Below, in pieces: positions 1 through 64,000 of a stretch of DNA of 64,000 bases. Numbering within the stretch: position 1 is the first letter of the stretch; each line of letters opens with the position of its first letter. Source of the stretch: a phage; sequence record NC_100372.1. The stretch is one strand, 5' to 3'. The notes under the pieces were generated by a model, which was not told the origin of the DNA, made no database searches, and worked only from the letters and a program-made list of their open reading frames with translations. The position numbers and the translations under genes are program-made.

Positions 1-32
1 AATACAAAGAGACGATCTGCACACCTAAGAAC

Positions 33-1163
33 GTGGGTCGTGCCAATGAAACTACAGCTGAGCAACAGGCTGAGCTGGAAGCGATCAGTAAGTGGGAAAA
101 ACAAGTCCGTCTGGGGTATGTTGAAAATATGGAAGATTGCGAGCAGGGTGTTGACCTTTTACCCATGCTGGTGCATGACTACCTGAAGCGTGGAAAGGCA
201 CTTAAATTACCTTGCTGGATCTTGCGTAAGTTAGATGGCCTTCGTCTACTGGTTGTTTTCCAAAACGGTGAGCCTAAATTTATTTCCCGTGGTAATAAGT
301 CCTACCCTATTCAAGGAAAGCTTCTGGAGCAACTTCGTTCTTTCCACTTCACCACCGGGATTAAACAGCTCGACGGAGAGATCTATATTCATGGTCTGCC
401 TCTGCAGAAAATAGTGTCTCTTGCTAAACGTTGGCGCACACAGGAAGAGATTCAGGCCGAGATCGATAAAGACTACGAGGCAGATAAAAAACGCCGTCAT
501 GCCGCAATTAAGGCAGGCTTATCAACATACAAAAACTTCAATAAGGTAGATATTCCTGTTGATGTTGAGCCTGTTCGTGATGATTTGCGTTACGGAGGGT
601 ACTGTAGCTATGACTTAGAGTATCATATTTTCGACATCCCTAGTGACAAGGTATGGTGGGATCCGGAAACAGAATCTGGACGATGCAAGGATCTTATGGA
701 TGCAGAAGATACCATTACCACTCTGATGCTTGACCATATCAAGGTTGTTGACGCAGAGCTTGCGTACACAGTTGATCATTGCGAAGAATCTGTTGGTGTA
801 TTCATGTCCGAAGGATATGAAGGTACTATCATGCGTAACTTCTGTGGTAAATACGAATACGGTCAGCGAACATCTGAAGCATTGAAATGGAAAAAGTTCA
901 ACGATGCTGAGGTGAAAGTTATTGACGTTGAGAAAGATAAGAATGATGAAGGTGTTCTTATCTGTGTTGACAAGGAAGGTATCGTTGTTAAAATGAAGAT
1001 GAAAGGTACGCACGAGGAGCGTAGCTATGACAGGATGCAGGAAATGATCGGCAAGTTTGTCACCTTCAAATATCAAGCAAGGACAGAAGACAACAACTAC
1101 CAATTCCCTGTCGGCATCTGCGTCCGAAATGTTAACCCAGACACTTGGGAGGTTCTGGAATGA
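33..1163 (+). CDS. ATP-dependent DNA ligase (start uncertain; frame is open back to the window edge)
   Basis: Adenylation motif I K-L-D-G-L-R (RKLDGLRLL), motif IV-like EGTIMRN, motif V-like LKWKKF. No stop in frame between nt 3 and 33, so the N-terminus may lie upstream of the window. Confidence 0.85.
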   Translation: MGRANETTAEQQAELEAISKWEKQVRLGYVENMEDCEQGVDLLPMLVHDYLKRGKALKLPCWILRKLDGLRLLVVFQNGEPKFISRGNKSYPIQGKLLEQLRSFHFTTGIKQLDGEIYIHGLPLQKIVSLAKRWRTQEEIQAEIDKDYEADKKRRHAAIKAGLSTYKNFNKVDIPVDVEPVRDDLRYGGYCSYDLEYHIFDIPSDKVWWDPETESGRCKDLMDAEDTITTLMLDHIKVVDAELAYTVDHCEESVGVFMSEGYEGTIMRNFCGKYEYGQRTSEALKWKKFNDAEVKVIDVEKDKNDEGVLICVDKEGIVVKMKMKGTHEERSYDRMQEMIGKFVTFKYQARTEDNNYQFPVGICVRNVNPDTWEVLE

Positions 1164-1190
1164 TGTAGGAAGGTTTAGTAGGTAACGGTA

Positions 1191-1250
1191 GCCAATTGAA
1201 TGATGGTTTTTCAATTGGCACCTGCATAACCACATTATGCAGTGTTGTTG
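1191..1250 (+). terminator. Tandem hairpins downstream of the ligase gene
   Basis: GCCAATTGA(1191-1199)/TCAATTGGC(1211-1219), then CTGCATAA(1222-1229)/TTATGCAG(1235-1242), followed by TGTTGTTG. Confidence 0.45.
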
Positions 1251-1287
1251 ATCGGGTTAGTTATGAGTAAATTGGAGAGTATGAAAA

Positions 1288-1758
1288 ATGAAACTTGATA
1301 AAAATGTTCAACGAAAAGCTTTCTTGGATATGATCGCATATTCAGAAGGTACAGATAACGGTAGACAACCTACCAAGGATCGGGGCTATGATGTCATAGT
1401 CGGTGGCAAGCTGTTTAGCGATTACAGCAAGCATCCGGGTGTGTACGTTAAGCTAAATGCTAAACTTACCTCCTCTGCTGCGGGGCGCTACCAAGTTTTG
1501 GAGAAGTTTGCTAAACACTATATGAAACAGTTAGGATTACCAGATTTTGGCCCTGCCAGTCAGGATAAGATCGCACTACAATTGATCCGTGAGTGCAAGG
1601 CGCTCGATGATATTGATGAAGGTCGTATTCATCAGGCCATCCATCTTTGCAGATCCCGATGGGCAAGCCTTCCTGGTGCAGGGTACGGTCAGCATGAACA
1701 GAAGATTGAGAAGTTGATCGAGGTGTTTAAAAAGGCAGGCGGCATTGTCCTAGATTAA
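1288..1758 (+). CDS. Endolysin, phage lambda R-type lytic transglycosylase (GH24-like fold)
   Basis: Nearly collinear with my recollection of lambda R: QRKAFLDMIAYSEGTDNGRQ, GYDVIVGG, AAGRYQ, WASLPGAGYGQ, catalytic E in AYSEGT. Confidence 0.92.
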   Translation: MKLDKNVQRKAFLDMIAYSEGTDNGRQPTKDRGYDVIVGGKLFSDYSKHPGVYVKLNAKLTSSAAGRYQVLEKFAKHYMKQLGLPDFGPASQDKIALQLIRECKALDDIDEGRIHQAIHLCRSRWASLPGAGYGQHEQKIEKLIEVFKKAGGIVLD

Positions 1759-1761
1759 TCA

Positions 1762-1790
1762 TTGACATGACCACATGGACGTGGTATTGT
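1762..1790 (+). promoter_or_regulatory. sigma70-type promoter with palindrome in the spacer
   Basis: TTGACA(1762-1767), 17 nt spacer, TATTGT(1785-1790). Spacer holds ACCAC-ATGGAC-GTGGT. Confidence 0.6.
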
Positions 1791-1821
1791 TACCTAGTAA
1801 AATGTTAAGAAGGGTTTAACC

Positions 1822-2028
1822 ATGAAAGATTTTCTGTTGGCAATTTTGTTCATGGCAGCATGTCTGGCCTGTGGTGTCGTGTTTGCAGGTGAAACAGCGT
1901 ATCTTGTCGATGTATATCGGGACAATGGTAAACGTATTTGCCTTTATGAAACAAGCCAAGGTGAGCTCTACGAGCTTGTTAAACAAGGCGAGGCTGGATC
2001 TTGTCCTCGGACTCACTTCTTCGAATAA
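1822..2028 (+). CDS. Small secreted protein (signal peptide; possible lipoprotein)
   Basis: N-terminal h-region LLAILFMAACLACGVVFA followed by a charged mature part with 2 Cys. SD-like AAGAAGGG 8 nt upstream. Lies just after the endolysin. Confidence 0.55.
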   Translation: MKDFLLAILFMAACLACGVVFAGETAYLVDVYRDNGKRICLYETSQGELYELVKQGEAGSCPRTHFFE

Positions 2029-2038
2029 GGTTGGTAGT

Positions 2039-2257
2039 ATGGCTTTAGAAGGCACTGATTATATTCACGATTACCGTGGGAGTGCAGTGTATGTGGGCGA
2101 TACTGTTGCAGTATACTACGGTTATGGTTCCCTAGAAACAGCGAAGGTCATACAGATCAAGAATGACCGTGCTAAGCTTGAAGTTTATTACTCTAATGGT
2201 GAAAGATCGATTTCTAAGTGGAAAGATGGTCATTGTATGGTCAAATTGGAGGGCTGA
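2039..2257 (+). CDS. Hypothetical protein (72 aa)
   Basis: ATG at 2039 inside track ORF 1871..2257. The upstream part of that ORF overlaps the 1822..2028 gene. Stop overlaps the next start (TGATG). Confidence 0.55.
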   Translation: MALEGTDYIHDYRGSAVYVGDTVAVYYGYGSLETAKVIQIKNDRAKLEVYYSNGERSISKWKDGHCMVKLEG

Positions 2258-2721
2258 TGGAAGACGGACGTTTAATGAAGTCTGAACGCAGGCTTATTGT
2301 GCAGCTGATCCCAGAAACAGCTTGGTATAATAATCTCCGAAACGCTGTGAAGAAGAGTGAGTGGGATAAGATCCGTAAGAAGTGCTACAGAGAAGCCAAC
2401 TATACTTGTGAGGTGTGCGGCGGTAAAGGCAGCAAACATCCGGTGGAGTGTCATGAACTTTACACTTTCGAAGAGGGAGTGATCCGGCTTGTCGGACTGA
2501 TAGCGTTGTGCCCAGATTGTCACACATCGGTGCATCCTGGGTTAGCAAATATCCGTGGAAAGTATGCTCAGGCAGTTAATCAGTTGGCTAAGGTGAATAA
2601 GATCACCAAGGGTATGGCAGAGGCCTATTACCGAGACTGCTTTGCAGAATGGCGGGAGCTTAGCAAAGTTCCTGAATGGAGAACTGACTTTTCGTGGATA
2701 GAGGGTTACCTTGATGGCTAA
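2257..2721 (+). CDS. HNH-type zinc-finger nuclease
   Basis: CEVCGG...HPVECHELY...CPDCHTSVH (CxxC / H / CxxCH arrangement). ATG 2257 overlaps the upstream TGA. Confidence 0.65.
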   Translation: MEDGRLMKSERRLIVQLIPETAWYNNLRNAVKKSEWDKIRKKCYREANYTCEVCGGKGSKHPVECHELYTFEEGVIRLVGLIALCPDCHTSVHPGLANIRGKYAQAVNQLAKVNKITKGMAEAYYRDCFAEWRELSKVPEWRTDFSWIEGYLDG

Positions 2722-3004
2722 GAAACCTGTAAAAGAGAAATTTGATAAGACAGCTTTTGTATTCGATACACCTCTGGACGACATTATTAGAGGTATGCAA
2801 GCACTGTATCGAAAGGCTGAATCTGAGCAGTTGTCTGAATCAGAACTTTACTGGCTTGGTTGGTGGGAGTTAAACCTGCCTAAAGCTGAAAGTTCTTGTC
2901 TGAGAACTGTTAAAACGTGCGCCCAAGAAAACGCCGCACTTGGAATCTACCACAAAAGGAAAAGATCAACAAAAAGCTCTCCAAGAAAGACTAAAAAGTC
3001 TTGA
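2711..3004 (+). CDS. Hypothetical protein with basic C-terminus
   Basis: ORF overlaps the previous stop. C-terminal HKRKRSTKSSPRKTKKS. Confidence 0.55.
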   Translation: MMAKKPVKEKFDKTAFVFDTPLDDIIRGMQALYRKAESEQLSESELYWLGWWELNLPKAESSCLRTVKTCAQENAALGIYHKRKRSTKSSPRKTKKS

Positions 3005-3030
3005 CAAAAGTGCTATTAATCTGATATTAT
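3001..3030 (+). promoter_or_regulatory. sigma70-type promoter
   Basis: TTGACA(3001-3006), 18 nt spacer, TATTAT(3025-3030). Confidence 0.6.
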
Positions 3031-3063
3031 CAGTCAGATATTTATAAACTAGGAGAACTAGAC

Positions 3064-3372
3064 ATGCTTAAAATTTTTATTGTTGAAGATAAAGATATTG
3101 TCCAGTTGTATGCAAACGAGAATCATAAAGGTATGATCCTGAAGAAGGCAAGCAACCTTCATGAAAACACCATTCAACCTGGCGATGTAATTAAGATCTG
3201 TGGCTATCTGATACCAGACTCCTTGATGAAAATAACCCACCACTGGGGGTCTAATCCGTTCCTTTTTGAAAAATATTGGGATGTTGAGTCGCTTATTGCA
3301 GAGAGTGATGATGCATTCCATTACAGCATCCAACCATCTTGCAGAGTAACTAACAGGAGGGTCTTTGAGTAG
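3064..3372 (+). CDS. Hypothetical protein
   Basis: AGGAG SD upstream of ATG 3064. Follows the promoter at 3001. Confidence 0.65.
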   Translation: MLKIFIVEDKDIVQLYANENHKGMILKKASNLHENTIQPGDVIKICGYLIPDSLMKITHHWGSNPFLFEKYWDVESLIAESDDAFHYSIQPSCRVTNRRVFE

Positions 3373-4504
3373 AGAATATCCGCTTATTGAGTCCATAGAT
3401 TGTCTAGCTGATCTTCTTGAACCTGACGCTATAGTTTATTATGACTTCGATCAGGTTGCATACCAAGCTGCAGCAAGCTGTGAAAAAAGGACAATTGAGG
3501 TAACACATAAAGCCTCCGGACGTAAGAAGGTGTTTAAAACACGAACAGAGTTTTGGGGGAGGCAGAAGAACGCAGTTGGCGGCTGGTTAAAGGCTGAGAA
3601 CACCAACCGTGAAGCTGCATGTAAAAAAGCTGGCAAGGAGTTTATTCCGTGGACACGAGAAGATTTCGATGTCTTGGATATCCAAACCCCTGATCCTGTA
3701 GAGAACTGCTTGCACACAATTAAGTGTAAAGCTAATGCAGTCCTTAACTATCTCGGTATTCCTGAAGATCGGTGCGTAGGGGTGCTTGGAGGAACAGGCA
3801 ATTTCAGACTAGATCTTCCCATGCCGGAACGATATAAAGCCAACCGTAACAATACTCTTCGACCACTGTTGCTTGAAGATGCAAGACAGTATCTACAAAA
3901 GCAATATAACGCTCAAGTGATCAACGGTATTGAAGCTGACGACTGGTTAGCTATCCAGCAATTTGAAGGTTGGAACCACTACCAGAAAACAGGAAAGTTC
4001 AACAAGTTTATTATCTCTATAGATAAGGACCAGCGAACACTTCCTGGGCTTGTATTCGATCCGATGAGGAACGATAAAGGTGATTTTGTAAGAGAGACAC
4101 CTATGCTCATTGATAACGGTATGGGTAACATATTCATGAAACCAAACGGCGATGTTGGTGGGTATGGAATGTTGTTCTTCGGTTATCAAATGCTGTGTGG
4201 TGACTCGGCTGACAATATTAAGCCTTACCAAGGGCTTATTGGTAAAGGAAAGTTTGGAGATGCATCTGCATTCTCCTTACTGTCTCAGTGCAGCACACCG
4301 AAAGAGATGTGGTTAGCAATTATTGATCAGTATAAAAAATGGTTTCCGAAAGGTGCCGTTAAGTATACTGATTTCAATGGTATCGACCGTAGGATTTCCG
4401 TAGGCCAGTGGATGAGTATAATTTTTGACTGTTTGTATATGAAGCGAACATTCAATGATCAAACAAAACTTGTTAACGTTCTTAGAAATGTTGGAGCAAT
4501 TTGA
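3365..4504 (+). CDS. 5'-3' exonuclease / flap endonuclease (FEN, PIN-like)
   Basis: GIEADDWLA, ISIDKDQRTL and CGDSADNIKP acidic-cluster motifs typical of T5 D15 / T7 gp6 / Pol I 5' nuclease family. TTG start preceded by AGGAGGG. Confidence 0.8.
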   Translation: MSREYPLIESIDCLADLLEPDAIVYYDFDQVAYQAAASCEKRTIEVTHKASGRKKVFKTRTEFWGRQKNAVGGWLKAENTNREAACKKAGKEFIPWTREDFDVLDIQTPDPVENCLHTIKCKANAVLNYLGIPEDRCVGVLGGTGNFRLDLPMPERYKANRNNTLRPLLLEDARQYLQKQYNAQVINGIEADDWLAIQQFEGWNHYQKTGKFNKFIISIDKDQRTLPGLVFDPMRNDKGDFVRETPMLIDNGMGNIFMKPNGDVGGYGMLFFGYQMLCGDSADNIKPYQGLIGKGKFGDASAFSLLSQCSTPKEMWLAIIDQYKKWFPKGAVKYTDFNGIDRRISVGQWMSIIFDCLYMKRTFNDQTKLVNVLRNVGAI

Positions 4505-4827
4505 TGACTAAAAATTCTGTAGATAATGCAATTATGGAAGCTGTTTTTGAGGATGATCATACAACAGGGACCCTTAAAACAAAAAATACATTTATTGTTG
4601 CTACAGGTATGTGGCGGTTGTATGAAGATGACACTATTGCATACATCCTGTATACTGATGATTACGCAGATGATCGTGTATGGTCTGCTGTTTTAAAAGA
4701 AGATTGCGAGCTGATTGAGGGCGAGCGGTTATGCATGTTTACCAGCGTGGAAACAGACGTTAAGCTTTGCTCTCTTGTGCTATTCAAAGACAAAGCTTAT
4801 TCTCCAGATGAAGAGGAAACAGCATGA
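4504..4827 (+). CDS. Hypothetical acidic protein
   Basis: ATG 4504 overlaps the upstream TGA. No motif recognised. Confidence 0.6.
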   Translation: MTKNSVDNAIMEAVFEDDHTTGTLKTKNTFIVATGMWRLYEDDTIAYILYTDDYADDRVWSAVLKEDCELIEGERLCMFTSVETDVKLCSLVLFKDKAYSPDEEETA

Positions 4828-5453
4828 GAGAAAGACTGCTGTCTATAGACCAGTCTCTTACCCACACAGCCTGTGTTGTATGGGACGATGGTAAGCCTGT
4901 TCATAAGATTGTGTTACGCACACAAAGCTCATCTGCAAAAGAGAAGAAACCAGGGACGGTTTCTTTTGCAACAGCTGCTGAGCGTATTGACTGGATCTGC
5001 AAACAGGTTAGATATTATATCCACACGCACGGAGTCGATACTGTGGTTATGGAAGGGCTTTCCTTTGGATCGCGAGGTGATGCCACACGTGAGCTGGCTG
5101 GGTTGTTTTACGGTCTTGAAGTTATGCTTTGGGATGCTTTAGCAGATTGTGAAAATGACGGCCTGTTTAAGGTTCACACAGTGACACCAACAACTGCCAA
5201 AAAGTTTGCTCGTAGTCATCTTCCTGAAGAACTTGCTTTTGAGGAGAAGAAAAAGCTTGACAAAAGGACAGGTAAAGAGCATACTGTGAAGAAACCTGTT
5301 ACGATGGATAAAAAGTTGATGGTTAAGGCCTGCGAAGTATCTGAACCCGGGTTCCTGGATGGGATCAACTTGGTACAAGGTAAGGCCGATCTCGCAGATG
5401 CTTATTGGATAGGCAGGGCGCATCTGGAGGGATTATCGCAAAGCGTAAAATAA
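4824..5453 (+). CDS. RuvC-like Holliday junction resolvase
   Basis: LSIDQSLTHTACVV (first catalytic D), VVMEGLSFG (E), ADLADAYWIG (C-terminal D). Arrangement matches the RuvC/RNase H fold. Confidence 0.7.
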   Translation: MRERLLSIDQSLTHTACVVWDDGKPVHKIVLRTQSSSAKEKKPGTVSFATAAERIDWICKQVRYYIHTHGVDTVVMEGLSFGSRGDATRELAGLFYGLEVMLWDALADCENDGLFKVHTVTPTTAKKFARSHLPEELAFEEKKKLDKRTGKEHTVKKPVTMDKKLMVKACEVSEPGFLDGINLVQGKADLADAYWIGRAHLEGLSQSVK

Positions 5454-6010
5454 GAAAGAAAGCTGTCAAAGCCCCCGTTCATAGCGGGTGGCTAAAAGAT
5501 TCTAAGGACATAGCTAACTTTCGGAAAGAATTGTCAGAAGAGCAGGATGGTCTTGATCCGATCTTGTGCGAACCACTTCGTAAGCCTTGTTTAGATCATG
5601 ATCATCTGACTGGTCGTTGCAGGGGTGTTTTGTCCCAATGCACTAATACCTTTGAGGGGTATGTGCTTAAATACTGGATGAAATACTGTAACGAGTATAC
5701 AGATTGCAGTTTATCAGAGGCGTTACGCCGGATGGCTGACTATCTGGAGAAAGACTACAGCGACTTCCCGCTCCACAAAAACTACAGAGATGATATGACA
5801 AAGTTCTTGAGGAGATGCTCTAAAGCTACGATTATTGCACGTGCAGAATCAGATCTCGGTCTTGTCATTAATTCAGAGTATACCAAGCATGAGGCTATTG
5901 AGGCCTACATGCAGGAGTTTATAAAGAAAACTGAGGAGAGAGATTTCTATGGGGACGAAAAAGGTATTCAATCCTTGCGATTCAGTTCTGATCAGGATGA
6001 AATACCGTAA
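5405..6010 (+). CDS. Endonuclease VII-family (Endonuclease_7) protein; start codon uncertain
   Basis: CLDHDHLTGRCRGVLSQCTN matches the LDHDHxTGxxRGxLCxxCN core. No in-frame ATG before the domain. Only TTG 5405 or non-canonical codons after GGAGGG(5425-5430). Confidence 0.7.
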   Translation: MDRQGASGGIIAKRKIRKKAVKAPVHSGWLKDSKDIANFRKELSEEQDGLDPILCEPLRKPCLDHDHLTGRCRGVLSQCTNTFEGYVLKYWMKYCNEYTDCSLSEALRRMADYLEKDYSDFPLHKNYRDDMTKFLRRCSKATIIARAESDLGLVINSEYTKHEAIEAYMQEFIKKTEERDFYGDEKGIQSLRFSSDQDEIP

Positions 6011-6170
6011 CTGGAAAGGTGTTGTTGCAGATCGCTGCGTTACTGAGCCTAATTTATGGTTTGGCTCTACAGAGTATCATAAAGAAGAGCAGTGGTTGAT
6101 GCATGCATTTGACGTAGATAAGGGCGAATACCGTGACTTCGCTTTAAAAGACATTCTTCAGTTTTACTAA
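5997..6170 (+). CDS. Hypothetical protein (57 aa)
   Basis: ATG 5997 within track ORF 5949..6170. Confidence 0.5.
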   Translation: MKYRNWKGVVADRCVTEPNLWFGSTEYHKEEQWLMHAFDVDKGEYRDFALKDILQFY

Positions 6171-6182
6171 GGAATCTTAACG

Positions 6183-7166
6183 ATGATGACAAAGTTAACT
6201 CTTGAGCAAATTTTAACACTAAAGCAACAGGGATACACTAATAGACAAATTGCTCGTGAATTTTTAGGGCGTGAGTCGCGTGAGAGCTGGATCCGACTAC
6301 AGCTTAAACGTGCACAAGAGAATATGTCAGAGATTGTAGGAGAGGCAACGGAGCGCTTCCTTGAAGAACACAAAGGCGCTAAAGTTTGGGTGTATGATAC
6401 AGAGACATCCCCAACAAACGGCTGGTTCTTTGGGCACTATAAGACCAACATTCAAACCTGCGGTATTGAAATTATGCCTTATATGCTAACTTTCGCAGGT
6501 AAATGGTTAGACAGCCCTAGTGTGGTCGACTGTGCTCTTCCTGATTACAAAATGTGGGGCGAGGATATCCACAACGATCTTGAACTGATTCAAGATTTGT
6601 GGTATTATCTGGATAAATGTGATGTTGCAGTAGCGCACAACTCTGGTTTTGACTGTGGATGGGCCAACCAACGATTTGCATTTCACGGTTTACCACCAAC
6701 AAGTCCATACAAAGAGGTTGACACCCTCAAGATGATTAAAAAGGCATTCCGTTTGAATGCAAACACGTTAGAGTATGCATGTAAATACTTCCAACTGGCC
6801 CGACAGAAGCTGATTGACCACACATTTGAAATGTGGATCAAGTGTGTTCATGGTGATCTTGAGGCGTTTAAACAGATGCGGGAGTATAATGTTGGGGACA
6901 TCTTGTCTCTTGAAGGCCTGTATTTGCTGGCGCGTCCGTTTGCTAAGCAGCACCCTAACATGTCGTTGTACTACCAAGATGAGGAGTCAAAAGTTCGTTG
7001 CCCACGTTGTGGTGGAGAACACCTTCACGAGGAAGAAGCTTTGGCGTATACTCAGCTGAGTGCATTTAAAACATACCGCTGCGAAGGTTGTGGATCTGTT
7101 GTTCGTGATCGTAACAACATCCGTACTAGGGAAGAGATGAAAAACACCCTTATTCAGATAATCTAA
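6183..7166 (+). CDS. DnaQ-like 3'-5' exonuclease with N-terminal HTH and C-terminal zinc ribbon
   Basis: DEDD motifs VYDTET, AHNSGFD, YNVGDI. N-terminal GYTNRQIAREF helix-turn-helix. C-terminal CPRCGG...CEGCG. Confidence 0.75.
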   Translation: MMTKLTLEQILTLKQQGYTNRQIAREFLGRESRESWIRLQLKRAQENMSEIVGEATERFLEEHKGAKVWVYDTETSPTNGWFFGHYKTNIQTCGIEIMPYMLTFAGKWLDSPSVVDCALPDYKMWGEDIHNDLELIQDLWYYLDKCDVAVAHNSGFDCGWANQRFAFHGLPPTSPYKEVDTLKMIKKAFRLNANTLEYACKYFQLARQKLIDHTFEMWIKCVHGDLEAFKQMREYNVGDILSLEGLYLLARPFAKQHPNMSLYYQDEESKVRCPRCGGEHLHEEEALAYTQLSAFKTYRCEGCGSVVRDRNNIRTREEMKNTLIQII

Positions 7167-7172
7167 CAAATA

Positions 7173-7200
7173 GAGGGAGGCTTGCGCCTCCCTTTTCCTT
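7173..7200 (+). terminator. Rho-independent terminator
   Basis: GGGAGGC(7175-7181)-TTGC-GCCTCCC(7186-7192) followed by TTTTCCTTTT. Confidence 0.8.
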
Positions 7201-7211
7201 TTGGAGGCACT

Positions 7212-8018
7212 TTGAGCAAGAAAGAGTCCAACGACAAATATTACACAGACCCCGAGTATGCAGAATATCTTGTTGGTAAAGTAAAAGGTAAGTATGGGAA
7301 TTGTGCATACGTTGAGCCTTCTGCTGGAAAGGGTTCTTTTTCAAAACTATTTTCAGAGATACTGTCGTATGATTTGGTACCAGATCCTGAATTTGAAGGC
7401 CCAACCCCGTGTATTAAGGCAAACTTCTTAGAGGTGTACCCCAAGGCCGATGTATTCATAGGTAATCCTCCATTCGGCAAAAATTCGTCTTTAGCTTGCA
7501 AGTTCTTTAACCACTGTGCATCATTGCTAGAGCCTGGTGGAGCTATAGCCTTCATCTTGCCACGGACTTTTGAAAAAATATTTTTTGCAAACAAACTGGA
7601 CATGTCGATGCACCTTATTTACAGCGAAAGGTGCCCCAAGAACTCGTTTTTACTTAACGGCAAACCTTATGACGTGCCATGTGTTTTCCAAATTTGGGAG
7701 AAAAAGGTGTGCAATAGGGACCCTGTAGAGATCGGGGAGAATAAGTTATTTTCTTTTAGCACACCGGACGATTACGACTTCTGTATAAGACGTGTTGGGT
7801 ATAATGCTGGGAAAGTATTGGGAGAGGATGACCCAAAATCTGAAGAATCAACATATTTCATAAAATCTTTAGTTGATGGTGTTGACAGAGTGTTTGCTGA
7901 GTGCTATTCTTCTTTTCAAGAAGAAGCAGGTAAGACTGCTGGAATGAAGAGTATAGGCAAGAAAGAACTACAATACATTTTGGAGACCAGGTATGATCAA
8001 AAGTATAGACTTGACTAA
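7212..8018 (+). CDS. DNA N6-adenine (or N4-cytosine) methyltransferase, NPPF type
   Basis: AdoMet motif VEPSAGKGSF followed by catalytic IGNPPFG. TTG 7212 after GGAGG is preferred because the track start 7182 lies inside the terminator hairpin. Confidence 0.8.
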   Translation: MSKKESNDKYYTDPEYAEYLVGKVKGKYGNCAYVEPSAGKGSFSKLFSEILSYDLVPDPEFEGPTPCIKANFLEVYPKADVFIGNPPFGKNSSLACKFFNHCASLLEPGGAIAFILPRTFEKIFFANKLDMSMHLIYSERCPKNSFLLNGKPYDVPCVFQIWEKKVCNRDPVEIGENKLFSFSTPDDYDFCIRRVGYNAGKVLGEDDPKSEESTYFIKSLVDGVDRVFAECYSSFQEEAGKTAGMKSIGKKELQYILETRYDQKYRLD

Positions 8019-8451
8019 AGAGCTTACTGATGCAAAAGCTTTTGGTGAGACAGCTGTGCAAAGGGGGCAGGCTATGGGGCTGGCACTACCTTTTGTCTTA
8101 AAAGAGCATTTTACAGATTTTCAGCTTATCCGTGGTGAAAAGGGGATGCTTATTCTGGAGCATAAGCTGAGTAAGAAACGTTATAAAGTTGTTTTTAATT
8201 CTAAAGCTCCAACAAAACTTGGATTCAGAACTTACAATCTCAACCCTTCTTATACTAAGGGTGTTGGAAGAGTGGAACAGCAACATCTCAGTGCTAGAGC
8301 TTCTTTAGCCCCTTTGATGCTAAATTTCTCAGGTGTTGCTTTGGGATACCTGGATAAGAAAAGAGTTCTTCATGTTCGTTTTACAGACTTCGTAACGCTT
8401 TTAGCTAACAACGAAGTAGATGAAAAGGGACGTGTAAAAACAAACTTCTAA
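7993..8451 (+). CDS. Hypothetical protein
   Basis: ORF overlapping the upstream gene end. No motif recognised. Confidence 0.6.
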   Translation: MIKSIDLTKELTDAKAFGETAVQRGQAMGLALPFVLKEHFTDFQLIRGEKGMLILEHKLSKKRYKVVFNSKAPTKLGFRTYNLNPSYTKGVGRVEQQHLSARASLAPLMLNFSGVALGYLDKKRVLHVRFTDFVTLLANNEVDEKGRVKTNF

Positions 8452-8478
8452 TAACGTGCAGTATGATTGGAGACCGCA

Positions 8479-8670
8479 ATGACACCAGAGTTAACAATTC
8501 CAGACAGCTTTTCAGAAAGCTTTATCCCAGAAATGATGAAGAAGATGCAATCACTGCTTGATCAGATTGAGGAGGCTGTTTGGGAAGACGATGCTGTAGT
8601 AGCTAACGAGCTGGTAGATAAGTGTAAAAGTATTATTGATGCAATTGAAGAATACCACGGAGGTTTTTAA
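8479..8670 (+). CDS. Hypothetical acidic protein (63 aa)
   Basis: ATG 8479 five nt after GGAG. Stop overlaps the next start. Confidence 0.55.
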   Translation: MTPELTIPDSFSESFIPEMMKKMQSLLDQIEEAVWEDDAVVANELVDKCKSIIDAIEEYHGGF

Positions 8671-9272
8671 TGGATATTATTGTTCTTAATGCTCCACCAA
8701 GTTCTGGAAAAGACCATATCGCAGATCTTTTGTTGGAAGCCATTCCAAACTCGCATCACCGCGAGGTAAAGGAAATGCTATTCAGTGTGGCAATTAAGGC
8801 AGCGGGTATTTCACCACAGTTGTGGAATGCACTCTATGATCGCCGCTACAAAGAAGAACCGTGCCCGTTCTTAATGATAGACGGCAAGCATGTTTCTCCG
8901 CGAGAATGGATGATCCATTGTAGTGAAAATCTGATTAAACCTATCTTTGGTGAAGACGCTTTCGGTAAGGCCGCAGTCGCATCCTTGAAGAAAGATTTCC
9001 CTGAAGGTAAAGGGGTTGTTGTTTACTCCGATGGTGGCTTCAAAGAGGAGCTGGCATGCCTTGGCGAGTACGCATACAGCACAGGTGGCGATCTTCTACT
9101 GTTCCGTATCCACCGTGCAGGATATGATTGGGGAAATGATTCCAGAACTTACCTTAGCCTAGAGAAGAACGGGATAAAAGGTATCGAGTTTGATGTTGTT
9201 AACCCTGAGGGGTCTCCTTGGGAGTGCGCATCTGAGATTGTGTGCAAGTATATTGATGCTAAAGAGGTCTGA
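8670..9272 (+). CDS. Deoxynucleoside monophosphate kinase-like P-loop protein
   Basis: N-terminal P-loop LNAPPSSGKDHIADL resembling T4 gp1 (SGVKRSGKDT). Size and context (nucleotide metabolism) fit. Confidence 0.6.
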   Translation: MDIIVLNAPPSSGKDHIADLLLEAIPNSHHREVKEMLFSVAIKAAGISPQLWNALYDRRYKEEPCPFLMIDGKHVSPREWMIHCSENLIKPIFGEDAFGKAAVASLKKDFPEGKGVVVYSDGGFKEELACLGEYAYSTGGDLLLFRIHRAGYDWGNDSRTYLSLEKNGIKGIEFDVVNPEGSPWECASEIVCKYIDAKEV

Positions 9273-9277
9273 GAACA

Positions 9278-9871
9278 ATGCTGATCGGAATTGATGTAGA
9301 TTTAACACTGGTAGACTCAGGAACAGCATGGTGGGAGTGGCTAGAGCGTTTATATGGTCCAGCCAGCAAGACAGTCGCTAAACCTTCTAACGGACTGATG
9401 TATTACGATCTGTCAAAGTATTGGCCTGATCGCCCCAAAGAAAACATCATAGGGCCTTTTGATTTCTGGAGTGACCCGTTCCTCTACGACTTTCTTAAGC
9501 CTGAAGAGGGGGCTATTGAGGTTATGAAAGATTTGGTGGCTCGTGGTCACAAGCTTGCATTTATCTCTGTATGCAAGAAAGGTCACCTTGCATCTAAATC
9601 AAGGTTCTTAAAGCGTTGGACCAGCGATTTTATGGATCTGGACGATCACACCCAGGGTCACGGCTTCTACGCCACACATTTCAAAGGTAATGTGGCTGTA
9701 GATGTTATAATTGACGACAGACATGAATACCTGAACCAATTCGCTTCACGCCCTGAAGTTATTAAAATCTTAAAAGACACTCCTTATGAGCAATTCGAGG
9801 AGTTGAAGGTCAGTGTTGACTATACCACCAATAGTTGGTATAAAATAGGAAAGTTTTTAGAAGGTATTTGA
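9278..9871 (+). CDS. HAD-superfamily 5'(3')-deoxyribonucleotidase-like phosphatase
   Basis: Motif I IDVDLT (DxDxT). C-terminal acidic motif DVIIDDRHE. Confidence 0.7.
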   Translation: MLIGIDVDLTLVDSGTAWWEWLERLYGPASKTVAKPSNGLMYYDLSKYWPDRPKENIIGPFDFWSDPFLYDFLKPEEGAIEVMKDLVARGHKLAFISVCKKGHLASKSRFLKRWTSDFMDLDDHTQGHGFYATHFKGNVAVDVIIDDRHEYLNQFASRPEVIKILKDTPYEQFEELKVSVDYTTNSWYKIGKFLEGI

Positions 9872-9872
9872 A

Positions 9873-10073
9873 ATGGGCAGATGTTCTAAAGGTGGCGATC
9901 CTGTAGTCAGATACGGTGACTGGCTAGAGGTATATGATCTTGGAGGTAAGCTAGTGTATGCCTCCAGGATCACCCAAGACATGTGCTCTGATATGTTTAA
10001 CAGATACCTTGCATTTAAGGCCAACATAAACCCAGACGAAATTTCCAAAATTAAAACAAGGAGAGCTAAATAA
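9873..10073 (+). CDS. Hypothetical protein (66 aa)
   Basis: Tightly packed between the HAD gene and thyX. Confidence 0.5.
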   Translation: MGRCSKGGDPVVRYGDWLEVYDLGGKLVYASRITQDMCSDMFNRYLAFKANINPDEISKIKTRRAK

Positions 10074-11056
10074 TGCTAAAACTGTGCACTGCAAAGATTA
10101 TTGCCGACAGCATTTCCGAGAAAGGTAAGCGTATCACCACTTTTGAGCTAGAGTATCCTCGAATTATTCACTCAGAGCTTATGACACATCGAGTGTTCAG
10201 CCGAAACGCCATGTCTTCTCGTGCAGTTCCTGTCGGTAAGATGCTACAGCAGATCGTGGAGAATCCGGCAATGCCAGTTCGCTTCGGTGTAAATAAGCGA
10301 GGGATGGAAGATGGTGGGGAACACGATCAAAAGATCCGTGTAGAGTATACCGACATGGAGTTAACTCCTGAAGAGTTTTGGAAAGAAGCTGCAAAAAACG
10401 CCGCGTGGCATGCAGAGAAGTTCGCCCTTGCTGGTTACCATAAGCAAGTATGTAATCGCTTAGTGGAGCCGTTTCAGCGCATGAAAACAGTTGTAACAAG
10501 CACCGAGTGGAATAATTTTTTCCATCTGCGTTGCTGGCACGATGCTGATCCTACGATTCAGATGCTGGCTAATTGTATGTGGGATGCTCTTATGAATAGC
10601 ACTCCTGAAACCCTTAAACCAGGCCAATGGCACACCCCATATGTAGAGCACGTTTATTTGGACGGTGAGTTTAACTATGCCGTGCGTGACACAGAAGGGA
10701 AGCTATGCATTCTCGATACTGGAGAAGCTCTATCTATTAGTGCGAGCTGCTGTGCACAAGTATCTTATCGCAATATTGACAGCACGTTTGAAAAAGCAGA
10801 TAGTGTGGCTAAAAAATTGATTGGTGGGGATCGTATTCATGCAAGCCCTTACGAGCACCAGGCGACACCTATGGATCACGATAATGCAATGGAACGTTTA
10901 AACTACTACCTGTCTTCATGTGAAATCACACAAGATAGTTGTGTTTGGCAGGAAGGTGTAACCCATCAAGACCGTGATGGTAAATTCTGGTCTGCCAACT
11001 TTTGTGGGTGGGTTCAGCACAGACAGTTGCTTAATAACCACTTCATGAAAGGGTAA
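10073..11056 (+). CDS. thyX: FAD-dependent thymidylate synthase ThyX
   Basis: ThyX signature THRVFSRNAMSSRA (RHRxxSxxxxS-type). Length about 330 aa. Confidence 0.9.
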   Translation: MLKLCTAKIIADSISEKGKRITTFELEYPRIIHSELMTHRVFSRNAMSSRAVPVGKMLQQIVENPAMPVRFGVNKRGMEDGGEHDQKIRVEYTDMELTPEEFWKEAAKNAAWHAEKFALAGYHKQVCNRLVEPFQRMKTVVTSTEWNNFFHLRCWHDADPTIQMLANCMWDALMNSTPETLKPGQWHTPYVEHVYLDGEFNYAVRDTEGKLCILDTGEALSISASCCAQVSYRNIDSTFEKADSVAKKLIGGDRIHASPYEHQATPMDHDNAMERLNYYLSSCEITQDSCVWQEGVTHQDRDGKFWSANFCGWVQHRQLLNNHFMKG

Positions 11057-11085
11057 GCCTATCACAGCGATAGGTAACTTTTGTG

Positions 11086-11114
11086 TTGACTAATAGCATT
11101 AGATAATCTATAAT
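11086..11114 (+). promoter_or_regulatory. sigma70-type promoter (near consensus)
   Basis: TTGACT(11086-11091), 17 nt spacer, TATAAT(11109-11114). Confidence 0.75.
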
Positions 11115-11154
11115 AGTGGCTCACTTTGTTGGTGAGCCAGAAAGGGAGACAGAT

Positions 11155-11616
11155 ATGAGTGATGTTATGATTCCTAAAAAGACATTTATTTCAGTTACTT
11201 TAGATTTCCTATCTACCGTTCCTGGGTTTAACGTTCGCACACGAAACGGTCTTCGAGCTGCACTCTTTGCCGTAGGGTTTGATTTAAAAAATATTGATGT
11301 TCTTCGTGGAAAAAACGTTAGATGCAAAAATAAACCAACTCATTATCGAAAGGCCGATGTATTTGCTGGTGTCATGCGTGCAGACTTTAGATACCCACAA
11401 ATGTATAATGGTGTAGATATTCTAGATGTAGATAAAGCACCCGGTGAGACAATGCTTGTTCAAGATCTTCCGTATGATATCCCCGTAGAGGATCGTGTCA
11501 ATGTAAGAAAGTATACAAAACAATCTGAAAAGGCTGAAGATATTCATATTGTTGATGAACCTTTCAATTTTGAAGATCTGCATCGCCTGGAAAAATTATT
11601 CGGTATTGAAAGCTAA
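11155..11616 (+). CDS. Hypothetical protein
   Basis: ATG 11155 after GGGAG. The track start 11116 would precede the predicted transcript start. Confidence 0.6.
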   Translation: MSDVMIPKKTFISVTLDFLSTVPGFNVRTRNGLRAALFAVGFDLKNIDVLRGKNVRCKNKPTHYRKADVFAGVMRADFRYPQMYNGVDILDVDKAPGETMLVQDLPYDIPVEDRVNVRKYTKQSEKAEDIHIVDEPFNFEDLHRLEKLFGIES

Positions 11617-11626
11617 GGTGGTGAAG

Positions 11627-11857
11627 ATGAGTCATAACTCCAAGTGGAAGGATCTTGGTTTTGCAAGTCGGGCAGAATATGTTGGTTGGCTTTGGTTCAA
11701 TGGCCTGACAAACGATATTAAAATGTATGATGATGTTTATTATGACGAGTATACAGGTAAAATTATAAATATCTCTGTAGAAGAGGATACCTTTACCCAA
11801 CAAGATACTGATACCTGCCTTGATAAATACGTTGATGAAGTGGAGGAAGCAAATTGA
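11627..11857 (+). CDS. Hypothetical acidic protein (76 aa)
   Basis: ATG 11627 after AAGGTGG. Stop overlaps the nrdA start. Confidence 0.55.
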   Translation: MSHNSKWKDLGFASRAEYVGWLWFNGLTNDIKMYDDVYYDEYTGKIINISVEEDTFTQQDTDTCLDKYVDEVEEAN

Positions 11858-14169
11858 TCACCAAGGTAATTAAAAGCAACGGATGTGAAGTAGCATTCGA
11901 TCCGGAACGTTTAAATAAGGCAGCTATTTTCGGTGACGACGGTAACGGCAATTGGTCACATATTGCACTTGATGCATACAAACGGCTGTATGATGGATGC
12001 ACAACCAAAGAAGTTAACCAAGCTATTATAGACTCCTGTGTTAGCCGTAAGGACGAAGCACATTCTCGTATGGCTGGTCGTGTTCTTATCGGTCAGATTT
12101 ATAAAGAGGCTTTTGGAGGATTCACAAAGATCCCTTCCTTACCATCATTTTACAATACCATGGTTGATAAAGGGTATTGGGAGGATATGGGCTATAGCTT
12201 TACCGAGTTAAACACTTTAGACACTGTTATTGATCACAGTAAAGACCTTGGTTATGGCTATGCAGTCCTTAAACAGTTTCGAGACAAATACGGGATCAAG
12301 GATACTCTTAAAGACACCCTGTTCGAATCTCCACAGATGATGTTTATGGGGATAGCGATGGCTGTCATGAAAAATATGCCGAAAGAACGCCGTATTGACG
12401 ATGTTGTAAAATTATACACTTATCTGTCAGACTTAAAGATCAATGCCCCGACACCGTACTTAAACGGTCTACGCACAGGCAAGACAGGGTATGCATCTTG
12501 TTGTGTAATAAAAGCTGACGATACAGCAAAATCTATTGGTGTGGCACGTGAAGTTGCATACACAATGACGGTTAACCAAGCAGGTATTGGCTACTATTTA
12601 TCATCAAGATCTGCAGGTGATGGTGTTCGTGGTAACACTATTAAACATATGGGCAAGATTCCATATTATCGAGGTATTGATGCTGGAGTTAAGGAGAACA
12701 GACAACAATCACGTGGCGGTTCTGCAACAGTATCATTCCTTGCACTGGACCCGCAGATTGATGAGCTAATCCGTTTGAGAAACCCTATGACTGTTGCTTC
12801 AAAAAGAATCAACACCATGGACTACTCTATAGGTATTAATAGGTCGTTTATCAACCGTGTGGCTAAGAATTTAGATTGGATGCTTGTTTCTTATAAGCAC
12901 GCTCCTCAACTGCATGAGGGTATCTTCACCATGTCTATGGAGGAGTTTGATGCAGAGGTTGATCGTATCGCTAAAGATGACAGTATTCCTAAAACATGGA
13001 TCCGAGCTAGAGATCTTGCTGTTGAGCTGATCACTCAGCGTACCGAGGTTGGAAGGCTGTACGTATACTGGACAGATGAGATGAATAGACATACACCTTT
13101 TAAAGATGTAATCTATTCAAGTAACCTGTGTGCAGAAATAGCCCTCCCGACAAAAGGCTATTCAGATATGCGTAATATCTTCAAGTACGATGTTGATGAT
13201 GGCGAAGTTGCATTGTGCTTCCTGTCATCTCTTGTAGCCGGAAGGGTTACCCCAGAGGAGTATGAGGATGTTGCATACTACACGGTGCTTATGATTGACA
13301 ATGTTATGGAAATCATGACATATCCGTATGAAAATATGGAGAGCACTGTTAAAAAACGCAGATCCATTGGGGTTGGCCTTACTAATGTTGCACATTTTAT
13401 TGCCAGCCACAAGGTTACTTACGGATCTCCTGAAAGTAAACAGCTTGTTCACGATCTTGCAGAACTTCACAGCTACAGCTTGCATAAGGCAAGTTTACGA
13501 TTGGCAAAAGAGCGTGGTGTCTGTGAGTGGATGCATAAAACAAAATACCCGGAGGGTTGGTTACCAATCGACACCTATAACAAAGAGGTCGATAGTGTGG
13601 TGAAAGATCCTTCTCTTAAGCAGGATTGGGAAGGGTTACGTAAAGAAATCATTGAAAATGGTGGGCTACGTAATAGCGTTCTTGAAGCATATATGCCTAA
13701 TGAAAGCTCTTCGCTGGCAACAAACACCACTAACGGGGTTTATCCTGTCCGTGAACACATTATCTTTAAAAAGTCACCACAAGGGCAGGTGCTGTTTATC
13801 GTTCCTGAATATGATGAACTGAAAGAGTATTATACCTCGGCTTGGGACGTTGATACTAGCGACATGATTGATATGTATGCTGTGATTCAAAAATTCACAG
13901 GACAGGCAATCAGTGCTGACCTATATATTGATTACACCAAGTTGAAAGATGGTAAAATTTCAATGAAAGAGCAGCTGGGGTATCTTATCCGTGCTACTAA
14001 ATTCGGGATGAAGACATGGTATTACTTAAACTCTCGGGTTGGTGCTGGTGACTCTTTGACAGAGGAGCTTCACGCGAAGAAACAGGCTGAAGATGAAACC
14101 AGAAAGAACTATCCTTTGATTGCAGATAGTTCAGTTGAAGATCCGTATTGCGAAAGTTGTGCACTGTAA
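11854..14169 (+). CDS. nrdA: Ribonucleotide reductase class Ia, alpha subunit
   Basis: N-terminal ATP-cone (VIKSNGCEVAFDPERL), active-site NLCAEI, C-terminal CESCAL redox pair. TTG start after GGAGGA. Confidence 0.95.
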   Translation: MITKVIKSNGCEVAFDPERLNKAAIFGDDGNGNWSHIALDAYKRLYDGCTTKEVNQAIIDSCVSRKDEAHSRMAGRVLIGQIYKEAFGGFTKIPSLPSFYNTMVDKGYWEDMGYSFTELNTLDTVIDHSKDLGYGYAVLKQFRDKYGIKDTLKDTLFESPQMMFMGIAMAVMKNMPKERRIDDVVKLYTYLSDLKINAPTPYLNGLRTGKTGYASCCVIKADDTAKSIGVAREVAYTMTVNQAGIGYYLSSRSAGDGVRGNTIKHMGKIPYYRGIDAGVKENRQQSRGGSATVSFLALDPQIDELIRLRNPMTVASKRINTMDYSIGINRSFINRVAKNLDWMLVSYKHAPQLHEGIFTMSMEEFDAEVDRIAKDDSIPKTWIRARDLAVELITQRTEVGRLYVYWTDEMNRHTPFKDVIYSSNLCAEIALPTKGYSDMRNIFKYDVDDGEVALCFLSSLVAGRVTPEEYEDVAYYTVLMIDNVMEIMTYPYENMESTVKKRRSIGVGLTNVAHFIASHKVTYGSPESKQLVHDLAELHSYSLHKASLRLAKERGVCEWMHKTKYPEGWLPIDTYNKEVDSVVKDPSLKQDWEGLRKEIIENGGLRNSVLEAYMPNESSSLATNTTNGVYPVREHIIFKKSPQGQVLFIVPEYDELKEYYTSAWDVDTSDMIDMYAVIQKFTGQAISADLYIDYTKLKDGKISMKEQLGYLIRATKFGMKTWYYLNSRVGAGDSLTEELHAKKQAEDETRKNYPLIADSSVEDPYCESCAL

Positions 14170-14174
14170 TTTAA

Positions 14175-14197
14175 AAAGGGGCTTCGGCCCCATTTTA
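14175..14197 (+). terminator. Rho-independent terminator / attenuating hairpin
   Basis: GGGGC-TTCG-GCCCC followed by ATTTT. Confidence 0.7.
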
Positions 14198-14208
14198 GAG
14201 GTAGAATA

Positions 14209-15297
14209 ATGGCTGTATTTAATACTGAGAACACTGCTCATAAAACTGGTGATTATCCGCTGTTTTTAGGACAGCAGATGGGGATGTACGACTCTATTAA
14301 CAAAAAGTACCCACAGCTGTTTGAACTATACAAAAAACAAAAAGAACAAGATTGGGCAGAGGACGAAGTAGATTTGTCACAGTCTATTTCGGATTTCGTA
14401 ACATGCTCAAAGTCAACTTACGATGTAATGGTGCAGACACTGATGTGGCAATGGGAGGCAGACAGTGTTGCAGCAAGATCTATCATTTGTCTGTTTTCAC
14501 CATTTATCACTAATAGTGAACTTTTCACCTTGTTGATGAAGCAGTCTGAGATCGAGGTTCTTCATGCACTAACTTACTCAGAGATTGTTAGACAATGCCT
14601 TCCTAATGCTCGTGAGATTATAGAAGAGATTCAGGAAAACCAGAACGTGCTAAGCAGGTCTGGAGTTATTGTCAAATATATGCAAGAGCTTGAGGTTATT
14701 GGTGCAAAATACCGACTGGATCCTTCCAGTGTTGAAGAAGATGTTGTACGGAAATGTATCCTTAGAGCACTTTTTGCACTTTTAGCTCTAGAGAGTATTG
14801 AGTTTATTGCAAGTTTTGCATGTACGTTCGCAGTAGCTGAGCAAGGTATTTTTGTTCAAGTTGCACAACTCGTTCAAAAAATTATGCTTGATGAGATGCT
14901 GCATTCGAAAGGTGATTTTGCTATCATCGATATCCTGCTTGATGATCCTACATGGGAGCAAAGCTTTCTTGAGATTAAGGGAGAGTTAAAAGAGATTCTT
15001 GACGAAGTACGGATCAAGGAGTACGGTTGGAGTGACTATATTTTCAGCGAAGGAAGGGCGATTATAGGGCTTAACTCACCATTACTTAAAGAATGGGTTG
15101 ACTATAACTGTTCACCGATTTATGATTACTATAACATCGACAAAGACTTTGTGCCGCCAACAAAAGACCCGTTACCGTTTATGCAGGTGTGGATGAAACC
15201 TTCACTGCAACAGACGGCTAACCAGGAAATGTCTAACACCGACTATCGCGTCAACACAACTGTTAATGACGCTGAAGAAGAAATTTGGGAGTTTTAA
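14209..15297 (+). CDS. nrdB: Ribonucleotide reductase class Ia, beta subunit
   Basis: Di-iron ligand motifs EIEVLHALTYSE and DEMLHSKG. Acidic C-terminal tail ...EEEIWEF. Confidence 0.93.
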   Translation: MAVFNTENTAHKTGDYPLFLGQQMGMYDSINKKYPQLFELYKKQKEQDWAEDEVDLSQSISDFVTCSKSTYDVMVQTLMWQWEADSVAARSIICLFSPFITNSELFTLLMKQSEIEVLHALTYSEIVRQCLPNAREIIEEIQENQNVLSRSGVIVKYMQELEVIGAKYRLDPSSVEEDVVRKCILRALFALLALESIEFIASFACTFAVAEQGIFVQVAQLVQKIMLDEMLHSKGDFAIIDILLDDPTWEQSFLEIKGELKEILDEVRIKEYGWSDYIFSEGRAIIGLNSPLLKEWVDYNCSPIYDYYNIDKDFVPPTKDPLPFMQVWMKPSLQQTANQEMSNTDYRVNTTVNDAEEEIWEF

Positions 15298-15300
15298 TAT

Positions 15301-15579
15301 ATGAGCTGTGAAAAATCTTTTTTCATTATCATCTACGGTAAGGATAACTGCCCACATTGTGTAAGAGCAAAAGAATTTGCAGCAAGCAAAGGTATACCTT
15401 TCGTATACAAGACGCTCGGTGAAGGATACACAAAAGAAGAGCTTATTGAGAAGTGTAGTCCATTTGTTCCCAGAACGTTGCCTCAGATCTTCTTGGAAAG
15501 CAACCTTGATAGTGTCCACATAGGTGGTGCTGACGATTTCATCTCTTTTGTTAAGAATGGTTTTGGAGAGAAAAAGTGA
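15301..15579 (+). CDS. Glutaredoxin/thioredoxin-like redoxin
   Basis: Active site CPHC near the N-terminus (YGKDNCPHCVRAKE). Located between nrdB and nrdD. Confidence 0.85.
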   Translation: MSCEKSFFIIIYGKDNCPHCVRAKEFAASKGIPFVYKTLGEGYTKEELIEKCSPFVPRTLPQIFLESNLDSVHIGGADDFISFVKNGFGEKK

Positions 15580-17699
15580 AAGTTGTAAAACGGGACGGTA
15601 GAGAAGAGGTCTATAACGGAGTTAAGGTAATCAAGGCGGCAGAGTCCGCCTTACTTGAGTCTGGGCATACTGAAGAAGAAGCTTACCGGATCGCTTGTGC
15701 GATTAATGAAGTTGTTGCCAACAATCTACCAACCGACCAGTGCACGATCTCTGTAAAAAATATCCATATCCTTGTTGAAGATGCTCTTATGGATATGGGT
15801 TTAAAATGTGCAGCCAGAGAATATATCCAGTATAGACAGACAAGAGATAATAACAGAGAGGCAGGTGGAAAACTGCTTGCAGATATTAGTGGCTTCTTGG
15901 ATCGAACTTGTGATGAATTTACAAAAGAAAACGCAAATAAGCCCACTAATCATGTACATACTCATCGTGACCTGCTTGCAGGTATCCTTAGCAAACACCT
16001 TGCATCAACACAGATACTGCCAGATCGTGTCTCCGAAGAGCACAACAAGGGATTCATCCATGTGCATGATCTTGACTATCTGATCAGTCCGTTAACAAAC
16101 TGCTGTTTGGTGAATTATCCGGATATGCTGGAAAACGGATTCAACATTGGCAACGCCCATGTCAGTAAGCCGAAGTCAATAGGGGTTGCAACAACAATCC
16201 TCAGCCAAATCTCTAGTGCAGTAGCTAGTGCTCAATATGGTGGTCAGACCATGAGCCATATTGATCATTATCTGGCGCAGTATGCTGAAGCAACCTATGA
16301 GAAGAATCTTAAATTTTGTCAGGAACATTGGTTGCCGGATGCTGAGACTGTTGCAATGCAAATGACGGATAAAGACGTGTTTGATAGTATGCAAACTTTG
16401 CTATACCAAATCAATACGTTAACTTCTGTCAACGGGCAAACCCCATTCATCACATTAAGTTTAGGACTGGATACCTCAATCTTTGGTAGAATGATTACCA
16501 AAAACTACCTGAAAGTCCACAAAATGGGTCTTGGTGAAGAACGTATCACACCTGTGTTCCCTAAGGTGCTGTTCTTCCTGGAGGAGGGTATCAACATGAA
16601 CCCCGGGGATCCTAACTATGATTTGAAACGATTAGCTCTGGAATGCTCTGCAGAGCGGATTTATCCTGACTTCGTATCTGTACCACTAAATAGAAAAGTG
16701 ACAGGTTCAACAGAAGGTAATGTCACAAGCATGGGTTGCCGGAGTTTTCTTAGCAAATACAATGACTTGGAAACAGGAGAGGAGAAATACCTTGGCAGAT
16801 TTAACTTAGGTGTTGTTAGCCTTAACCTACCAATGATTGCGGCAAAAGCTAAAACGGAAGGTGTTGATTTCTTTGCAGTTCTTGACGAGTACTTGGATCT
16901 GGCATACGAGGCTCATCTTGTAAGGGTTAACCGTCTAAAAGGAACAAAGGCAGGGCAGAACCCCATCATGTGGTGTGAAGGAGCTCTTGCTCGCCTGGAT
17001 CCTGAAGAGAGTATTGATAAACTCTTCTATGACGGGTATGCTTCCATAAGTATTGGATATATTGGTGTGTATGAAACCTGCCAGATTTTAGGCAGAGAGG
17101 GAGACAAGTCCTTAGCTCTTGGGATCCTTCAGCACATGAAAGACGCTTGTGATCGGTACAAAAAAGAAAGTGGTCTGGCATTCAGCTTGTACGGCACTCC
17201 TTCAGAGAGCTTGTGCTATAAGGCTGCAACATGTCTAGATCGTGAATATCCTGAAGTGTTGAAGCACGAGCACGAATACCTTACCAACAGTTTCCACCAG
17301 CCCGTGTGGATCAATAGCTCACCTTTTGACAAGTGGAAGTATGAGGAAGGTTTTGCTATGATCTCTTCTGGCGGTAACATTGGATACATAGAAACACCTA
17401 ACCTGAAAAACAACCTGGATGCTTTGGAATCCCTTGTCGATTTCGGGTATAAACACATTATGTATTTTGGTATTAACCAACCTGTGGATAAATGTCTTAA
17501 GTGCGGATTCTCTGGTGAGTTCAGTGCAACAGCTAAAGGCTTTGTATGCCCAGAGTGCGGAAACCATGAAGAGGGAACGATCAGTGTGATTAGACGTGTA
17601 TCTGGGTATCTGTCCAGTCCAAACTCCCGACCTTACAACAAAGGTAAGCAAGCGGAAGTTATAGAACGGGTTAAGCACTACGGCAGCTGTGGTTGCTGA
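15576..17699 (+). CDS. nrdD: Anaerobic ribonucleoside-triphosphate reductase (class III)
   Basis: N-terminal ATP-cone, C-terminal zinc site CLKCG...CPECG and glycyl-radical motif RRVSGYL. Confidence 0.95.
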   Translation: MKVVKRDGREEVYNGVKVIKAAESALLESGHTEEEAYRIACAINEVVANNLPTDQCTISVKNIHILVEDALMDMGLKCAAREYIQYRQTRDNNREAGGKLLADISGFLDRTCDEFTKENANKPTNHVHTHRDLLAGILSKHLASTQILPDRVSEEHNKGFIHVHDLDYLISPLTNCCLVNYPDMLENGFNIGNAHVSKPKSIGVATTILSQISSAVASAQYGGQTMSHIDHYLAQYAEATYEKNLKFCQEHWLPDAETVAMQMTDKDVFDSMQTLLYQINTLTSVNGQTPFITLSLGLDTSIFGRMITKNYLKVHKMGLGEERITPVFPKVLFFLEEGINMNPGDPNYDLKRLALECSAERIYPDFVSVPLNRKVTGSTEGNVTSMGCRSFLSKYNDLETGEEKYLGRFNLGVVSLNLPMIAAKAKTEGVDFFAVLDEYLDLAYEAHLVRVNRLKGTKAGQNPIMWCEGALARLDPEESIDKLFYDGYASISIGYIGVYETCQILGREGDKSLALGILQHMKDACDRYKKESGLAFSLYGTPSESLCYKAATCLDREYPEVLKHEHEYLTNSFHQPVWINSSPFDKWKYEEGFAMISSGGNIGYIETPNLKNNLDALESLVDFGYKHIMYFGINQPVDKCLKCGFSGEFSATAKGFVCPECGNHEEGTISVIRRVSGYLSSPNSRPYNKGKQAEVIERVKHYGSCGC

Positions 17700-17702
17700 T
17701 AC

Positions 17703-17732
17703 TTGACAAAAGCCACAAGGATGTGGCATATT
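17703..17732 (+). promoter_or_regulatory. sigma70-type promoter with palindrome in the spacer
   Basis: TTGACA(17703-17708), 18 nt spacer, CATATT(17727-17732). Spacer holds GCCACA-AGGA-TGTGGC. Confidence 0.55.
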
Positions 17733-17762
17733 GTTGTTACACAGTAAACTAGGAGGTGCAGT

Positions 17763-17879
17763 ATGTCGTCAGGTATTTATAAAATTTGCAAGTGTGGTTG
17801 TCATTGCAATCTTCGTTGGTGCAAGGCACTGGATGATTTTATTTGGCATTGTCCTAAATGTGATGCGGAGTACTTATGA
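17763..17879 (+). CDS. Cys-rich mini-protein (38 aa, zinc-ribbon-like), translationally coupled to nrdG
   Basis: MSSGIYKICKCGCHCNLRWCKALDDFIWHCPKCDAEYL. AGGAGG SD. Its TGA overlaps the nrdG ATG (ATGA). Below the ORF-track size cut-off. Confidence 0.55.
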   Translation: MSSGIYKICKCGCHCNLRWCKALDDFIWHCPKCDAEYL

Positions 17880-18349
17880 ATATTGTCGGATACACAGAAA
17901 TATCCTACACCGAAGGGCCAGGTCTCAGGACGGCCTTGTGGGTATCTGGGTGCCCACACGCTTGTCCTGGTTGCTTTAATCAAGCATTTTGGTCCAAAGA
18001 TAAGGGAAGAGAATTCACCGAAGAAGATTTGCAGAGAATTTTGTCAGATTTGGACAATGAATCTATATGCGGTATTTCTTTGCTTGGTGGAGAGCCTTTG
18101 GCTACGTATAATGAGCCCGGTATTATTAAACTTATGAGGAGAATTAAGGAAAAGTTTGGTGACAAGAAAACTATTCTTGTGTATACTGGGTTCACATTTG
18201 AGCATATCTCTAGTGATGTTCTTGAGCTGGCTGATATCATCATTGATGGCAAGTATGTAAAAGATTTACCAACAAAGAAACCATTCCGAGGCAGCGATAA
18301 CCAAAGAATGTTTAAAAAGGTAGCAGGCGGTTGGGTTCAGGTTGACTAA
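17876..18349 (+). CDS. nrdG: Anaerobic RNR activating enzyme (radical SAM)
   Basis: CPHACPGC radical-SAM cluster motif (CxxxCxxC). Size about 157 aa. Confidence 0.92.
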   Translation: MNIVGYTEISYTEGPGLRTALWVSGCPHACPGCFNQAFWSKDKGREFTEEDLQRILSDLDNESICGISLLGGEPLATYNEPGIIKLMRRIKEKFGDKKTILVYTGFTFEHISSDVLELADIIIDGKYVKDLPTKKPFRGSDNQRMFKKVAGGWVQVD

Positions 18350-18352
18350 TCG

Positions 18353-18382
18353 TTGACAAAGCTTTGGTAAGTTGGTTATAAT
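18353..18382 (+). promoter_or_regulatory. sigma70-type promoter
   Basis: TTGACA(18353-18358), 18 nt spacer, TATAAT(18377-18382). Confidence 0.7.
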
Positions 18383-18411
18383 TATCGTAATGAAAGCAGA
18401 GGAGGTGCCAA

Positions 18412-18525
18412 ATGGCTAAAAAAGCCTTGAAGAAGGCGTACAAGAAAGAGATTGCGCTTGAGCTTAAGAAAAAACACAAGCGTGAAAAGAAATATCATGA
18501 AGATGAAGAGGGGGTGCAGCAGTGA
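18412..18525 (+). CDS. Lys-rich mini-protein (37 aa)
   Basis: MAKKALKKAYKKEIALELKKKHKREKKYHEDEEGVQQ. GGAGG SD. Stop overlaps the GTG of the next ORF. Confidence 0.45.
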   Translation: MAKKALKKAYKKEIALELKKKHKREKKYHEDEEGVQQ

Positions 18526-18872
18526 CACAAGAGCGTATTGATTTAGCCAGTAAGTTTGTAGATCTCATTTTGCCACGGTTGGTTACTCAACATGCAGACG
18601 CTATTTCTACCAATCTTGATGGCTTACGCCTAATGCTGAACCGAACAGATGACCCACGTATTCGGGCCGATTTAGAGGCCTCTGCCAACAAACTGGAAAA
18701 GTTCTTGCAAGTAGACACGCAAGAAGCCTTGCACAAGATTATGGTGGAAGGTTTCTCTAAAGAATTCACCGTTAAAGAGCTTAAGGAGCTGATCCGCCAA
18801 GAAGAGATGAATATCCGAGTTCAGGCTGTTGCAAGCAGCATGGAAGCGGCTATTGAAAAACTGTTGCAGTAA
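18522..18872 (+). CDS. Hypothetical protein
   Basis: GTG start overlapping the upstream stop. Helical-looking sequence. Confidence 0.6.
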   Translation: MTQERIDLASKFVDLILPRLVTQHADAISTNLDGLRLMLNRTDDPRIRADLEASANKLEKFLQVDTQEALHKIMVEGFSKEFTVKELKELIRQEEMNIRVQAVASSMEAAIEKLLQ

Positions 18873-18910
18873 AAGTCCTTGACACATCTCAATCTGAAAG
18901 GAGTCCCAAC

Positions 18911-19699
18911 ATGGGTCGAGCTAAAGAAACAAAACGCATGCGTGATGAAGCCAGAGAGGCTCGCAAATCTGATCGCCTGCGTAAGGCTGCTGAGAAATTT
19001 GCTGACGAACGAGAGCACACAGCTCCAGCTCTCCGACCAATGAACAAAAAGCAGCAAAAGTATCTTGATTATCTAGGATCGCGTAAGATTATTATTGTAA
19101 ACGGTGTGTTTGGATCCGGTAAGACATTCATGGCATCCGCATATGCAGGTGATCTTTTGCGTAAGAACGAGATTGATAAGATCATTGTTGCACGCCCTTA
19201 CGTTCAGACAGGAAAGACTTCAGGGTTTAAACCTGGAAACGCAATGCAGAAACTGTGGCCCTATCTCCGAAGCATGATGGACACGATTTGTCGTCGTGTT
19301 GGCAAAGGTGCTTTTGCCGCAATGCTGGGAGATGGTCAGAACAGTCGTATCGAGATCTGTGAAGTTGAAAGCATTCGTGGTCGTAGTTTCGATGAGCGAT
19401 GCTTTGTCCTAATTGACGAGGCACAGCAAACTAACCCTGAAGAGATGTTGTCAATTATCACAAGGATCTCTGATCAGGCCACACTTGTAATCATGGGTGA
19501 TAATAGCCAACGTGACATCCCTGGTAAGTCTGGGCTTGCATGGGTAACGGATTTCTTTACTCGTCATCCAGATCCTGAGGTTGGGATGATTAGCTTTGAT
19601 AGCCCAGATGATGTTGTTCGTTCTGGATTGGGCCGTCAGATTGCACTCAATCTTATTAAGGATCGTGCAAATCATATTTGGACACCTGTTTCCGAGTAA
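18911..19699 (+). CDS. phoH: PhoH-like ATPase
   Basis: Walker A GVFGSGKTF, Walker B VLIDEAQ, PhoH-like C-terminal region. Confidence 0.9.
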   Translation: MGRAKETKRMRDEAREARKSDRLRKAAEKFADEREHTAPALRPMNKKQQKYLDYLGSRKIIIVNGVFGSGKTFMASAYAGDLLRKNEIDKIIVARPYVQTGKTSGFKPGNAMQKLWPYLRSMMDTICRRVGKGAFAAMLGDGQNSRIEICEVESIRGRSFDERCFVLIDEAQQTNPEEMLSIITRISDQATLVIMGDNSQRDIPGKSGLAWVTDFFTRHPDPEVGMISFDSPDDVVRSGLGRQIALNLIKDRANHIWTPVSE

Positions 19700-19743
19700 T
19701 ACAAAAGGGTGGTTATTCCACCCTTAAATATCTAAAACAATTA

Positions 19744-19772
19744 TTGACAAACAGATAAGTTTTAGGTATTAT
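19744..19772 (+). promoter_or_regulatory. sigma70-type promoter
   Basis: TTGACA(19744-19749), 17 nt spacer, TATTAT(19767-19772). Preceded by hairpin AAGGGTGG/CCACCCTT (19705-19725). Confidence 0.7.
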
Positions 19773-19797
19773 CGAACAAAACAAGGAGAATGACAGT

Positions 19798-20109
19798 ATG
19801 GCTACAATACAAGAGAGACTGAATAAGATATACTGCCTATTTGTCTATAACGGTGAGACAATTTTGGCAAACAAAGGATACAAGAATGTGTGGATTAAGG
19901 ACAGCGGTGGTAACATAATCAACTTGGCGCTACTACGTGAGCGAAGACACCGATTCTTCACTGAGTCCCGTGTTATTGAAAGCAACACATTTTACAGAAC
20001 AGGGGATAAAGTAATTGTTGACAATGACACGTGGTATGTGGTAGACTGGCAATCGTTGACCTGTGATGCTTCTGACAATTGTAAGTATTCCATGGTAATT
20101 GCTAAATAA
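19798..20109 (+). CDS. Hypothetical protein
   Basis: AAGGAG SD upstream. No motif recognised. Confidence 0.65.
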   Translation: MATIQERLNKIYCLFVYNGETILANKGYKNVWIKDSGGNIINLALLRERRHRFFTESRVIESNTFYRTGDKVIVDNDTWYVVDWQSLTCDASDNCKYSMVIAK

Positions 20110-20170
20110 AGGCAAATGAGAATCAGGTTTAAATAGATCGCTTTTAACTTTCCAACATTAAGGACCTCAC

Positions 20171-21220
20171 ATGAATTTAACACCTCGCAGCACCATGGTA
20201 CACGGCATGAAAGAAAAACAGAACGGCTTCGAACCGATGAGTAATAAAATGTTTGGTATGCCTGGTGGTATTATGGAAACATACAGCTACCCAACGCCAG
20301 TTGTTGACCACGTGCTTTATATTGACGATCTTGATGATTTGCAGGATCATATGTCCCGTTTGCAAACAATTCGTATGGCACGGCCGGAAGAAAGTATCCG
20401 TGTAATTGTTAACAGCCCTGGTGGTTGCGTCCACATTGCTATGGCGTATTTGCAGGCATTCCGCGAGTCTCAGGCAAGCGTTGTTGTACACGCTGAAGGG
20501 ATGTGCTGCTCAGCAGGAACAATCTTATGGCTGGGTTGCAAAGAACGAACTGTGGCTCCGGACACAGAGTTTATGTTCCACTACTATCAAGGTGGCACCT
20601 ATGGCAACGGTGTGAACATGAATACTCAGGTCAACTACTGGAAGAAACGTTTTGAACGCCTGATCGAAAAATACTACGGTGGGGTTCTGACAGAAGATGA
20701 GATCGCATCCATCACGGCTGGTGGAGAAGTGTGGTTGGATGGAGAAGAGCTGGCAGCTCGAACTGGTGCTATCATTCTGGACGATGAAAACATTCAGCGC
20801 ATTCAGAATGGGCAGAAACCGAAAAAGCTTTTGGCAAAAAGTGATGAAGAAGGTGTGCTAGGCGAAGCAGGCCTGCCAGAGATTCACCAATGCACATCTC
20901 TGGACGAGCTGGTCCATGCTGTTGAGTCTGCAAAAGTAAATGGTATGAAAGGTGATGTTCACACTGTGTTCCTGAATCTGCAGATGGAGAGTGGTGAGAC
21001 CGTTAAGATTGCACTGGGTGAGATTACCTCGGAAGATCTGCAGCGATTCTCTGTGGTAGAGCTTCAGGACATTTTGTCCCAATTGAAAACCACCCTGAAC
21101 GGAGGTGAAGAAGTTCAGGTTAAAGATAAGACCCGCAAGCGTCTGGTGGACAATATTATTAAAACAGCAAAAGAGCTCAATGAAAAAATCCTGGGCGCAG
21201 GAATTGTCGAAGAAGCTTAA
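20171..21220 (+). CDS. ClpP/S14-like serine protease with about 150 aa C-terminal extension
   Basis: VNSPGGCVHIAMAYLQAF, nucleophile region GMCCSAGTILWLG, His region EFMFHYY. Collinear with ClpP INSPGG...AAS.G...MIHQP. Confidence 0.75.
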   Translation: MNLTPRSTMVHGMKEKQNGFEPMSNKMFGMPGGIMETYSYPTPVVDHVLYIDDLDDLQDHMSRLQTIRMARPEESIRVIVNSPGGCVHIAMAYLQAFRESQASVVVHAEGMCCSAGTILWLGCKERTVAPDTEFMFHYYQGGTYGNGVNMNTQVNYWKKRFERLIEKYYGGVLTEDEIASITAGGEVWLDGEELAARTGAIILDDENIQRIQNGQKPKKLLAKSDEEGVLGEAGLPEIHQCTSLDELVHAVESAKVNGMKGDVHTVFLNLQMESGETVKIALGEITSEDLQRFSVVELQDILSQLKTTLNGGEEVQVKDKTRKRLVDNIIKTAKELNEKILGAGIVEEA

Positions 21221-21232
21221 ACATTAATCTTA

Positions 21233-21256
21233 AAGCCCTCTTCGGAGGGCTTTTAT
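21233..21256 (+). terminator. Rho-independent terminator
   Basis: AAGCCCTC-TTCG-GAGGGCTT followed by TTTAT. Confidence 0.85.
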
Positions 21257-21271
21257 GATCTGGAGATTTGC

Positions 21272-21805
21272 ATGACTTGTGCTAGAAAACCTGACGAACA
21301 ACGTAACGCCTATGATGAATATGTGACACCAGAGTGGTGTGCAGAAGGGTTGTATGACCTCATTCCGTTCCCAGAAGATTGGACCTATTTGGAGCCTTGC
21401 AGGAATAGCGCCTCAGGTGTGTTCTACTCCCGTATGCCGTTAGGATCTGCATGGGGAGAAATCCAAGAAGGTGTTGACTATCTGAATACGGAATACAACC
21501 ATGTTGACTGTATTATCACCAACCCGCCGTACAGCCTGGCTCGTGAGTTTGTGGACAAGGCGTTGAAAGATGCCGACGTAGTTATTATGCTTTTGCGTCT
21601 TAATTTTCTGGAAAGCAAGGCCAGATTTGAATGGTGGCTTGATAATGCCCCTACCACTGTGATCACAATATCTAAGCGTCCATCATTCCAATCGAATGGC
21701 AGAACTGACGGGCAAGCATATGCATATTTTGTGTGGGACAAGAAGAACCGTTTAGACCTACCACCATTTATGTGGTTGGCACCTCCGGAGGCAGACTTGA
21801 AATGA
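21272..21805 (+). CDS. DNA methyltransferase, NPPY type (N6-adenine/N4-cytosine)
   Basis: Catalytic motif IITNPPYSLAREF. Small single-domain phage-type MTase. Confidence 0.8.
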   Translation: MTCARKPDEQRNAYDEYVTPEWCAEGLYDLIPFPEDWTYLEPCRNSASGVFYSRMPLGSAWGEIQEGVDYLNTEYNHVDCIITNPPYSLAREFVDKALKDADVVIMLLRLNFLESKARFEWWLDNAPTTVITISKRPSFQSNGRTDGQAYAYFVWDKKNRLDLPPFMWLAPPEADLK

Positions 21806-22086
21806 AAATGAGTGCTAAGGACAAGTTGCACCAGTTAGCGCTAAAACGTCCTGTAACTCTCCCTGACGAGCTTAACTCCATTTATGATGCGATTGTAGGG
21901 GAGATACAAAATAAGGCGTTAGCAGGCTTTCTGGGATGCGGATTTTCGATAAATCTTCCATCACACCTCTCAGACTACTTCCCACACATCGTTGGGGATT
22001 TGAGGGCAGGAGGTCTGCAGGTGGATGTTGTTGGCATCTCCCCGGAGAAAAATAACACAGTTGCCTACTTGACAGTGACCTGGTAG
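21802..22086 (+). CDS. Hypothetical protein
   Basis: ATG 21802 overlaps the upstream TGA (ATGA). Confidence 0.6.
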   Translation: MKMSAKDKLHQLALKRPVTLPDELNSIYDAIVGEIQNKALAGFLGCGFSINLPSHLSDYFPHIVGDLRAGGLQVDVVGISPEKNNTVAYLTVTW

Positions 22087-22122
22087 TAGTGTATTTTGTT
22101 TTCAACAAGAGGGGGGTCATCT

Positions 22123-22362
22123 ATGTATAAGTCATTTTCAATTTACTCAAGACAGGCAAAACACTACACAGAGATTCTGATCACTCAGAAAAAATCTGTG
22201 GAAGGTGAGTGGGAATATCATCATAAAATGTTGCGTCCAGACTGGGTTTTTGATAGGCTTATTGCTATGATCCCTCTTGGAGAAGTATACCCTCTGACAG
22301 GTCATAGGGATGCTTGGGATTTAATTGACTATATAGATTCATTTAAGGAGCCTAGATTATGA
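22123..22362 (+). CDS. Hypothetical protein
   Basis: ATG 22123 after AGAGGGGGG. Confidence 0.55.
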   Translation: MYKSFSIYSRQAKHYTEILITQKKSVEGEWEYHHKMLRPDWVFDRLIAMIPLGEVYPLTGHRDAWDLIDYIDSFKEPRL

Positions 22363-22757
22363 AGATTGAGATTACTGAAGAAGGTAAGAAAGTCTCTGGT
22401 AACTATGCAACAGTTATCCGTGATGTAATGTTCGAAGTCACTAAGATTGGCACATCCAAGGTTGGTCAAACGGTGAGTGTGCAAGGTAATATCACCGCAG
22501 GAGAGAAGATATTCATCGTGATAAAAGGCCAGGATCCTGTAGAAGGGACAGTTGGACGTGGTGGATACTTGTGTATCTCTGAAGAGCCTCGCATGCTAGT
22601 TGCTGATAACTCCACAGGTAAAAAGCGAGTATGTAACACGGACGAGGTGATGATTATCTATCCAGTCAACCCGGATGATCCGGCAACATGGATTGTGGGA
22701 AATGAAATCTTCTCTTTAGAAGAGCTATCCTTCCCAGCTCCGCGATCTGTTCAGTAA
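22359..22757 (+). CDS. Hypothetical protein (MKIEIT... family-like N-terminus)
   Basis: ATGA overlap with the upstream gene. Confidence 0.6.
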   Translation: MKIEITEEGKKVSGNYATVIRDVMFEVTKIGTSKVGQTVSVQGNITAGEKIFIVIKGQDPVEGTVGRGGYLCISEEPRMLVADNSTGKKRVCNTDEVMIIYPVNPDDPATWIVGNEIFSLEELSFPAPRSVQ

Positions 22758-22796
22758 TAATTTATCTTGCCAGGGACGGCAAAAGCAGGAGGTAGC

Positions 22797-23030
22797 ATGA
22801 AAGTTAAATTTCTTACAGATTTAGGGTACCCTTCCTTGGTTGACTGCGTTGGTAAAATTGTGGAAGCAAAACGGCTATCTGCAAACGATAATGTTGTCAT
22901 GGTTAAGGGAAAAGATTTACTAGCTGCAGGTGCAGAGTCTGGCAGGATCTCTCCTGACTATACGTATTACCTGTCTTTAAGTAATCTACCAGAACGAGGC
23001 GGCAAAGGCCTTGAAGTTGTGGAGGAGTGA
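22797..23030 (+). CDS. Small acidic protein, KGxDLxAAGA paralogue family
   Basis: MKVKFL...VMVKGKDLLAAGAE...VVEE. AGGAGG SD. Confidence 0.65.
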   Translation: MKVKFLTDLGYPSLVDCVGKIVEAKRLSANDNVVMVKGKDLLAAGAESGRISPDYTYYLSLSNLPERGGKGLEVVEE

Positions 23031-23035
23031 CAGGT

Positions 23036-23572
23036 ATGCTTCTGATTAACTGGGAAGACCTCTATGGGGACAAAGACCCTGTTGCGTTTGTTGATCGTAG
23101 GTGGAGGTACACTGAAGAACAACTGGCTGCAAAAAATTTAACTGCAAAACGCAGAAAGATCATCCAGTGCAAGTACAAATACGCACAGTTTGCTGCAAAA
23201 GTGTCTCCACAAATCGAGAGTTTTGTACTTAAATTGTATGACGAGTACCTCAAATTCAAATTGGATTTTGTACAGGTATACCGTGCACAGGTACGTCCAG
23301 ATACCAACATCTGTAGATGGAAGGTTGTTTGTGATGGTAAAGATTTGCCGCTCAGTTTGACAATTGAGTGGCGTTGGGGGTATCATGAGTGCGGTTTGTA
23401 TGATATTTGGGATGTCATTGTAGATCCTGCTAAGTACCTGAACACAGAGGAGCTGGAATATATCAATAAGGTTATTCTAGATATGTTTTTCAGCTACACC
23501 CATGAAAACTCTGAGAAAGAACGGGATAATTTTCTTGACACCCTCGGCAACCACCTGCAGTGTACAATTTAA
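23036..23572 (+). CDS. Hypothetical protein
   Basis: ATG 23036, 10 nt after GGAGG (GTG 23027 is too close to the SD). Confidence 0.6.
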   Translation: MLLINWEDLYGDKDPVAFVDRRWRYTEEQLAAKNLTAKRRKIIQCKYKYAQFAAKVSPQIESFVLKLYDEYLKFKLDFVQVYRAQVRPDTNICRWKVVCDGKDLPLSLTIEWRWGYHECGLYDIWDVIVDPAKYLNTEELEYINKVILDMFFSYTHENSEKERDNFLDTLGNHLQCTI

Positions 23573-23590
23573 CCTACAAAGGAGGAGCCA

Positions 23591-23827
23591 ATGAGTATAG
23601 ATGCTGTGCTGATAGGTTACCTGGTAGTAGCTGTTATAACAGCAGTAATCTTGGCAGGTATATGCATCGTGTCTACACGAAGGGTGAAGTTTGATGATTT
23701 TATCACCATCATCACTGCTGCGCCCTTTTGGCCTGTTGTTATCTTCATCGTAATAATGTGCCTAGTTGATTACCACAAGAATATCCGTAAGGAGAAAAAG
23801 GAGAGTAGGGATGGATACCGCACCTAA
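23591..23827 (+). CDS. Membrane protein (2 TM)
   Basis: Two hydrophobic spans VLIGYLVVAVITAVILAGICIV and ITAAPFWPVVIFIVIMCLV. AAGGAGGAG SD. Confidence 0.65.
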   Translation: MSIDAVLIGYLVVAVITAVILAGICIVSTRRVKFDDFITIITAAPFWPVVIFIVIMCLVDYHKNIRKEKKESRDGYRT

Positions 23828-23963
23828 AACTGTTTATACTGTTCTTAAAGAGATTGCGTTCTACGCAGATCTTAGCCGGGCACCTTTATGGGAAAAGAAT
23901 ATGTATTTAAAATGGTGCGTGAAATTAGGGGGGCCTTCTAATGTTTCAAGCCATGTTTATTGA
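23811..23963 (+). CDS. Hypothetical protein (50 aa)
   Basis: ATG 23811 within track ORF 23766..23963. Confidence 0.4.
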   Translation: MDTAPKTVYTVLKEIAFYADLSRAPLWEKNMYLKWCVKLGGPSNVSSHVY

Positions 23964-24069
23964 AATGCTCTCTGGGGTATTACTGCTGGTAGCCATTTTG
24001 GGTGGCGCGGCACTGATGTATAATTATCTTGAAAAAGGGGACAGTAATGACAAAAAAATAAATCCTTAG
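23941..24069 (+). CDS. Single-TM mini-protein (42 aa) ending at an A7 run
   Basis: MFQAMFIEMLSGVLLLVAILGGAALMYNYLEKGDSNDKKINP. See the frameshift finding. Confidence 0.45.
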   Translation: MFQAMFIEMLSGVLLLVAILGGAALMYNYLEKGDSNDKKINP

Positions 24070-24235
24070 AACAGGCTGAAAACCTTCTCCACGAGCTGGT
24101 AAAGGAGTGGAAAGTTGAATACTCAGATTTTAATGCAAGAGAGGGGGAAGATTATTGGCCTACAGAGCGCTCAGAGGGAGAGTGGTATCAAGATTTCATA
24201 GAATGGCTATATCAGACGTGCGATGAGGGGTGACG

Positions 24236-24691
24236 ATGTTTGTTAAATATGTAAAAACGTGCCTCAACAACCTTGGTAGAGAGCATTGGTACACACTGCT
24301 TGAAAAAGGAGAAATTTTAACAAAATCTGGAAAGATAACTTTGATACCTTTGGACGATAAAGACCCGTCACTACTTGTCATAGATGATTACGTTACAGGT
24401 GTGTCGTACGAGGTATCTGTGGAGAGGTTAATACGCAGATCTGGAGGTCCTTATGACCGAAGAGAGTATGTTTTCGATTCCGTTACAGAGAAGGAAGATC
24501 CGTCCCTAATGTTTAGAATGGTAATCAGGGATATGAAATCATCTATAAATAGGATCGTAAAGGACATTAAGGAGCCTTTTAGGGTAAAAGTTAATAAGTT
24601 TTTTGATTCTAAGATCAACATACTCACCGTTGTGCTAGGCGTAATTCAACTTCTGTTAATTTTGCACTATTTTGAACTGTTGTTTAAGTAA
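24236..24691 (+). CDS. Hypothetical protein with C-terminal TM helix
   Basis: ATG 24236 after GAGGGG. C-terminal ILTVVLGVIQLLLILHYF. Confidence 0.6.
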   Translation: MFVKYVKTCLNNLGREHWYTLLEKGEILTKSGKITLIPLDDKDPSLLVIDDYVTGVSYEVSVERLIRRSGGPYDRREYVFDSVTEKEDPSLMFRMVIRDMKSSINRIVKDIKEPFRVKVNKFFDSKINILTVVLGVIQLLLILHYFELLFK

Positions 24692-24751
24692 TGTGCATTA
24701 TGGCACAAAGGATGTGCCATAATTAAATAAACTAAGAAAGAGGTAGAGAGA

Positions 24752-25099
24752 ATGTCAAAGATTAAATCGATATTAATGTGGGTGGCTGTTGTAGCTTTTG
24801 TAGGATACTGGACTTGGGAAACTGAATTAAAAGATATTGGGTATACCAGCCTTGAGAGCAAGGCGTGCATTGGCATAACCGATGCATTCAGGCAGAATGC
24901 TATGGATCACGAATGTGTCGATGCAGATATAGATGAGAAACTGTCTAAGGACAAAGATTTTTACCATGGTCATGCCTTGCTTGATAGTGGTGACACTGTG
25001 GAATTCTGGTCGTGGTTCCGTGAAGATGGGACAATAAAGACAGCAGTAAAGATTTCCAACAAAGAGTTGATGCTGTTGCAGCAGAAGGAGGTGCAATGA
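24752..25099 (+). CDS. Membrane-anchored/secreted hypothetical protein
   Basis: N-terminal hydrophobic ILMWVAVVAFVGYWTW. AGAGG SD. Confidence 0.6.
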   Translation: MSKIKSILMWVAVVAFVGYWTWETELKDIGYTSLESKACIGITDAFRQNAMDHECVDADIDEKLSKDKDFYHGHALLDSGDTVEFWSWFREDGTIKTAVKISNKELMLLQQKEVQ

Positions 25100-25383
25100 T
25101 CTGGATATCCTACGCTGATGGCACCATGCTGTATACTGCAGGTACTAGATATGAAGTTAAGGAGGACGATAAAAAATTTATCGTAAAAACATTTGACAAG
25201 GACGACAACCTTTTGCTAGAATTGACTTACAAGGTTGGGGATGTATCTAGCATCCAATTAGATTGCGGTCATAAAGATAACCCGCTCAAGAAACCTGGGG
25301 TAGGTAAAGCTTCAGAAGAACGCCTGTCTCGTATTGCAGAAAGCGTTTCTGCACAAAAATCTAAAAAGGGGACTAGAAAATGA
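25096..25383 (+). CDS. Hypothetical protein
   Basis: ATGA overlap with the upstream gene. Confidence 0.6.
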   Translation: MIWISYADGTMLYTAGTRYEVKEDDKKFIVKTFDKDDNLLLELTYKVGDVSSIQLDCGHKDNPLKKPGVGKASEERLSRIAESVSAQKSKKGTRK

Positions 25384-25574
25384 AAAACTTACATTTTAAC
25401 ACTTATTACTACAACACTTTGAATGATTTGTATTATATTGTTCGAAGTAAAAATCCTGAAACAGTCCTATTCTGCCGCGAACCTTTCAAAGGAGAGGAAG
25501 TGGAGTCTGAGATGAATGTTAGCCAGATTACCTCTTTGTTGCTCTCAGGTGCAATGGAAGAAGCAATATTCTAA
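25380..25574 (+). CDS. Hypothetical protein
   Basis: ATGA overlap with the upstream gene. Confidence 0.55.
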   Translation: MKNLHFNTYYYNTLNDLYYIVRSKNPETVLFCREPFKGEEVESEMNVSQITSLLLSGAMEEAIF

Positions 25575-25592
25575 ACCAGGCGGGAGGGTTTT

Positions 25593-25778
25593 ATGAAGCA
25601 CTATTGTCTGTCTGGTAGGATGGGGGTGGATTGTGATTGGGTTTTCTTAAAACTTGTCAGCGTTCGAGAGTCCATCCCAGAGGAAGAGCAAGAAAGTGAG
25701 CTGATGTCATGGATCAACTATTACGGCAACACTTTCCGGCATGTCAAAATGGAAGAGCTGCCAAACGAGGCTGATTGA
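25593..25778 (+). CDS. Hypothetical protein
   Basis: GGGAGGG SD upstream. Confidence 0.55.
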   Translation: MKHYCLSGRMGVDCDWVFLKLVSVRESIPEEEQESELMSWINYYGNTFRHVKMEELPNEAD

Positions 25779-25780
25779 TT

Positions 25781-25870
25781 ATGGTCGCATCAATATTAAC
25801 GTTTATGGGTGGCGTGGCATTCGGATTCATTCTTTGTCTGTTTATAGTTATCATGGCTATGCGAGGCTGA
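25781..25870 (+). CDS. Single-TM mini-peptide (29 aa)
   Basis: MVASILTFMGGVAFGFILCLFIVIMAMRG. Fills the gap between neighbouring genes exactly. Confidence 0.4.
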   Translation: MVASILTFMGGVAFGFILCLFIVIMAMRG

Positions 25871-25873
25871 ATT

Positions 25874-26158
25874 ATGAAACTGTTCGAGTGGTTTAAAAAG
25901 TTTAAATACCAGGCTGTTGCTGTATCGAAATGGACCGTCCGCTGGGTGGACGATGATGGAACACAAATTCCCGGTGATCAGGATACCGGATACTGGGTTA
26001 TGATGGAGAACGGATTTGGGAAAAGGAAGTTTAAATGTGTTGGTGCTCCTACTCTTTTAAATGTTAGAAGTGTGCCAGGGTACAGCACTATGGTTGTTTG
26101 GGAGCTATCCGGTGTTCCTCCTGCTAATGTGCAATATCTGCCAAACCCAGAAAAATAA
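25874..26158 (+). CDS. Hypothetical protein
   Basis: GAGG SD. Start as in the ORF track. Confidence 0.6.
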   Translation: MKLFEWFKKFKYQAVAVSKWTVRWVDDDGTQIPGDQDTGYWVMMENGFGKRKFKCVGAPTLLNVRSVPGYSTMVVWELSGVPPANVQYLPNPEK

Positions 26159-26170
26159 AAGGAGAAGATA

Positions 26171-26455
26171 ATGAGCAATGGTGTTAGCAATAGTGCTGCA
26201 GAGTTTAAAGTGATCTGTAAAGGAACTTATTGGATAGTGAAACAGAAAGTGTACCTATTCGGTTTCATACCGTTTTGGCAGAGATTTTGCTGGGGAGCTA
26301 ACGAGCTTAAGAGATACGCAACCAAGGCTATGGCACTTATTGGTATAGCTGAATACATTGCTGCCAGGGACAGAGAGGGTAAAACTTGTTACTACACTGC
26401 TGACGAGATTCGTAACAGTGTTTACGTTCCACAACCGCCCGATGGAGACCGCTGA
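26171..26455 (+). CDS. Hypothetical protein
   Basis: AAGGAG SD upstream. Confidence 0.6.
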   Translation: MSNGVSNSAAEFKVICKGTYWIVKQKVYLFGFIPFWQRFCWGANELKRYATKAMALIGIAEYIAARDREGKTCYYTADEIRNSVYVPQPPDGDR

Positions 26456-26679
26456 TGAAAGTTAAAGTTTTAGATTCAAGCTTCTATATTGGTCAGGAGC
26501 CCTTAGTGGGGAAAGTGTTTACCGCTATCCCTAACGAAGATTATCCTGACCTTCTAAAAATAAAAGGTGCAGATCTTATTGCCGCTGGTGCATCCCAGGA
26601 ATGCTTTGACAGTCAGTGGACCTACAACTTTGCCCTAGGAGAGGATGTGGAGATAGTGGAGGACGATCATGAAGGTTAA
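26455..26679 (+). CDS. Small acidic protein, KGxDLxAAGA family
   Basis: MKVKVLD...LKIKGADLIAAGASQE...VEIVEDD. Confidence 0.65.
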   Translation: MKVKVLDSSFYIGQEPLVGKVFTAIPNEDYPDLLKIKGADLIAAGASQECFDSQWTYNFALGEDVEIVEDDHEG

Positions 26680-26923
26680 AATTCTTGACTCTAACGTCTA
26701 CTTGGGACAATCCTTCCTGAAAGGAAAGGTAGTACCTGCTGTATACTTCGAAGGGTTGCCGTGGGACGATCCTGTGCGGCAAAATCACAGCCATGTAGGC
26801 CACAATGTGGTGTTCATCTTGGGATCAGACCTGATCGCGGCTGGTGCCCCGGAATATTATTTCGGAGAGGACTCGTATTATGCCTTTGGGGCAGGGTCAG
26901 ATGCAGATATTTTAGAGCTGTGA
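26669..26923 (+). CDS. Small acidic protein, KGxDLxAAGA family
   Basis: MKVKILD...ILGSDLIAAGAPE...ADILEL. Confidence 0.65.
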   Translation: MKVKILDSNVYLGQSFLKGKVVPAVYFEGLPWDDPVRQNHSHVGHNVVFILGSDLIAAGAPEYYFGEDSYYAFGAGSDADILEL

Positions 26924-26935
26924 TGGGGAACTGTT

Positions 26936-27334
26936 GTGAAAAATAAACTGTTCAAAGTTACAATGAAAATTCGCGGAGCTTGGAGCGTAAAGCAAGGGCG
27001 TATCCCCGAATTTGAGAAAGACTTCTACGTAGTCTCCACCTCGGAGGAGGCTGCATGCTGGCAGGCTGGCTATGCCTATGCAAGAACCTGGTACGAAGGA
27101 TACCAGACTGGAGGCTATGACGGAGAAATTGTCAGTAAGGGTGTGGAAGAAATTAATGTGTTGACAAGTGAAAAAGTTTTTGTTATAGTGCATCCAGATT
27201 CCAGAGTGAAGCATTACTGGAATGCCAGAACAAAAACCTGGACACCGTTTGCAGATTCTGCTACACCACTTTTAAACCAGAAAGCTCTTGACTCTGCCCC
27301 AAGCTATGGGGTTGTTGAAGAAAAGATAAGCTGA
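26936..27334 (+). CDS. Hypothetical protein, paralogue of 29141..29536
   Basis: Shares FVIVHPDSRVKHYWNARTKTWTPFADSATPL with FVMRHPHSNIAYYWDVLNNEWTPDLQKATVL. GTG start. Confidence 0.6.
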   Translation: MKNKLFKVTMKIRGAWSVKQGRIPEFEKDFYVVSTSEEAACWQAGYAYARTWYEGYQTGGYDGEIVSKGVEEINVLTSEKVFVIVHPDSRVKHYWNARTKTWTPFADSATPLLNQKALDSAPSYGVVEEKIS

Positions 27335-27351
27335 AATAGTGGGGTGCTTAC

Positions 27352-27642
27352 ATGATGGATTTAGTTTTGGACGCTGATAACACCGGATCGTTTAAAAAAG
27401 ATGGTGTAATAAGCATGGACCAATCCTGCGATGTCAAGATTGACTCAAAATGGACCTACAAGTTTGACGGTGAGATCTTCGCAAATGATGAGAAGGTCGT
27501 GGATGCTGTAGCCATTTTAAACGCTTTAGGGTATGACCCTGTGAACTCATTGATCAAGGATCCTGTTGAGTTTGCAGAGTATGTTCGTAAAATGGCAGAT
27601 CTTGCAGTAGATATTTTAAAAACTATCGACAACAAGTTGTAA
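27352..27642 (+). CDS. Hypothetical acidic protein
   Basis: Start as in the ORF track. Confidence 0.6.
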   Translation: MMDLVLDADNTGSFKKDGVISMDQSCDVKIDSKWTYKFDGEIFANDEKVVDAVAILNALGYDPVNSLIKDPVEFAEYVRKMADLAVDILKTIDNKL

Positions 27643-27648
27643 AAACTG

Positions 27649-27677
27649 TTGACACAACGCTTCAGATTTAGTATCAT
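27649..27677 (+). promoter_or_regulatory. sigma70-type promoter upstream of the HPF homologue
   Basis: TTGACA(27649-27654), 17 nt spacer, TATCAT(27672-27677). A 5' leader hairpin AAGAGGG-GTTGGT-CCCTCTT at about 27687-27709. Confidence 0.7.
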
Positions 27678-27723
27678 TGTTTTCAAAGAGGGGTTGGTCC
27701 CTCTTCTTTAAAAGGAACACATT

Positions 27724-28041
27724 ATGCAAATTGAAATCACTGGCAACGTAGAGATCACTGAAGGTATGGTGTCTTTCATTTCCAACAAAATGTCCAAGCT
27801 GGAGCGTTTGCACCCCTCTGCCAACTATGCACGTGTGAGTGTAAAAGTTGAAAATGATCACCAGGAAGTTATGGCTTTCATTTTTGACACTTCTGGAAAA
27901 GAAGTTATCGCCAAAGCTAAAGGTAGTGATGCTTACGAGGCAACTGACCGTATGGTAGATGTTGCAGCACGCCAGTTGGCTAAGTGTGGTGGAAAGAAAG
28001 GTAAGGGAAAAGGCAAAGTAAAGATTGACTTTTTAGATTAA
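27724..28041 (+). CDS. hpf: Ribosome hibernation promoting factor / RaiA (YfiA) family homologue
   Basis: MQIEITGN-VEITEGMVSFISNKMSKLERL...VKVEN...AKAKGSDAYEATDRMVDVAARQLAK aligns along its length with E. coli HPF as I recall it (MQLNITGNNVEITEALREFVTAKFAKLEQY...LKVEK...ASAEGQDMYAAIDGLIDKLARQLTK). It has an extra Gly/Lys-rich tail. Confidence 0.85.
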   Translation: MQIEITGNVEITEGMVSFISNKMSKLERLHPSANYARVSVKVENDHQEVMAFIFDTSGKEVIAKAKGSDAYEATDRMVDVAARQLAKCGGKKGKGKGKVKIDFLD

Positions 28042-28050
28042 GGTGCTACA

Positions 28051-28152
28051 ATGGGCACGATTAAGAAATTAATCCCAAATGTAGAGATTGCATGCTTTGA
28101 AATTATGTTTGCAATCGCAGTTGTAGTTAATGTGTTAGGTTACGGCTATTAA
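28051..28152 (+). CDS. Single-TM mini-peptide (33 aa)
   Basis: MGTIKKLIPNVEIACFEIMFAIAVVVNVLGYGY. AAGGTG upstream. Confidence 0.4.
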   Translation: MGTIKKLIPNVEIACFEIMFAIAVVVNVLGYGY

Positions 28153-28178
28153 TATCAAATAATTGAGGAGACCTCTAA

Positions 28179-28448
28179 ATGAAAATTAAATTATTCCAAA
28201 CTGAGCTGGCAGACAAAAACTGTGGACTGGTTGAAGGCATGATCGTTGAAGCACAACCAGTTGACTACATGAAGGTGGTTCGTGATGCCCTGGGTGAAGG
28301 TTTTGATCTGATGGAGCCAGCTCTGCGAGAAGATGTCATCGAAATGGCTAAAAAGCACACACCGGAAGGTTTGGTAGTGTTTGTTGCTCCAGGTAATGGA
28401 GAGGAGTTGATTGTAACTCCGGATGTGTATGAGGTTGTAGAAGAGTAA
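28179..28448 (+). CDS. Small acidic protein, ...YEVVEE paralogue family
   Basis: MKIKLF...GLVVFVAPGNGEELIVTPDVYEVVEE. GAGGAG SD. Confidence 0.65.
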   Translation: MKIKLFQTELADKNCGLVEGMIVEAQPVDYMKVVRDALGEGFDLMEPALREDVIEMAKKHTPEGLVVFVAPGNGEELIVTPDVYEVVEE

Positions 28449-28540
28449 TCCTGCTTGGGTTGGAATACTTTCCTCGACAAGAAAGGTTTATAATTATTTG
28501 TGGGAAAGGAATCCCCATCTCTTACCAGAGGTGATACTAT

Positions 28541-28804
28541 ATGATTGTTTATTTTAAAACTTCAGGTGGATACCCTGATTCTCAAAGCTTGATTGGAAAA
28601 ACGTGCACAGCATACTCACCTCTTGATGAGGAGGTAAGTGGTATCCTACGAGATATGTATCGGATTGATCCACAAGAAGCTTTTGATCAAAACCTTGTAT
28701 TTGTCAAGGGATCAGACATAAAGTCTTTGGGGGCATTCCCTGAAGCAGATGATGATGCTGTTTATTCGTTTATGACACCTTTTGAAGCTATGGTTGTGGG
28801 GTAA
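28541..28804 (+). CDS. Small acidic protein, KGxDLxAAGA family (divergent)
   Basis: LVFVKGSDIKSLGAFPEADDDAVYSF. Confidence 0.6.
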   Translation: MIVYFKTSGGYPDSQSLIGKTCTAYSPLDEEVSGILRDMYRIDPQEAFDQNLVFVKGSDIKSLGAFPEADDDAVYSFMTPFEAMVVG

Positions 28805-28808
28805 GAAT

Positions 28809-29141
28809 ATGAAAGTACGCTTTATTGGTGAAACAATTCCTGTGCATCTCCGGTCTCCTGAAGACTCTGCAGATCTTGCATCTCAAAAGGCGAGAGGGTA
28901 TGATAAGAAAGTGATCTCAAGCAATGTAGAGCTTGAGGCCACCAGTCTGCCTGACCCAGCTGCATTCTTCAATCATTATGGCTACTATTTTAGCAATCTG
29001 ATGAATATTGGTGAGCTTGTGTTTATTAGTGGTGGAGAGATAGTTAGCAAGCTTGGTGGAGATCCGGATATCTTTCATGAAACCTGTCCTTTTGCATTTG
29101 TGGTGGGTTCAGATGTGGAAGTTATTGAGGAGGTTCGGTAA
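28809..29141 (+). CDS. Small acidic protein, KGxD family (divergent)
   Basis: MKVRFIG...LVFISGGEIVSKLGGDPD...VEVIEEVR. ATG 28809 inside track ORF 28782. Confidence 0.6.
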   Translation: MKVRFIGETIPVHLRSPEDSADLASQKARGYDKKVISSNVELEATSLPDPAAFFNHYGYYFSNLMNIGELVFISGGEIVSKLGGDPDIFHETCPFAFVVGSDVEVIEEVR

Positions 29142-29536
29142 TGGTAAGTCTATACCGTGTTGAGTATAGCTCGGATACTGTATACAACGTAAGAAGCAAA
29201 GATCGCAGTGATAGAGTGCAAGAAATGTATGTTCTTGCAGATAGTCCGTTATCTGCAGCGTTCAAGGCAGGAGCTCTTGCATCTCGTTGGAAATTTGAGG
29301 GTGGATCTTTCTATGAAGAAACCCTCGAAGATTCTGTTGTTATTTCTTCTGTAGAGGTTTCAACCGACTACGAAGGGAAAAAGTTCGTAATGCGGCACCC
29401 ACACAGCAACATTGCGTACTACTGGGATGTTCTGAACAATGAGTGGACCCCTGATCTTCAGAAGGCCACTGTTCTAACCCCATTCCTGGCAGATAAGTTC
29501 CCACCAGAAGGTAATTTATCTGCACTGTTTCAGTAA
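29141..29536 (+). CDS. Hypothetical protein, paralogue of 26936..27334
   Basis: See 26936..27334. ATG overlaps the upstream TAA. Confidence 0.6.
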   Translation: MVSLYRVEYSSDTVYNVRSKDRSDRVQEMYVLADSPLSAAFKAGALASRWKFEGGSFYEETLEDSVVISSVEVSTDYEGKKFVMRHPHSNIAYYWDVLNNEWTPDLQKATVLTPFLADKFPPEGNLSALFQ

Positions 29537-29554
29537 TTTTATGCCACACAGGTG

Positions 29555-29583
29555 TTGACAACACCAACCCTGTGTGCAATAAT
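29555..29583 (+). promoter_or_regulatory. sigma70-type promoter embedded in nested palindromes
   Basis: TTGACA(29555-29560), 17 nt spacer, AATAAT(29578-29583). GGTGTTGACAACACC palindrome sits inside CACACAGG...CCTGTGTG. Confidence 0.6.
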
Positions 29584-29615
29584 ACCTTCATCTTAACAAG
29601 ATAGGAGACCGACTG

Positions 29616-29873
29616 ATGAAGATTAAATTGAAAAACCTTGAAACGGCAGAGATTCAGGAAGGTGTTGATTTCCGTTCTAAAGATGGAGACATCCTAGAGG
29701 CGAATGTCCCGACATATAAGTTGATTAAAGGTTTTGGCAACGTTCCGGAGGAGGATATTACAGACATTCTTATGATGTTGATCCTTGACGGGACTGTGTT
29801 TGTAGGTGAAGGTGAGAACGCTATTGCAATCCCGAGCCATTTTTATGAAGTAGTTGACGAAGAGGTGCTGTAA
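29616..29873 (+). CDS. Small acidic protein, ...YEVVDEE family
   Basis: MKIKLKNL...GTVFVGEGENAIAIPSHFYEVVDEEVL. Confidence 0.65.
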   Translation: MKIKLKNLETAEIQEGVDFRSKDGDILEANVPTYKLIKGFGNVPEEDITDILMMLILDGTVFVGEGENAIAIPSHFYEVVDEEVL

Positions 29874-30224
29874 ATGAAAGTAGAGATCACAGGTTTTGAT
29901 ATGAATGCGGTTCCGGAAGATATTTTAGCTAAACTCCCGGAAGGTTTTAGTAACGGTGTTGTGGTGGATGCTGTCCCTCCTACCAAAGACATTCTGCTGC
30001 AGTATGGTGTAGCAGAGGAGGATGTCGATAAAGTTCTTACAATGATGGCAATCGACCGTGTTGTCGTTGTTAAAGGTCTTGAAGGTTTTGATGACGATCC
30101 TCTGATTATTCGTGGTGATGACTATCGCATCATCGACAACGAAGGCCAAGAGTTCTACGAACCTTCTGCTGAAGATGTTCTTAACTTACTACTGGAAGCA
30201 GGCACCGAAGAGGAGGAAGAATAA
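29874..30224 (+). CDS. Small acidic protein, same family
   Basis: MKVEITGF...RVVVVKGLEGFDDDPLIIRGDDYRIIDNEG. Poly-E tail. Confidence 0.65.
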   Translation: MKVEITGFDMNAVPEDILAKLPEGFSNGVVVDAVPPTKDILLQYGVAEEDVDKVLTMMAIDRVVVVKGLEGFDDDPLIIRGDDYRIIDNEGQEFYEPSAEDVLNLLLEAGTEEEEE

Positions 30225-30553
30225 TGAAAATTGATCCGTTACTGAAGGCTCGTGCAGAAAAAGCATACACTATCAAGCTGACCTCTCTGGTCCCTACTTG
30301 TCATCCGGATGTAGGTTGGCCTGAAGGCCTGGTAGAGGGGACTGTAACAGCTGCATACCTTCCTAACATCAAATACCTCATGGAGATCTTGGAGATGGAT
30401 GAGGAAACTGCAGAACAGTTCCAGTTAGACATGAAACAAAGTGGGACTCTGGTTATTCACGGGTGGTATAATACTAAAGATGCAGAAGATCCTCTGGTAA
30501 CTTCTAATCTGGCATATGAAATCTTAGGACCTTTGAACTTGGGGGAAGATTAA
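30224..30553 (+). CDS. Small acidic protein, same family (divergent)
   Basis: GTLVIHGWYNTKDAEDPLVTSNLAYEILGP. Confidence 0.6.
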   Translation: MKIDPLLKARAEKAYTIKLTSLVPTCHPDVGWPEGLVEGTVTAAYLPNIKYLMEILEMDEETAEQFQLDMKQSGTLVIHGWYNTKDAEDPLVTSNLAYEILGPLNLGED

Positions 30554-30840
30554 TGAAAGATTTGGTCAAGATCAAGATTAAAGATACCAATGGAGAACTC
30601 AGCCATTTTGGAATTAACGATGGTGACGAGCTGGTCGCCCACCTGCCTACCAAGGAAGTTGTAAGCAAGGCTGTTGCCGGAGAAGAAGATGCAATGCAGG
30701 CTGCTGGTGTGGATGAAAACTATGTAGCCATGTGCATGTGCCGAGATCAGGTTGTTCTGTATAAAGCGTATCGACCAAATGGAGCACCTGAGTGGCTTGT
30801 TTTCCGACCCGAAGGGTATGAAATTTTAGAGACACTATGA
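30553..30840 (+). CDS. Small acidic protein, same family (divergent)
   Basis: VKIKIKD...QVVLYKAYRPNGAPEWLVFRPEGYEILETL. Confidence 0.6.
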   Translation: MKDLVKIKIKDTNGELSHFGINDGDELVAHLPTKEVVSKAVAGEEDAMQAAGVDENYVAMCMCRDQVVLYKAYRPNGAPEWLVFRPEGYEILETL

Positions 30841-30920
30841 TAAATCTTGCCAAGGTTGCAATGGCACTGCTAATTATTTGCTGGATAGTGACCTTGGCAC
30901 TATGTCTTGTATTTCATTAA
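30837..30920 (+). CDS. Single-TM mini-peptide (27 aa)
   Basis: MINLAKVAMALLIICWIVTLALCLVFH. ATGA overlap with the upstream gene. Confidence 0.4.
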   Translation: MINLAKVAMALLIICWIVTLALCLVFH

Positions 30921-30929
30921 GGGGGCTGT

Positions 30930-31193
30930 ATGAACATCTTGGTGTGGGTTGTGGCAGTGGCGTTTGTTGCGTGCCTCTCTTGTTGGGTTGCTGTGAGGAT
31001 TTCTATAGCCACTCTTCGGAAATTAGGGTTCTCAGAGTGGGATATTAATATCCTTTCTTTTCGCAATGAGACAATCTCAGCCGCCCTGCTGTGCAAGAGG
31101 TTTAAGTGGGAACCTTGTGAGGTCATGAACTATCTAAGAACAGGGGATATTCCTGAGAGATTTAAAAAAGTTCTTGACGGCAAAGACAAATGA
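30930..31193 (+). CDS. Membrane-anchored hypothetical protein
   Basis: N-terminal TM ILVWVVAVAFVACLSCWVAV. AAGGGGG SD. Confidence 0.6.
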   Translation: MNILVWVVAVAFVACLSCWVAVRISIATLRKLGFSEWDINILSFRNETISAALLCKRFKWEPCEVMNYLRTGDIPERFKKVLDGKDK

Positions 31194-31202
31194 TAGTATA
31201 GT
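31174..31202 (+). promoter_or_regulatory. sigma70-type promoter
   Basis: TTGACG(31174-31179), 17 nt spacer, TATAGT(31197-31202). Confidence 0.6.
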
Positions 31203-31221
31203 GACTAACAAGAGGTGAGGA

Positions 31222-31362
31222 ATGACTGATTTTACTGAAGCTTTAATGATGGCCTTATCTGTTTTAGCGCTATCGGTGTGTTTTGGAGCGTTATTCACAT
31301 CTCTGGTTAGAGTTTTACATACCATATTATCACCCAAGGAGCACAGTAATGACGAAGATTGA
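31222..31362 (+). CDS. Single-TM mini-protein (46 aa) ending in UGA-C
   Basis: MTDFTEALMMALSVLALSVCFGALFTSLVRVLHTILSPKEHSNDED. GAGGTGAGG SD. Confidence 0.45.
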   Translation: MTDFTEALMMALSVLALSVCFGALFTSLVRVLHTILSPKEHSNDED

Positions 31363-31443
31363 CTTAAATGCTGGCGACCATTTGTTGTCAAATGCATCGG
31401 GGATTATCTTGGATTCACAATCGGCAACACTTACGAGGCGGTA

Positions 31444-31599
31444 GTGGCGAAGGTTTATCATGATAAAGTCCTCAGCCTTGTGTTTGACTGTGATGATGAC
31501 GGAGATGACCGTTACGTCTGTGAGGTGCTGGCACGTGACGATAGTGAAGACCAGAAATTCCTGGTTATTGAACTGAACGGTATTTTTGTAGAACGTTAA
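31444..31599 (+). CDS. Small acidic protein (51 aa from GTG; the open frame extends upstream to 31363 without a start)
   Basis: GTG 31444 five nt after GAGG. The frame is continuous with the 31222 ORF across its TGA. Confidence 0.35.
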   Translation: MAKVYHDKVLSLVFDCDDDGDDRYVCEVLARDDSEDQKFLVIELNGIFVER

Positions 31600-31627
31600 T
31601 TTAAAACAATATAAGGAGACTCTTACT

Positions 31628-31933
31628 ATGGCTAAATCTAAAGTTGAACTGTTCACCTCTCTGCCTTCTGACACTGCAGAGCGTGATCGCCTCCGTAAAA
31701 CAATTGAAGAGCTGGTGGAACTTCAGCTTCAGATTAAAGATCTGAAAGACGCTATCAAGGATATTATTCTTGTCGAGAAACAGGATCATCTGTATTCTCC
31801 TAAGTTTATCAAGTCATTGGTGGCTACCGAATTCGATATCCGCTACGAAGCTGAAAAACGTCGAGCTAAAATCGAAGAAGAGGTTGAGCACATGTCTGAA
31901 GCAGACATTCTGTTCAAACGCTCTGCAGAATAA
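31628..31933 (+). CDS. Hypothetical coiled-coil protein
   Basis: AAGGAG SD. Heptad-like RKTIEELVELQLQIKDLKDAIKD. Confidence 0.65.
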   Translation: MAKSKVELFTSLPSDTAERDRLRKTIEELVELQLQIKDLKDAIKDIILVEKQDHLYSPKFIKSLVATEFDIRYEAEKRRAKIEEEVEHMSEADILFKRSAE

Positions 31934-31941
31934 CAACGAGG

Positions 31942-31965
31942 AGGGGTCTTGGCCCCTATTTTTAC
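31942..31965 (+). terminator. Rho-independent terminator
   Basis: AGGGG-TCTTGG-CCCCT followed by ATTTTTAC. Confidence 0.7.
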
Positions 31966-31986
31966 TATCTATGGAGAAGATCAGAA

Positions 31987-32313
31987 ATGCTAATGCCGAT
32001 TACTGTAAAAGAGCTAAATGAACGTGATGCAGGGGGCCTGTGGCCTGCACGGAAAATACGCTGCGTTTATATGAAAGAGAATCTTGAGCACCTTGATCAG
32101 CAGATTGCGGTTGGTGATATTTTCGAAGTTCTCTATTCTAATCGTCGCAACTGGGAAACCATTCAACCTTCCGGTTTTGTTCTTGCCAGACTTGATACTG
32201 GAGAAGTGATTATCCCCGGGCTGGATATTGTCTTCGAAATTATCCAGGAGTGGGATCCTGATAAGATTAAATATGAAGAGTTATTCGGTGAAGGTATTAT
32301 CAAGCCTGTGTGA
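31987..32313 (+). CDS. Hypothetical protein
   Basis: Start as in the ORF track. Confidence 0.6.
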   Translation: MLMPITVKELNERDAGGLWPARKIRCVYMKENLEHLDQQIAVGDIFEVLYSNRRNWETIQPSGFVLARLDTGEVIIPGLDIVFEIIQEWDPDKIKYEELFGEGIIKPV

Positions 32314-32321
32314 GGTGGATT

Positions 32322-32621
32322 ATGTCTACAACGACAGCTAAATACTCCTATATGCCAGCAACCTCAGCAGAAATAGACTTCAGTTTCGATGTGTTTCCAT
32401 TGTTTGAGATAGTCCTGGCATACCCAACAATTCTATCTACTCCTGAATCACTTGTACCTGTTAAGTTGCAGAACGCTATGCATTCCATGCACTACAACAA
32501 TAAATGTAGGCACAGATGGTGTCAAGACGAGGAAAAAGATCTGGAGAGTTTGAAAGATTTTGACAGTCACCTTTTGACACCTTTTAGTTACTCAAACCTA
32601 GACAAACCCTCATGGGTATAG
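32322..32621 (+). CDS. Hypothetical protein
   Basis: ATG 32322 (the track start 32310 is GTG). Confidence 0.55.
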   Translation: MSTTTAKYSYMPATSAEIDFSFDVFPLFEIVLAYPTILSTPESLVPVKLQNAMHSMHYNNKCRHRWCQDEEKDLESLKDFDSHLLTPFSYSNLDKPSWV

Positions 32622-32645
32622 CAAAATATCAAATTTAAGGCACCT

Positions 32646-32672
32646 AGGACGCTCTGTGGCGTCCTTTTCTTT
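32646..32672 (+). terminator. Rho-independent terminator
   Basis: AGGACGC-TCTGTG-GCGTCCT followed by TTTCTTT. Confidence 0.85.
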
Positions 32673-32834
32673 ATCTGGTGCACGATTCCATACCTTAGAC
32701 AATTAATCTCCTTACAGAGCGTTTAAAGGCATCCTACAAACAACTCTCTATTTCGAGCGTAGCGAGAACGCACGCCCGTTTTGACCCAAATCACCATACG
32801 CTCGGATTTTAACCAAACCCTCGCGGTGTTTCTG

Positions 32835-32863
32835 TTGACACATTACCGCTCCTGTGATAATAT
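32835..32863 (+). promoter_or_regulatory. sigma70-type promoter
   Basis: TTGACA(32835-32840), 17 nt spacer, TAATAT(32858-32863). Confidence 0.65.
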
Positions 32864-32895
32864 CCACACATCGTTTGAAGAATATGGGATACACA

Positions 32896-32976
32896 ATGAA
32901 AACATTGTCAGAGGTTTTAGTGGTGATCCTGATGATCATTGCGTCCATAGCGGCTGTTGCCGGAATATGCTTATAG
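32896..32976 (+). CDS. Single-TM mini-peptide (26 aa)
   Basis: MKTLSEVLVVILMIIASIAAVAGICL. First ATG after the 32835 promoter. Weak SD. Confidence 0.35.
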   Translation: MKTLSEVLVVILMIIASIAAVAGICL

Positions 32977-33051
32977 CATCGACACGTTCCAGCCATATGT
33001 CGATAAAGTCTTATTTTTTAAACATGTTGCCGGAATACTCACGGGTGGAAC

Positions 33052-33237
33052 ATGACCAACACACATGCATCTACAGAAACATCTGAAGGAGTGACAGAGG
33101 AAAACTTCAATTCTGAGGATTCTCTATCTCCGTCCCAGGTGGACCCTGAGGCTGATGACCTAACGTGGGAGGATATCATAGCCATCTGGTTCTCTATTAT
33201 GCCTGAGCACGAAGAGTTCAGAGGTGGGAGACTATGA
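33052..33237 (+). CDS. Hypothetical highly acidic protein
   Basis: GGGTGGA upstream. D/E/S-rich. Confidence 0.5.
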   Translation: MTNTHASTETSEGVTEENFNSEDSLSPSQVDPEADDLTWEDIIAIWFSIMPEHEEFRGGRL

Positions 33238-33357
33238 AGCACCGAGCCCACATAAGTTTATCATGCTAAAGCATGGCCTGAAGGGGCAAACGTGCATAAT
33301 TCCATCGTATTGGAACGTATAAACCCCGTTCACACTCTCATTTCCAGAGGAGATTTC

Positions 33358-33573
33358 ATGAAAATAGAAATATTTGGTGGGGCTGACAACACTCGTGGCC
33401 TGATTTACCTTGAATTCGATGAATCTTACCTGCCAGAGGTGTTAAATATAGATGCTGTTGCGGAAGCCCTTGATGTAGACCCTAAAGATCTCTACTCCCG
33501 TGCTGAGATTGATGGTTGGGAAGAGACTCTGAACATTGATTTCAGTGAAGTAGTAGATGAACCTTTGGACTGA
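33358..33573 (+). CDS. Small acidic protein (MKIEIFGG..., family-like)
   Basis: ATG 33358 after AGAGGAG. Last gene of the + strand arm. Confidence 0.6.
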   Translation: MKIEIFGGADNTRGLIYLEFDESYLPEVLNIDAVAEALDVDPKDLYSRAEIDGWEETLNIDFSEVVDEPLD

Positions 33574-33713
33574 CACACAAGTCTGCTTTGCAGGTTTAGC
33601 TGCTCAGCTAAGGTTCTGGAGTCACCTATAACATCTTCCAACTAAATTTCCTACCAACACAGTTACTTACCCACCACACATGACTGTTTGCTTGTTTAGT
33701 GAGCAGTCATCCC

Positions 33714-33741
33714 TTGACATTCTTGCCTATCTTGATAAAAT
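33714..33741 (+). promoter_or_regulatory. sigma70-type promoter firing into ORF-free DNA
   Basis: TTGACA(33714-33719), 16 nt spacer, TAAAAT(33736-33741). No ORF with an SD downstream. Confidence 0.5.
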
Positions 33742-33936
33742 TAAGTTCTTCTCTTTTCTTTTACCGAGTAATTCGGGTTTTCTGTTCTCTTCGGTTTGAA
33801 GGGGTATGGAGATACACCTGAGTGAACAGGGTGAACAACCGAACCTTTAGCTATGGCATTAGCATGGCGAAGCGGACGGGTGACGAAAGAGGGGCCGGAG
33901 GACACCAGTCACTGCCATATAGTATATGGGTGATAA

Positions 33937-34476
33937 CCTGAAGAGTCTGAATAAGTGTTTAAGTACCAGTCAGAGGAAAAGGTGAATGGTAGCCGAAGGG
34001 GGAGGGGGGTTTCTTATATCTTTAATTTGTATACTTTATATACACTTGTAAACCAATTCAATTAGGATCTGTTTACCACACAAAGTGGATGGAGACAAAT
34101 ATCACCTATTAAACTTGAATTATTTATAGAAAATACCACAACACCGCTTAAGTCTTTGATTTTACACACAAATCTTACAAATATCCTACCTCCATATTTA
34201 ACATACTTGTAACATATTCCATATCCTACCTGCCTGATCAATTTACTCCCACCACATTCCCACATTTTCCCTGTCTGTACTACCCCACCCCCGCCGGGAG
34301 TCCCGTCATATCTGGCTTTCCAGCAAATATCACACCCACAAATATCATCACCTGAAGAGGGTTTCATCCCATAATACCTGCCTTACCTGAAGAGCGCTTC
34401 ATACACCACCTAAATTTTTTAATTGACCCCTCCCCGCCGCCGGAGAGGTTGGCTTTTCCCACACAGGCCTGAAGAG
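33937..34476 (+). repeat. CCTGAAGAG 9-mer, 4 direct copies
   Basis: Copies at 33937-33945, 34351-34359, 34386-34394 and 34468-34476. Confidence 0.8.
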
Positions 34477-34706
34477 TCAGCCAGAAATATCTGAACAGGT
34501 CCAGTTATGCCCCGATTTTGTGCTTGTCCTACAGGAGTGCTGCCCTGTCAGGAGCCGGTAGCGACTGGAGTGCTGCCAGGCGGACGGAATGGGAATACTT
34601 CTCATTTTTATAATAATTCTCAAATATCGAGGCAGTGAGGCAAATTAATAGGCCAGGCCGTTCACACAGTGGCACAACATTTGCAATCTATCTTGTGGGA
34701 GTGAAT

Positions 34707-34740
34707 GAGAATACCTATCATTGTGAGAATGGTTATCATT
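34707..34740. promoter_or_regulatory. Two adjacent Fur-box-like sites (GAGAATNNNTATCATT)
   Basis: GAGAATACCTATCATT (34707-34722) and GAGAATGGTTATCATT (34725-34740). The second matches 13/19 of GATAATGATAATCATTATC. Confidence 0.4.
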
Positions 34741-35038
34741 ACGGGCAATTTAACATAATACCTATTATGCGCACCACTGGCGATACATACAGGGATTGAT
34801 AACATGGGTTACTGTTTACGCACATAACAATTATATTTATTACTATTTGTGTGGGATATAGTTAGCAACCAATAGATTAGATATTGACCTGCAGACTTCT
34901 GACCGTCCAGACGTCTAAACGCCCACACAACAAGGATTATACATACATTCCTGAATGTAAACAGGGCCGCAAAAAATGCTACCATACCAGTTTGTAAATT
35001 TTTCATGCAGCACTTGACAAAGAGGAGAAAAACTTGTC

Positions 35039-35100
35039 TGACACAATGTGACAAAATTGCCACTTTTGACACTTTTACCTTTGACACAATATGACACAAT
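35039..35100 (+). repeat. TGACACAAT iteron cluster (5 copies, 3 perfect)
   Basis: Perfect copies at 35039-35047, 35082-35090 and 35092-35100. Variants at 35049 (TGACAAAAT) and 35067 (TGACACTTT). Confidence 0.8.
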
Positions 35101-35193
35101 AACGGCTGTTACTATTCCATATCTCACTGTTTACGTATAGACTGTTTACGCCTGAATAGTTTACGCCCAAACTGTTTACACAGAGATGATAAG

Positions 35194-35432
35194 CCATGAC
35201 ATTCGTTTGCATGAAAACAATTAACAAGTTAATAATATATGACATAATATAAAAGCAGGGCAACTATTAGAAGATCTATAGTTGCCTTGCTTGTTATGTC
35301 ATGATTAACTAAATACAAGGCAACTATGATCTGAATAATAGATTGCAGAAAAACTATCACGGGGGTGATTGTTACTGCTTTTATATTATGTCGCGACTCC
35401 GTCGCGCCATGCCATTCGTTTGCATAGTTGCC
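35194..35432. repeat. Nested direct-repeat / inverted-repeat / palindrome structure
   Basis: 19-nt DR CCATGaCATTCGTTTGCAT (35194-35212 and 35407-35425, 1 mismatch). 18-bp perfect IR GACATAATATAAAAGCAG (35241-35258) / CTGCTTTTATATTATGTC (35375-35392). GGCAACTAT/ATAGTTGCC at 35259, 35278, 35319 and 35424. Confidence 0.85.
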
Positions 35433-36040
35433 TTATTGTTACAGGTAAAACAATTACATTATTAATTATTTCTTATCTTTCTCTTAGTCATCTAATGATT
35501 CCAGTCAGTATAGTAATGTACAGTAAACATTAGACGACTAAAGATTTCTCTGTGTATAATAACTTATCGTGACAATTTCGAACTGTTTACGAAAAATGTT
35601 GACACCTGAGCTGATTTATGTTATGCAGTTTACACGAATAATTATTTTATGCAGGTATTGACTATTCCGTTATTCTGTGGTTGGAATAAATACTTTGCAG
35701 ACTATAGAATGGCGTGCGTACGTGAATTCTGAGATCTGGCGGCTATAGTTATACTCGATTTTTCGCGTAGAACACGCTTTCGATGCTGTGTAAGTGTATG
35801 ACTTATAAAGATTTTTAGTTGTTGACAAGATATTGGAGATGTGCATCAGGTTAAAATTTGTGCAATAGCGGCATTACGTGCACTTTTGGGAGAGAAAACG
35901 GGTAAAAATGGCCCTGCTACCACACAATGAAAGATTATGCAATGGTTATTTTCCATGTATATTTGTACAGTATGTGGGATTGATGGCTAGTCAATTATTC
36001 CACTTGCCAGGTAGGGCCGTTTATGGTAGGAGAAGAGCAG

Positions 36041-36069
36041 ACAAAAAGAAAGGGGCCTTTAAGCCCCTT
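36041..36069 (-). terminator. Rho-independent terminator ending the - strand arm
   Basis: On the - strand: AAGGGGC-TTAAAG-GCCCCTT followed by TCTTTTTGT. Confidence 0.8.
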
Positions 36070-36087
36070 GATAATTCAGTTAAGAAA

Positions 36088-36507
36088 TTATAATGATTCG
36101 TATATTTCAAAAATCCGATTTGCCAGGTCGTTACGGTAGCGGAATTTTTCATCGCGCTTGATCATTAAATCCTTATAGCCGTACTCTTTAAGCACTTCAT
36201 TAACTTTATAGCGGCATACCTGCATATTATCTTGAGCGTCACCAATAAACTTGTTGCTGTGGTGCATTGCTTTAATTTCTTCTTCCAGGACCAGGGCAAC
36301 TACCCGGACCGGATCAAGCTGGTAGGCGGTAACATCTATGCGGCATTGTAGACGGCTTTTAACGTCTGCCACCGGATATACTGCAACCTCTTCCCCGTCA
36401 ACATTGACAATAATTAGTTTACCATCGATTTCGAATCCTTTCGCCGCCGGACCGTGACAAAAAGCGTTATCAAAGCTATATGCCGGATTATCAGATTTAA
36501 TGTTCAT
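36088..36507 (-). CDS. Hypothetical protein
   Basis: AGAGG SD. Own promoter at 36557-36585. Confidence 0.65.
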   Translation of the reverse strand: MNIKSDNPAYSFDNAFCHGPAAKGFEIDGKLIIVNVDGEEVAVYPVADVKSRLQCRIDVTAYQLDPVRVVALVLEEEIKAMHHSNKFIGDAQDNMQVCRYKVNEVLKEYGYKDLMIKRDEKFRYRNDLANRIFEIYESL

Positions 36508-36556
36508 GGTGTTTTTACCTCTTAGTTAATTTTCTTACAACTTCCCTTCAAAAAAG

Positions 36557-36585
36557 AATATAGCAAAACTGCCGATCCCTGTCAA
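36557..36585 (-). promoter_or_regulatory. sigma70-type promoter (-35 inside a palindrome)
   Basis: On the - strand: TTGACA(36585-36580), 17 nt spacer, TATATT(36562-36557). ATCCCT-TGTTGAC-AGGGAT palindrome brackets the -35. Confidence 0.7.
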
Positions 36586-36651
36586 CAAGGGATAGCATAA
36601 TTTTTATGTGATCAAGGGGCTTTATCGCCCCTGACCATGCAACCTGTTGTA

Positions 36652-36915
36652 TTATTTGTTGCTCATCCAGTTTTCCCAAGCTGCCTGATAATCTGCCTCA
36701 CTACGGCGGATCTCTTCTTGTTCTTCAAGCCGGATCTCTTCTTCCAGGTACCCCAAGATATCGGCTTTTTTGGTCTGGCGTAACATCCAATCGTCTTTTT
36801 TGCGAGTAAAGATCTTGTACGCTTTCTCGCAAACTTCTTTTTTGCTACCTTTTTGGACTTCAAGAATTCTGTAAGCCATGTACTGAACTAGTTTGAGCTG
36901 GTCAAGACGTTTCAT
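36652..36915 (-). CDS. Hypothetical protein
   Basis: AAGAGGAAA SD. The overlapping track ORF 36663..36863 is rejected. Confidence 0.65.
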   Translation of the reverse strand: MKRLDQLKLVQYMAYRILEVQKGSKKEVCEKAYKIFTRKKDDWMLRQTKKADILGYLEEEIRLEEQEEIRRSEADYQAAWENWMSNK

Positions 36916-36971
36916 GATGTTTTCCTCTTTATGTGGTTCGTTTCGATTAGTTGATAATATAGCATGAATTG

Positions 36972-37190
36972 CTATTTACTCACAACAATATCGAAAACAA
37001 ATTTTTCTTTGTTGTCAAAACTCACGTATCCGATTCGACCACGCAATCCCCGAGTAGTGCCGTATTCGTAACCATCAAGGCCTTTAACCTTCCAATCCGT
37101 ACCCATTAAAACCGCATTATATTTCTGACCAACTACAAAAGCGCTACCAGTTGATTCAATGCAAACAACTTTAATTTTACGGGTTGCCAT
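36972..37190 (-). CDS. Hypothetical protein
   Basis: AGAGAGAAAG upstream. No motif recognised. Confidence 0.6.
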   Translation of the reverse strand: MATRKIKVVCIESTGSAFVVGQKYNAVLMGTDWKVKGLDGYEYGTTRGLRGRIGYVSFDNKEKFVFDIVVSK

Positions 37191-37252
37191 TTTCTTTCTC
37201 TCTTTTTGTGCGGTTCTGATTAGTGGGCCTTTTGGCCCGTGTCATTATCTTA

Positions 37253-37525
37253 TTACTTACGGCGGCAGAATTCAAGCGTTTTTAATTGATAATCTTCCTC
37301 AGCCTGAAGTACAACCGCCTCGATCATTTCGTTGGCATTGTTGAAGCCATACCCTTTAGCGAACTCGTCCGCACCACCTTCGTGATCATGTTCTGCGTTC
37401 ATCGCTTCCACGAAATGGAATTCAAGATTATTGAGATAAGGGCTTGATGTTCCGTCCTCTTTTTCGATGAGATCCCAAATAGTATTAAAACGTGATTCGA
37501 CTTCTTGGTTAATCCAGCTTAACAT
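37253..37525 (-). CDS. Hypothetical acidic protein
   Basis: AGAGAGGAAAA SD. Promoter at 37580-37608. Confidence 0.65.
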   Translation of the reverse strand: MLSWINQEVESRFNTIWDLIEKEDGTSSPYLNNLEFHFVEAMNAEHDHEGGADEFAKGYGFNNANEMIEAVVLQAEEDYQLKTLEFCRRK

Positions 37526-37579
37526 GGCGTTTTCCTCTCTTCTGGTTGTTGTGTGGGCACTTTTGCCCCTTCAAGATAA

Positions 37580-37608
37580 ATGTTACCCCACCGCCTGGCA
37601 GGTGTCAA
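37580..37608 (-). promoter_or_regulatory. sigma70-type promoter
   Basis: On the - strand: TTGACA(37608-37603), 17 nt spacer, TAACAT(37585-37580). Confidence 0.6.
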
Positions 37609-37630
37609 CGGTTTTTATAGTTTTTTATAT

Positions 37631-37677
37631 GACAGGCACCCCCGGTGATTGTCTCCCCCCGTCGCCAGGTGCCTGCC
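37631..37677 (-). repeat. GC-rich hairpin element, copy C (candidate ncRNA / protein-binding hairpin)
   Basis: On the - strand: GGCAGGCACC-UGGCGACGGGGGGAGACAAUCACCGGG-GGUGCCUGUC. The 23-nt core (37635-37657) is the exact reverse complement of 45480-45502. Confidence 0.7.
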
Positions 37678-37692
37678 GTGAAACAAGTATAA

Positions 37693-37720
37693 CAAAAAAC
37701 AGGACCATTACAAGCCCTGT
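37693..37720 (-). terminator. Rho-independent terminator
   Basis: On the - strand: ACAGG-GCTTGTAATGGT-CCTGT followed by TTTTTTG. Confidence 0.7.
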
Positions 37721-37737
37721 TTTATGGTTTATAAAGA

Positions 37738-37929
37738 TTATATTTTTTCGCCTATATAGTCCGGTCGGTTTTTCTCTGTCATACGCTTAAGCAATTCTTG
37801 CATGTTGCTTATGGCTTGCAGTGTATCCTCTTCAAGGGATGAATCGAGATAATCAGGATCATTCTTCACCTTGCAATGGTTATGGTAACGTAGTACTGCC
37901 AGTACTTTTTTAACTTCTTCTGCTGTCAT
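37738..37929 (-). CDS. Hypothetical protein
   Basis: AGGTGG SD. Third gene of a 3-gene unit. Confidence 0.6.
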   Translation of the reverse strand: MTAEEVKKVLAVLRYHNHCKVKNDPDYLDSSLEEDTLQAISNMQELLKRMTEKNRPDYIGEKI

Positions 37930-37937
37930 TATTCCAC

Positions 37938-38072
37938 CTAAAACAATGAGTTAATATATAACATTAGATCGCTGACTACCAGGACAACACTGATCAGCAC
38001 ATACCTAACCATAAGGGGAAAGATCGCCAACATTGCCACCACGATCCCCATGGTAATAATTATCTTTCTCAT
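37938..38072 (-). CDS. Membrane mini-protein (44 aa, 2 hydrophobic spans)
   Basis: MRKIIITMGIVVAMLAIFPLMVRYVLISVVLVVSDLMLYINSLF. ATG 2 nt after the upstream stop. Below the track cut-off. Confidence 0.5.
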   Translation of the reverse strand: MRKIIITMGIVVAMLAIFPLMVRYVLISVVLVVSDLMLYINSLF

Positions 38073-38074
38073 GG

Positions 38075-38359
38075 TTAACGGTTCACGTAAGTTTTCCCGT
38101 TTACGGTTATCGGCAGATCCTCCAGGTCTGGATCTTCTTTAAGGTCGCGAGCAAGTTCACCGCACCGGACGCCCTCGAATCCGTAGTACTCTGTAGTGCC
38201 GTCCTTAAAAGTTTTTGCGGCAAGGCATAGGCGATAAGTAACCCCGATTTGATTGACGGCATGGATATCAGTTAGATCTACCTCTTTTGCCAACTCTTTA
38301 GCCATTACAGGCGCATTAAGTCCAACAACCAGGGCAACCACTGCGATCATCTTTTTCAT
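38075..38359 (-). CDS. Secreted (periplasmic) protein with Sec signal peptide
   Basis: MKKMIAVVALVVGLNAPVMA|KE, a typical n-h-c signal with an AxA-like VMA site. AGAGGA SD. Confidence 0.7.
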   Translation of the reverse strand: MKKMIAVVALVVGLNAPVMAKELAKEVDLTDIHAVNQIGVTYRLCLAAKTFKDGTTEYYGFEGVRCGELARDLKEDPDLEDLPITVNGKTYVNR

Positions 38360-38450
38360 TGTGTCTATCCTCTTTCTGCTACGTTTAAGGCGGCAGTAAC
38401 CGCCTGTTTATGCTTTGTTGGTTAATTTTCGGGTATCTGTATAAATTAAA

Positions 38451-38666
38451 CTATGCTGTACGCTCAACTATAACAACGGCTTGAGGGATCTCACCTTCAA
38501 CCACTATCAAGGCTTTTTTCTGCGTGATAGATATCTTTACCCGCTTCAGCGTGGCGGTAAAATCTTTCATTTCGTCACGTGGTGTTTTAGTGCAATACCA
38601 GATCTCAGGCTTGCCGATCTGCAAGTTGCGTAAAAATTCTGTTTTGCCTGTTTTGTTGGTGATCAT
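38451..38666 (-). CDS. Hypothetical protein
   Basis: AGAGGGG SD. Confidence 0.6.
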   Translation of the reverse strand: MITNKTGKTEFLRNLQIGKPEIWYCTKTPRDEMKDFTATLKRVKISITQKKALIVVEGEIPQAVVIVERTA

Positions 38667-38722
38667 TTGCCCCTCTTTATTTTTTCATAATTTCAGGAGG
38701 GGCCTTTTCGGCCCCGCCAGGC

Positions 38723-39007
38723 TTATTTATTGATGGCGTGCAACGGGAAAGGTACGCCAGGTTGATAGATAACTTTTACAACCTCATCAGGGCAAAAGAA
38801 GTTGCAAAATTCACCGCAATAGGCTTCGTCTTCTTTTAGCTCTTCATCAACATACTCAAAAAAGTAGTCGATGCTTGGATAATCCTGGCCGGGATTATAG
38901 TCGACCATTGTCAGGACTAGCTCAAGATCGTTGCGTAGGATATGCATACCAGCTTTTAAGTATTTGGCTTCCATTTCTACTACATCGCCAACGGTAACAA
39001 TAGCCAT
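38723..39007 (-). CDS. Hypothetical acidic protein
   Basis: TAGGAG SD. TTGCAT/GATAAT promoter about 39070-39100. Confidence 0.65.
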   Translation of the reverse strand: MAIVTVGDVVEMEAKYLKAGMHILRNDLELVLTMVDYNPGQDYPSIDYFFEYVDEELKEDEAYCGEFCNFFCPDEVVKVIYQPGVPFPLHAINK

Positions 39008-39215
39008 GGTTTTAACTCCTATCTATCCGGTTAATGATTGGAGGCCTCACCGCCCCCCCCGACACCCTTTATTATCCATATTGTAGGACTTGATGCAAGT
39101 ACTTCTTTAAAAAATTTTTAAGCGCCTTGGGGCCGCTGTAACGCCAAAATAATAAAGGCCATGCGGGTTGCATAGCCTTTAGATGATTATATCGCTGTAG
39201 GCCCTGCTGGGGGCC

Positions 39216-39566
39216 TTATTTTGCATTATTTCCTATATTGCCGCTACGGTACCAGCGTTTACGGTGAAAATGGTAATAATCGCCATCGGCATTGAACATC
39301 AGATGGTTTTCAATAACCAGCTTACGAAGGTGGGCCGGATCTTGTTCCATTCTTGCCAGACTCTGGCGGCTGTTACGTAAGCGGATAAATTCCATATTCA
39401 GGCCGTTGATTGCAGCATGGATGTCAAAGTAACCACCTTTGAGACGTTCACGCATGGCGTTAATCTCAACACAATATACAGATTTCTCACAAATCAAGGT
39501 ATTAGCCAGGGCGCGGACCTGGGCAAGGGGGTTAAGCTCATTAAGGTAATATAGTTTTACTTTCAT
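39216..39566 (-). CDS. Hypothetical protein
   Basis: Start as in the ORF track. Weak SD. Confidence 0.55.
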   Translation of the reverse strand: MKVKLYYLNELNPLAQVRALANTLICEKSVYCVEINAMRERLKGGYFDIHAAINGLNMEFIRLRNSRQSLARMEQDPAHLRKLVIENHLMFNADGDYYHFHRKRWYRSGNIGNNAK

Positions 39567-39583
39567 AAAATAACCTGCTGAAA

Positions 39584-39883
39584 CTAGTTTGAGAAAACAT
39601 CGTTCACAATAGCGATCACAATGCCGTTCACCTTGTCACGGTCAACAATGCACAAATCGCCATAGATCATGTGGTAGTCTGGATGATCTTTCACGGAATA
39701 ATCAATGAGTGTTTTCTTATCGTCCAGCTTACTAACTTCCATTCTCATAACGATATGAGAATCATCAAAGGCATTATTCCGAAAAGTCATAACCTGACCG
39801 CCAGGGCACCCGGTGATCTCTACTTCCACGCCGTCTACGATCTGACCATCAAAGAAATAAAGATTATTAGCCTGGATAAACAT
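39584..39883 (-). CDS. Hypothetical protein
   Basis: ATG 39883, 8 nt after GGAG (the track start 39904 is GTG). Confidence 0.6.
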   Translation of the reverse strand: MFIQANNLYFFDGQIVDGVEVEITGCPGGQVMTFRNNAFDDSHIVMRMEVSKLDDKKTLIDYSVKDHPDYHMIYGDLCIVDRDKVNGIVIAIVNDVFSN

Positions 39884-39927
39884 GATCATTACTCCTTTTT
39901 GCACTGATTATTTTAACAGGGTTTAAA

Positions 39928-39972
39928 TTTACTTTATTGATGGCCCTGGAGTCAAGGCCATCTAAAAATAAA
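39928..39972 (-). repeat. 45-bp perfect repeat, copy 1: hairpin with the -35 hexamer in its loop
   Basis: Identical to 43671-43715. On the - strand: GATGGCC-TTGACTCCAG-GGCCATC, then about 18 nt to TAAATT. Confidence 0.85.
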
Positions 39973-39974
39973 TT

Positions 39975-40175
39975 TTACAGGCCTACAATCTCTTTAATTC
40001 GTTTTACTGCTGCCTCAGCGCCTTGAGGGTAAAAATTATGGTAACCAATCACGCGGGTAATACTGATCGCCACTTGATGATCTTCATAATCGCCTTTGAA
40101 GATTTCTTGACCGTCAATCAGCACGGCAATTTTTTCTTCTTTTTTGAAGTTAATAACGCGGATATTGTTGCTCAT
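39975..40175 (-). CDS. Hypothetical protein (66 aa)
   Basis: ATG 40175 after AAAGGAGAAA. Confidence 0.6.
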   Translation of the reverse strand: MSNNIRVINFKKEEKIAVLIDGQEIFKGDYEDHQVAISITRVIGYHNFYPQGAEAAVKRIKEIVGL

Positions 40176-40280
40176 TTTGTTTCTCCTTTCTGGTCTTTGT
40201 GTTGGTGGGGATTGCTCCCCGTTGATTGTTATTATCCATATTTCCGGACCGGATTGCAACACCCTAGAAGAAAAATTTTT

Positions 40281-40310
40281 GAAAAAGTTAAGCCCCCAGG
40301 GATTGGGGGC
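40281..40310 (-). terminator. Rho-independent terminator
   Basis: On the - strand: GCCCCCA-ATCCC-TGGGGGC followed by TTAACTTTTTC. Confidence 0.7.
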
Positions 40311-40315
40311 CGTTA

Positions 40316-40435
40316 TCAGTTACTTACAGCGATAAAGTACATCCCTACGCCTAACAATATTTCAAGGGCGATGATCTCAAGCCATACCGTAACACGGCGC
40401 ACCTTATCGGTGCGGGGCTTATCCTTGGGTGTCAT
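40316..40435 (-). CDS. Single-TM mini-protein (39 aa)
   Basis: MTPKDKPRTDKVRRVTVWLEIIALEILLGVGMYFIAVSN. GGAGG/GGGGGAG upstream. Confidence 0.45.
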   Translation of the reverse strand: MTPKDKPRTDKVRRVTVWLEIIALEILLGVGMYFIAVSN

Positions 40436-40455
40436 CGTCTCCCCCTTTCCTCCTG

Positions 40456-40677
40456 TTAGCAGTGACGTGGTTTGCAATGGCCCCCAGGAGTATTATCACC
40501 ACGCACATTACAAGAAAAATTATCTCTGTCGTTGTTCGATCCATTGTTATAAAATTCCTTAAGATCAGGCCTGAAAATAAAGCTTTCGTTATTGAATCCA
40601 TCCCGCCAGGCGGCTGGCTTCAAATCTTCACTAAATGGATTAATTAACGTGGTATTATTTAAACGGCTGGCCCACAT
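40456..40677 (-). CDS. Hypothetical N/D-rich protein (73 aa)
   Basis: Preferred over the overlapping TM-like track ORF 40419..40601. It has fewer rare codons and a clean stop-SD-ATG junction to the next ORF. Confidence 0.45.
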   Translation of the reverse strand: MWASRLNNTTLINPFSEDLKPAAWRDGFNNESFIFRPDLKEFYNNGSNNDRDNFSCNVRGDNTPGGHCKPRHC

Positions 40678-41026
40678 ATTTTCTATTCCTCTCAAATAAG
40701 CGATCCGCCTCAGTTAAACAAATCTCATGGGCGTGATCTCTGGTTTTAGCTTCATCGAAAACCTGTTGTGCAAGGCTGCAACGTAGGGAGACTGGAAGAT
40801 CACTATAATAGGCGTTGACAAACGTTTGAGCGTCGTACAGGTCTGAAAATACTTTACCCTTTCTATTATTCCCCTTGTCAACAATTGCAAGGATAACCAA
40901 TACAATAGTTGCAACCACTCCCAGGAAGATAGATATAATAAACCATAAAAAGGCGGATCTACCCATCTTGCCAGCGATCCAGGCGTTAAACAAGGCAACT
41001 AATATAGCCAAAATAATAAATTCCAT
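40655..41026 (-). CDS. Membrane protein (2 TM) with cytoplasmic C-terminal domain
   Basis: MEFIILAILVALFNAWIAGK...FLWFIISIFLGVVATIVLVILAIV. AAAGAGG SD at ATG 41026. Confidence 0.65.
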   Translation of the reverse strand: MEFIILAILVALFNAWIAGKMGRSAFLWFIISIFLGVVATIVLVILAIVDKGNNRKGKVFSDLYDAQTFVNAYYSDLPVSLRCSLAQQVFDEAKTRDHAHEICLTEADRLFERNRKYVGQPFK

Positions 41027-41093
41027 TCTATGTACCTCTTTTACAGTTCTGATTAACAATAAGGCGGCAAATATGCCGCCGCCTGTTACCTGA

Positions 41094-41474
41094 TTAAAAA
41101 TTATCGCCGTAAATCTTTCCGCTTTCTACCCATACCACCACGCGGGGCATACTATCCCACACATCTTGTTTTAGATTGAGCGAGTGCAGTTCTTCGGTGG
41201 TGCTCATACCGGGCACGGGCTGATTGTATACTGCAAAACGACCGCCTGCATAATCATAGGCCAGGGTTAAATCACACTGGATCATCTTTTTGATCATGGC
41301 ATTAAGCATAGCGTTAGCCGCGTACTGATCTCGTTTTAATGGCAACTCTTTAATCAGTTTGCGATAGTTTTCGATATGGTCGCACACTGTTTCACGCGGA
41401 AGATCTTTCATATCTTCACGGAATGTAACCAGGTTAAACATAACGGTGTCAATAGCTTTAGTAGTGTTTTTCAT
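41094..41474 (-). CDS. Hypothetical protein
   Basis: ATG 41474 after AAGAGGAAA. Confidence 0.65.
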   Translation of the reverse strand: MKNTTKAIDTVMFNLVTFREDMKDLPRETVCDHIENYRKLIKELPLKRDQYAANAMLNAMIKKMIQCDLTLAYDYAGGRFAVYNQPVPGMSTTEELHSLNLKQDVWDSMPRVVVWVESGKIYGDNF

Positions 41475-41529
41475 GATGTTTTCCTCTTTGTTTTGTGGGA
41501 GGCAAGTCATCTCGCCCCCTTGAGTTTTA

Positions 41530-41557
41530 AATATAGCAGGTTTTTAGATTATTGCAA
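41530..41557 (-). promoter_or_regulatory. sigma70-type promoter
   Basis: On the - strand: TTGCAA(41557-41552), 16 nt spacer, TATATT(41535-41530). Confidence 0.6.
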
Positions 41558-41565
41558 CACTTTAT

Positions 41566-42189
41566 TTATGAAAAACTCATCTCACCATATTCATCCACAT
41601 CAAACCGCCAATCATTGGCTTCAATAAGGCCGATCAGGTTTTCGGTAGTAAACTGTTCAAGATAGGCCTCCTCCAGGTCTACATAAACCTTGCGGGATAG
41701 CTCCCGTACCGTCTCGGTGATCAGCTCTTCCAGGTCTTCCACTTTGTTTTCTTGTTTGGCGGTCAGATCTAGCCAGGTGGTATCAATGTATCCGCTTACA
41801 GTGTTTTCATGGCTGTAATGGCTGTACTTGTCGCGTTCAACACTGGCTGATAACTCGCCATCGTGCATTGTGCCGAACAAGTGACGAATTGATCGGAACT
41901 TGGTCAGGGCCTTTACTTTACGCAAGAATTTTTCTAAATCCACGTTTTCAGCACTGATTGACGCGCCGTCACCCTGGCACCAAAAGCCGGACCAATGTAC
42001 TTCGGTATCTTCAAGGCCGTACTCTGGAAAAACTTGTTCTTTATAATATTCAATTACACTTTCTGCGAAAAAATCCTCTCCGCTGTGTTCTTCTCTTTCG
42101 CGGACCATTTCAATAGCTTTTTCTTTTTGTTCGTCGGTCAGCACGTCGAAAGATAAATTGCAACCTGTGGTAATGTTAACGGTGGTCAT
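41566..42189 (-). CDS. Hypothetical acidic protein (207 aa)
   Basis: AGGAGAAAA SD. Contains HWSGFWCQGDGA. No family assigned from memory. Confidence 0.7.
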   Translation of the reverse strand: MTTVNITTGCNLSFDVLTDEQKEKAIEMVREREEHSGEDFFAESVIEYYKEQVFPEYGLEDTEVHWSGFWCQGDGASISAENVDLEKFLRKVKALTKFRSIRHLFGTMHDGELSASVERDKYSHYSHENTVSGYIDTTWLDLTAKQENKVEDLEELITETVRELSRKVYVDLEEAYLEQFTTENLIGLIEANDWRFDVDEYGEMSFS

Positions 42190-42246
42190 GATATTTTCTC
42201 CTGTTTTCTTTATTAGTGGCGGGAAGTTTTCCCGCCTGTGTGTTTA

Positions 42247-42274
42247 ATTATACTTATTGAGATTTACTTGTCAA
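42247..42274 (-). promoter_or_regulatory. sigma70-type promoter (consensus hexamers)
   Basis: On the - strand: TTGACA(42274-42269), 16 nt spacer, TATAAT(42252-42247). Confidence 0.7.
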
Positions 42275-42524
42275 CACTATTTTTTAAATTATTGTGGCGT
42301 AAAATGTTCAAGATCTCTTCAACGTCATCAACACGGCGGTAATTTTTAAACGCTACCAATTGCCCCATGATTTTAATCACTGGGCGGCCTTGCCAGTGCC
42401 CCTGGAGAAAGCGCGCCTTGACTTTATCGGTGGAGCTATCACGCCACCAAATGGCCTTGTTGTTGCAGTAGTAAAAATTATTCAGGACAACATCAACCTT
42501 ATCAAAATTTTTTAATTTACGCAT
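42264..42524 (-). CDS. Hypothetical protein
   Basis: AAAGGAG SD. Confidence 0.65.
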   Translation of the reverse strand: MRKLKNFDKVDVVLNNFYYCNNKAIWWRDSSTDKVKARFLQGHWQGRPVIKIMGQLVAFKNYRRVDDVEEILNILRHNNLKNSVDK

Positions 42525-42556
42525 GGCGTTTACTCCTTTCTCTCTTTGATGTGGTT

Positions 42557-42584
42557 AGTATAGCTAACCTGTTTAAGATGTCAA
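42557..42584 (-). promoter_or_regulatory. sigma70-type promoter
   Basis: On the - strand: TTGACA(42584-42579), 16 nt spacer, TATACT(42562-42557). Confidence 0.7.
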
Positions 42585-42765
42585 GCTTTAAATAAAATCA
42601 CTGTCAATAATATTTTTAACGCCATAAAACGGCCCTGGGCGATGTTTTCAGGTTAAGAAAGGCGATTGCATAGGTGGGGGCCTTTTCGGCGCTTACAGGG
42701 CCAACCAGGGGCGCTATTCGTAGGATAGAAATAAAAAGCCCCGCACAATGGCGGGGCGTTGGTTG

Positions 42766-42963
42766 TTATTTGTCTTTATGGCGGTATCGTTCTGCCTGTC
42801 GTTCACGTTCCAAAAGTAGGCCAGGCAATTTACGATCATAATGATTTCGCCAGATCTTTCCAAATCTTTTTGGCTTATTTAGTTTATTGTTACGCTGGCG
42901 GCGTTCCGGCAGCTCTTCGGAATCATGAGATCGCTTTACAATCTTCTCAAAATTAATCTTCAT
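42766..42963 (-). CDS. Hypothetical basic protein (65 aa)
   Basis: ATG 42963 after GGGGGG. R/K-rich. Confidence 0.5.
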   Translation of the reverse strand: MKINFEKIVKRSHDSEELPERRQRNNKLNKPKRFGKIWRNHYDRKLPGLLLERERQAERYRHKDK

Positions 42964-43306
42964 ATATTCCCCCCTTGCTAACTTCAATATTTGCCTGAAT
43001 AGCCCGGATACGGCGCTTTATAACTTCCTGGTCTGTGTGATCGTATCCCCAAAAGTCTACAATTTTTGCGCCCCCCGCCTCCAGGCGGTATAGTGTTTCC
43101 TGCATCTTGTAAGCCGGGACCGGTCGCGGTGTTACTTGGTCACCTTCTTTATTTTTATACTTTATAATATAATCTTCGTTATCGTTGAATGCCCAAAATG
43201 GATATTTTGCAAGGGCGTTGCTTTCTTTTTCGTTCTTAGATTGGATCTTGTTTACAATTAAAGCCGTAGCAATAGCGCCGATAATAAAACTTGCACCGCT
43301 GATCAT
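42953..43306 (-). CDS. Membrane-anchored hypothetical protein
   Basis: ATG 43306 after AAAGGAGAAAG. N-terminal TM ISGASFIIGAIATALIV. Confidence 0.65.
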   Translation of the reverse strand: MISGASFIIGAIATALIVNKIQSKNEKESNALAKYPFWAFNDNEDYIIKYKNKEGDQVTPRPVPAYKMQETLYRLEAGGAKIVDFWGYDHTDQEVIKRRIRAIQANIEVSKGGIYED

Positions 43307-43381
43307 GTTACTTTCTCCTTTCATGGTGTTAATAAATTATCTTTATAGATGGCCCTGCAGCCAGGACCACCGAAAAAATAA

Positions 43382-43627
43382 CTATTTCACAATGCCCACA
43401 AAACAGATCCCGCCTTCCCCGACGTAGGCAATATCGGTCACTTTGTAGTCGGTTAAGATCTGTTTATTCAGATCATTAATAAAATCGGTCATTGCGTTGG
43501 TGTAGTTGTCTTCCATGTCTAGGGAATAATCCCAGGTGTAAACCTTTTTACGTCCGAAGCCTTTAACAACAACACGGGCACCTTTGGTGTTGGTTGGTGC
43601 ATAGTATTTAGTGATTAGTGCTGCCAT
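43382..43627 (-). CDS. Hypothetical protein
   Basis: GAGGAG SD. Confidence 0.65.
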   Translation of the reverse strand: MAALITKYYAPTNTKGARVVVKGFGRKKVYTWDYSLDMEDNYTNAMTDFINDLNKQILTDYKVTDIAYVGEGGICFVGIVK

Positions 43628-43670
43628 GGTTTTAACTCCTCTGTATTAGTTCAGTGTTAACAGTGTAAAG

Positions 43671-43715
43671 TTTACTTTATTGATGGCCCTGGAGTCAAGG
43701 CCATCTAAAAATAAA
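43671..43715 (-). repeat. 45-bp perfect repeat, copy 2
   Basis: Identical to 39928-39972. Sits between the stop of 43717..44121 and the start of 43382..43627. Confidence 0.85.
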
Positions 43716-43716
43716 C

Positions 43717-44121
43717 TTAGTAAGTTTTCAGTACTTTACCGTCCAACCTGTCAAGCTGGATCTCGATAGCTGCAGAAAACCTATTGTACACCACGTCGCC
43801 CATGGAATCCAACCAGTCTATGACGTTATACACCTGCTCTTTGTTCTTGCAGGTCCGGATCCGTTTCATGATGTAAGCCGGATCAATATTGGTACTTTCG
43901 TTGGTGTTCCCCTGTACCTGATTTGCCGTATTAGTTACATCTTTAATGGCCTTTACCACCACCTGGAAGGGCTTTAAGGTGCCTTTTGCGTTCATCTCAC
44001 GCGCTTTTGCGGCGCGGTTGTTATATGTTACACAACGGCGGCAAATGTTCACCAAATGCATGTCAATAATTTTTTCATCGTTTGCCAGTTCGTTCATGAT
44101 GCGGCGTACGTTCTTATTCAT
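43717..44121 (-). CDS. Hypothetical protein
   Basis: AAAGGAAAAAG upstream. Confidence 0.65.
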   Translation of the reverse strand: MNKNVRRIMNELANDEKIIDMHLVNICRRCVTYNNRAAKAREMNAKGTLKPFQVVVKAIKDVTNTANQVQGNTNESTNIDPAYIMKRIRTCKNKEQVYNVIDWLDSMGDVVYNRFSAAIEIQLDRLDGKVLKTY

Positions 44122-44203
44122 GATCTTTTTCCTTTGTGTTGGCGGGAAACATTCCCGCCTTTTGTGACTAGTTTACTTGAATTTTGCAGCGTGTCAACAA
44201 TTT

Positions 44204-44602
44204 TTATTCGTGGGCGCATGTTACAATGTGCTTTTTATAGCCCAGGTGGTTAGCAAGTGCCGACAAAAACTCTTCTTCATAGATCCAGCCGTTGGCAGTG
44301 ATCCCCATAGCATTTAATGCGCTCTCAAGTGCTGCATTAGCTTTATCGTAACCGTGACCGCTCGCCTTCCCGCCAGTATAACCGTACTTATTGTTCTTGT
44401 TGTCGTGAATCCAAAAAACGCAGTATTGAGTGTTCCCGCTGGCGGCGGCATAATACCGGATCTCAGCTACTTCGTGCAAATTATTGTCATCGTCCAGGCC
44501 CACCAGATTATAAGCCTTGTAAAATCCACGATCACGGCGGCAGTTCTTGACATCAGAAAAAGAAAAGTCCGCATTATCAAAATTAAAGGTAGTGGTTTTC
44601 AT
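44204..44602 (-). CDS. Hypothetical protein
   Basis: AAGAGGA SD. Confidence 0.65.
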   Translation of the reverse strand: MKTTTFNFDNADFSFSDVKNCRRDRGFYKAYNLVGLDDDNNLHEVAEIRYYAAASGNTQYCVFWIHDNKNNKYGYTGGKASGHGYDKANAALESALNAMGITANGWIYEEEFLSALANHLGYKKHIVTCAHE

Positions 44603-44666
44603 GATTTTATCCTCTTAGTGTCTTTTGTGCTTTTAGTGTATTTGGTGTCGGACTGTATGTCAATAC

Positions 44667-44864
44667 TTATTTTTTATTAAACCAGTGGTTGATCTGGCCT
44701 TTTGTCAGGGCGCAACGATTAAGCTGTTGCCGGGTATAGCTCTGACCGCGACGGAATTTATAAAGGCCTTGCCCGTTGTTGATGGTTACGTCCACCTGGC
44801 AAATCATTTGATCGGTGACGGCCTGGCGAGTGTTGCGACGTACTTTAATTCCGTAGGCGTTCAT
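44667..44864 (-). CDS. Hypothetical protein
   Basis: AGAGAGGA SD. Confidence 0.6.
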   Translation of the reverse strand: MNAYGIKVRRNTRQAVTDQMICQVDVTINNGQGLYKFRRGQSYTRQQLNRCALTKGQINHWFNKK

Positions 44865-44947
44865 GATTTTTATCCTCTCTGTTAATTAGTGTGGTGTTGT
44901 TCACCTTGCGAGGATAAGAATAACAGAACTATCCGAGCTGTCAACCA

Positions 44948-45121
44948 TTAGTTAGAATTATTTTTTGGGCAGAATTCTCCAGCCGCCGCCCCTGCCAGGT
45001 TAACCATCATTTTTTCGTACTCTTCTTTATGTTCCAACGCTCCCGCCATAGCCTTTTCAACCAGGGCGATAGCCTCAGCGTCATTAATCGCTACATTTCC
45101 AGGGATCCTATTACCTTTCAT
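44948..45121 (-). CDS. Hypothetical protein (57 aa, below the track cut-off)
   Basis: MKGNRIPGNVAINDAEAIALVEKAMAGALEHKEEYEKMMVNLAGAAAGEFCPKNNSN. GAGGAGG SD. Confidence 0.5.
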   Translation of the reverse strand: MKGNRIPGNVAINDAEAIALVEKAMAGALEHKEEYEKMMVNLAGAAAGEFCPKNNSN

Positions 45122-45281
45122 TTTTGTACCTCCTCTTCAATTGTTACCTGCCCTGTAGCATAGGCCTACCAGGTTTGCAAGCTTTCACTCTCTCCTACCT
45201 GGTCAGTCAGGTCCTGCCAGGCTGGCCCCGCCAGGTTGCAGCGGTTGGTGTATTATGTTAGAAAAAATTTTTGAAGAAGTG

Positions 45282-45312
45282 TTGACAGCGGCCCCGCCAG
45301 GTGGCACAATAT
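45282..45312 (+). promoter_or_regulatory. Candidate + strand promoter upstream of hairpin element A
   Basis: TTGACA(45282-45287) then CACAAT/CAATAT at 17-19 nt. Antisense to all neighbouring genes. Confidence 0.4.
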
Positions 45313-45327
45313 ACCTATCGAAAGGAC

Positions 45328-45374
45328 GGCAGGCACCGGTGACGGGGGAGACAACCACCGGGGATGGGCGCTGC
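45328..45374 (+). repeat. GC-rich hairpin element, copy A (candidate ncRNA)
   Basis: GGCAGGCACCGGTGACGGGGGAGACAACCACCGGGGATGGGCGCTGC. Inner stem CCGGUG/CACCGG. Followed by the Fur-box-like GAGAACGGTTATCATTATC (45382-45400). Confidence 0.65.
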
Positions 45375-45461
45375 ATAAAATGAGAACGGTTATCATTATC
45401 ATTTAAAAATTTATGCAAAAAATCCTTGCTTTCTTTGTCCTGTGTGATACTATAATAACAA

Positions 45462-45504
45462 GCCGGGGCAACAGGGGCCGGGAGACAATCACCGGGGGTG
45501 CCCG
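45462..45504 (+). repeat. GC-rich hairpin element, copy B (candidate ncRNA)
   Basis: GCCGGGGCAACAGGGGCCGGGAGACAATCACCGGGGGTGCCCG. Starts 6 nt after a consensus TATAAT (45451-45456). Followed by the Fur-box-like GAGAATGATTATCATT (45518-45533). Confidence 0.65.
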
Positions 45505-45639
45505 TTATTCTGCAAACGAGAATGATTATCATTCAAAATTCTAAATGAGAACTTTTCGCATTTCATAAATTTAGTTAGCATGCTAATTACCTACCGTGAC
45601 AATTCTATATAAAATAATACCTCCTTAAATATTTCCATA

Positions 45640-46110
45640 TACAAATTTTAAAAATCCATTTCCGAAAACGAAAAATCGATTTCGTCCCCAAAAATTTCAG
45701 GTCGAGCTCCGGAACGATTTCCAGAAAATCTGATTCAGAAAACGAAAAACAGATCGAGTACTAAGAAATTTATCGAGAAAAATTTTCAGAAAATTCAATC
45801 TTTGAAACGAAAAACAGATCGAGTACTGAGAGAGATGTATCAAAACCTGCTGAGAATAATGGGTTTATTGTTATAAAGGGTCAAAGGTAAGCTGGGAAAG
45901 TTCCGGTAGAAGGGTGAGAGTATGTGCGGAAAATCTGGAATAGTAACTTAAAGTACGGTGCGAACGATAGAATGAGCAGCACATCTTATCGCGCCTGTCT
46001 TGAAAAATCCATTTTAGTTTTCGATCCATTTTCTGATTTTCTAAGAATTTTAAAATATCCGGCTAGGTAAAATATCAAAAGGAGGAAATCCATTTTAGAA
46101 ATCCTCCTTA
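45640..46110. repeat. AT-rich degenerate tandem repeats / iterons (origin-like)
   Basis: 22-nt perfect DR AACGAAAAACAGATCGAGTACT at 45741-45762 and 45806-45827, with a degenerate copy at 45667. AAATCCATTTTAG at 46005 and 46086, with variants at 45652 and 46023. Confidence 0.75.
46071..46109 (-). terminator. Rho-independent terminator
   Basis: On the - strand: AAGGAGGA-(15 nt loop)-TCCTCCTT followed by TTGATATTTT. Confidence 0.6.
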
Positions 46111-46138
46111 TACTTGATGTGCCAGGGATTTTCAAGTA

Positions 46139-46468
46139 TCAACTGTCTTTGTTTTTAGGCTTGTGCATACGTAGAGGTATGGTCTTTATAACATTCCATC
46201 TGCCCAACCCCTCCCAGTTCCAATTGTGAGCGTGATACCCAGTTATGCATGCACTGCTGGCGTGATCATAAGCATAAGAGAACGCTATGCGAACCAGGTG
46301 GGGCCAGTCCCTCCACGGCTGTGGACCGTAAGCCTTTCTCCAACACCGACACAAACTAATTGTCTCAAGAATAGGTAGAATAACAAATCCATATACCGCC
46401 ACCAAAATGGTAAGAGCAATGATTGTCAGGAATACATACCCTGCAGTTGAAATAATGATCTCTGTCAT
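46139..46468 (-). CDS. Membrane protein (N-terminal TM hairpin)
   Basis: IIISTAGYVFLTIIALTILVAVYGFVILPIL. ATGA overlap with the upstream gene. Confidence 0.65.
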   Translation of the reverse strand: MTEIIISTAGYVFLTIIALTILVAVYGFVILPILETISLCRCWRKAYGPQPWRDWPHLVRIAFSYAYDHASSACITGYHAHNWNWEGLGRWNVIKTIPLRMHKPKNKDS

Positions 46469-46668
46469 TTGTCATCCCCTTTCTTACGGATATAGATGTG
46501 AGAGCCTGCTTGTACATAAATTTCCCGACCATCTTCTGCAAAGATGTGGAATACACGGTCGCCTTCGTATTCAATACGGGATATCTTCATAACGGTCTTC
46601 CCACCCGGAATGCGGATCTCATCACCCACAGCAATGTTCCATGCAGATTTAAGCTTAAACATCTGCAC
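46465..46668 (-). CDS. Hypothetical protein
   Basis: Overlapping starts and stops within an operon-like run. Confidence 0.6.
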   Translation of the reverse strand: MQMFKLKSAWNIAVGDEIRIPGGKTVMKISRIEYEGDRVFHIFAEDGREIYVQAGSHIYIRKKGDDK

Positions 46669-46900
46669 CCCCCTTTGGGAGCTCTAACTCTGGCATAGCC
46701 ATATACGCCACGACAGGGTTGTAATCAAAGTAGAAATGACCGTTAATTATCCCAGTTTTGTGGGCATAGTCACCAGATCCTGCAAGAACAATCTCGCAAA
46801 CTCCGAAATCCACCTCGCCATTCTCATCTGCCATGGCTACAATATACTTTCCTAGAGGCATGTTTTTAACGCCGTCTACAAATGTCCACCCTTTGTTCAT
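46655..46900 (-). CDS. Hypothetical protein
   Basis: CAGGAG SD. Confidence 0.6.
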   Translation of the reverse strand: MNKGWTFVDGVKNMPLGKYIVAMADENGEVDFGVCEIVLAGSGDYAHKTGIINGHFYFDYNPVVAYMAMPELELPKGGADV

Positions 46901-46920
46901 ACTTTATCTCCTGCACTTTC

Positions 46921-47253
46921 TTAAGGTAACCAGTAAACAATTTCGCCTTTCAGTTCCATGTCGTTACCGACATAGATTTTCCAGCCATCCATTTTAGCCA
47001 CTGCAGGAGTGAAGCCCGTAGAACCACTAACCTCTTTCCAAGTCCCGTAGTCAGGTTGCCAGATATAGAATCCACCTCCCTTGTCCCATGCTCCATATAC
47101 CACATCGAGCAGGTTGCCCATTGCAACAATAGTAGGCCGTGGGAATAATACATCTACAGATGCGCCACAATTTCGGGTAGATTTTAAATTACAATCCCAA
47201 AAGATGTCTGCCAGTGTGGCGGCGATAGCTTTACGTCTTTCTAATGTTACCAT
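46921..47253 (-). CDS. Hypothetical protein
   Basis: Start as in the ORF track. Confidence 0.6.
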   Translation of the reverse strand: MVTLERRKAIAATLADIFWDCNLKSTRNCGASVDVLFPRPTIVAMGNLLDVVYGAWDKGGGFYIWQPDYGTWKEVSGSTGFTPAVAKMDGWKIYVGNDMELKGEIVYWLP

Positions 47254-47263
47254 GGCACGATAC

Positions 47264-47455
47264 TCACTTGTTGTTAAGAAGTTCTAAAACTTTCTGTTTT
47301 ACTTTATCAAGGTCTGTTGATTCAAAAATTGTGCGATATCCCCAACTTTGCCCATAGGAATAACTGCAATCCCCGTAACACCATTGCTCAACTTGATAGT
47401 ATTCAAGGAATGGGTGCTGTCTGACTATGATACCGTCTCGATTAAAAATTACCAT
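47264..47455 (-). CDS. Hypothetical protein
   Basis: AGAGAGGGA SD. Confidence 0.55.
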   Translation of the reverse strand: MVIFNRDGIIVRQHPFLEYYQVEQWCYGDCSYSYGQSWGYRTIFESTDLDKVKQKVLELLNNK

Positions 47456-47518
47456 AATTTATCCCTCTCTGCTAGTCTATGTTTGTATTATATACTGCAG
47501 TTTTCAGATGTCAACCTT

Positions 47519-47713
47519 TTACAGGTTACTCCAGTATAATCGGCATTTACACTTCGGGCAATGAGGTTCTTTTATGTAATAACCATCAGTCTTTGGAACA
47601 CTTTTTGGTGCAGTTTTAAGATTGTACCGAGTAAAGCACCGGAAGCAGGTTACCTCTCCTACCTGTTGATCGTTTATCCACTCACCAGAGTAAAGCTCTT
47701 TCTTGTTTCTCAT
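47519..47713 (-). CDS. Zinc-ribbon protein (64 aa)
   Basis: CFRCF...CPKCKC (CxxC x2). ATG 47713 after GGGGAGAG. Confidence 0.55.
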   Translation of the reverse strand: MRNKKELYSGEWINDQQVGEVTCFRCFTRYNLKTAPKSVPKTDGYYIKEPHCPKCKCRLYWSNL

Positions 47714-47739
47714 AATTCTCTCCCCAATCCTCTGCAATC

Positions 47740-47910
47740 TTATACCAGAATCTCCAGCCAGAAAGCACACGGGAACACTTTGAGGATTGAATCTTTACTA
47801 GGCTCGGAAGTTCTTTTTCCGTAGGGCAGGTAGAAATACCCTCCTGCAGATTCAAACATGGCTCCTTCTGTTGTATCTATCACAGCTAGAATTAAGATTT
47901 TAGTCTCCAT
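47740..47910 (-). CDS. Hypothetical protein (56 aa, below the track cut-off)
   Basis: METKILILAVIDTTEGAMFESAGGYFYLPYGKRTSEPSKDSILKVFPCAFWLEILV. GGGGAG SD. Confidence 0.45.
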   Translation of the reverse strand: METKILILAVIDTTEGAMFESAGGYFYLPYGKRTSEPSKDSILKVFPCAFWLEILV

Positions 47911-47964
47911 AGTGCTCCCCTGTCTTAATCGTTGTGGTGACTATACCACCTTAAAATATAGCTG

Positions 47965-48423
47965 TCAACACTCTTTGTACTCCACCACGATAATATCTAT
48001 ATCAAAAGTGGCAAGGTTAATAATGTCCTCTACATGTTCCCACTTCAAACCGCCTATGCCGCACCCGATCTTAGGGATGTAGAATGGTAAAATCGACCCC
48101 TCAAATACTTCATTGACTCGCTCAAAGCCTTTCAGTATTGAGAAATATTCAGCATTAGGCCCTGGGTAGAACTGAGTATACAGATTTATTCCGTAGACAA
48201 TACCTCTCGGAGATAAGTGCTCCCAGCGGGAGAACGCGCCCAGTTTACTTAGGCAACCGTGCATAGTCATTTTATCAGCTTCCAATGCTTGAGGGAACTC
48301 ACGGGCAATCTGTTTTGCTACACCCTTACCCATTGTGTGGAAGCAGTTACAACCGTGGATCAGGTGACCATCACCGCTCTTAAAAAGGGAGATTAAATCT
48401 CCCTCTACAGTATCAATAATCAC
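47965..48423 (-). CDS. Macrodomain protein, TARG1/DarG-like (ADP-ribose hydrolase family)
   Basis: HGCNCFHTMGKGVAKQIA and IPKIGCGIGGLKWEHVEDII match the TARG1-type NC..MG.G(I/V)A and P.IGCG..GL.W motifs. GTG 48423 overlaps the upstream stop. Confidence 0.8.
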   Translation of the reverse strand: MIIDTVEGDLISLFKSGDGHLIHGCNCFHTMGKGVAKQIAREFPQALEADKMTMHGCLSKLGAFSRWEHLSPRGIVYGINLYTQFYPGPNAEYFSILKGFERVNEVFEGSILPFYIPKIGCGIGGLKWEHVEDIINLATFDIDIIVVEYKEC

Positions 48424-48838
48424 GATATTCCAGCTCCTCTTCCACAATTTCAAAAAACTCAGTCCAGCACTGTGGCATATTGGAGTTACCGAAGTGGCTT
48501 TCATAGTAAAGGTTTTTACCGCTCGGAAGATAGAAATCTGTTACCTCATAAAATCCACAATCGTCGCACTCTCCCTCTTCAAACTTGGCCTTAACCTTAA
48601 TGCCGAGGAAGGTGAAAAGTTTATGGATATCTTCGGTCTCGAACTCCCAATTAATGTTGTTTTCCGCATCGGTGTAAAACTGGATCAGTAGGCCATCATC
48701 CATTTTTCCAAAATATTCTGTGAAGTAGCTTCCTTCCCAGAAGTCTTTGTGACAAATAATATCCATGCGCTTGCCCATAATAAAGGTGTGGGCGTTTCGT
48801 GCATCGTCACGAATCAGTTTTGGCATTTCATAAATCAT
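48413..48838 (-). CDS. Hypothetical protein, translationally coupled to the macrodomain gene
   Basis: Start as in the ORF track. No motif recognised. Confidence 0.65.
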   Translation of the reverse strand: MIYEMPKLIRDDARNAHTFIMGKRMDIICHKDFWEGSYFTEYFGKMDDGLLIQFYTDAENNINWEFETEDIHKLFTFLGIKVKAKFEEGECDDCGFYEVTDFYLPSGKNLYYESHFGNSNMPQCWTEFFEIVEEELEYRDY

Positions 48839-48903
48839 CGTAGTTCTCCAGGATCAATAGGTGGTGCTACAGGAAGATCATAAAACATGGCGATCACATT
48901 CTC

Positions 48904-49101
48904 TTACGCAGGAATTGCTTCAAACAGGCCGTTATCGATACCATCCTTCAAGTAAAGATTATACTCTATGTCAGTATCTGTGTAAAGGGCAGCATCTAGC
49001 ATTCTATCTGTGAGTCCATCCATTGGGTGGAGAAACCACCACCCACGCCAGTCAAAGTAACAACCTGGTGCATCTTCTCTCACACGGATTCGATAAATCA
49101 T
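48904..49101 (-). CDS. Hypothetical protein
   Basis: CAGGAGG SD. Confidence 0.6.
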   Translation of the reverse strand: MIYRIRVREDAPGCYFDWRGWWFLHPMDGLTDRMLDAALYTDTDIEYNLYLKDGIDNGLFEAIPA

Positions 49102-49197
49102 GGGCAGTGGCCTCCTGTTAGTTACACATCCCAGTTTTCTTCGTTCATCACATCCTCCAGCTCAACAAGGTTATAATTGCACACCTTACAACCCGTG

Positions 49198-49614
49198 TCA
49201 ACAGAAAACTTCAACAAATTCTTCCACAGTTTTAATGTCATGGGAAAAAGGTTTGCGGCTATAACGGGCAATAGCACTGTCAACCACCGCCCGGTACTCC
49301 AAATCTTCAGAATATTTCATGAAGCATTGCAACGTCTCTGGACAGATAGCCAGATAGCTCCACCACCCCTCTTCAGATTGGTAGTCAAATCCCATACTCT
49401 CTAGCCACGAAGCGTATACACCTGCACCTTCCAGCCAGTGAGTATTTTCATCAAGAAACTTGTTCACAGTCATGTGAGCTTCTAAGCATTTATCCAGCTC
49501 TTTTCCGTTAACCAGCCACGCACTGACAGTGGCGCATCCAAGATCCACAGATTGAGCTGATAGATTGTATTGGTCATAGTTCTCAGGTTTAACAATGATA
49601 TCTTCTAATGTCAT
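49198..49614 (-). CDS. Hypothetical protein
   Basis: AGAGGA SD. Confidence 0.65.
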   Translation of the reverse strand: MTLEDIIVKPENYDQYNLSAQSVDLGCATVSAWLVNGKELDKCLEAHMTVNKFLDENTHWLEGAGVYASWLESMGFDYQSEEGWWSYLAICPETLQCFMKYSEDLEYRAVVDSAIARYSRKPFSHDIKTVEEFVEVFC

Positions 49615-49676
49615 TTTTCAGTCCTCTATATACAAAAATGCCCCACCCTTTCGGGTAGGGCTATGTTAACTAGATG

Positions 49677-50903
49677 TTAAAAAGGTATGTCATCATCAAA
49701 GGCGTACTGTGCCGGATTCTGATCCATCGGGTCGTCTTCCGCATCATCTACAGGAGGAGCGTCTACAGTGTTTTGCTGTGGGGCGGCTTCCTGTTTGGCA
49801 GCTTGAGGCTCTTGATGGTCAGTGGCTCCAGCACCGTTCTTGATCCAATCATACAACGGTTCAGCAAGATTAGTCAAGACATCTTTTGCCTCTGCAGTAA
49901 TTGCTACTGCAAAATCATCAACTTTCGTTTTCTTGTCAATACGGCGACAAGCGTTCAATACCGCATTACCAACACTGGCACCTACTTCATCTTCAGTTCG
50001 GTTAGTGGCTTGAGCGTACTCTTTCTTAAGCTCGATGGTGACCACGTGCAGTGTTTTAGCCACATCTAAAGGGCTGTCAATCTTAAACCCGCGATCCAGG
50101 ATGATCTGCAATGCATTGATACTGTGCCCTGTCTCTACACCGATGGGGTCGTAAGAGGATTTACGCTTACCACCAGAACCTTGTGTACCGTTCTCTGCTT
50201 TAGGCGGGTAGGCCTTGAAGCCGCTGATAATATTCCCGGTGTCTTTGTCAACAATAGCTGCAACACGACCACCTACCACCAGGTCTTTAAGCTGCTCATC
50301 AGAGACAACCATAGCACCTTCACCAATCTTGTGATCATTGACAGTAACCACGTTGCCAACAATCTGAGTCACATCGCCATAGATGCGTAAAACGTCCTGA
50401 TTGGCATTCTGCTGAGGTTTCTGCTTCTGGCCTTGTGATTGTGCACCTTGTTGCTGTTTTTGCTGCTGAGTCGCTGCTGGAGCCTCTCCTGCACCCAGCT
50501 TGACCATCTTAGCCAGGGAGCCTTTGTAATAGGTCTTACCGTTATGCTCGTTTGCCTTCAAAGGGATATTTACGATCCATCCTGGCGTTACAGTTTCCCA
50601 CTTGTCATCAATTTTAACAGAGACAGAGTCTTGATGACCCGGTTTAAGCAGCTTATCACCCATACTGATCCAAACTTCTTCACCACCTTGAAGCAGGTTA
50701 TCAGAGGAATCCAGTTCAGAAATCAGTAAAGAGATGGTGTGGCTGGATTCAATTTTCTTACCTTGCCACACAGTGGTTTTAATACCTGTTGTAGGATCAG
50801 CACCTTTGATAGGCTTGATGCTGACACGTTTAATCATGCCGTGAGCCAGTAAAACAGTTTCACGCGGATTCATCGGGTTAGCGAATTGTTGAATAACGCT
50901 CAT
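49677..50903 (-). CDS. SSB-like protein carrying the bacterial SSB C-terminal tip (...FDDDIPF)
   Basis: Last 7 residues FDDDIPF equal the E. coli SSB acidic tip. Q/G-rich low-complexity linker. Placed in the replication module. The OB fold was not verified. Confidence 0.65.
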   Translation of the reverse strand: MSVIQQFANPMNPRETVLLAHGMIKRVSIKPIKGADPTTGIKTTVWQGKKIESSHTISLLISELDSSDNLLQGGEEVWISMGDKLLKPGHQDSVSVKIDDKWETVTPGWIVNIPLKANEHNGKTYYKGSLAKMVKLGAGEAPAATQQQKQQQGAQSQGQKQKPQQNANQDVLRIYGDVTQIVGNVVTVNDHKIGEGAMVVSDEQLKDLVVGGRVAAIVDKDTGNIISGFKAYPPKAENGTQGSGGKRKSSYDPIGVETGHSINALQIILDRGFKIDSPLDVAKTLHVVTIELKKEYAQATNRTEDEVGASVGNAVLNACRRIDKKTKVDDFAVAITAEAKDVLTNLAEPLYDWIKNGAGATDHQEPQAAKQEAAPQQNTVDAPPVDDAEDDPMDQNPAQYAFDDDIPF

Positions 50904-51268
50904 TATTTATCTCCTTGTTCTTCGTTAGTGTTTGCCGTGTGTGCAAACCCTGCTTGAATTAATTTGTCCTGAACTTGAGCCAACAGGCCCATTGCAAAAC
51001 TTGTGGTCCCAGAGAGGGCCATCAGCATATCTCGTTGTTGAGCTACCCAACCTAAGGCATAGTCCAAACGACGATATTTTTCTTCTTCACGCAGAGCCTG
51101 GAATAATTGTTCAGCCTCTGGCTGTTGTGTAAGCTCCTGAAGTCTTCCCATGAAAGAAGAAAGCACTAGCAGAAGAGACACTTGATCTTTACTTAACCCT
51201 AAGAAAAATTCTTGAGGTTGTTCTTGCTCGTTCATCGCAACCGACGCTTGATCGTTCATTTGTTCCAT
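50903..51268 (-). CDS. Hypothetical protein
   Basis: ATG 51268 after CGGAGA. Confidence 0.55.
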   Translation of the reverse strand: MEQMNDQASVAMNEQEQPQEFFLGLSKDQVSLLLVLSSFMGRLQELTQQPEAEQLFQALREEEKYRRLDYALGWVAQQRDMLMALSGTTSFAMGLLAQVQDKLIQAGFAHTANTNEEQGDK

Positions 51269-51351
51269 TATGGAATCTCCGATTTTATTTGAACAACATA
51301 GAAGGAGACACCATTTTAGCATCTCCTTCTGCAAATTACAACAGGTATTTG

Positions 51352-51597
51352 TTAGCCAATTACTTCGAAAGTACCCCAACTCCCGTTCAGCAGGCAGGTG
51401 ATCGGATCACCATCATCGTCAATTATTTCAAAGTTTTCAACATCCAGAATATGGTCATCGAACACAATGCTCTTATCGCCACCACCAGAAATAACAGCGT
51501 ATTCCTTACCTTGTGTTAGGTTCTGGCAACCTTTGCCGCCGAAACCAACTTCAACACAACGTACTTTCTGTCCTGCGCGAGCAACTACTCCAGCCAT
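51352..51597 (-). CDS. Small protein, G(K/E)xY...DD.G paralogue family
   Basis: LTQGKEYAVISGGGDKSIVFDDHILD...DDDGDPITC. Confidence 0.6.
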   Translation of the reverse strand: MAGVVARAGQKVRCVEVGFGGKGCQNLTQGKEYAVISGGGDKSIVFDDHILDVENFEIIDDDGDPITCLLNGSWGTFEVIG

Positions 51598-51614
51598 CTT
51601 AAGGTCTCCTGATA

Positions 51615-51917
51615 TTAATCGTCAAGTTCAAAATAGATTTTAACAGCTTCATCAAAGATTGGAATCCCGATGTTGTTGATAAGCTGCCAAACTACCATAT
51701 CTTTTCCTGGATCTGGGAGAATGTCAACCTTTCTCCATGCGCTGTATATCCAGTTCGGACCGCCTTCTGCACTAACTGGTAGATTTTCACCAGCTTCTTG
51801 TAAATACTTATACAGCAAAAGGTATTCTGGGTACTCTAGAACACTGTCCTCTGTAGTATATAGCAGTTCACGGTATACTTTCAAGAATCCTGTTGGGTTG
51901 ATGTTTTCAGTCTTCAT
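51615..51917 (-). CDS. Hypothetical protein
   Basis: ATG 51917, 9 nt after GGAG (alternative start 51935). Confidence 0.55.
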   Translation of the reverse strand: MKTENINPTGFLKVYRELLYTTEDSVLEYPEYLLLYKYLQEAGENLPVSAEGGPNWIYSAWRKVDILPDPGKDMVVWQLINNIGIPIFDEAVKIYFELDD

Positions 51918-52311
51918 TTGCTGCTTCTCCTGCATTCATCAGATCTGCCATAGCGTCACCAACGAAGAGGACAACCACGTCGTTGACAGCGTCAGCATCA
52001 TCTTTATTGATGTTGCTGAATTTGGGGCACACTGCAATGACCATATAGACCCCGTTGCCCAACTGAACAGTGCGTGTAGTGCACATTAGTGTGGTGCTTG
52101 TGCCTTCTTTAAAGGCAAATCCTTGCAGACGTTCTTCCAGAGAGTCACCTGTGGATTTCAACAAGGCAAGATCGCCCAATGCGTAGGTAGTGTCCTCATA
52201 GGTCAGTCCAGAGGTCAATGTTGCCTTTCCATCAGAAACTATAATAACCCCATCGGCACCGTCAAGCTCAGAGGCTTCAAAGATATTAATATCCCAAATG
52301 TTTTTCATCAC
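51907..52311 (-). CDS. Hypothetical protein
   Basis: ATGA overlap with the upstream gene. Confidence 0.6.
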   Translation of the reverse strand: MMKNIWDINIFEASELDGADGVIIVSDGKATLTSGLTYEDTTYALGDLALLKSTGDSLEERLQGFAFKEGTSTTLMCTTRTVQLGNGVYMVIAVCPKFSNINKDDADAVNDVVVLFVGDAMADLMNAGEAANED

Positions 52312-52568
52312 GCTTCCTCGTCATCTAATGAGTTGAAGATTTCACCGAAGTATTCTAAGACTTCCAGCTCACGGGTGGTGCAGAAAACACAGTCCCCGTT
52401 GTCATCTTCGATAACGGCCTCTTTACCAAGAACATCCACTTCAAATTCGTCGTTTAACAGAACGGAACCTGTGTAAACTTTATCTGCCGTGCAGTCCCGA
52501 AAAGCAGAGTCCTTCTCCAAGTAGTCTGGCTTAACCTTGGCTTTAATTCGTTGATATTGTTTGGTCAT
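52308..52568 (-). CDS. Small acidic protein, paralogue of 52632..52886
   Basis: KVKPDYLEKDSAFRDCTADKVY...EDDNGDCVFCT vs LKPECVANDRAFKDCTIGTVY...KDDEGDSVWCT. ATG 52568 lies downstream of the promoter at 52600-52628. Confidence 0.6.
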   Translation of the reverse strand: MTKQYQRIKAKVKPDYLEKDSAFRDCTADKVYTGSVLLNDEFEVDVLGKEAVIEDDNGDCVFCTTRELEVLEYFGEIFNSLDDEEA

Positions 52569-52599
52569 TGCTGTGGTCCCCTTTCGTTTTGATAGGGCC

Positions 52600-52628
52600 A
52601 TTATATTAGGCCCTATCGCTATTGTCAA
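52600..52628 (-). promoter_or_regulatory. Consensus sigma70 promoter with a palindrome across the -10
   Basis: On the - strand: TTGACA(52628-52623), 17 nt spacer, TATAAT(52605-52600). ATAGGGCC-TAATATAA-TGGCCCTAT. Confidence 0.8.
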
Positions 52629-52631
52629 GTA

Positions 52632-52886
52632 TTAATGCTCAGGTTTTACAAAAACTACTTCGTTAACAGTGCACCAGACAGAATCTCCTTCATCATCTTT
52701 AAAGGTAAGACACTGGGCTGAGTTTTCCAACTCATCGAGCTCTTCTTGTGATAAATAGGTCCCTTCTTCCAGAAGAGCTTTTACCAGAGGGTTCTCACAA
52801 AACTCTGCTTCATAAACTGTACCGATTGTGCAATCTTTAAAAGCTCGGTCATTTGCAACGCACTCTGGCTTCAAAGTGATTTTCAT
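52632..52886 (-). CDS. Small acidic protein, paralogue of 52308..52568
   Basis: GAGGAG SD. See the paralogue motif. Confidence 0.65.
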   Translation of the reverse strand: MKITLKPECVANDRAFKDCTIGTVYEAEFCENPLVKALLEEGTYLSQEELDELENSAQCLTFKDDEGDSVWCTVNEVVFVKPEH

Positions 52887-52962
52887 TTTAGCAGTCTCCT
52901 CAATTATTTAAAAATCAACTCTCTGTTTGTGTGGAGCATCTTATATCCAATCTTACTTCTTG

Positions 52963-53334
52963 TCAATGACTATTTTCAATCATCCACACAGGGTCGAGGT
53001 AAATTTGTTGGCGTTTTGCCCAATGACAAACTTCATTGTACATCTGAATCTCTTTGTCTGTCAATTCACGAATAGGCTCATCTATACCCTCATTTTTGTG
53101 GTAATCCCAGTCGGCATCGATTTCCCACAACCATGACTTACGATCTTCACGCTTACGCACACAAAAGTCCCCAGGACGGCCTGCCAGTGCATTTAAGAAC
53201 TCGTTCTCCGCTCGCTCCTGAAGAATACTAAGGAGCAAAACGTTGGAGCATGACCGTAAAATATGCTTCAGCTCACAATCATCAATCTCAACTTCAATAC
53301 GTTGCTTGACTGTGTGGGTACCTTTTACTAACAT
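52963..53334 (-). CDS. Hypothetical protein
   Basis: ATG 53334 after GAGGAGG. Confidence 0.6.
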   Translation of the reverse strand: MLVKGTHTVKQRIEVEIDDCELKHILRSCSNVLLLSILQERAENEFLNALAGRPGDFCVRKREDRKSWLWEIDADWDYHKNEGIDEPIRELTDKEIQMYNEVCHWAKRQQIYLDPVWMIENSH

Positions 53335-53344
53335 TCTACCTCCT

Positions 53345-53539
53345 CTATACAAACTCTGCAAGGGTTGTGTTGTTCACCGCACCACAGTAGATGGAATATC
53401 CCAACCCATTATGGTGCAGAAACCACGGCACACCTTGGTCATCCTTCACGTATACATCTCCATTTTCCGTGAAGGGCCAATACTCTTCCCCAAGGGTAAA
53501 ATACCTACTCATACCTTCAGCCAGATACTTTACTTTCAT
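53345..53539 (-). CDS. Small protein, G(K/E)xY...DD.G..W(F/Y)(L/I) family
   Basis: FTLGEEYWPFTENGDVYVKDDQGVPWFLHH. Confidence 0.6.
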   Translation of the reverse strand: MKVKYLAEGMSRYFTLGEEYWPFTENGDVYVKDDQGVPWFLHHNGLGYSIYCGAVNNTTLAEFV

Positions 53540-53763
53540 AGATCCTCTTCAACAACTACAAACTTGGCAAGTAGGGTGGTCCCATAGATATGATACTCAC
53601 CATTTGCCAGATGGGAGATATACCAGGAGATACCGTCCTCGTCTTCGATCATATTGTTCCTGCGATCCTTATCGTAATAAACCTTGTAGACCTTACCTTC
53701 TTCAAAGAATGACAGGTCTGTCATCTTTTCTTCTACAAATGTAGCTTTAACCAAAGTTGTCAT
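53536..53763 (-). CDS. Small protein, same family
   Basis: FEEGKVYKVYYDKDRRNNMIEDEDGISWYISH. Confidence 0.6.
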   Translation of the reverse strand: MTTLVKATFVEEKMTDLSFFEEGKVYKVYYDKDRRNNMIEDEDGISWYISHLANGEYHIYGTTLLAKFVVVEEDL

Positions 53764-54044
53764 TGATCTGTCTCCTTCTTGTTGAGCCGGAACACTGCAA
53801 TAATAGCATTTCCAAGATGCAGTGTCAAATCATTCCCCAGATACCATAACATTCCACGGTCATCTTTGATGAAAGGATAACAATCCGGTGCTTTCCAGAC
53901 ATTATACACTTTGCCGACCTGAAAGAAATCAGGCCCTGTTGGAATTTTAGTACCGGGCCACACTTGAGACACCTGAACGCACTCTACCTGCATAATGACA
54001 GGGATAGTCATAGAAGTAAATGTTTTTGTTGGTTCTACTACCAT
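53760..54044 (-). CDS. Small protein, same family
   Basis: FQVGKVYNVWKAPDCYPFIKDDRGMLWYLGN. ATG 54044 after GAGAGGAG (the track start 54134 would overlap the polymerase gene). Confidence 0.6.
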   Translation of the reverse strand: MVVEPTKTFTSMTIPVIMQVECVQVSQVWPGTKIPTGPDFFQVGKVYNVWKAPDCYPFIKDDRGMLWYLGNDLTLHLGNAIIAVFRLNKKETDQ

Positions 54045-54093
54045 AAAAGTCTCCTCTCTGTCTAACAACACTTCCGTGTGTTGATAGTTTACA

Positions 54094-56871
54094 TTAGTGA
54101 CAATCGCCCCAGTTACGACCGCACAAGTATTCACCTGTGATCTGGAACGGAACGCCCATCATTTTAGAAGCCTGCCAGAAGCAATGCACCACCATTTCGC
54201 CCACAGGGCTCCAGATAAGTTCAAGCTTTCCGTCATCGTTCAAGATAGGATCGTATACCGTATTTCCGTCCTTGTCAACCACTTCGTTTCCGTCCTCATT
54301 TTTGCGTGCCTTTTTGTACTTATGACCGTCGAACACATGAAGTTTAGCCTCTTGTTGGGCTTTAAATGTTTCCAGCTCTTCAATTGTGTCGAAGGTGTAT
54401 ACAGTTTTATACTTAGGGGTGTCAGGCACTTGAAGCTGATATTCGTCATGGTAATAAATAATACGACGAACACCTTCATCATACCATCCACGCTTCACCA
54501 TTTGGTGGTGCATGAGGATTCCGACCAAGTCGCACAACGATGCACCGCCATTTTGCTGATATGCATTAAGCAAAGAGTGTTTAGAGCGGGTCCAAATGGC
54601 ATGCCCGTCAAAAGAGTAGATAAATTTCTTACCTGTTGCTTCCCAGAATTTCTCCAGATCCTCTTTGCGCCCCTTAAGACCTGGGTTGGCATCCCAGAGA
54701 GCATCAATTACTCTCTGCCCCAGTTCTGGAGAGATATCCAGCATATCTGCAACTTTATCTTTTTGTGCCCCATACATAACCCCATACGTGATAGGTTTAC
54801 CATCGTTACGAGACACCTCTCTACCTGCTACTTTTGTATATGCCTCAGCATTGTTTTGGTGCGCGTCCCCGTTACTTACAACATCATAATACAGACCGTT
54901 GTCAAACTCAAAGGCACCCCAGGCCCCGATGAGCTGCTCTAAGTTGGACCCGTCAATACCGATCTCAAAGTATCCAGGAGGAACACCCCACAGACTACGC
55001 ATCTCTTTACCCATAACCACTTTAGGAGATGGTTTAGGCATGTTTGCACAAATACTATGTTTCTGTCTGGAAGTGTTTGTTAATCCAGAACTTTTAGCAG
55101 GAAGCTTGTGGTCAATCTTCAAACGTGGATGATTAAGAAGACCAGTATCTACCTTATCTTCCTTGATTGGATCAAGGACCGATCTGCGGTTTCGCAATGA
55201 TAACCACAAAACGATATCTTTAGCCATCTCTCCGTTCAATTTTTCAAGATTCGGGCACAGGTGTCCAAACGTATCTTTCAGTTGCGGAGAAGTAATAAGC
55301 GCTCTGGCTTTTCTACGTATCTTCCCAAACACTTCCTTTTTAATCCTTTCTGAGTTAGGGAAGCTTCGGAACTTGTGCACGGTTGTCTGGAACTTAGCAT
55401 CGGTTTTGTTCCAGAAGTTGATAATCAGGTCACAATACTCTGACTCTAAAAGCTCGTCCATATATGCATATACTCGTGCATCAACATCTGCATCAGGTAG
55501 AGCTTTCTTCTTGCTGTCTTTAGTTACATCCTTAGTTCTCCACATTGTCGGAAGCCAACCAGCACTGATCAGGTATCGCTTAATGTCGTCCTGGTTGCTG
55601 ATTTTCATAGGTATCTTGCAGTCCGGCATTCGCTTCTGCTGTAGATCACTTATTGCCTGATCCATTAGCTCTTTAGGTAAAGGTTGTGGTGTGGAGGTGC
55701 CCTTAATATAGCCTCTCAAGAAATCAGCCATCTTATCGGGGTCTTTGCAGCCCATCTCTTCACACCATTTTATCCCCATCTTGCTGACATCTCCTGTGGA
55801 GGTAAATGCTCGCTTAGGCGGGGCTTTGAACTCTAAAGCGCTCATGTCCACAGGATAGCCAAGCTTATCTTTTAACCATTTCCAACCATTATTGGAGATT
55901 GTCCCATCTTGGTTAAACGGCTTTTCAGGGAACTTGGGCCGCTGAGACATTGACAACTCTTTTAAAGGAAGTTGAGGTTCAACACGATCAGCGATCTCTT
56001 TCATCCACGCATCGCAACGGTCCCGTAAAGCAATAGCCCCATCTATGTCGAAATACACCCCCTGTCGAGCCTGCAGCTCCATCAGAAAGTGCTGTAACAT
56101 GCCTCGGCGTAATGCGTTCTTCCAGGTGATTTTCTTGAAGCCTTTCGGCTTCTCTTTGGCAGGATCGTACATAAAGTTCTGCATGTCAGATTTGCCGTAG
56201 AATACACCTTTTGATTCCGCTACCAACTCCTTCCAGAGCAACTCCTGGATGATAACGTCCTCGAACACACGATCCACATACTTCCACAGAGGAAGCTCAC
56301 GCCAGTCATCGATTTGAACTTTCTGGTTACCAAGGGCATAGCCCCATGCCATAAGGCCATGAGGTCCAACAGGTTGCATTTTCTTGGTAACTGGATTAAA
56401 TACTGCGTCCGGACAACCTTTTGGCAAAGGGCGGTCAGGCCACAAGATTCGACTCATTGCTAACGTATCGAACAGATTAACCTGGTGGTCGTTGATAGTC
56501 CCCATGCATTTAGGATCACGGAACATATCAAAATGAATACCGGATAATCTCTCCATCAGCATAAAGTCGTAGCTGTAGCAGTTATGACAGTTCAAAGCTG
56601 TAGGTGACCAGTCTGAGTTGCCTGTAAGCCAGCCTTCCAACTCTGAAAAATCTGCTATGCGAGCCTCAAAATCTGTATAAAGGGTCTTCTTTGCCAGAAT
56701 GAAGTTCTTAGCTTTCTCCACATCCTCTTCAGAGTAGTGTGTGCGGTCATTTAGAGGAAGGAACAGCATAAAACGGTTCTTATTCAGCTCTTTAAACAAA
56801 CCGCAGTGATAATAAAGATCTGGGTCTTCCAGCAGGCCAGAGGCCTCAAAATCGAACGACCACATGCTCAT
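54094..56871 (-). CDS. DNA polymerase, family A (with 3'-5' exonuclease domain)
   Basis: Exo I FDFEASG, Exo II NCYSYDFMLM. Pol motif A IGIDGSNLEQLI, motif B RNDGKPITYGVMYGAQ, motif C YYHDEYQLQV. Confidence 0.93.
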   Translation of the reverse strand: MSMWSFDFEASGLLEDPDLYYHCGLFKELNKNRFMLFLPLNDRTHYSEEDVEKAKNFILAKKTLYTDFEARIADFSELEGWLTGNSDWSPTALNCHNCYSYDFMLMERLSGIHFDMFRDPKCMGTINDHQVNLFDTLAMSRILWPDRPLPKGCPDAVFNPVTKKMQPVGPHGLMAWGYALGNQKVQIDDWRELPLWKYVDRVFEDVIIQELLWKELVAESKGVFYGKSDMQNFMYDPAKEKPKGFKKITWKNALRRGMLQHFLMELQARQGVYFDIDGAIALRDRCDAWMKEIADRVEPQLPLKELSMSQRPKFPEKPFNQDGTISNNGWKWLKDKLGYPVDMSALEFKAPPKRAFTSTGDVSKMGIKWCEEMGCKDPDKMADFLRGYIKGTSTPQPLPKELMDQAISDLQQKRMPDCKIPMKISNQDDIKRYLISAGWLPTMWRTKDVTKDSKKKALPDADVDARVYAYMDELLESEYCDLIINFWNKTDAKFQTTVHKFRSFPNSERIKKEVFGKIRRKARALITSPQLKDTFGHLCPNLEKLNGEMAKDIVLWLSLRNRRSVLDPIKEDKVDTGLLNHPRLKIDHKLPAKSSGLTNTSRQKHSICANMPKPSPKVVMGKEMRSLWGVPPGYFEIGIDGSNLEQLIGAWGAFEFDNGLYYDVVSNGDAHQNNAEAYTKVAGREVSRNDGKPITYGVMYGAQKDKVADMLDISPELGQRVIDALWDANPGLKGRKEDLEKFWEATGKKFIYSFDGHAIWTRSKHSLLNAYQQNGGASLCDLVGILMHHQMVKRGWYDEGVRRIIYYHDEYQLQVPDTPKYKTVYTFDTIEELETFKAQQEAKLHVFDGHKYKKARKNEDGNEVVDKDGNTVYDPILNDDGKLELIWSPVGEMVVHCFWQASKMMGVPFQITGEYLCGRNWGDCH

Positions 56872-56929
56872 ATACAGTTCTCCTTAAAGGGGAGGCGGTT
56901 GTACTACCCCTCCCACTCTTGGTTAAACA

Positions 56930-59008
56930 TTAAAAAGGTGTTTCGTCGTCTTCAAAACCAGGAACGTGGTTAGAGGACGGATCATCATACTGAAGATCTT
57001 CCTGTGTGTCAACAGGGTTAACAGCAGGGGTTATAACCTTATCAGCCACAACCTTGCCCACAGGTGTTTCTACAACTGCATGCTCCTGATCCTCAAACAT
57101 AGCCTGAGGTCTCCAAACAACCTCCCCACCTTCCCCATCTGTAAACATCTGCATTTCTTTGTCCCAGTACCAGTTGCTGGCATCATGGAACTTGCCTGTG
57201 TGGGGATCCATAACTAGAGTGTCTGCAATACCTAAGGTTTTTGCTGGGCGGTTTTTAAGACCTACCAGTCGGACACGTCCACGGGAACGATCCACCATCT
57301 CCTCTGCCTCTACCCCGACAACCACCCAGCTAAGTTGCTCCAATCCGGCACTACCGCGAAGGTTCTCTTTTCGTACAGGGTACCAGAAAGGTAACGGATT
57401 TCCATCCTTATCCTTCGGAGGTACAATCTCTGTGCGCTTCAGGTGAGCAATCACCAAGATAAACACATTAAACTGCTTACAGAACGCGGCTAGTTGAGTC
57501 ATAGCCATGTCAAGTTCTTTGCGCTCATCCTTAACATTAAGCCCTGAAATCACCATAGACAAGTGATCCAGCACAATGTAACGGCAGTGATACAGGCACA
57601 CCATTTGTTTAAGCTTAGTGATCAGCTCATCTACAGGAATGGAGCCGAAATGCTTGAACACTTTGATTTTTCCGGCCTTGGCCCAAGATTGATGAATCTC
57701 AGCGTGCTCCTGATCGGTCAGGAACTGACTGGGGTCTTCAACAAACTCTTTAACATCAAACCCCAGCTGGTTAGCGTACAGAGAGTTGATTGCTTCCTCA
57801 GGATCCTCTTCAAGGTGAATCAGGCACAGGCGATCATCCTCTTCATAATCATCAGCTTTAGGGCATGTTGGATCCATCAAGTATCTTGCAATGCAATGTT
57901 CCAGCTTCTTGGCTACAGTTGTTTTACCACCGCCAGACGGGCCTGTCAGCATCATCAAGGTGCCTTTGTGGAGTCCTTTCAGCATCTTCTGCAGTTTAGG
58001 GAACTCTGCACTAATATCCACGCCATTGGAAGTCTTCTTACGAAGAGATTCAATGGAGAAGTCTTCTAAATCAGATACAGCATCAGGCACATATTTGACT
58101 GGGTGACGGAACATGTTGACAATATCTTCCAGCTTTTTAGCCTTCAGCATGTCACGAATATCTTTTACACCATCAGGGTCGTTTACCTCACCTGGGTATT
58201 CCACGTGGTAAACGTTGTCAGCCATCAAAAATGCTGCGATATTATGCGTAGCTTCAACACCTTTGATAACGTGTTTTTGCTTCTCTACCTCGTTAGCTGC
58301 ATCGTTGTCCATTGCAAGGACTACTGTTCCGTAGCTACGGATAAATTTCTCATTGTTCGCAAAAGTGTCTACGGCGTTTGCACACCCGCAGTTAATTCCG
58401 ACAAAAGGCAGGCATGGTTTTCCTGCCAGATCACCGCCGTTGATAACTGCATCAATCCCATCCTGGACTTCTTTAGCCCACTGCTTCACCTTCGCCGGGG
58501 CTTTAGCATTGGTGAGAATTCCTTTTACTTGTACCTGATATGCAGCCTGCCACGCTGCAATAACATCTCCTTCCCCCTCACAAACGTTAATCTGCTTGCG
58601 GTTGTTGGAGGATGCACACAGCTTTTGACCAAACATCTGGGAGTTGGCCTTTACTATGCCGACAACCGAGAAATGGCCCCTTTGCTCTTTAGGGATTGTC
58701 CAGTCACGCTTTTTAAAGCCAGATAGATTACCGTAGCGGTCATAATACGGAAAGTAGGTGGCAGTAACAGTTACGCCATCCTCTTGGGATAGCGATGATC
58801 GTACACCAAAATATTGTGCAGCCATCAGTCCAATATTTTGTTGTGGAACAGGGACAATTTTAGTGTTTTCTAAAACAGTCTCCACAGTTTCAACTTCTTT
58901 TTCATCACGATAGTCTCGTTTCACACTTCCCCCACTTTTATACTTAGTTGCTTTCGGGTTTGGCTCACCGAAACGGTTGTATGCAGATGCCATGAATTTA
59001 CTGCCCAT
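56930..59008 (-). CDS. Bifunctional primase-helicase (T7 gp4-like: TOPRIM + DnaB/RecA-type helicase)
   Basis: TOPRIM CEGEGDVIAA and AMDNDAANE. Walker A LTGPSGGGKTT, Walker B-like YIVLDHLS. Acidic C-terminal tail ...GFEDDETPF. ATG 59008, 8 nt after AGGAG. Confidence 0.9.
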   Translation of the reverse strand: MGSKFMASAYNRFGEPNPKATKYKSGGSVKRDYRDEKEVETVETVLENTKIVPVPQQNIGLMAAQYFGVRSSLSQEDGVTVTATYFPYYDRYGNLSGFKKRDWTIPKEQRGHFSVVGIVKANSQMFGQKLCASSNNRKQINVCEGEGDVIAAWQAAYQVQVKGILTNAKAPAKVKQWAKEVQDGIDAVINGGDLAGKPCLPFVGINCGCANAVDTFANNEKFIRSYGTVVLAMDNDAANEVEKQKHVIKGVEATHNIAAFLMADNVYHVEYPGEVNDPDGVKDIRDMLKAKKLEDIVNMFRHPVKYVPDAVSDLEDFSIESLRKKTSNGVDISAEFPKLQKMLKGLHKGTLMMLTGPSGGGKTTVAKKLEHCIARYLMDPTCPKADDYEEDDRLCLIHLEEDPEEAINSLYANQLGFDVKEFVEDPSQFLTDQEHAEIHQSWAKAGKIKVFKHFGSIPVDELITKLKQMVCLYHCRYIVLDHLSMVISGLNVKDERKELDMAMTQLAAFCKQFNVFILVIAHLKRTEIVPPKDKDGNPLPFWYPVRKENLRGSAGLEQLSWVVVGVEAEEMVDRSRGRVRLVGLKNRPAKTLGIADTLVMDPHTGKFHDASNWYWDKEMQMFTDGEGGEVVWRPQAMFEDQEHAVVETPVGKVVADKVITPAVNPVDTQEDLQYDDPSSNHVPGFEDDETPF

Positions 59009-59792
59009 CAATTCTTCTCCTTACTACAGGCTCGTTTGCTAAGAATACAGCTCTTGCCCAGCCACGTGGTGTAAGGCTTCGAATCATCTTCGTCCTTGCA
59101 CTCTTTCCACCTAGCTTAGCGTGTTGCATGGAATAACCACTAACCACATCAACTATTTGCGGGACAGGTTTTGTGGCGGGGATTATAAATCCATTTCCTA
59201 TCCAACCGCAAGTTATTTTTGGGTAGGCATCACGTGGAGCTATAAATTCAGGAAACCATGGGTTTACATCATCCTCTGGTAAATACCCACCATAATCCGA
59301 AGGATGAAAACGGTAATCAGGTTTTCGCCACAGTGTTGACATAACTCCTACAGGGTTCTCTACATGCCACGGGCAATCGTAAATCTCTCCCAACTCTTCT
59401 GCAACCCGAGCATCTTTCACAGCATTAATTTGGATCAGAGGATCCTTAGCCAGCTTTTTCTTAAAGTGTGCAGCTCCGGATACTGCTAAATGCGTGCACG
59501 GAGGAAATGCAAGAATAAAGTCTGGAGCTGGATACATGCAAAAAGTTTCTTGAGGGAACCATGGATCAATCCAATAATCCACATAGTGAATGTTAGGATG
59601 ATCTGTTATCACCTCTGCATAACTACCGTGGTCAGCACCTTCTGCATTAAAGCACAGGCACAGGTACCCAGCTTTTGCCCAGTCAATAACTGCACCACCA
59701 GACCCGTCAAATAGACTCCACACAACACCTTTGTGGTAGTGTTCTTTGTAGATAAATTTCAATTTGCTGTCTCCTAATGCAAAAAGCCCCAC
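58998..59792 (-). CDS. DNA (cytosine-5) methyltransferase-like protein (compact)
   Basis: Motif I LFDGSGG, motif IV AFPPCTHLAVSG (catalytic PC), motif VI HVENPVG. Only 264 aa, so the target-recognition region is short. Confidence 0.75.
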   Translation of the reverse strand: MGLFALGDSKLKFIYKEHYHKGVVWSLFDGSGGAVIDWAKAGYLCLCFNAEGADHGSYAEVITDHPNIHYVDYWIDPWFPQETFCMYPAPDFILAFPPCTHLAVSGAAHFKKKLAKDPLIQINAVKDARVAEELGEIYDCPWHVENPVGVMSTLWRKPDYRFHPSDYGGYLPEDDVNPWFPEFIAPRDAYPKITCGWIGNGFIIPATKPVPQIVDVVSGYSMQHAKLGGKSARTKMIRSLTPRGWARAVFLANEPVVRRRIDGQ

Positions 59793-59813
59793 CCTTTCGG
59801 GCAGGGCCTAGTG

Positions 59814-60296
59814 TTAAACCCGGATACCTATTGTATACTCGGTGGATACCAATGTCAAATCTAAATTTAAAATTTCTTGCATCTCATAGTATGCATCCAG
59901 AGTGAGATACATTTCCCCATCCTCTTCTACATACTTGTCGAGATGTTTGAGGCACTTTGGATAACTATCAAGGGCAGCTTTTAAGCACTCAAACTCCGTG
60001 CTGTTGATGAATCCTTCCATCTTAGCTACCCGTTCTGGAGTAACAATAGCACTGTAGTGAGATTTAGCTTCCTGAATGCAATGGGTCCAAGCATCAACTT
60101 TCTCTTCAAAAAGCCCGAAGAATTTCTTTTTGGTGAGTTTCAGATTTTTTAAGTGCTTAAGCACTCGGTTGCCGATTACAGCCACATCACGAAACTTAAA
60201 GATAACTTTGTCGATATCCTCGCGGCCTATTTTCACAAAGCAGGCCTTGCACATCTCGGGAGCAGCGTAGCCTACCTTCCACATAAAATCTGACAT
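59814..60296 (-). CDS. Hypothetical protein
   Basis: AAGGAGAGAG SD. Confidence 0.65.
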   Translation of the reverse strand: MSDFMWKVGYAAPEMCKACFVKIGREDIDKVIFKFRDVAVIGNRVLKHLKNLKLTKKKFFGLFEEKVDAWTHCIQEAKSHYSAIVTPERVAKMEGFINSTEFECLKAALDSYPKCLKHLDKYVEEDGEMYLTLDAYYEMQEILNLDLTLVSTEYTIGIRV

Positions 60297-60308
60297 AACA
60301 CTCTCTCC

Positions 60309-60704
60309 TTATTCCTGAAAAGCAACAATATCATATGCACTTGCAGATGATCCTGGTGAAGAGTGACTCCAGTCTAGGTCATCAGAGTAGTCAGCATACT
60401 GTGCACCGCTACGTAGTTTGTATTTTACCCACTTACCTGGTGCAGGGTTTTCACCACCTTCCCATGCTTCCCAGCCTTCTGGTAGGCCATCCTGAGAGTA
60501 GTCGTCCACCTCACTAATAATCTTAGGGTTTGGCACCAAGATTCCGGCTGGTTCTTCCTTCTTAGCAAGTGTCCACACAATGTATGTGTCTGAACAGGAG
60601 CATGTCAGTAAAGTATACCCACTGTTCAGAACTTCTGAAAGCTCTTTTTCAGCATCTTCTAATTTGGTTAGGTGGTATTGGATAATCTTCACATCTGTAA
60701 TCAT
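60309..60704 (-). CDS. Hypothetical protein
   Basis: Start overlaps the upstream stop. Confidence 0.65.
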   Translation of the reverse strand: MITDVKIIQYHLTKLEDAEKELSEVLNSGYTLLTCSCSDTYIVWTLAKKEEPAGILVPNPKIISEVDDYSQDGLPEGWEAWEGGENPAPGKWVKYKLRSGAQYADYSDDLDWSHSSPGSSASAYDIVAFQE

Positions 60705-61006
60705 TAGAAACCTCCTGTCTCTTCAGCAAATGCAGCCGCTGTCGTCGCTGCATCCAGATAGGACTCTAGTTCACGTGCTGCACGTTTGTAAATCGAGTGG
60801 CGCAGATCATTTGGTAACTGGTGAAAATCAACCTCTTCTCCGTTGTGGTAAACATGCACATCAGTAATCTGTCTAAATCCATAATAATCAACATCAGAAT
60901 CACGGCACTCCGGATCTGGCAACTGGACAACTGCCTGAGCTTCTACAGTGAGCATATCGTCAAGTTCGAAATCGATTTCAAAAGTGTATGGTTTATAACG
61001 CTTCAT
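60704..61006 (-). CDS. Hypothetical acidic protein
   Basis: GAGGAGAG SD. Confidence 0.65.
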   Translation of the reverse strand: MKRYKPYTFEIDFELDDMLTVEAQAVVQLPDPECRDSDVDYYGFRQITDVHVYHNGEEVDFHQLPNDLRHSIYKRAARELESYLDAATTAAAFAEETGGF

Positions 61007-61076
61007 CGTTTGGTGCTCTCCTCAGTTTTGTGGGGAGGAGTTCCTCCCCCTTTTTTTTTTTTATACTCACATCTTA

Positions 61077-61418
61077 CTACTCAAGGTCTTCAGAGTCAAG
61101 CTCAAAAAGAATCAAACTGTGCATGCCTGCAGAGAGATCAACACACCCTGCAACAATAAGGGTTTGATAGTAAGGTTCAGCACCCTCAATATCTTCGTTA
61201 AAATCCACAACAAGGTAGTCACCTTTGTTAAAGGTGTATTTGTCCGATGTAAACGCAAAACCTGCCCAGTCCCCTACTGCAGGATCTTTATCAGTCACCT
61301 TTGTTAGCAGTAGATCTTTTTCACGGGATCTTTTAGTAAAATCGTGAATCACAACATCCTTCTCTTCAGGAGTCGGATTGCCACACACGTAGTTAACGAT
61401 ATTTCTCCACAAACTCAT
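61077..61418 (-). CDS. Hypothetical protein
   Basis: ATGA-type overlap with the helicase gene. Confidence 0.65.
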   Translation of the reverse strand: MSLWRNIVNYVCGNPTPEEKDVVIHDFTKRSREKDLLLTKVTDKDPAVGDWAGFAFTSDKYTFNKGDYLVVDFNEDIEGAEPYYQTLIVAGCVDLSAGMHSLILFELDSEDLE

Positions 61419-62785
61419 ACGTCCCCCTTTTCTGCTCTAGTTTCAAAATCTTTCCTGACTTTCTCGTCTAAGCCAGGGAAAGTTGTATTATAAAACTCTA
61501 CGACTCTCGGGTCAACAATAATATCCACCTCTCTTAATGGACGCAACAAGTTTATTCCTTGTATCGTCTTAACCCGACTCAAGGCAACATACGTCATTCC
61601 GGGAGAGAAAGCTCCGTTCTTTCCGAGGTCTAGGTTGTAACAATCTAACGTAAGTCCTTGACTTTTGTGCGATGTTACTGCGTACCCAGATTTCAAAGGA
61701 AGTTGCTCATAAGACCCGATCACAACCCTCTCTATGAACTTCTCCATCTTCCTTTCGGCAATATTGTACCTCTGGGAAGGTTTGTACTCGTTATTCTCCC
61801 ACAATCTCGGCTCAATTTCAACCTGTGTCCCGTCTTCCAGCTCAACCACCACAGACTTGGTCTTGAATTTTACCACTGTGGCGCGTGTCCCGTTGACATA
61901 GTACGGAACTTTGTGTGTCGGGTCAACATCGTTTGAGGTTATCATAACCTTCATCCCTATCTTCAGCCTCATTTCCTGCTCCACAGGCAGTGTGGAGGGG
62001 AACTTACCTTTCATTTTACCAATGTAGGTCTTCTCTGGGGCCTTGATGGCATCATAGAAACGTCTGTTCACCTCCTCTGCTTGCTTATTGGTGGCACAGA
62101 TGGTCAAGGCATCTGTTGGGACACCACCATGATAGCAACGAGTGTTAAGCTCTGCTACAACCTCTTTTATGCGACGACCTTCACGAACACAGTTCAACAT
62201 TGTGGCGAAGCGAACAGATTCCTGACGGAACTGGTCTACTAATGCTATATTGTGAAGATTAAGATCCTCCCAAGATTTTGTATAGCAACACAGGTCTGTG
62301 TGGTAGAAGTTGAAGTAGGCTTCTTTCTCCATAGAAGAGACAACTGGGGGTGCTTGGTAGAAATCTCCAAACAATAACACCTGAATGCCTCCGAAAGGTT
62401 TGTCATTTTTCCGAAGAAAGCGGAGTTTTCTATCCATCTCTATGAACTTGTCAGCACGGATCATAGAGATTTCATCGATAATTAGGATGGTAAATGCCTT
62501 GCTTTTCAGAGGCTTTGCTGTTTTTGCCCTTATTGCTGTCCAGTCTGACTCCATGCTCACACCTGCGGCAAGATCGAAAGTTCGGTGCGCTGTTGCTCCA
62601 TTAACGTTTAAAGCGGCTACCCCTGTCGGGGCAACCGTTATGCAAGAGTCTCCATACATGGACTGGATCATGTTGATAAGATATGTCTTCCCGGTTCCAC
62701 CAGGTCCACTTACGAAGACATTCTCACCGCTCATGATTGCAACAAGGGCAGCATCTGTGCCTACATCGTACTGCCCTTTTTCCAT
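61415..62785 (-). CDS. SF1B helicase, Pif1/RecD/Dda-like
   Basis: Walker A VSGPGGTGKTYL, Walker B LIIDEISMI, GDFYQAPPV, TSHKSQGLTLD, YVALSRV. Confidence 0.9.
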   Translation of the reverse strand: MEKGQYDVGTDAALVAIMSGENVFVSGPGGTGKTYLINMIQSMYGDSCITVAPTGVAALNVNGATAHRTFDLAAGVSMESDWTAIRAKTAKPLKSKAFTILIIDEISMIRADKFIEMDRKLRFLRKNDKPFGGIQVLLFGDFYQAPPVVSSMEKEAYFNFYHTDLCCYTKSWEDLNLHNIALVDQFRQESVRFATMLNCVREGRRIKEVVAELNTRCYHGGVPTDALTICATNKQAEEVNRRFYDAIKAPEKTYIGKMKGKFPSTLPVEQEMRLKIGMKVMITSNDVDPTHKVPYYVNGTRATVVKFKTKSVVVELEDGTQVEIEPRLWENNEYKPSQRYNIAERKMEKFIERVVIGSYEQLPLKSGYAVTSHKSQGLTLDCYNLDLGKNGAFSPGMTYVALSRVKTIQGINLLRPLREVDIIVDPRVVEFYNTTFPGLDEKVRKDFETRAEKGDV

Positions 62786-63990
62786 TACGCCTCCTCGTAG
62801 ATAATGTCGATAGTATTACCGTCGCGGTCAACCACGTACTCAATTGGGTCGCCATCTTTGCGCGATTCTGGAGCTACTACGATTTCGTAGCGGCATGCAC
62901 GGCACTTGGCGCTGTTGTGTTGGTAAGGTACACTAACTACATCGGCAGGGTCAACCATAACCGTCATCACAGTTCCGTAGCTCTTTGCATACTCTTTGCT
63001 GGCACAGTGCAGGCCATAAGAGCATGCAGCTTCCGGATCATCCTCTACAAAGTTACGAGGCATGGATACAAAAGCCCCCTGGTATTGTGGGACTTTACCA
63101 CTGTGCCAATCCACCCACTTGTCGCCGTTAAACTGAACCCCTTTGTAGCAAATGATTCGACCATCTTCTGCAATCTGAATGTCGTTTGCCTGCATAAAAT
63201 CGTAGAGCATGTTTACAGATTTTGCAGAAGGATTGCGTAGCAGGCGAACGAGGAATTTCACATAGCGGTCATCCAGTGTTCCGTCTGCATAATCTTTCTC
63301 AATTTTCTTTGCAATGGTGGATCGCATCTCTACACCGTAGTAGTAGAGCTTACCGTCTTTCATGATCAGGTTGTCTGCAAGTGTGGTGAACTCATTCTTG
63401 CGTTCCAGCCAGACAAGGATTTCACCAATTGCCTCGTCATATTCCTGAACAGAGATATGGTCGAAAACTTTCTGGTAAACTTCCTCACTTTCACTGCGGC
63501 GAATTTCAAAAATACCTTCGTTGCAGGTGATCTGGAGGAGTTCCCCGCAAATAACCACCAAAGGCTCGATGCTTCGGGTCTGTTGCTGAGACACACTGCT
63601 CACCACCTCCAGCACCGGGTCTTTTACTTCTACTAAAGGTTCTTCTGACTTGATTGCTACCCCAGTGAACCCTACACCGTGAACAACACACAGTGGATAT
63701 ACCACACCCCAACGTTTAACGGAACCTTCTCCTAAATCTAAGATCATGGCGTACTTACCGTTATCTTCCAGCCCATATCGAAATAAACGGGCCTCTTCAC
63801 GGGTTTCAAAATCCTCACGGGTGTAGCAGACGCTGTCACGGTCAGGATCGAACAACTCTGGGGCACCTACTGCCAGTGTCCAGGTTGTGTTACCTTTCTC
63901 AATAGCGCATGTGAAACCCTTCTTCTCAAGCTCTGCACGGCGGTCACGTGCTTCTTTACGAGTTTTGAAATGTTCGTAGATGAAAATCAT
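62785..63990 (-). CDS. Hypothetical protein (401 aa) with duplicated N-terminal F.TR(K/E)EAR..R..LE..G motif
   Basis: GGAGACC SD at the window edge. HFKTRKEARDRRAELEKKG and DFETREEARLFRYGLEDNG repeats. No family assigned. Confidence 0.7.
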   Translation of the reverse strand: MIFIYEHFKTRKEARDRRAELEKKGFTCAIEKGNTTWTLAVGAPELFDPDRDSVCYTREDFETREEARLFRYGLEDNGKYAMILDLGEGSVKRWGVVYPLCVVHGVGFTGVAIKSEEPLVEVKDPVLEVVSSVSQQQTRSIEPLVVICGELLQITCNEGIFEIRRSESEEVYQKVFDHISVQEYDEAIGEILVWLERKNEFTTLADNLIMKDGKLYYYGVEMRSTIAKKIEKDYADGTLDDRYVKFLVRLLRNPSAKSVNMLYDFMQANDIQIAEDGRIICYKGVQFNGDKWVDWHSGKVPQYQGAFVSMPRNFVEDDPEAACSYGLHCASKEYAKSYGTVMTVMVDPADVVSVPYQHNSAKCRACRYEIVVAPESRKDGDPIEYVVDRDGNTIDIIYEEA

Positions 63991-64000
63991 CTTGGTCTCC

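What the first reader, a model, noticed from the sequence alone, without database searches (positions are those of the whole stretch)
34693..34745. Fur-box-like GAGAAYNNTTATCATT motif recurs five times and only in the two ORF-free islands
The copies I found are:
- 34707-34722: GAGAATACCTATCATT
- 34725-34740: GAGAATGGTTATCATT
- 45382-45400: GAGAACGGTTATCATTATC
- 45518-45533: GAGAATGATTATCATT
- 45547-45552: a partial copy, GAGAAC

The best copies match 13-14 of 19 positions of the enterobacterial Fur consensus GATAATGATAATCATTATC. The tandem pair at 34.7 kb overlaps a possible promoter: TTGTGG, 17 nt spacer, TATCAT (34716-34721).

Iron- or Fur-responsive control of a lytic phage's non-coding region would be unusual. 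The alternative is that this is the operator or iteron of a phage-encoded protein that merely resembles a Fur box.
Basis: partly seen in the sequence, partly recalled or inferred. Interest (0 to 1): 0.5.

Follow-up and report, generated by a model that had tools for sequence, protein, structure and literature searches.

The report
Host Fur boxes in phage non-coding islands
A virulent rV5-like coliphage carries at least six conserved copies of the binding site for the host iron regulator Fur, all in its two gene-free regions (one of them the genome end), and the same site arrays occur in phage T5 relatives, which suggests that large lytic phages recruit or soak up the host's iron sensor.

Summary
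The window is an rV5-like Vequintavirus. The motif is a 19-bp palindrome, AATGAGAAT-N-ATTCTCATT. It occurs six times, not five, with a seventh weak copy. All copies lie in the two ORF-free islands: 6 observed against 0.75 expected in the window and 0.05 in the islands alone.

All six sites keep their positions in seven Vequintavirus genomes, and substitutions fall mostly in the central bases. In a complete relative, six of the seven genome-wide sites are these. Sites B and C are the only part of island 2 that aligns across genera.

The palindrome is the canonical Fur box. Exact copies in bacterial genomes sit upstream of TonB-dependent receptors and other metal-uptake genes. Site B shares 16 consecutive bases with the E. 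coli fhuA Fur box. The phage sites score as well as E. coli reference Fur sites. No phage in the collection that carries these arrays encodes a Fur homologue.

Island 1 contains the 459-bp direct terminal repeat, and its Fur boxes start 9 bp from the genome end.

Similar arrays occur in T5-like terminal repeats and in many uncultivated phage contigs. I found no paper describing this.

Fur binding and its function remain untested.

The parts
34588..34606 (.). Fur-box palindrome I-1, AATGGGAATACTTCTCATT. It starts 9 bp inside the terminal repeat.
   Evidence: 2 mismatches to AATGAGAATNATTCTCATT. Conserved in 7 Vequintavirus genomes, with variation only in the centre (ACT or CAT).
34608..34622 (.). 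Weak Fur-like 7-1-7 element, TTATAATAATTCTCA, 18 bp from I-1. It overlaps a TATAAT that reads TATAAC in most relatives.
   Evidence: 12 of 14 matches to TGATAATNATTATCA; alignment. Tentative.
34704..34722 (.). Fur-box palindrome I-2, AATGAGAATACCTATCATT
   Evidence: A 6-bp-shifted 19-mer at 34707 matches the classical consensus at 13 of 19.
34722..34740 (.). Fur-box palindrome I-3, TGTGAGAATGGTTATCATT, 18 bp from I-2
   Evidence: The 19-mer at 34725 matches at 15 of 19. The centre varies among relatives (TGG, TAG, CTG, CCA) while the arms are fixed.
45379..45397 (.). Fur-box palindrome II-A, AATGAGAACGGTTATCATT, with a 6-bp-shifted overlap reaching 45403
   Evidence: The 19-mer at 45382 matches at 16 of 19 on the reverse strand. 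Conserved in 7 genomes.
45515..45533 (.). Fur-box palindrome II-B, AACGAGAATGATTATCATT
   Evidence: Best site: 1-2 mismatches to the palindrome and 15 of 19 to the classical consensus. 16-nt identity with the fhuA Fur box. The core GAATG-TTATCATT is invariant across five genera.
45544..45562 (.). Fur-box-like palindrome II-C, AATGAGAACTTTTCGCATT, 29 bp from II-B
   Evidence: 3 mismatches to the palindrome but only 10 of 19 to the E. coli consensus. The position is conserved across genera, where the site reads AATGAGAATGCTTCTCATT.
34579..35038 (.). Counterpart of the 459-bp direct terminal repeat, that is, the physical genome end
   Evidence: In ECP2309, record positions 1-459 equal 136405-136863 at 100% identity and map to this stretch. 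Four other records start or end at the same boundaries (coordinates). A 514-bp terminal repeat is reported for a related Klebsiella phage (PMC9862379).
45282..45310 (+). Sigma-70-type promoter P_A: TTGACA, 17 nt, CACAAT, with an upstream TG. Site II-A lies about 70 nt downstream.
   Evidence: 10 of 12 matches. Predicted only.
45426..45456 (+). Sigma-70-type promoter P_B: TTGCTT, 16 nt, TG-a-TACTAT (or TATAAT). Site II-A lies at about -76, II-B at about +60 and II-C at about +89.
   Evidence: The two hexamers are conserved across five genera while the spacer varies freely. Predicted only.
45575..45603 (+). Candidate promoter P3: TTAGCA, 17 nt, GACAAT. Sites II-C and II-B lie at about -58 and -87.
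   Evidence: It aligns with strong TTGACA-17/18-TGnGATAAT promoters in Seunavirus and Klebsiella phages. Weak in this phage.
34755..34783 (-). Candidate leftward promoter: TCGCCA, 17 nt, TATTAT. Its transcript would cross I-3 and I-2 at about +8 to +44.
   Evidence: 9 of 12 matches. Predicted only.
33600..36087 (.). ORF-free island 1. It lies between convergent gene arms and is rich in iterons and inverted repeats.
   Evidence: Unannotated in rV5 and most relatives.
45122..46138 (.). ORF-free island 2, inside the leftward early-gene arm

Best explanation
The repeats are genuine Fur boxes, the binding sites of the host ferric uptake regulator. Iron-loaded Fur dimers would bind them in small clusters. 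Island 1, which is the start of the direct terminal repeat, holds two pairs spaced 18 bp apart. Island 2 holds three sites. Every site lies on or next to a sigma-70-type promoter that drives non-coding transcription in these gene-free islands. The most likely consequence is that Fur occupancy makes this transcription depend on host iron status, by promoter occlusion, by roadblock, or by antagonising silencing.

Shown:
- The motif, its enrichment and its conservation.
- Its identity with the Fur boxes of bacteria.
- The absence of a Fur homologue in any Vequintavirinae or T5-like record in the collection; this window covers only 64 kb of the ~137-kb genome.

Inferred:
- That Fur binds. I put this at about 0.75.
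- That the effect is transcriptional rather than sequestering or architectural. I put this at about 0.5, given binding.
For: - Enrichment and confinement to the islands.
- All six sites keep their positions in 7 Vequintavirus genomes. In four of the six sites the changes fall only in the degenerate centre of the palindrome; I-2 and II-C also vary in one arm.
- The II-B/II-C block is the only part of island 2 that BLAST aligns between genera, at 80-88% identity.
- Fur-like boxes are also present in the non-alignable terminal islands of GAP31 and KP12.
- The exact pattern AATGAGAATNATTMTCATT in bacterial genomes lies upstream of genes. They gave 3 TonB-dependent receptors, 2 siderophore-type binding proteins, ZnuA/SitA, ZIP, a cupredoxin, an AraC-type regulator and one OprB porin.
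- 16-nt identity with the fhuA Fur box. That fhuA oligonucleotide was gel-shifted by Fur in PMC2189734.
- The phage sites match the classical 19-mer at 12-16 of 19 (II-C only 10) and have 1-3 mismatches to the palindrome. The fepA-fes, fepD-entS, fepB-entC and fhuA promoters score 13-16 of 19 and 3-4 mismatches.
- Sites come as 6-bp-phased overlapping matches, as described for real Fur clusters.
- No Fur homologue in the window or in any Vequintavirinae or T5-like record.
- P_B is conserved across genera, with fixed hexamers and a free spacer.
Against: - There are no binding or expression data.
- The sites do not sit squarely on a strong -35/-10 pair. In island 2 they lie about +60 to +90 from P_B and about -58 to -87 from P3. 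The promoters they do overlap are weak.
- No iron-related gene lies nearby; all flanking genes are of unknown function.
- Left half-sites keep G (TGAGAAT) where the E. coli consensus has T. Site II-C matches that consensus poorly, at 10 of 19.
- Island 1 as a whole is about 93-95% conserved within the genus, so conservation at that depth is not specific to the sites.
- Arrays of up to 11 sites in other phages are more than promoter control needs.
Confidence: 0.5

Rival explanations
1. Fur does bind, but the arrays work as a sink or as architecture rather than as operators. One version is titration: many high-affinity sites on a replicating genome soak up Fur, which derepresses host iron uptake or keeps Fur off AT-rich phage promoters. 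The other version is a Fur-DNA complex at the genome end that serves injection, end handling or packaging. That would resemble IHF at lambda cos, or the DnaA boxes proposed for the T5 injection-stop region.
For: - Island 1 sites start 9 bp from the start of the terminal repeat.
- T5-like phages carry 5-7 such palindromes beside DnaA boxes in the untranslated Repeat Region 3 of the terminal repeat.
- 75 of 120 uncultivated contigs containing the exact 16-mer GAGAATGATTATCATT have clusters of 2 to 11 sites, more than a promoter needs.
- The commonest neighbours of those clusters look like terminase subunits.
- The sites are poorly placed relative to strong promoters.
- A recurrent 29-bp spacing appears in several unrelated phages.
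Against: - There are only 6-7 sites per genome here.
- In Spc35 the array lies 0.5-1 kb inside the repeat boundary, not at it.
- Island 2 is not at a terminus.
- No evidence bears on Fur levels or on the Fur regulon during infection.
Confidence: 0.22
2. The palindromes are operators or iterons for a phage-encoded dimeric DNA-binding protein that merely resembles Fur in specificity.
For: - The sites lie in iteron-rich islands together with other private repeat families.
- Left half-sites consistently read TGAGAAT, not TGATAAT.
- The half-site variant ATTCGCATT recurs in phage arrays.
- Most genes of these phages have unknown function.
Against: - The same palindrome occurs in Vequintavirinae, Stephanstirmvirinae, T5-like phages and many uncultivated contigs that share no neighbouring protein family. 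The best family is found in 8 of 75 loci.
- The exact sequence functions as the Fur box upstream of metal-uptake genes in bacteria.
- No Fur homologue is encoded.
- GAGAAT half-sites occur in bona fide Fur boxes such as fhuA, and in iucA from my own knowledge.
Confidence: 0.12
3. The palindromes act at the RNA level, as hairpins or processing sites in non-coding RNAs made from P_A and P_B.
For: - They lie 60-90 nt downstream of conserved promoters and after a GC-rich stem.
- Unit A folds better than shuffled sequence, z = -2.3.
Against: - The arm mismatches are conserved rather than compensated. II-B has two mismatched positions in all rV5-like phages.
- RNAalifold gives no covariation: the term is +0.37.
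- Folding z-scores are near zero for the other units.
- No Rfam family matches.
- The island 1 sites have no comparable promoter context.
Confidence: 0.04

Closest known systems
Chromosomal and plasmid Fur boxes of Enterobacteria, for example fhuA, fepA-fes, fepB-entC and the aerobactin iucA promoter
   Same: - The same 19-bp AT-rich palindrome, built as 7-1-7 and from repeated hexamers.
- Clusters of overlapping sites phased by 6 bp.
- 16-nt identity between site II-B and the fhuA box.
- Equal or better consensus scores.
   Different: - No iron-related gene follows.
- The sites lie in ORF-free islands of a virulent phage, one of them the genome terminus.
- Most are not centred on a strong -35/-10 pair.
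Fur-regulated cargo genes of temperate phages: stx1 in Stx1 phages (own knowledge) and sitABCD in lambdoid coliphages (PMC6969025)
   Same: Phage-borne DNA carrying a host Fur box.
   Different: Those are single boxes on the promoter of an iron-related cargo operon in a prophage. Here there are multi-site arrays in non-coding or terminal DNA of strictly lytic phages, with no such cargo.
Untranslated Repeat Region 3 (the injection-stop region) of T5-like phages
   Same: - A large conserved untranslated region in a terminal repeat, full of repeats and binding sites for a host protein (DnaA boxes).
- It contains 5-7 of the same Fur-type palindromes, some of them perfect (AATGAGAATGATTCTCATT).
   Different: - The repeat is 10 kb rather than 0.46 kb.
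- T5 injects in two steps.
- DnaA boxes are absent from the rV5-like islands.
- In the paper I read, the palindromes are called function-unknown or possible restriction sites, and Fur is never mentioned.
Host-factor sites used by phages for DNA transactions, such as IHF at lambda cos and att (own knowledge)
   Same: A host DNA-binding protein recruited to a non-coding phage region near a genome end.
   Different: Fur is a metal-sensing repressor, not a general architectural protein. No role in packaging is known for it.

Membership tests
Fur box (binding site of Fur) | Match to the 19-bp consensus GATAATGATAATCATTATC at the level of footprinted sites | tested here: met
   Best 19-mers at five of six sites score 12-16 of 19; II-C scores 10. 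The fepA-fes, fepD-entS, fepB-entC and fhuA control regions score 13-16 of 19. At 15 or more of 19 there are 4 hits in the window against 0.34 expected, and 3 of them are in the islands.
Fur box (binding site of Fur) | Inverted-repeat (7-1-7) architecture with a degenerate centre | tested here: met
   The consensus is TGAGAAT-N-ATTMTCA. In four of the six sites variation among 7 genomes falls only in the central bases; I-2 and II-C also vary in one arm.
Fur box (binding site of Fur) | Sites occur as clusters with overlapping matches phased by 6 bp | tested here: met
   6-bp-shifted matches at 34701/34707, 34719/34725, 45376/45382/45388 and 45512/45518. A 6-bp offset is the dominant spacing in 120 viral contigs. 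The criterion comes from PMC2189734.
Fur box (binding site of Fur) | The same sequence lies upstream of Fur-regulon (iron or metal uptake) genes in bacteria | tested here: met
The fhuA box shares 16 nt with II-B.
Fur box (binding site of Fur) | Overlap with the -35/-10 region of a regulated promoter | tested here: inconclusive
   Only weak promoter matches overlap the sites (34693-34721 on +, 45566-45538 on -). The stronger promoters P_A and P_B lie 60-90 nt upstream. There are no TSS data.
Fur box (binding site of Fur) | Metal-dependent binding by Fur in vitro or in vivo | not testable with these tools
   Needs EMSA or footprinting, FURTA, or ChIP.
Operator or iteron of a phage-encoded protein | The motif is private to one phage lineage and co-occurs with its binding protein | tested here: not met
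   The motif is found in 714 phage records spanning at least three families, and in 120 or more uncultivated contigs. No neighbouring protein family is shared by more than 11% of the contigs with clusters.
Structured non-coding RNA or RNA hairpin | Compensatory base changes, or folding energy better than shuffled sequence | tested here: not met
   Covariation term +0.37. Folding z-scores of +0.8 to -0.7, except unit A at -2.3. No Rfam hit.
T5-type untranslated terminal repeat region | A conserved ORF-free repeat-rich region inside or at the terminal repeat that carries host-protein sites | tested here: met
   Island 1 contains the 459-bp terminal repeat, several repeat families and Fur boxes. 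However, it has no DnaA boxes, and two-step injection is not known for these phages.

The most novel reading that the evidence does not exclude
Large virulent phages of at least three lineages (Vequintavirinae, Stephanstirmvirinae, T5-like Demerecviridae) and many uncultivated phages maintain arrays of host Fur boxes in their conserved untranslated or terminal regions. They would use the host's iron sensor as an input or a target. The options are tuning early non-coding transcription or genome-end functions to iron status, or sequestering Fur to derepress iron uptake for the infection. On this reading the long-unexplained palindromes of the T5 injection-stop region are Fur sites.
Probability: 0.4. 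Interest if true: 0.8.

Novelty: new variant of a known kind. Interest (0 to 1): 0.68.

Why it matters
Fur boxes are textbook elements. Their known occurrences on phages are single boxes on iron-related cargo genes of prophages. Conserved multi-site arrays in the gene-free regions and terminal repeats of strictly lytic phages would mean these viruses read or manipulate host iron homeostasis directly.

It would also give a concrete, cheap test for two old puzzles. One is what the large conserved untranslated islands of rV5-like phages do. The other is what the palindromes in the T5 injection-stop region bind.

There is a practical side too. rV5-like and T5-like phages are common therapy and biocontrol candidates, and they are used in iron-limited environments such as the gut, urine and infected tissue.

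Tried and rejected
- **Known RNA genes.** Rfam at gathering and at E-value thresholds, and tRNA search, on the window and on five related loci found nothing.
- **Structured small RNA from P_B.** No covariation and unremarkable folding energies.
- **Phage-encoded Fur.** tblastn with E. coli Fur found nothing in the window, in 1.2 Mb of phage loci, or in any Vequintavirinae or T5-like record.
- **A shared phage binding protein next to arrays.** All-against-all blastp of ORFs within 2.5 kb of 75 clusters found no family in more than 8 loci.
- **Iron-related neighbouring genes.** None. All flanking genes are unknown PHROGs; there is one macro-domain protein 2.4 kb away.
- **DnaA boxes in the rV5-like islands, as in T5.** Not enriched.
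- **Fur arrays exactly at the terminal-repeat boundary in T5-like phages.** Not so in Spc35, where they lie 0.5-1 kb inside.
- **Transcriptome data for a Vequintavirinae phage.** The CB7 paper has none.
- **Literature on Fur boxes in virulent phage genomes.** None found in five searches.
- **An extra hit at 15 of 19 to the classical consensus, at 38052.** It lies in a small hydrophobic ORF and has 5 mismatches to the palindrome, so I treat it as chance.
- **GC skew.** It peaks at island 1 but simply follows the switch of coding strand.

Full report
**What the window is.** The two regions match about 120 phage records at 85-99% identity. Nearly all are rV5-like myoviruses of E. coli (genus Vequintavirus); the closest are ECP26, S127 BCL3 and EI-SP-GF. 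Genes on the + strand run to about 33.6 kb. Island 1 (33.6-36.1 kb) has no credible ORF. Genes on the - strand fill 36.1-45.1 kb. Island 2 (45.1-46.1 kb) is again ORF-free, and - strand genes continue to 64 kb. Both islands are unannotated in rV5 and most relatives. No tRNA gene or Rfam family is present.

**The observation.**
- The pattern with up to 2 mismatches gives 7 hits against 1.43 expected.
- Read on both strands, the motif is a 19-bp palindrome, AATGAGAAT-N-ATTCTCATT, equivalent to 7-1-7 TGAGAAT-N-ATTMTCA.
- With up to 4 mismatches the window holds six sites: 34588, 34704, 34722, 45379, 45515 and 45544. All are in the islands, against 0.75 expected. At 15 or more of 18 matches there are five against 0.10.
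- Against the composition of the islands alone, the expectation is 0.046.
- The site at 34588 is new.
- A weak 7-1-7 element sits at 34608.
- Island 1 therefore has two pairs, each spaced 18 bp. Island 2 has sites A, B and C, with B and C 29 bp apart.

**Conservation.**
- In seven Vequintavirus genomes all six sites are at orthologous positions, and no other site occurs in the 14-25 kb examined around them.
- In four of the six sites substitutions fall only in the central bases, for example TGTGAGAA[TGG/TAG/CTG/CCA]TTATCATT. I-2 and II-C also vary in one arm.
- In the complete 136-kb genome of EI-SP-GF, seven sites pass the threshold. Six of them are the island sites.
- Island 1 is highly conserved as a whole within the genus, so that depth is not discriminating. 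The deeper comparison is.
- In Seunavirus, Certrevirus, Klebsiella Vequintavirinae and Phapecoctavirus (another subfamily), BLAST aligns only window 45478-45573 of island 2. That stretch is sites B and C plus about 35 upstream bases, at 80-88% identity.
- The terminal-type islands of GAP31 and KP12 do not align with island 1 at all, yet they also carry Fur-type palindromes.
- Selection therefore seems to act on the motif itself.

**What the motif is.**
1. The exact pattern AATGAGAATNATTMTCATT occurs in bacterial genomes from many phyla. It lies in intergenic DNA just upstream of genes. Ten downstream proteins picked by hand from that list comprise three TonB-dependent receptors, two siderophore-type periplasmic binding proteins, a ZnuA/SitA-type binding protein, a ZIP transporter, a cupredoxin, an AraC-type regulator and one OprB porin. 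This is the signature of the Fur regulon.
2. The E. coli fhuA promoter contains AAACGAGAATGATTAT, identical over 16 nt to site B with its flank. Chen et al. gel-shifted a fhuA oligonucleotide with Fur (PMC2189734).
3. The phage sites match the classical 19-mer at 12-16 of 19, except II-C at 10, and have 1-3 mismatches to the palindrome. The fepA-fes, fepD-entS, fepB-entC and fhuA control regions score 13-16 of 19 with 3-4 mismatches.
4. Matches come in 6-bp-phased overlaps, as described for true Fur clusters.
5. No Fur homologue is encoded in the window, in 1.2 Mb of related and unrelated phage loci, or in any Vequintavirinae or T5-like genome in the phage collection.

**Beyond this phage.**
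- The 16-mer GAGAATGATTATCATT occurs in at least 120 IMG/VR contigs. In 75 of them two to eleven Fur-type sites cluster within 400 bp.
- These clusters share no neighbouring protein family: the best is found in 8 of 75 contigs. That argues for a host factor rather than a common phage protein. The commonest neighbours resemble terminase subunits.
- Among cultured phages, a two-site query finds 714 records. Among the records listed, T5-like phages, Vequintavirinae and Phapecoctavirus predominate.
- In T5-like genomes the sites lie in the untranslated Repeat Region 3 of the terminal repeat, next to DnaA boxes. Some are perfect palindromes.
- A detailed study of that region calls its palindromes function-unknown or possible restriction sites. 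It never mentions Fur (10.1101/866236).
- Five literature searches found no report of Fur boxes in virulent phage genomes. The known cases are single boxes on prophage cargo genes such as sitABCD.

**Context in this phage.**
- Island 1 contains the genome end. The ECP2309 record carries an exact 459-bp direct terminal repeat that maps to window 34579-35038.
- Four more records start or stop at the same two boundaries (coordinates).
- A related Klebsiella phage has a 514-bp repeat, shown by doubled coverage and PhageTerm (PMC9862379).
- Site I-1 starts 9 bp from the repeat start, and all island 1 sites lie within its first 162 bp.
- The rest of island 1 is packed with other repeat families.
- In island 2, two tandem units each comprise a sigma-70-type promoter, a GC-rich segment (GGGAGACAAYCACCGGGG) and a Fur box. 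The hexamers of P_B are conserved across genera with a free spacer, which is the pattern of a real promoter.
- Relative to P_B, the sites lie at about -76, +60 and +89. Relative to a third, weaker promoter downstream they lie at about -58 and -87.
- Weak promoter matches on either strand overlap the sites in both islands.
- The RNA that P_B would make shows no covariation and no unusual stability.
- The arm mismatches in the palindromes are conserved, not compensated. This argues against RNA hairpins.

**Mechanism.** I consider it likely (about 0.75) that host Fur binds these sites. What that achieves is inferred. I see three possibilities.
- The leading reading is iron-dependent control of island promoters, by occlusion, by roadblock or, for upstream sites, by counteracting silencing.
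- The main rival keeps Fur but makes the arrays a sink. The terminal location, the T5 parallel and the large arrays elsewhere fit this better.
- A related rival makes them an architectural element at the genome end.

A private phage operator, an RNA element and chance are all disfavoured, for the reasons in the rival entries above.

**Verdict.** The Fur-box reading is supported as far as sequence evidence can take it. The function is open and directly testable.

Noticed in passing
window 34579-35038: This stretch equals the exact 459-bp direct terminal repeat of phage ECP2309. Several GenBank records of the genus start or end at these same two boundaries. Island 1 is therefore the physical genome terminus and concatemer junction, flanked by convergent gene arms.
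   Followed up: partly
window 35119-35180, also 34808-34820, 35579-35591, 34069-34076: The iteron CTGTTTACG occurs at least six times, four of them in a row at 15-bp spacing. The binding factor is unknown. It looks like an origin or a regulatory array.
   Followed up: no
window 35039-35100 and 35241-35441: TGACACAAT(R)TGACA direct repeats, and a set of inverted repeats. The latter include GACATAATATAAAAGCAG and its complement 116 nt apart, and CAAGGCAACTAT in four copies in both orientations.
   Followed up: no
window 33933-33945, 34347-34367, 34382-34402: ACCTGAAGAG(N)GNTTCAT is repeated three times in the C-rich left part of island 1, just outside the terminal repeat.
   Followed up: no
window 45651-45831: A-rich direct repeats of 47-55 nt containing GAAAACGAAAAACAGATCGAGTACT. 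The core TCGATCGAGAA recurs at the equivalent place in Seunavirus and Klebsiella relatives. A similar GAGATCGAGAAAAA lies in the T5-like untranslated region (L254).
   Followed up: no
window 45324-45400 and 45460-45533; L261 about 7940-7985 (GAP31 record 30363); L262 about 3636-3680 (KP12): The unit 'CACCGGrGGTGCCCG, about 10 nt, Fur box' is duplicated in tandem here. It also recurs at a second locus in other genera, as if it were a composite module.
   Followed up: partly
L002-L006, about 40-60 nt upstream of the P_B-equivalent -35 (alignment A1 columns 80-100): TTTGTAAAGAnnTGTAAAG is conserved in five non-rV5 genomes. GTAAA-N5-GTAAA is the CpxR-box pattern (own knowledge). The element is degenerate in rV5-like phages. 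It may be an UP element or another host-factor site.
   Followed up: no
L254 (T5_ev212, record 9.6-10.1 kb) and L263 (Spc35, record 8570-9075): T5-like untranslated Repeat Region 3 holds 5-7 Fur-type palindromes, two of them perfect, flanking four DnaA boxes. The paper I read on this region does not connect them with Fur.
   Followed up: partly
IMG/VR loci L027, L030, L040 (parS-like TGTTCCACGTGAAACA) and L046, L090 (TGTGGATAA, 2-3 copies): In uncultivated phage contigs, Fur-type boxes sit within 10-50 bp of parS-like sites or DnaA boxes. This suggests non-coding hubs of host-protein sites.
   Followed up: no
GenBank MT884009.2 (bov11CS3) and LC739538.1 (phiWec189): Two records are linearised next to Fur sites. 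bov11CS3 starts at window 34579, which is the terminal-repeat start. phiWec189 starts at window 45378, which is site II-A and remains unexplained.
   Followed up: no
window 47965-48504 (-): A 179-aa protein with a Macro domain (PHROG 'phosphatase'), 2.4 kb right of island 2.
   Followed up: no
window 37936-38073 (-): An unlisted 45-aa hydrophobic ORF (MRKIIITMGIVVAML...). Its start region produces a chance match of 15 of 19 to the classical Fur consensus.
   Followed up: partly

What the first reader, a model, noticed from the sequence alone, without database searches (positions are those of the whole stretch)
34812..35634. Array of seven same-orientation CTGTTTACG iterons, four of them phased at 15 bp
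The copies are:
- Exact: 34812, 35127, 35142, 35583
- One mismatch: 35157 (TAGTTTACG), 35172 (CTGTTTACA), 35626 (CAGTTTACA)

The four central copies (35127, 35142, 35157, 35172) are spaced exactly 15 bp apart. Regular phasing of direct repeats is the hallmark of iteron-type origins or cooperative operator arrays. No gene in the window is an obvious initiator, so the binding protein is unknown.
Basis: seen in the sequence. Interest (0 to 1): 0.62.

Follow-up and report, generated by a model that had tools for sequence, protein, structure and literature searches.

The report
Phased repeat array beside phage genome end
A real, evolutionarily maintained row of short DNA motifs spaced 15 bp apart lies 88 bp inside the left physical end of an rV5-like E. 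coli phage genome; it resembles the still-unexplained repeat arrays next to phage T7's terminal repeat more than it resembles a classical iteron origin.

Summary
The array is real. ACTGTTTACG occurs exactly four times in 64 kb, all on one strand within 780 bp. Four units sit at an exact 15-bp phase (35126-35185).

The window is a Vequintavirus (rV5-like myovirus). The array lies in its 2.5-kb ORF-free region. Records that start at the physical genome ends (EdH4, YN3) place a 460-bp direct terminal repeat (DTR) at 34579-35038.

Directly after the DTR come two arrays:
- TGACAYAAT units, about 10 bp apart.
- The AYTRTTYACR array, 15-16 bp apart.

Across 16 relatives:
- The phase is always 15, 16 or 30 bp.
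- The core is conserved (0.74 identity) and the spacers are not (0.35).
- Copy number runs from 2 to 9, and phage V18 has no array at all.
- The motif is not enriched elsewhere in the window.
- The array is absent from Klebsiella phage KPP-1 and Vibrio phage ICP1, although their end boundaries look homologous.

The closest known thing is T7's SRL array. My best reading (about 0.4) is a genus-specific accessory platform for protein binding at the concatemer junction, serving end processing or packaging. An end-proximal iteron origin remains possible (about 0.25). The binding protein is unknown.

The parts
34534..34577 (+). Two copies of GGAGTGCTGCC (34534, 34567) just left of the terminal-repeat boundary, in an indel-rich flank
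   Evidence: (family D17)
34579..35038 (.). Direct terminal repeat (DTR) of the virion DNA, 460 bp. It starts GGCGGACGGAATGGG and ends AAACTTGTC. It is present once here, as in a concatemer junction.
   Evidence: EdH4 and YN3 carry identical 459/458-bp copies at both record ends. Korf 2019 reports 458-bp terminal redundancy. Four records (EdH4, YN3, bov10K2, bov22_2) start at the position that equals window 34579. The DTR is 458-460 bp and indel-free in 16 relatives.
34811..34820 (+). Solo array-B motif ACTGTTTACG inside the DTR
   Evidence: GTTTAC is invariant in 14 aligned relatives.
34956..34964 (-). Inverted solo motif (CTGTTTACA on the - strand) inside the DTR
   Evidence: TGTAAAC is invariant in relatives.
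35039..35100 (+). Array A: five TGACA(C/A)WWT units at 35039, 35049, 35067, 35082 and 35092. It begins at the first base after the DTR. The phase is about 9-11 bp in relatives.
35106..35125 (+). Degenerate array-B-like remnants (CTGTTAC, ACTATTCCAT) in phase with array B
   Evidence: Read. ACTATTCACG is a scored array-B unit in relatives.
35126..35185 (+). Array B, the finding: four 15-bp units (35126, 35141, 35156, 35171). Family consensus is AYTRTTYACR followed by a 5-6-nt variable spacer.
35193..35425 (+). A 213-bp module bounded by 20-bp direct repeats GCCATGMCATTCGTTTGCAT (35193-35212 and 35406-35425). It holds an AT-rich stretch (GC 23% at 35210-35269) and long inverted repeats (18-nt perfect arms at 35241/35375).
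   Evidence: D6, I1, I7, I13; DNA fold z = -7.1. The module is absent in FV3.
35520..35529 (-). Conserved inverted GTTTAC (AATGTTTACT on the - strand)
35582..35591 (+). Solo array-B motif ACTGTTTACG, 7 nt upstream of a conserved TTGACA
   Evidence: GTTTACGAAAAATGTTGACAC is invariant in every relative whose row was legible in the truncated output.
35599..35634 (+). Promoter-like element (TTGACA, 17 nt, TATGCA) overlapped at its 3' end by the array-B-like motif CAGTTTACA (35626-35634)
   Evidence: Read; conserved. It was not picked up by the consensus scan because the second hexamer ends in A.

Best explanation
The array is a platform of four (2-9 in relatives) head-to-tail binding sites for a sequence-specific DNA-binding protein, probably encoded by the phage. 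It belongs to the control region at the physical left end of the genome.

In the replicating concatemer, one copy of the 460-bp terminal repeat (34579-35038) joins two genomes. Array A (TGACAYAAT, about 10-bp phase) starts at the first base after the right-hand cut. Array B (15-16-bp phase) starts 88 bp from that cut.

My proposal is that the protein coats array B and also touches the solo sites inside the repeat (34811, 34956) and at 35582. The resulting nucleoprotein complex would mark or shape this side of the junction for terminase cutting, terminal-repeat duplication or packaging. This would be the same position that the SRL array holds in T7.

What is shown:
- The array, its conserved phase, and the contrast between conserved core and variable spacer.
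- Its position next to the repeat boundary, by homology with records that start at the genome ends.
- Its restriction to this one locus.

What is inferred:
- That a protein binds it.
- That the role is end processing or packaging rather than replication.
- That the role is accessory rather than essential.
For: - Position: the DTR maps to 34579-35038. EdH4 and YN3 have exact 459/458-bp repeats at both record ends. Four records begin exactly at the position equal to 34579. Korf 2019 reports 458-bp terminal redundancy. The related Klebsiella phage KPP-1 has a 514-bp DTR by coverage and PhageTerm, called T7-type, with similar boundary sequences.
- Selection on sites: all 62 adjacent spacings in the 15 phased genomes are 15, 16 or 30 bp, despite complete turnover of copy number. 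Core identity is 0.74 against 0.35 for spacers. Mixed 15- and 16-nt units rule out a coding sequence.
- Locality: the motif is not enriched elsewhere in the 64 kb, and solo copies are conserved at fixed places in and beside the DTR.
- Precedent measured here: T7 has a 160-bp terminal repeat, followed 15 bp later by 12 CCTAAAG units at 12-13 bp. It also has solo cores inside the repeat and irregular copies on the other side. Its core identity is 0.91 and spacer identity 0.39.
- Studied phage with a related replication gene: ICP1's primase-helicase is about 48% identical. ICP1 has its packaging cuts in a 1.3-kb ORF-free space.
Against: - The ends of this particular phage were not measured. Published PhageTerm calls for Vequintaviruses disagree: 'circular permutated', headful.
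- The array is dispensable or nearly so in nature. V18 has none, and WM and FFH2 have two units. It is the least conserved part of the region.
- KPP-1 and ICP1 have similar cut-site sequences but no such array. The terminase therefore does not need the array in order to cut.
- A motif that is conserved inside the DTR of all three genera (AATGAGAAT..ATCATT) is a better candidate for the core recognition site.
- The function of T7's SRL is, to my knowledge, itself not established, so the analogy gives position and form, not mechanism.
- No DNA-binding protein was identified.
Confidence: 0.4

Rival explanations
1. End-proximal replication origin. Array B units would be iterons for an unknown phage initiator that opens the adjacent AT-rich, hairpin-rich module (35205-35400) and loads the T7-type primase-helicase. 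This could be a late or secondary origin coupled to packaging.
For: - The layout reads as iterons, then an AT-rich stretch (GC 23% at 35210-35269), then strong inverted repeats (z = -7.1).
- In ICP1, a late rolling-circle origin was inferred close to the packaging cuts in the ORF-free space.
- In T7, the phiOL promoter is annotated at position 405, about 65 bp after the SRL. From my own knowledge it acts as a secondary origin.
- The origin of rV5 has never been located.
Against: - No initiator gene was recognised.
- From my own knowledge, T7 starts replication from promoters, not iterons.
- The 15-16-bp phase is 1.5 helical turns, not the whole-turn phasing I recall for iteron origins.
- V18 lacks the array and FV3 lacks the AT-rich/hairpin module, yet both are viable isolates.
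- The genes converge on this region, which is the opposite of the usual arrangement around a bidirectional origin.
Confidence: 0.25
2. Local transcription control or roadblock. The same protein would bind the array and the solo sites to repress, activate or block RNA polymerase at the promoter-like elements of the ORF-free region (35221-35248 and 35599-35627), or to stop read-through across the cut site.
For: - The solo site at 35582 lies 7 nt upstream of a conserved TTGACA, and an array-B-like site overlaps the -10/+1 area at 35626.
- The array ends about 40 bp upstream of a TTAACA-16-CATAAT (TG) match.
- Same-orientation arrays suit a polar block.
Against: - These promoters point at the 3' ends of - strand genes, and no downstream ORF or Rfam RNA is found.
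- No further sites occur at other promoters in the 64 kb.
- Promoter-like matches in the region are not significantly above chance (15 found against 10.7 +/- 3.4 expected).
Confidence: 0.12
3. Functionless minisatellite produced by slippage or unequal recombination next to recombinogenic DNA ends.
For: - Copy number varies from 0 to 9 among phages whose flanks are 85-97% identical.
- Perfect 14-16-bp minisatellites containing TGTTTAC exist in unrelated viruses.
Against: - In those minisatellites the spacers are identical. Here the spacers are near random while the core and phase are kept.
- Solo copies of the same 10-mer are conserved at three fixed, non-tandem places.
Confidence: 0.08

Closest known systems
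Short-repeat arrays SRL/SRR flanking the 160-bp terminal repeat of coliphage T7. Names and history are from my knowledge of Dunn & Studier 1983; the sequence was examined here.
   Same: - A short conserved core with variable spacers, all in one orientation, at a regular phase below two helical turns.
- The array begins within tens of bp of the right boundary of the terminal repeat, that is, at the left genome end.
- Extra copies of the core lie inside the repeat, and only irregular repeats lie on the other flank.
- Core versus spacer identity is 0.91/0.39 in T7 and 0.74/0.35 here.
   Different: - No sequence similarity (CCTAAAG against AYTRTTYACR).
- The phase is 12-13 bp against 15-16 bp, with 12 copies against 2-9.
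- Here a second array (TGACAYAAT, about 10 bp) lies between the cut and the array.
- The host phage is a 137-kb myovirus with no T7-type RNA polymerase promoters seen in the region.
- T7's SRL has no firmly established function, to my knowledge.
The ORF-free 'pac' space of Vibrio phage ICP1 (Barth 2019, PMC7145576; Boyd 2024, PMC11417361)
   Same: - The primase-helicase is about 48% identical.
- It is an ORF-free region of more than 1 kb containing two cuts 460-577 bp apart with raised coverage between them.
- Boundary-like sequences resemble those here: GACGGA on the left and TTGT|TAAGCAAT on the right.
- A late origin was inferred nearby.
   Different: - ICP1 is described as a headful 'pac' phage.
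- Its flanking genes diverge rather than converge.
- It has no 15-bp phased array, only two or three copies of other short motifs.
- My mapping of its boundaries is by sequence resemblance only: it gives 591 bp against the published 577 bp, in a different isolate.
Repeated terminase-binding elements of lambda cosB (R1-R3) and P1 pac (hexamer repeats) (my own knowledge)
   Same: Several short repeats close to a terminase cut site that assemble the recognition complex.
   Different: - Those elements are required for packaging and are conserved.
- This array is hypervariable, missing in V18, and absent from relatives with similar cut sites.
Iteron origins (lambda ori, P1 and F plasmid iterons, P4 type I iterons TGTTCACC) (my own knowledge)
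   Same: - Direct repeats beside an AT-rich region.
- Some array-B units read TGTTCAC, which resembles the P4 octamer. This is a lead only.
   Different: - No initiator gene.
- A phase of 1.5 helical turns.
- Not essential in nature.

Membership tests
T7-type short-repeat array flanking a terminal repeat (SRL-like) | Lies directly beside the boundary of a short direct terminal repeat | tested here: met
   Array A starts at the first base after the DTR (35039) and array B starts at +88. The ends are inferred from the EdH4 and YN3 records, not measured for this phage.
T7-type short-repeat array flanking a terminal repeat (SRL-like) | Short conserved core, variable spacer, one orientation, regular phase | tested here: met
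   Spacing is 15, 16 or 30 bp in 15 of 16 genomes. Core identity is 0.74 against 0.35 for spacers. T7 gives 12-13 bp and 0.91/0.39.
T7-type short-repeat array flanking a terminal repeat (SRL-like) | Copies of the same core inside the terminal repeat | tested here: met
   Here at 34811 (+) and 34956 (-). In T7 at 17, 41 and 60.
T7-type short-repeat array flanking a terminal repeat (SRL-like) | Counterpart array of the same core on the other flank (SRR) | tested here: not met
   The left flank has only 2x GGAGTGCTGCC and other unrelated repeats. T7's right flank has irregular CCTAAAG-like copies.
T7-type short-repeat array flanking a terminal repeat (SRL-like) | Sequence homology to T7's array | tested here: not met
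   Different core, different phase and an unrelated phage family.
Iteron-type replication origin | Three or more direct repeats beside an AT-rich unwinding region | tested here: met
   Four units, followed by GC 23% at 35210-35269.
Iteron-type replication origin | A cognate initiator (Rep, O or alpha type) encoded by the replicon, usually nearby | tested here: not met
   No Pfam DNA-binding or Rep domain in 10 flanking small ORFs. The large ORFs encode a T7-type replisome only. The remaining ~73 kb of the genome, outside the window, was not examined.
Iteron-type replication origin | Repeats phased so that bound proteins share one face of the helix (about 11 or 22 bp) | tested here: not met
   The phase is 15-16 bp, about 1.5 turns.
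Iteron-type replication origin | Kept in close relatives because it is needed for replication | tested here: not met
   Absent in V18, two units in WM and FFH2, and the least conserved segment of the region. Redundant origins could excuse this.
Iteron-type replication origin | Supports initiation of DNA synthesis | not testable with these tools
   Needs marker-frequency sequencing or a plasmid amplification assay.
Terminase recognition site (cosB/pac type) | Repeated elements within about 100-200 bp of the cut | tested here: met
   Arrays A and B span +1 to +147 from the inferred right-hand cut.
Terminase recognition site (cosB/pac type) | Conserved wherever the homologous cut site and terminase are conserved | tested here: not met
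   KPP-1 and ICP1 have similar boundary sequences but no array B. The element after the cut (T.A.CAAT) does look shared with array A.
Terminase recognition site (cosB/pac type) | Bound by the small terminase and required for packaging | not testable with these tools
   The small terminase of this group is not identified; it is likewise unidentified in ICP1.
Operator array of a phage regulon | Sites recur at several promoters of the genome | tested here: not met
   PWM hits outside 34.8-35.6 kb number 9 against about 16.6 expected in the 64 kb.

The most novel reading that the evidence does not exclude
Arrays A and B together form a dedicated start site at the genome end. A Vequintavirus-specific protein would coat the 15-bp array, and the adjoining 10-bp-phased TGACAC units would serve as clustered primase sites: they read 5'-GTGTC-3' on the other strand, which I recall is a T7-type primase recognition pentamer. 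DNA synthesis would then begin at the terminal-repeat boundary, duplicating the repeat and feeding packaging. That would be an iteron-like initiator working with a T7-type replisome. It would also give a first function for T7-SRL-like arrays.
Probability: 0.15. Interest if true: 0.65.

Novelty: new variant of a known kind. Interest (0 to 1): 0.42.

Why it matters
- rV5-like phages are among the most commonly isolated E. coli phages and are used in therapy and biocontrol work. Their genome ends, packaging signals and replication origin are essentially uncharacterised. The rV5 genome paper marks this region only as 'non-coding' and could not place the origin.
- Placing the terminal repeat in the region, and showing two phased, selectively maintained arrays beside it, gives concrete targets for engineering: what must be kept in synthetic or rebooted genomes, and what a transducible plasmid would need.
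- The natural copy-number series (0, 2, 4, 5, 9 units) makes the long-open question of what T7-type end-flanking arrays do directly testable.
- The resemblance of the boundaries to KPP-1 and ICP1 suggests that ICP1's 'pac site with two cuts' may be the same kind of short terminal repeat.

Tried and rejected
- Rfam scan of 33000-36600 at E <= 1: no family.
- Consensus promoter and terminator scan: counts near chance, so not used as evidence.
- IMG/VR scan for the DTR end: one contig only.
- IMG/VR scan for three phased TGTTTAC units: 53 loci. The 12 I read were all perfect minisatellites, mostly in giant viruses and other unrelated viruses, so they were rejected as relatives and kept only as a contrast.
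- PLSDB search with the array: one hit, a 137.5-kb 'plasmid' that is probably an rV5-like phage. No plasmid origin matched.
- E. coli chromosomes: no match.
- Pfam on 10 flanking small ORFs: no DNA-binding domain. The 'FtsK translocase' and 'Rel homology' labels found in some records are not reproduced.
- Coding potential of 35420-36050: substitutions show no 3-nt periodicity.
- Fetching Cronobacter phage GAP31 at a guessed position returned tail genes, so no third genus was gained that way.
- Literature searches for a Vequintavirus origin or transcriptome, and for the function of T7's SRL/SRR, found nothing usable.
- Host-factor motifs recalled from memory (DnaA, IHF, Fis, LexA, OmpR/PhoB, PurR) do not fit the core. 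The Fur-box resemblance inside the DTR is only 15/19, and six other sites of >=14/19 occur in the window.
- The likenesses to -35 hexamers (TTTACA, TTGACA), to P4 type I iterons and to F RepE iterons are recalled resemblances only and were not tested.

Full report

Yes, with corrections.
- CTGTTTACG is exact at 34812, 35127, 35142 and 35583, all on the + strand.
- One base further left, the 10-mer ACTGTTTACG is exact at the same four places and nowhere else in the 64 kb.
- The four central units (35126, 35141, 35156, 35171) are exactly 15 bp apart. Tandem Repeats Finder independently reports a period-15 array at 35126-35179.
- The copies at 35157 (TAGTTTACG) and 35626 (CAGTTTACA) differ at two positions, not one.
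- There are also conserved inverted copies at 34956-34964 and at about 35523.
- About 0.51 exact 9-mers are expected in the window, giving P(>=4) = 0.002 before considering that all four lie within 780 bp on one strand.
- With a weight matrix (PWM) built from relatives, the window as a whole has no excess (15 hits of >=11 bits against 17 expected). Six of the hits, including the five best, lie in 34811-35582.

**2. Where is it?**

The window is a Vequintavirus, an rV5-like E. coli myovirus.
- 119 phage records match the region, most at 90-97% identity.
- The array lies in a 2.5-kb stretch without annotated genes (about 33574-36087). It sits between a block of + strand genes and a block of - strand genes that converge on it.
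- The rV5 genome paper draws this stretch as a box labelled 'non-coding'. It reports that skew analysis did not locate the origin.

The key context came from records that start here.
- EdH4, YN3, bov10K2 and bov22_2 all begin at the position equal to window 34579.
- EdH4 and YN3 carry the same 459/458 bp at both record ends.
- Korf et al. 2019 state that EdH4 and HdK5 have 458-bp terminal redundancies.
- Mapped onto the window, the direct terminal repeat (DTR) is 34579-35038.
- In 16 relatives it is 458-460 bp and, across the 14 relatives aligned, indel-free. Both flanks just outside it are full of insertions and deletions.

The finding therefore sits at the left physical end of the virion DNA or, in the concatemer, just to the right of the junction.

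Caveat: the ends of this particular phage were not measured. Some PhageTerm reports call Vequintaviruses permuted or headful.

**3. Anatomy to the right of the repeat**

- Array A begins at the very first base after the DTR. Its units are TGACAYAAT-like: five in the window, at 35039-35100. They are spaced mostly 9-11 bp apart in relatives.
- Array B, the finding, follows. It has two degenerate remnants (35106-35125) and then four good units.
- After array B come, in order:
  - a 20-bp sequence, GCCATGMCATTCGTTTGCAT;
  - an AT-rich stretch (GC 23%);
  - a set of long inverted repeats that fold far better than shuffled controls (z = -7.1);
  - the same 20-bp sequence again.
- Next is a 650-bp stretch that is conserved and indel-free but shows no ORF signal.
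- Solo copies of the array-B motif are conserved inside the DTR (34811 on +, 34956 on -). Another lies at 35582, 7 nt upstream of a conserved TTGACA.

**4. Comparative test**

I built a PWM from the arrays of 16 genomes. The consensus is A-Y-T-R-T-T-Y-A-C-R.
- In 15 of the 16 genomes, every spacing between neighbouring units is 15 (36 times), 16 (23 times) or 30 (3 times).
- Copy number is anything from 2 (FFH2, WM) to 9 (rV5, YN3).
- V18 has lost the whole array together with the first 20-bp repeat. FV3 has lost the 213-bp hairpin module instead.
- Within arrays, the 10-nt core is 74% identical between units and the 5-nt spacer is 35% identical, which is close to random. The units were chosen by their core, so the core figure is inflated. 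The near-random spacers at a fixed phase are the informative part.
- Perfect minisatellites carrying TGTTTAC in unrelated viruses have identical spacers, so they make a useful contrast.
- The arrays are the fastest-changing part of the region. Only 6 of 119 records cover at least 80% of 35039-35200, against 115 of 119 for 34700-35750.
- Mixed 15- and 16-nt units exclude a coding explanation.

**5. More distant relatives**

Klebsiella phage KPP-1 (Mydovirus):
- It has a 514-bp DTR, shown by twofold coverage and PhageTerm and described as T7-type packaging.
- Its boundaries resemble those here. On the left, GTGCTA|GACGGAC against GTGCTGCCA|GGCGGAC. On the right, CTTGACAAGGAGAGAGAATTGTGTT|TAGCAAT against CTTGACAAAGAGGAGAAAAACTTGTC|TGACACAAT.
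- It has no array A or array B.

Vibrio phage ICP1:
- Its primase-helicase is about 48% identical to the one in the window.
- Its packaging cuts lie in a 1.3-kb ORF-free space. PhageTerm places the termini at 431 and 891, and a 577-bp block lies between two cut sites. A late rolling-circle origin was inferred nearby.
- I find GACGGA at position 459 and TTGT|TAAGCAAT at position 1049 of its record. These resemble the two boundaries, but give 591 bp rather than 577 bp, in a different isolate. This is a resemblance, not a mapping.
- ICP1 also lacks a 15-bp array.

Conclusions from these two phages:
- The cut sites and the first element after the cut look shared across genera.
- Array B is specific to Vequintavirus.
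- A motif inside the DTR, AATGAGAAT..ATCATT, is present in all three genera. It is a better candidate for a conserved recognition element.

**6. What it most likely is**

The closest known structure is T7's SRL, which I checked on the T7 sequence itself.
- T7 has a 160-bp terminal repeat. Beginning 15 bp after it are 12 CCTAAAG units at 12-13 bp.
- T7 also has solo cores inside the repeat and irregular copies on the other flank.
- Its core identity is 0.91 and its spacer identity 0.39.
- Form and position match point for point, except that here the other flank has no counterpart array, and there is no sequence similarity.

I therefore read array B as a genus-specific, accessory platform of head-to-tail protein-binding sites. 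It would belong to the nucleoprotein complex at the concatemer junction and help end processing or packaging (confidence about 0.4).

Why accessory and not core: natural isolates with 0-2 units exist, and relatives with similar cut sites lack the array.

**7. Rivals**

- An end-proximal origin is the strongest rival (about 0.25).
  - For it: the sequence of repeats, AT-rich stretch and hairpins looks like an origin; ICP1's late origin maps near its cuts; and T7's phiOL follows its SRL (position; its role as an origin is from my own knowledge).
  - Against it: no initiator; a T7-type replisome; a phase of 1.5 helical turns; converging genes; and the natural loss of the array (V18) or of the AT-rich module (FV3).
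- Local transcription control or a polar roadblock is possible (about 0.12). However, the promoter-like elements point at the 3' ends of genes, and nothing recurs elsewhere in the 64 kb.
- A functionless minisatellite is unlikely (about 0.08), given the core/spacer contrast and the conserved solo copies.
- The remainder of the probability is for roles I have not thought of.

**8. Novelty and verdict**

- Nothing in the papers I could search describes these arrays. Some GenBank records mark a short 'repeat_region' here without comment. In the isim record, one of these features overlaps array B.
- This is a new variant of a known kind, namely short-repeat arrays flanking a terminal repeat. The novelty is a two-tier layout (about 10-bp and 15-bp arrays) in a large myovirus.
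- It is moderately interesting. It is not a surprise to a phage specialist. It is a clean, testable handle on genome-end biology in a widely used phage group and on the old question of what T7-type flanking arrays do.

Noticed in passing
window 34704-34745; L019 1914 and 1955; L021 880 (-) and 936: A motif AATGAGAAT...ATCATT lies inside the terminal repeat of all three genera examined (rV5-like, KPP-1, and ICP1 within its putative repeat). In the window it overlaps a 15/19 match to the Fur-box consensus at 34725. It could be the conserved packaging-recognition element or a host-factor site.
   Followed up: partly
window 35039-35100: Array A (TGACAYAAT, about 10-bp phase) starts at the first base after the terminal repeat. 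On the - strand its units read 5'-GTGTC-3' (35040, 35068, 35083, 35093), which I recall is a T7 gp4 primase recognition pentamer. The phage has a gp4-like primase-helicase.
   Followed up: partly
window 35193-35425: A 213-bp AT-rich, strongly hairpin-forming module (DNA fold z = -7.1) is bounded by 20-bp direct repeats GCCATGMCATTCGTTTGCAT. FV3 lacks exactly this module, as if it had been excised between the repeats. V18 instead lacks array B plus the first repeat.
   Followed up: partly
window 35426-36050: About 650 bp that is highly conserved and indel-free across relatives. It has no ORF of note, no 3-nt periodicity of substitutions and no Rfam match. It ends at a hairpin that could act as a two-way terminator (36050-36069).
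   Followed up: partly
window 34909-34916: The palindrome AGACGTCT (identical to a MetJ box, from memory) occurs once in the 64 kb. It lies inside the terminal repeat and is nearly invariant in relatives.
   Followed up: no
window 33714-33776 and 33800-33960: The best sigma-70-like promoter match of the region (TTGACA-16-TAAAAT with TG, 11/12) is followed within about 25 nt by a terminator-like hairpin. After that comes a comparatively GC-rich stretch with no Rfam match. A - strand ORF at 34062-34367 is annotated in some relatives only.
   Followed up: no
one search hit list (MG0656xx records): Eighteen records named 'Campylobacter phage' (host C. jejuni) match this E. coli Vequintavirus region; those listed are about 89-94% identical. 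The host label looks doubtful.
   Followed up: no
PLSDB record CP057073.1, 6037-6073: A 137.5-kb 'non-mobilizable plasmid' of E. coli from cattle faeces matches the array.
   Followed up: no
L021 (ICP1 HQ641347) 459 and 1049: ICP1's published 'pac site with two cut sites' may be a short direct terminal repeat of the same kind. Sequences resembling both rV5-type boundaries lie about 590 bp apart in its ORF-free space.
   Followed up: partly
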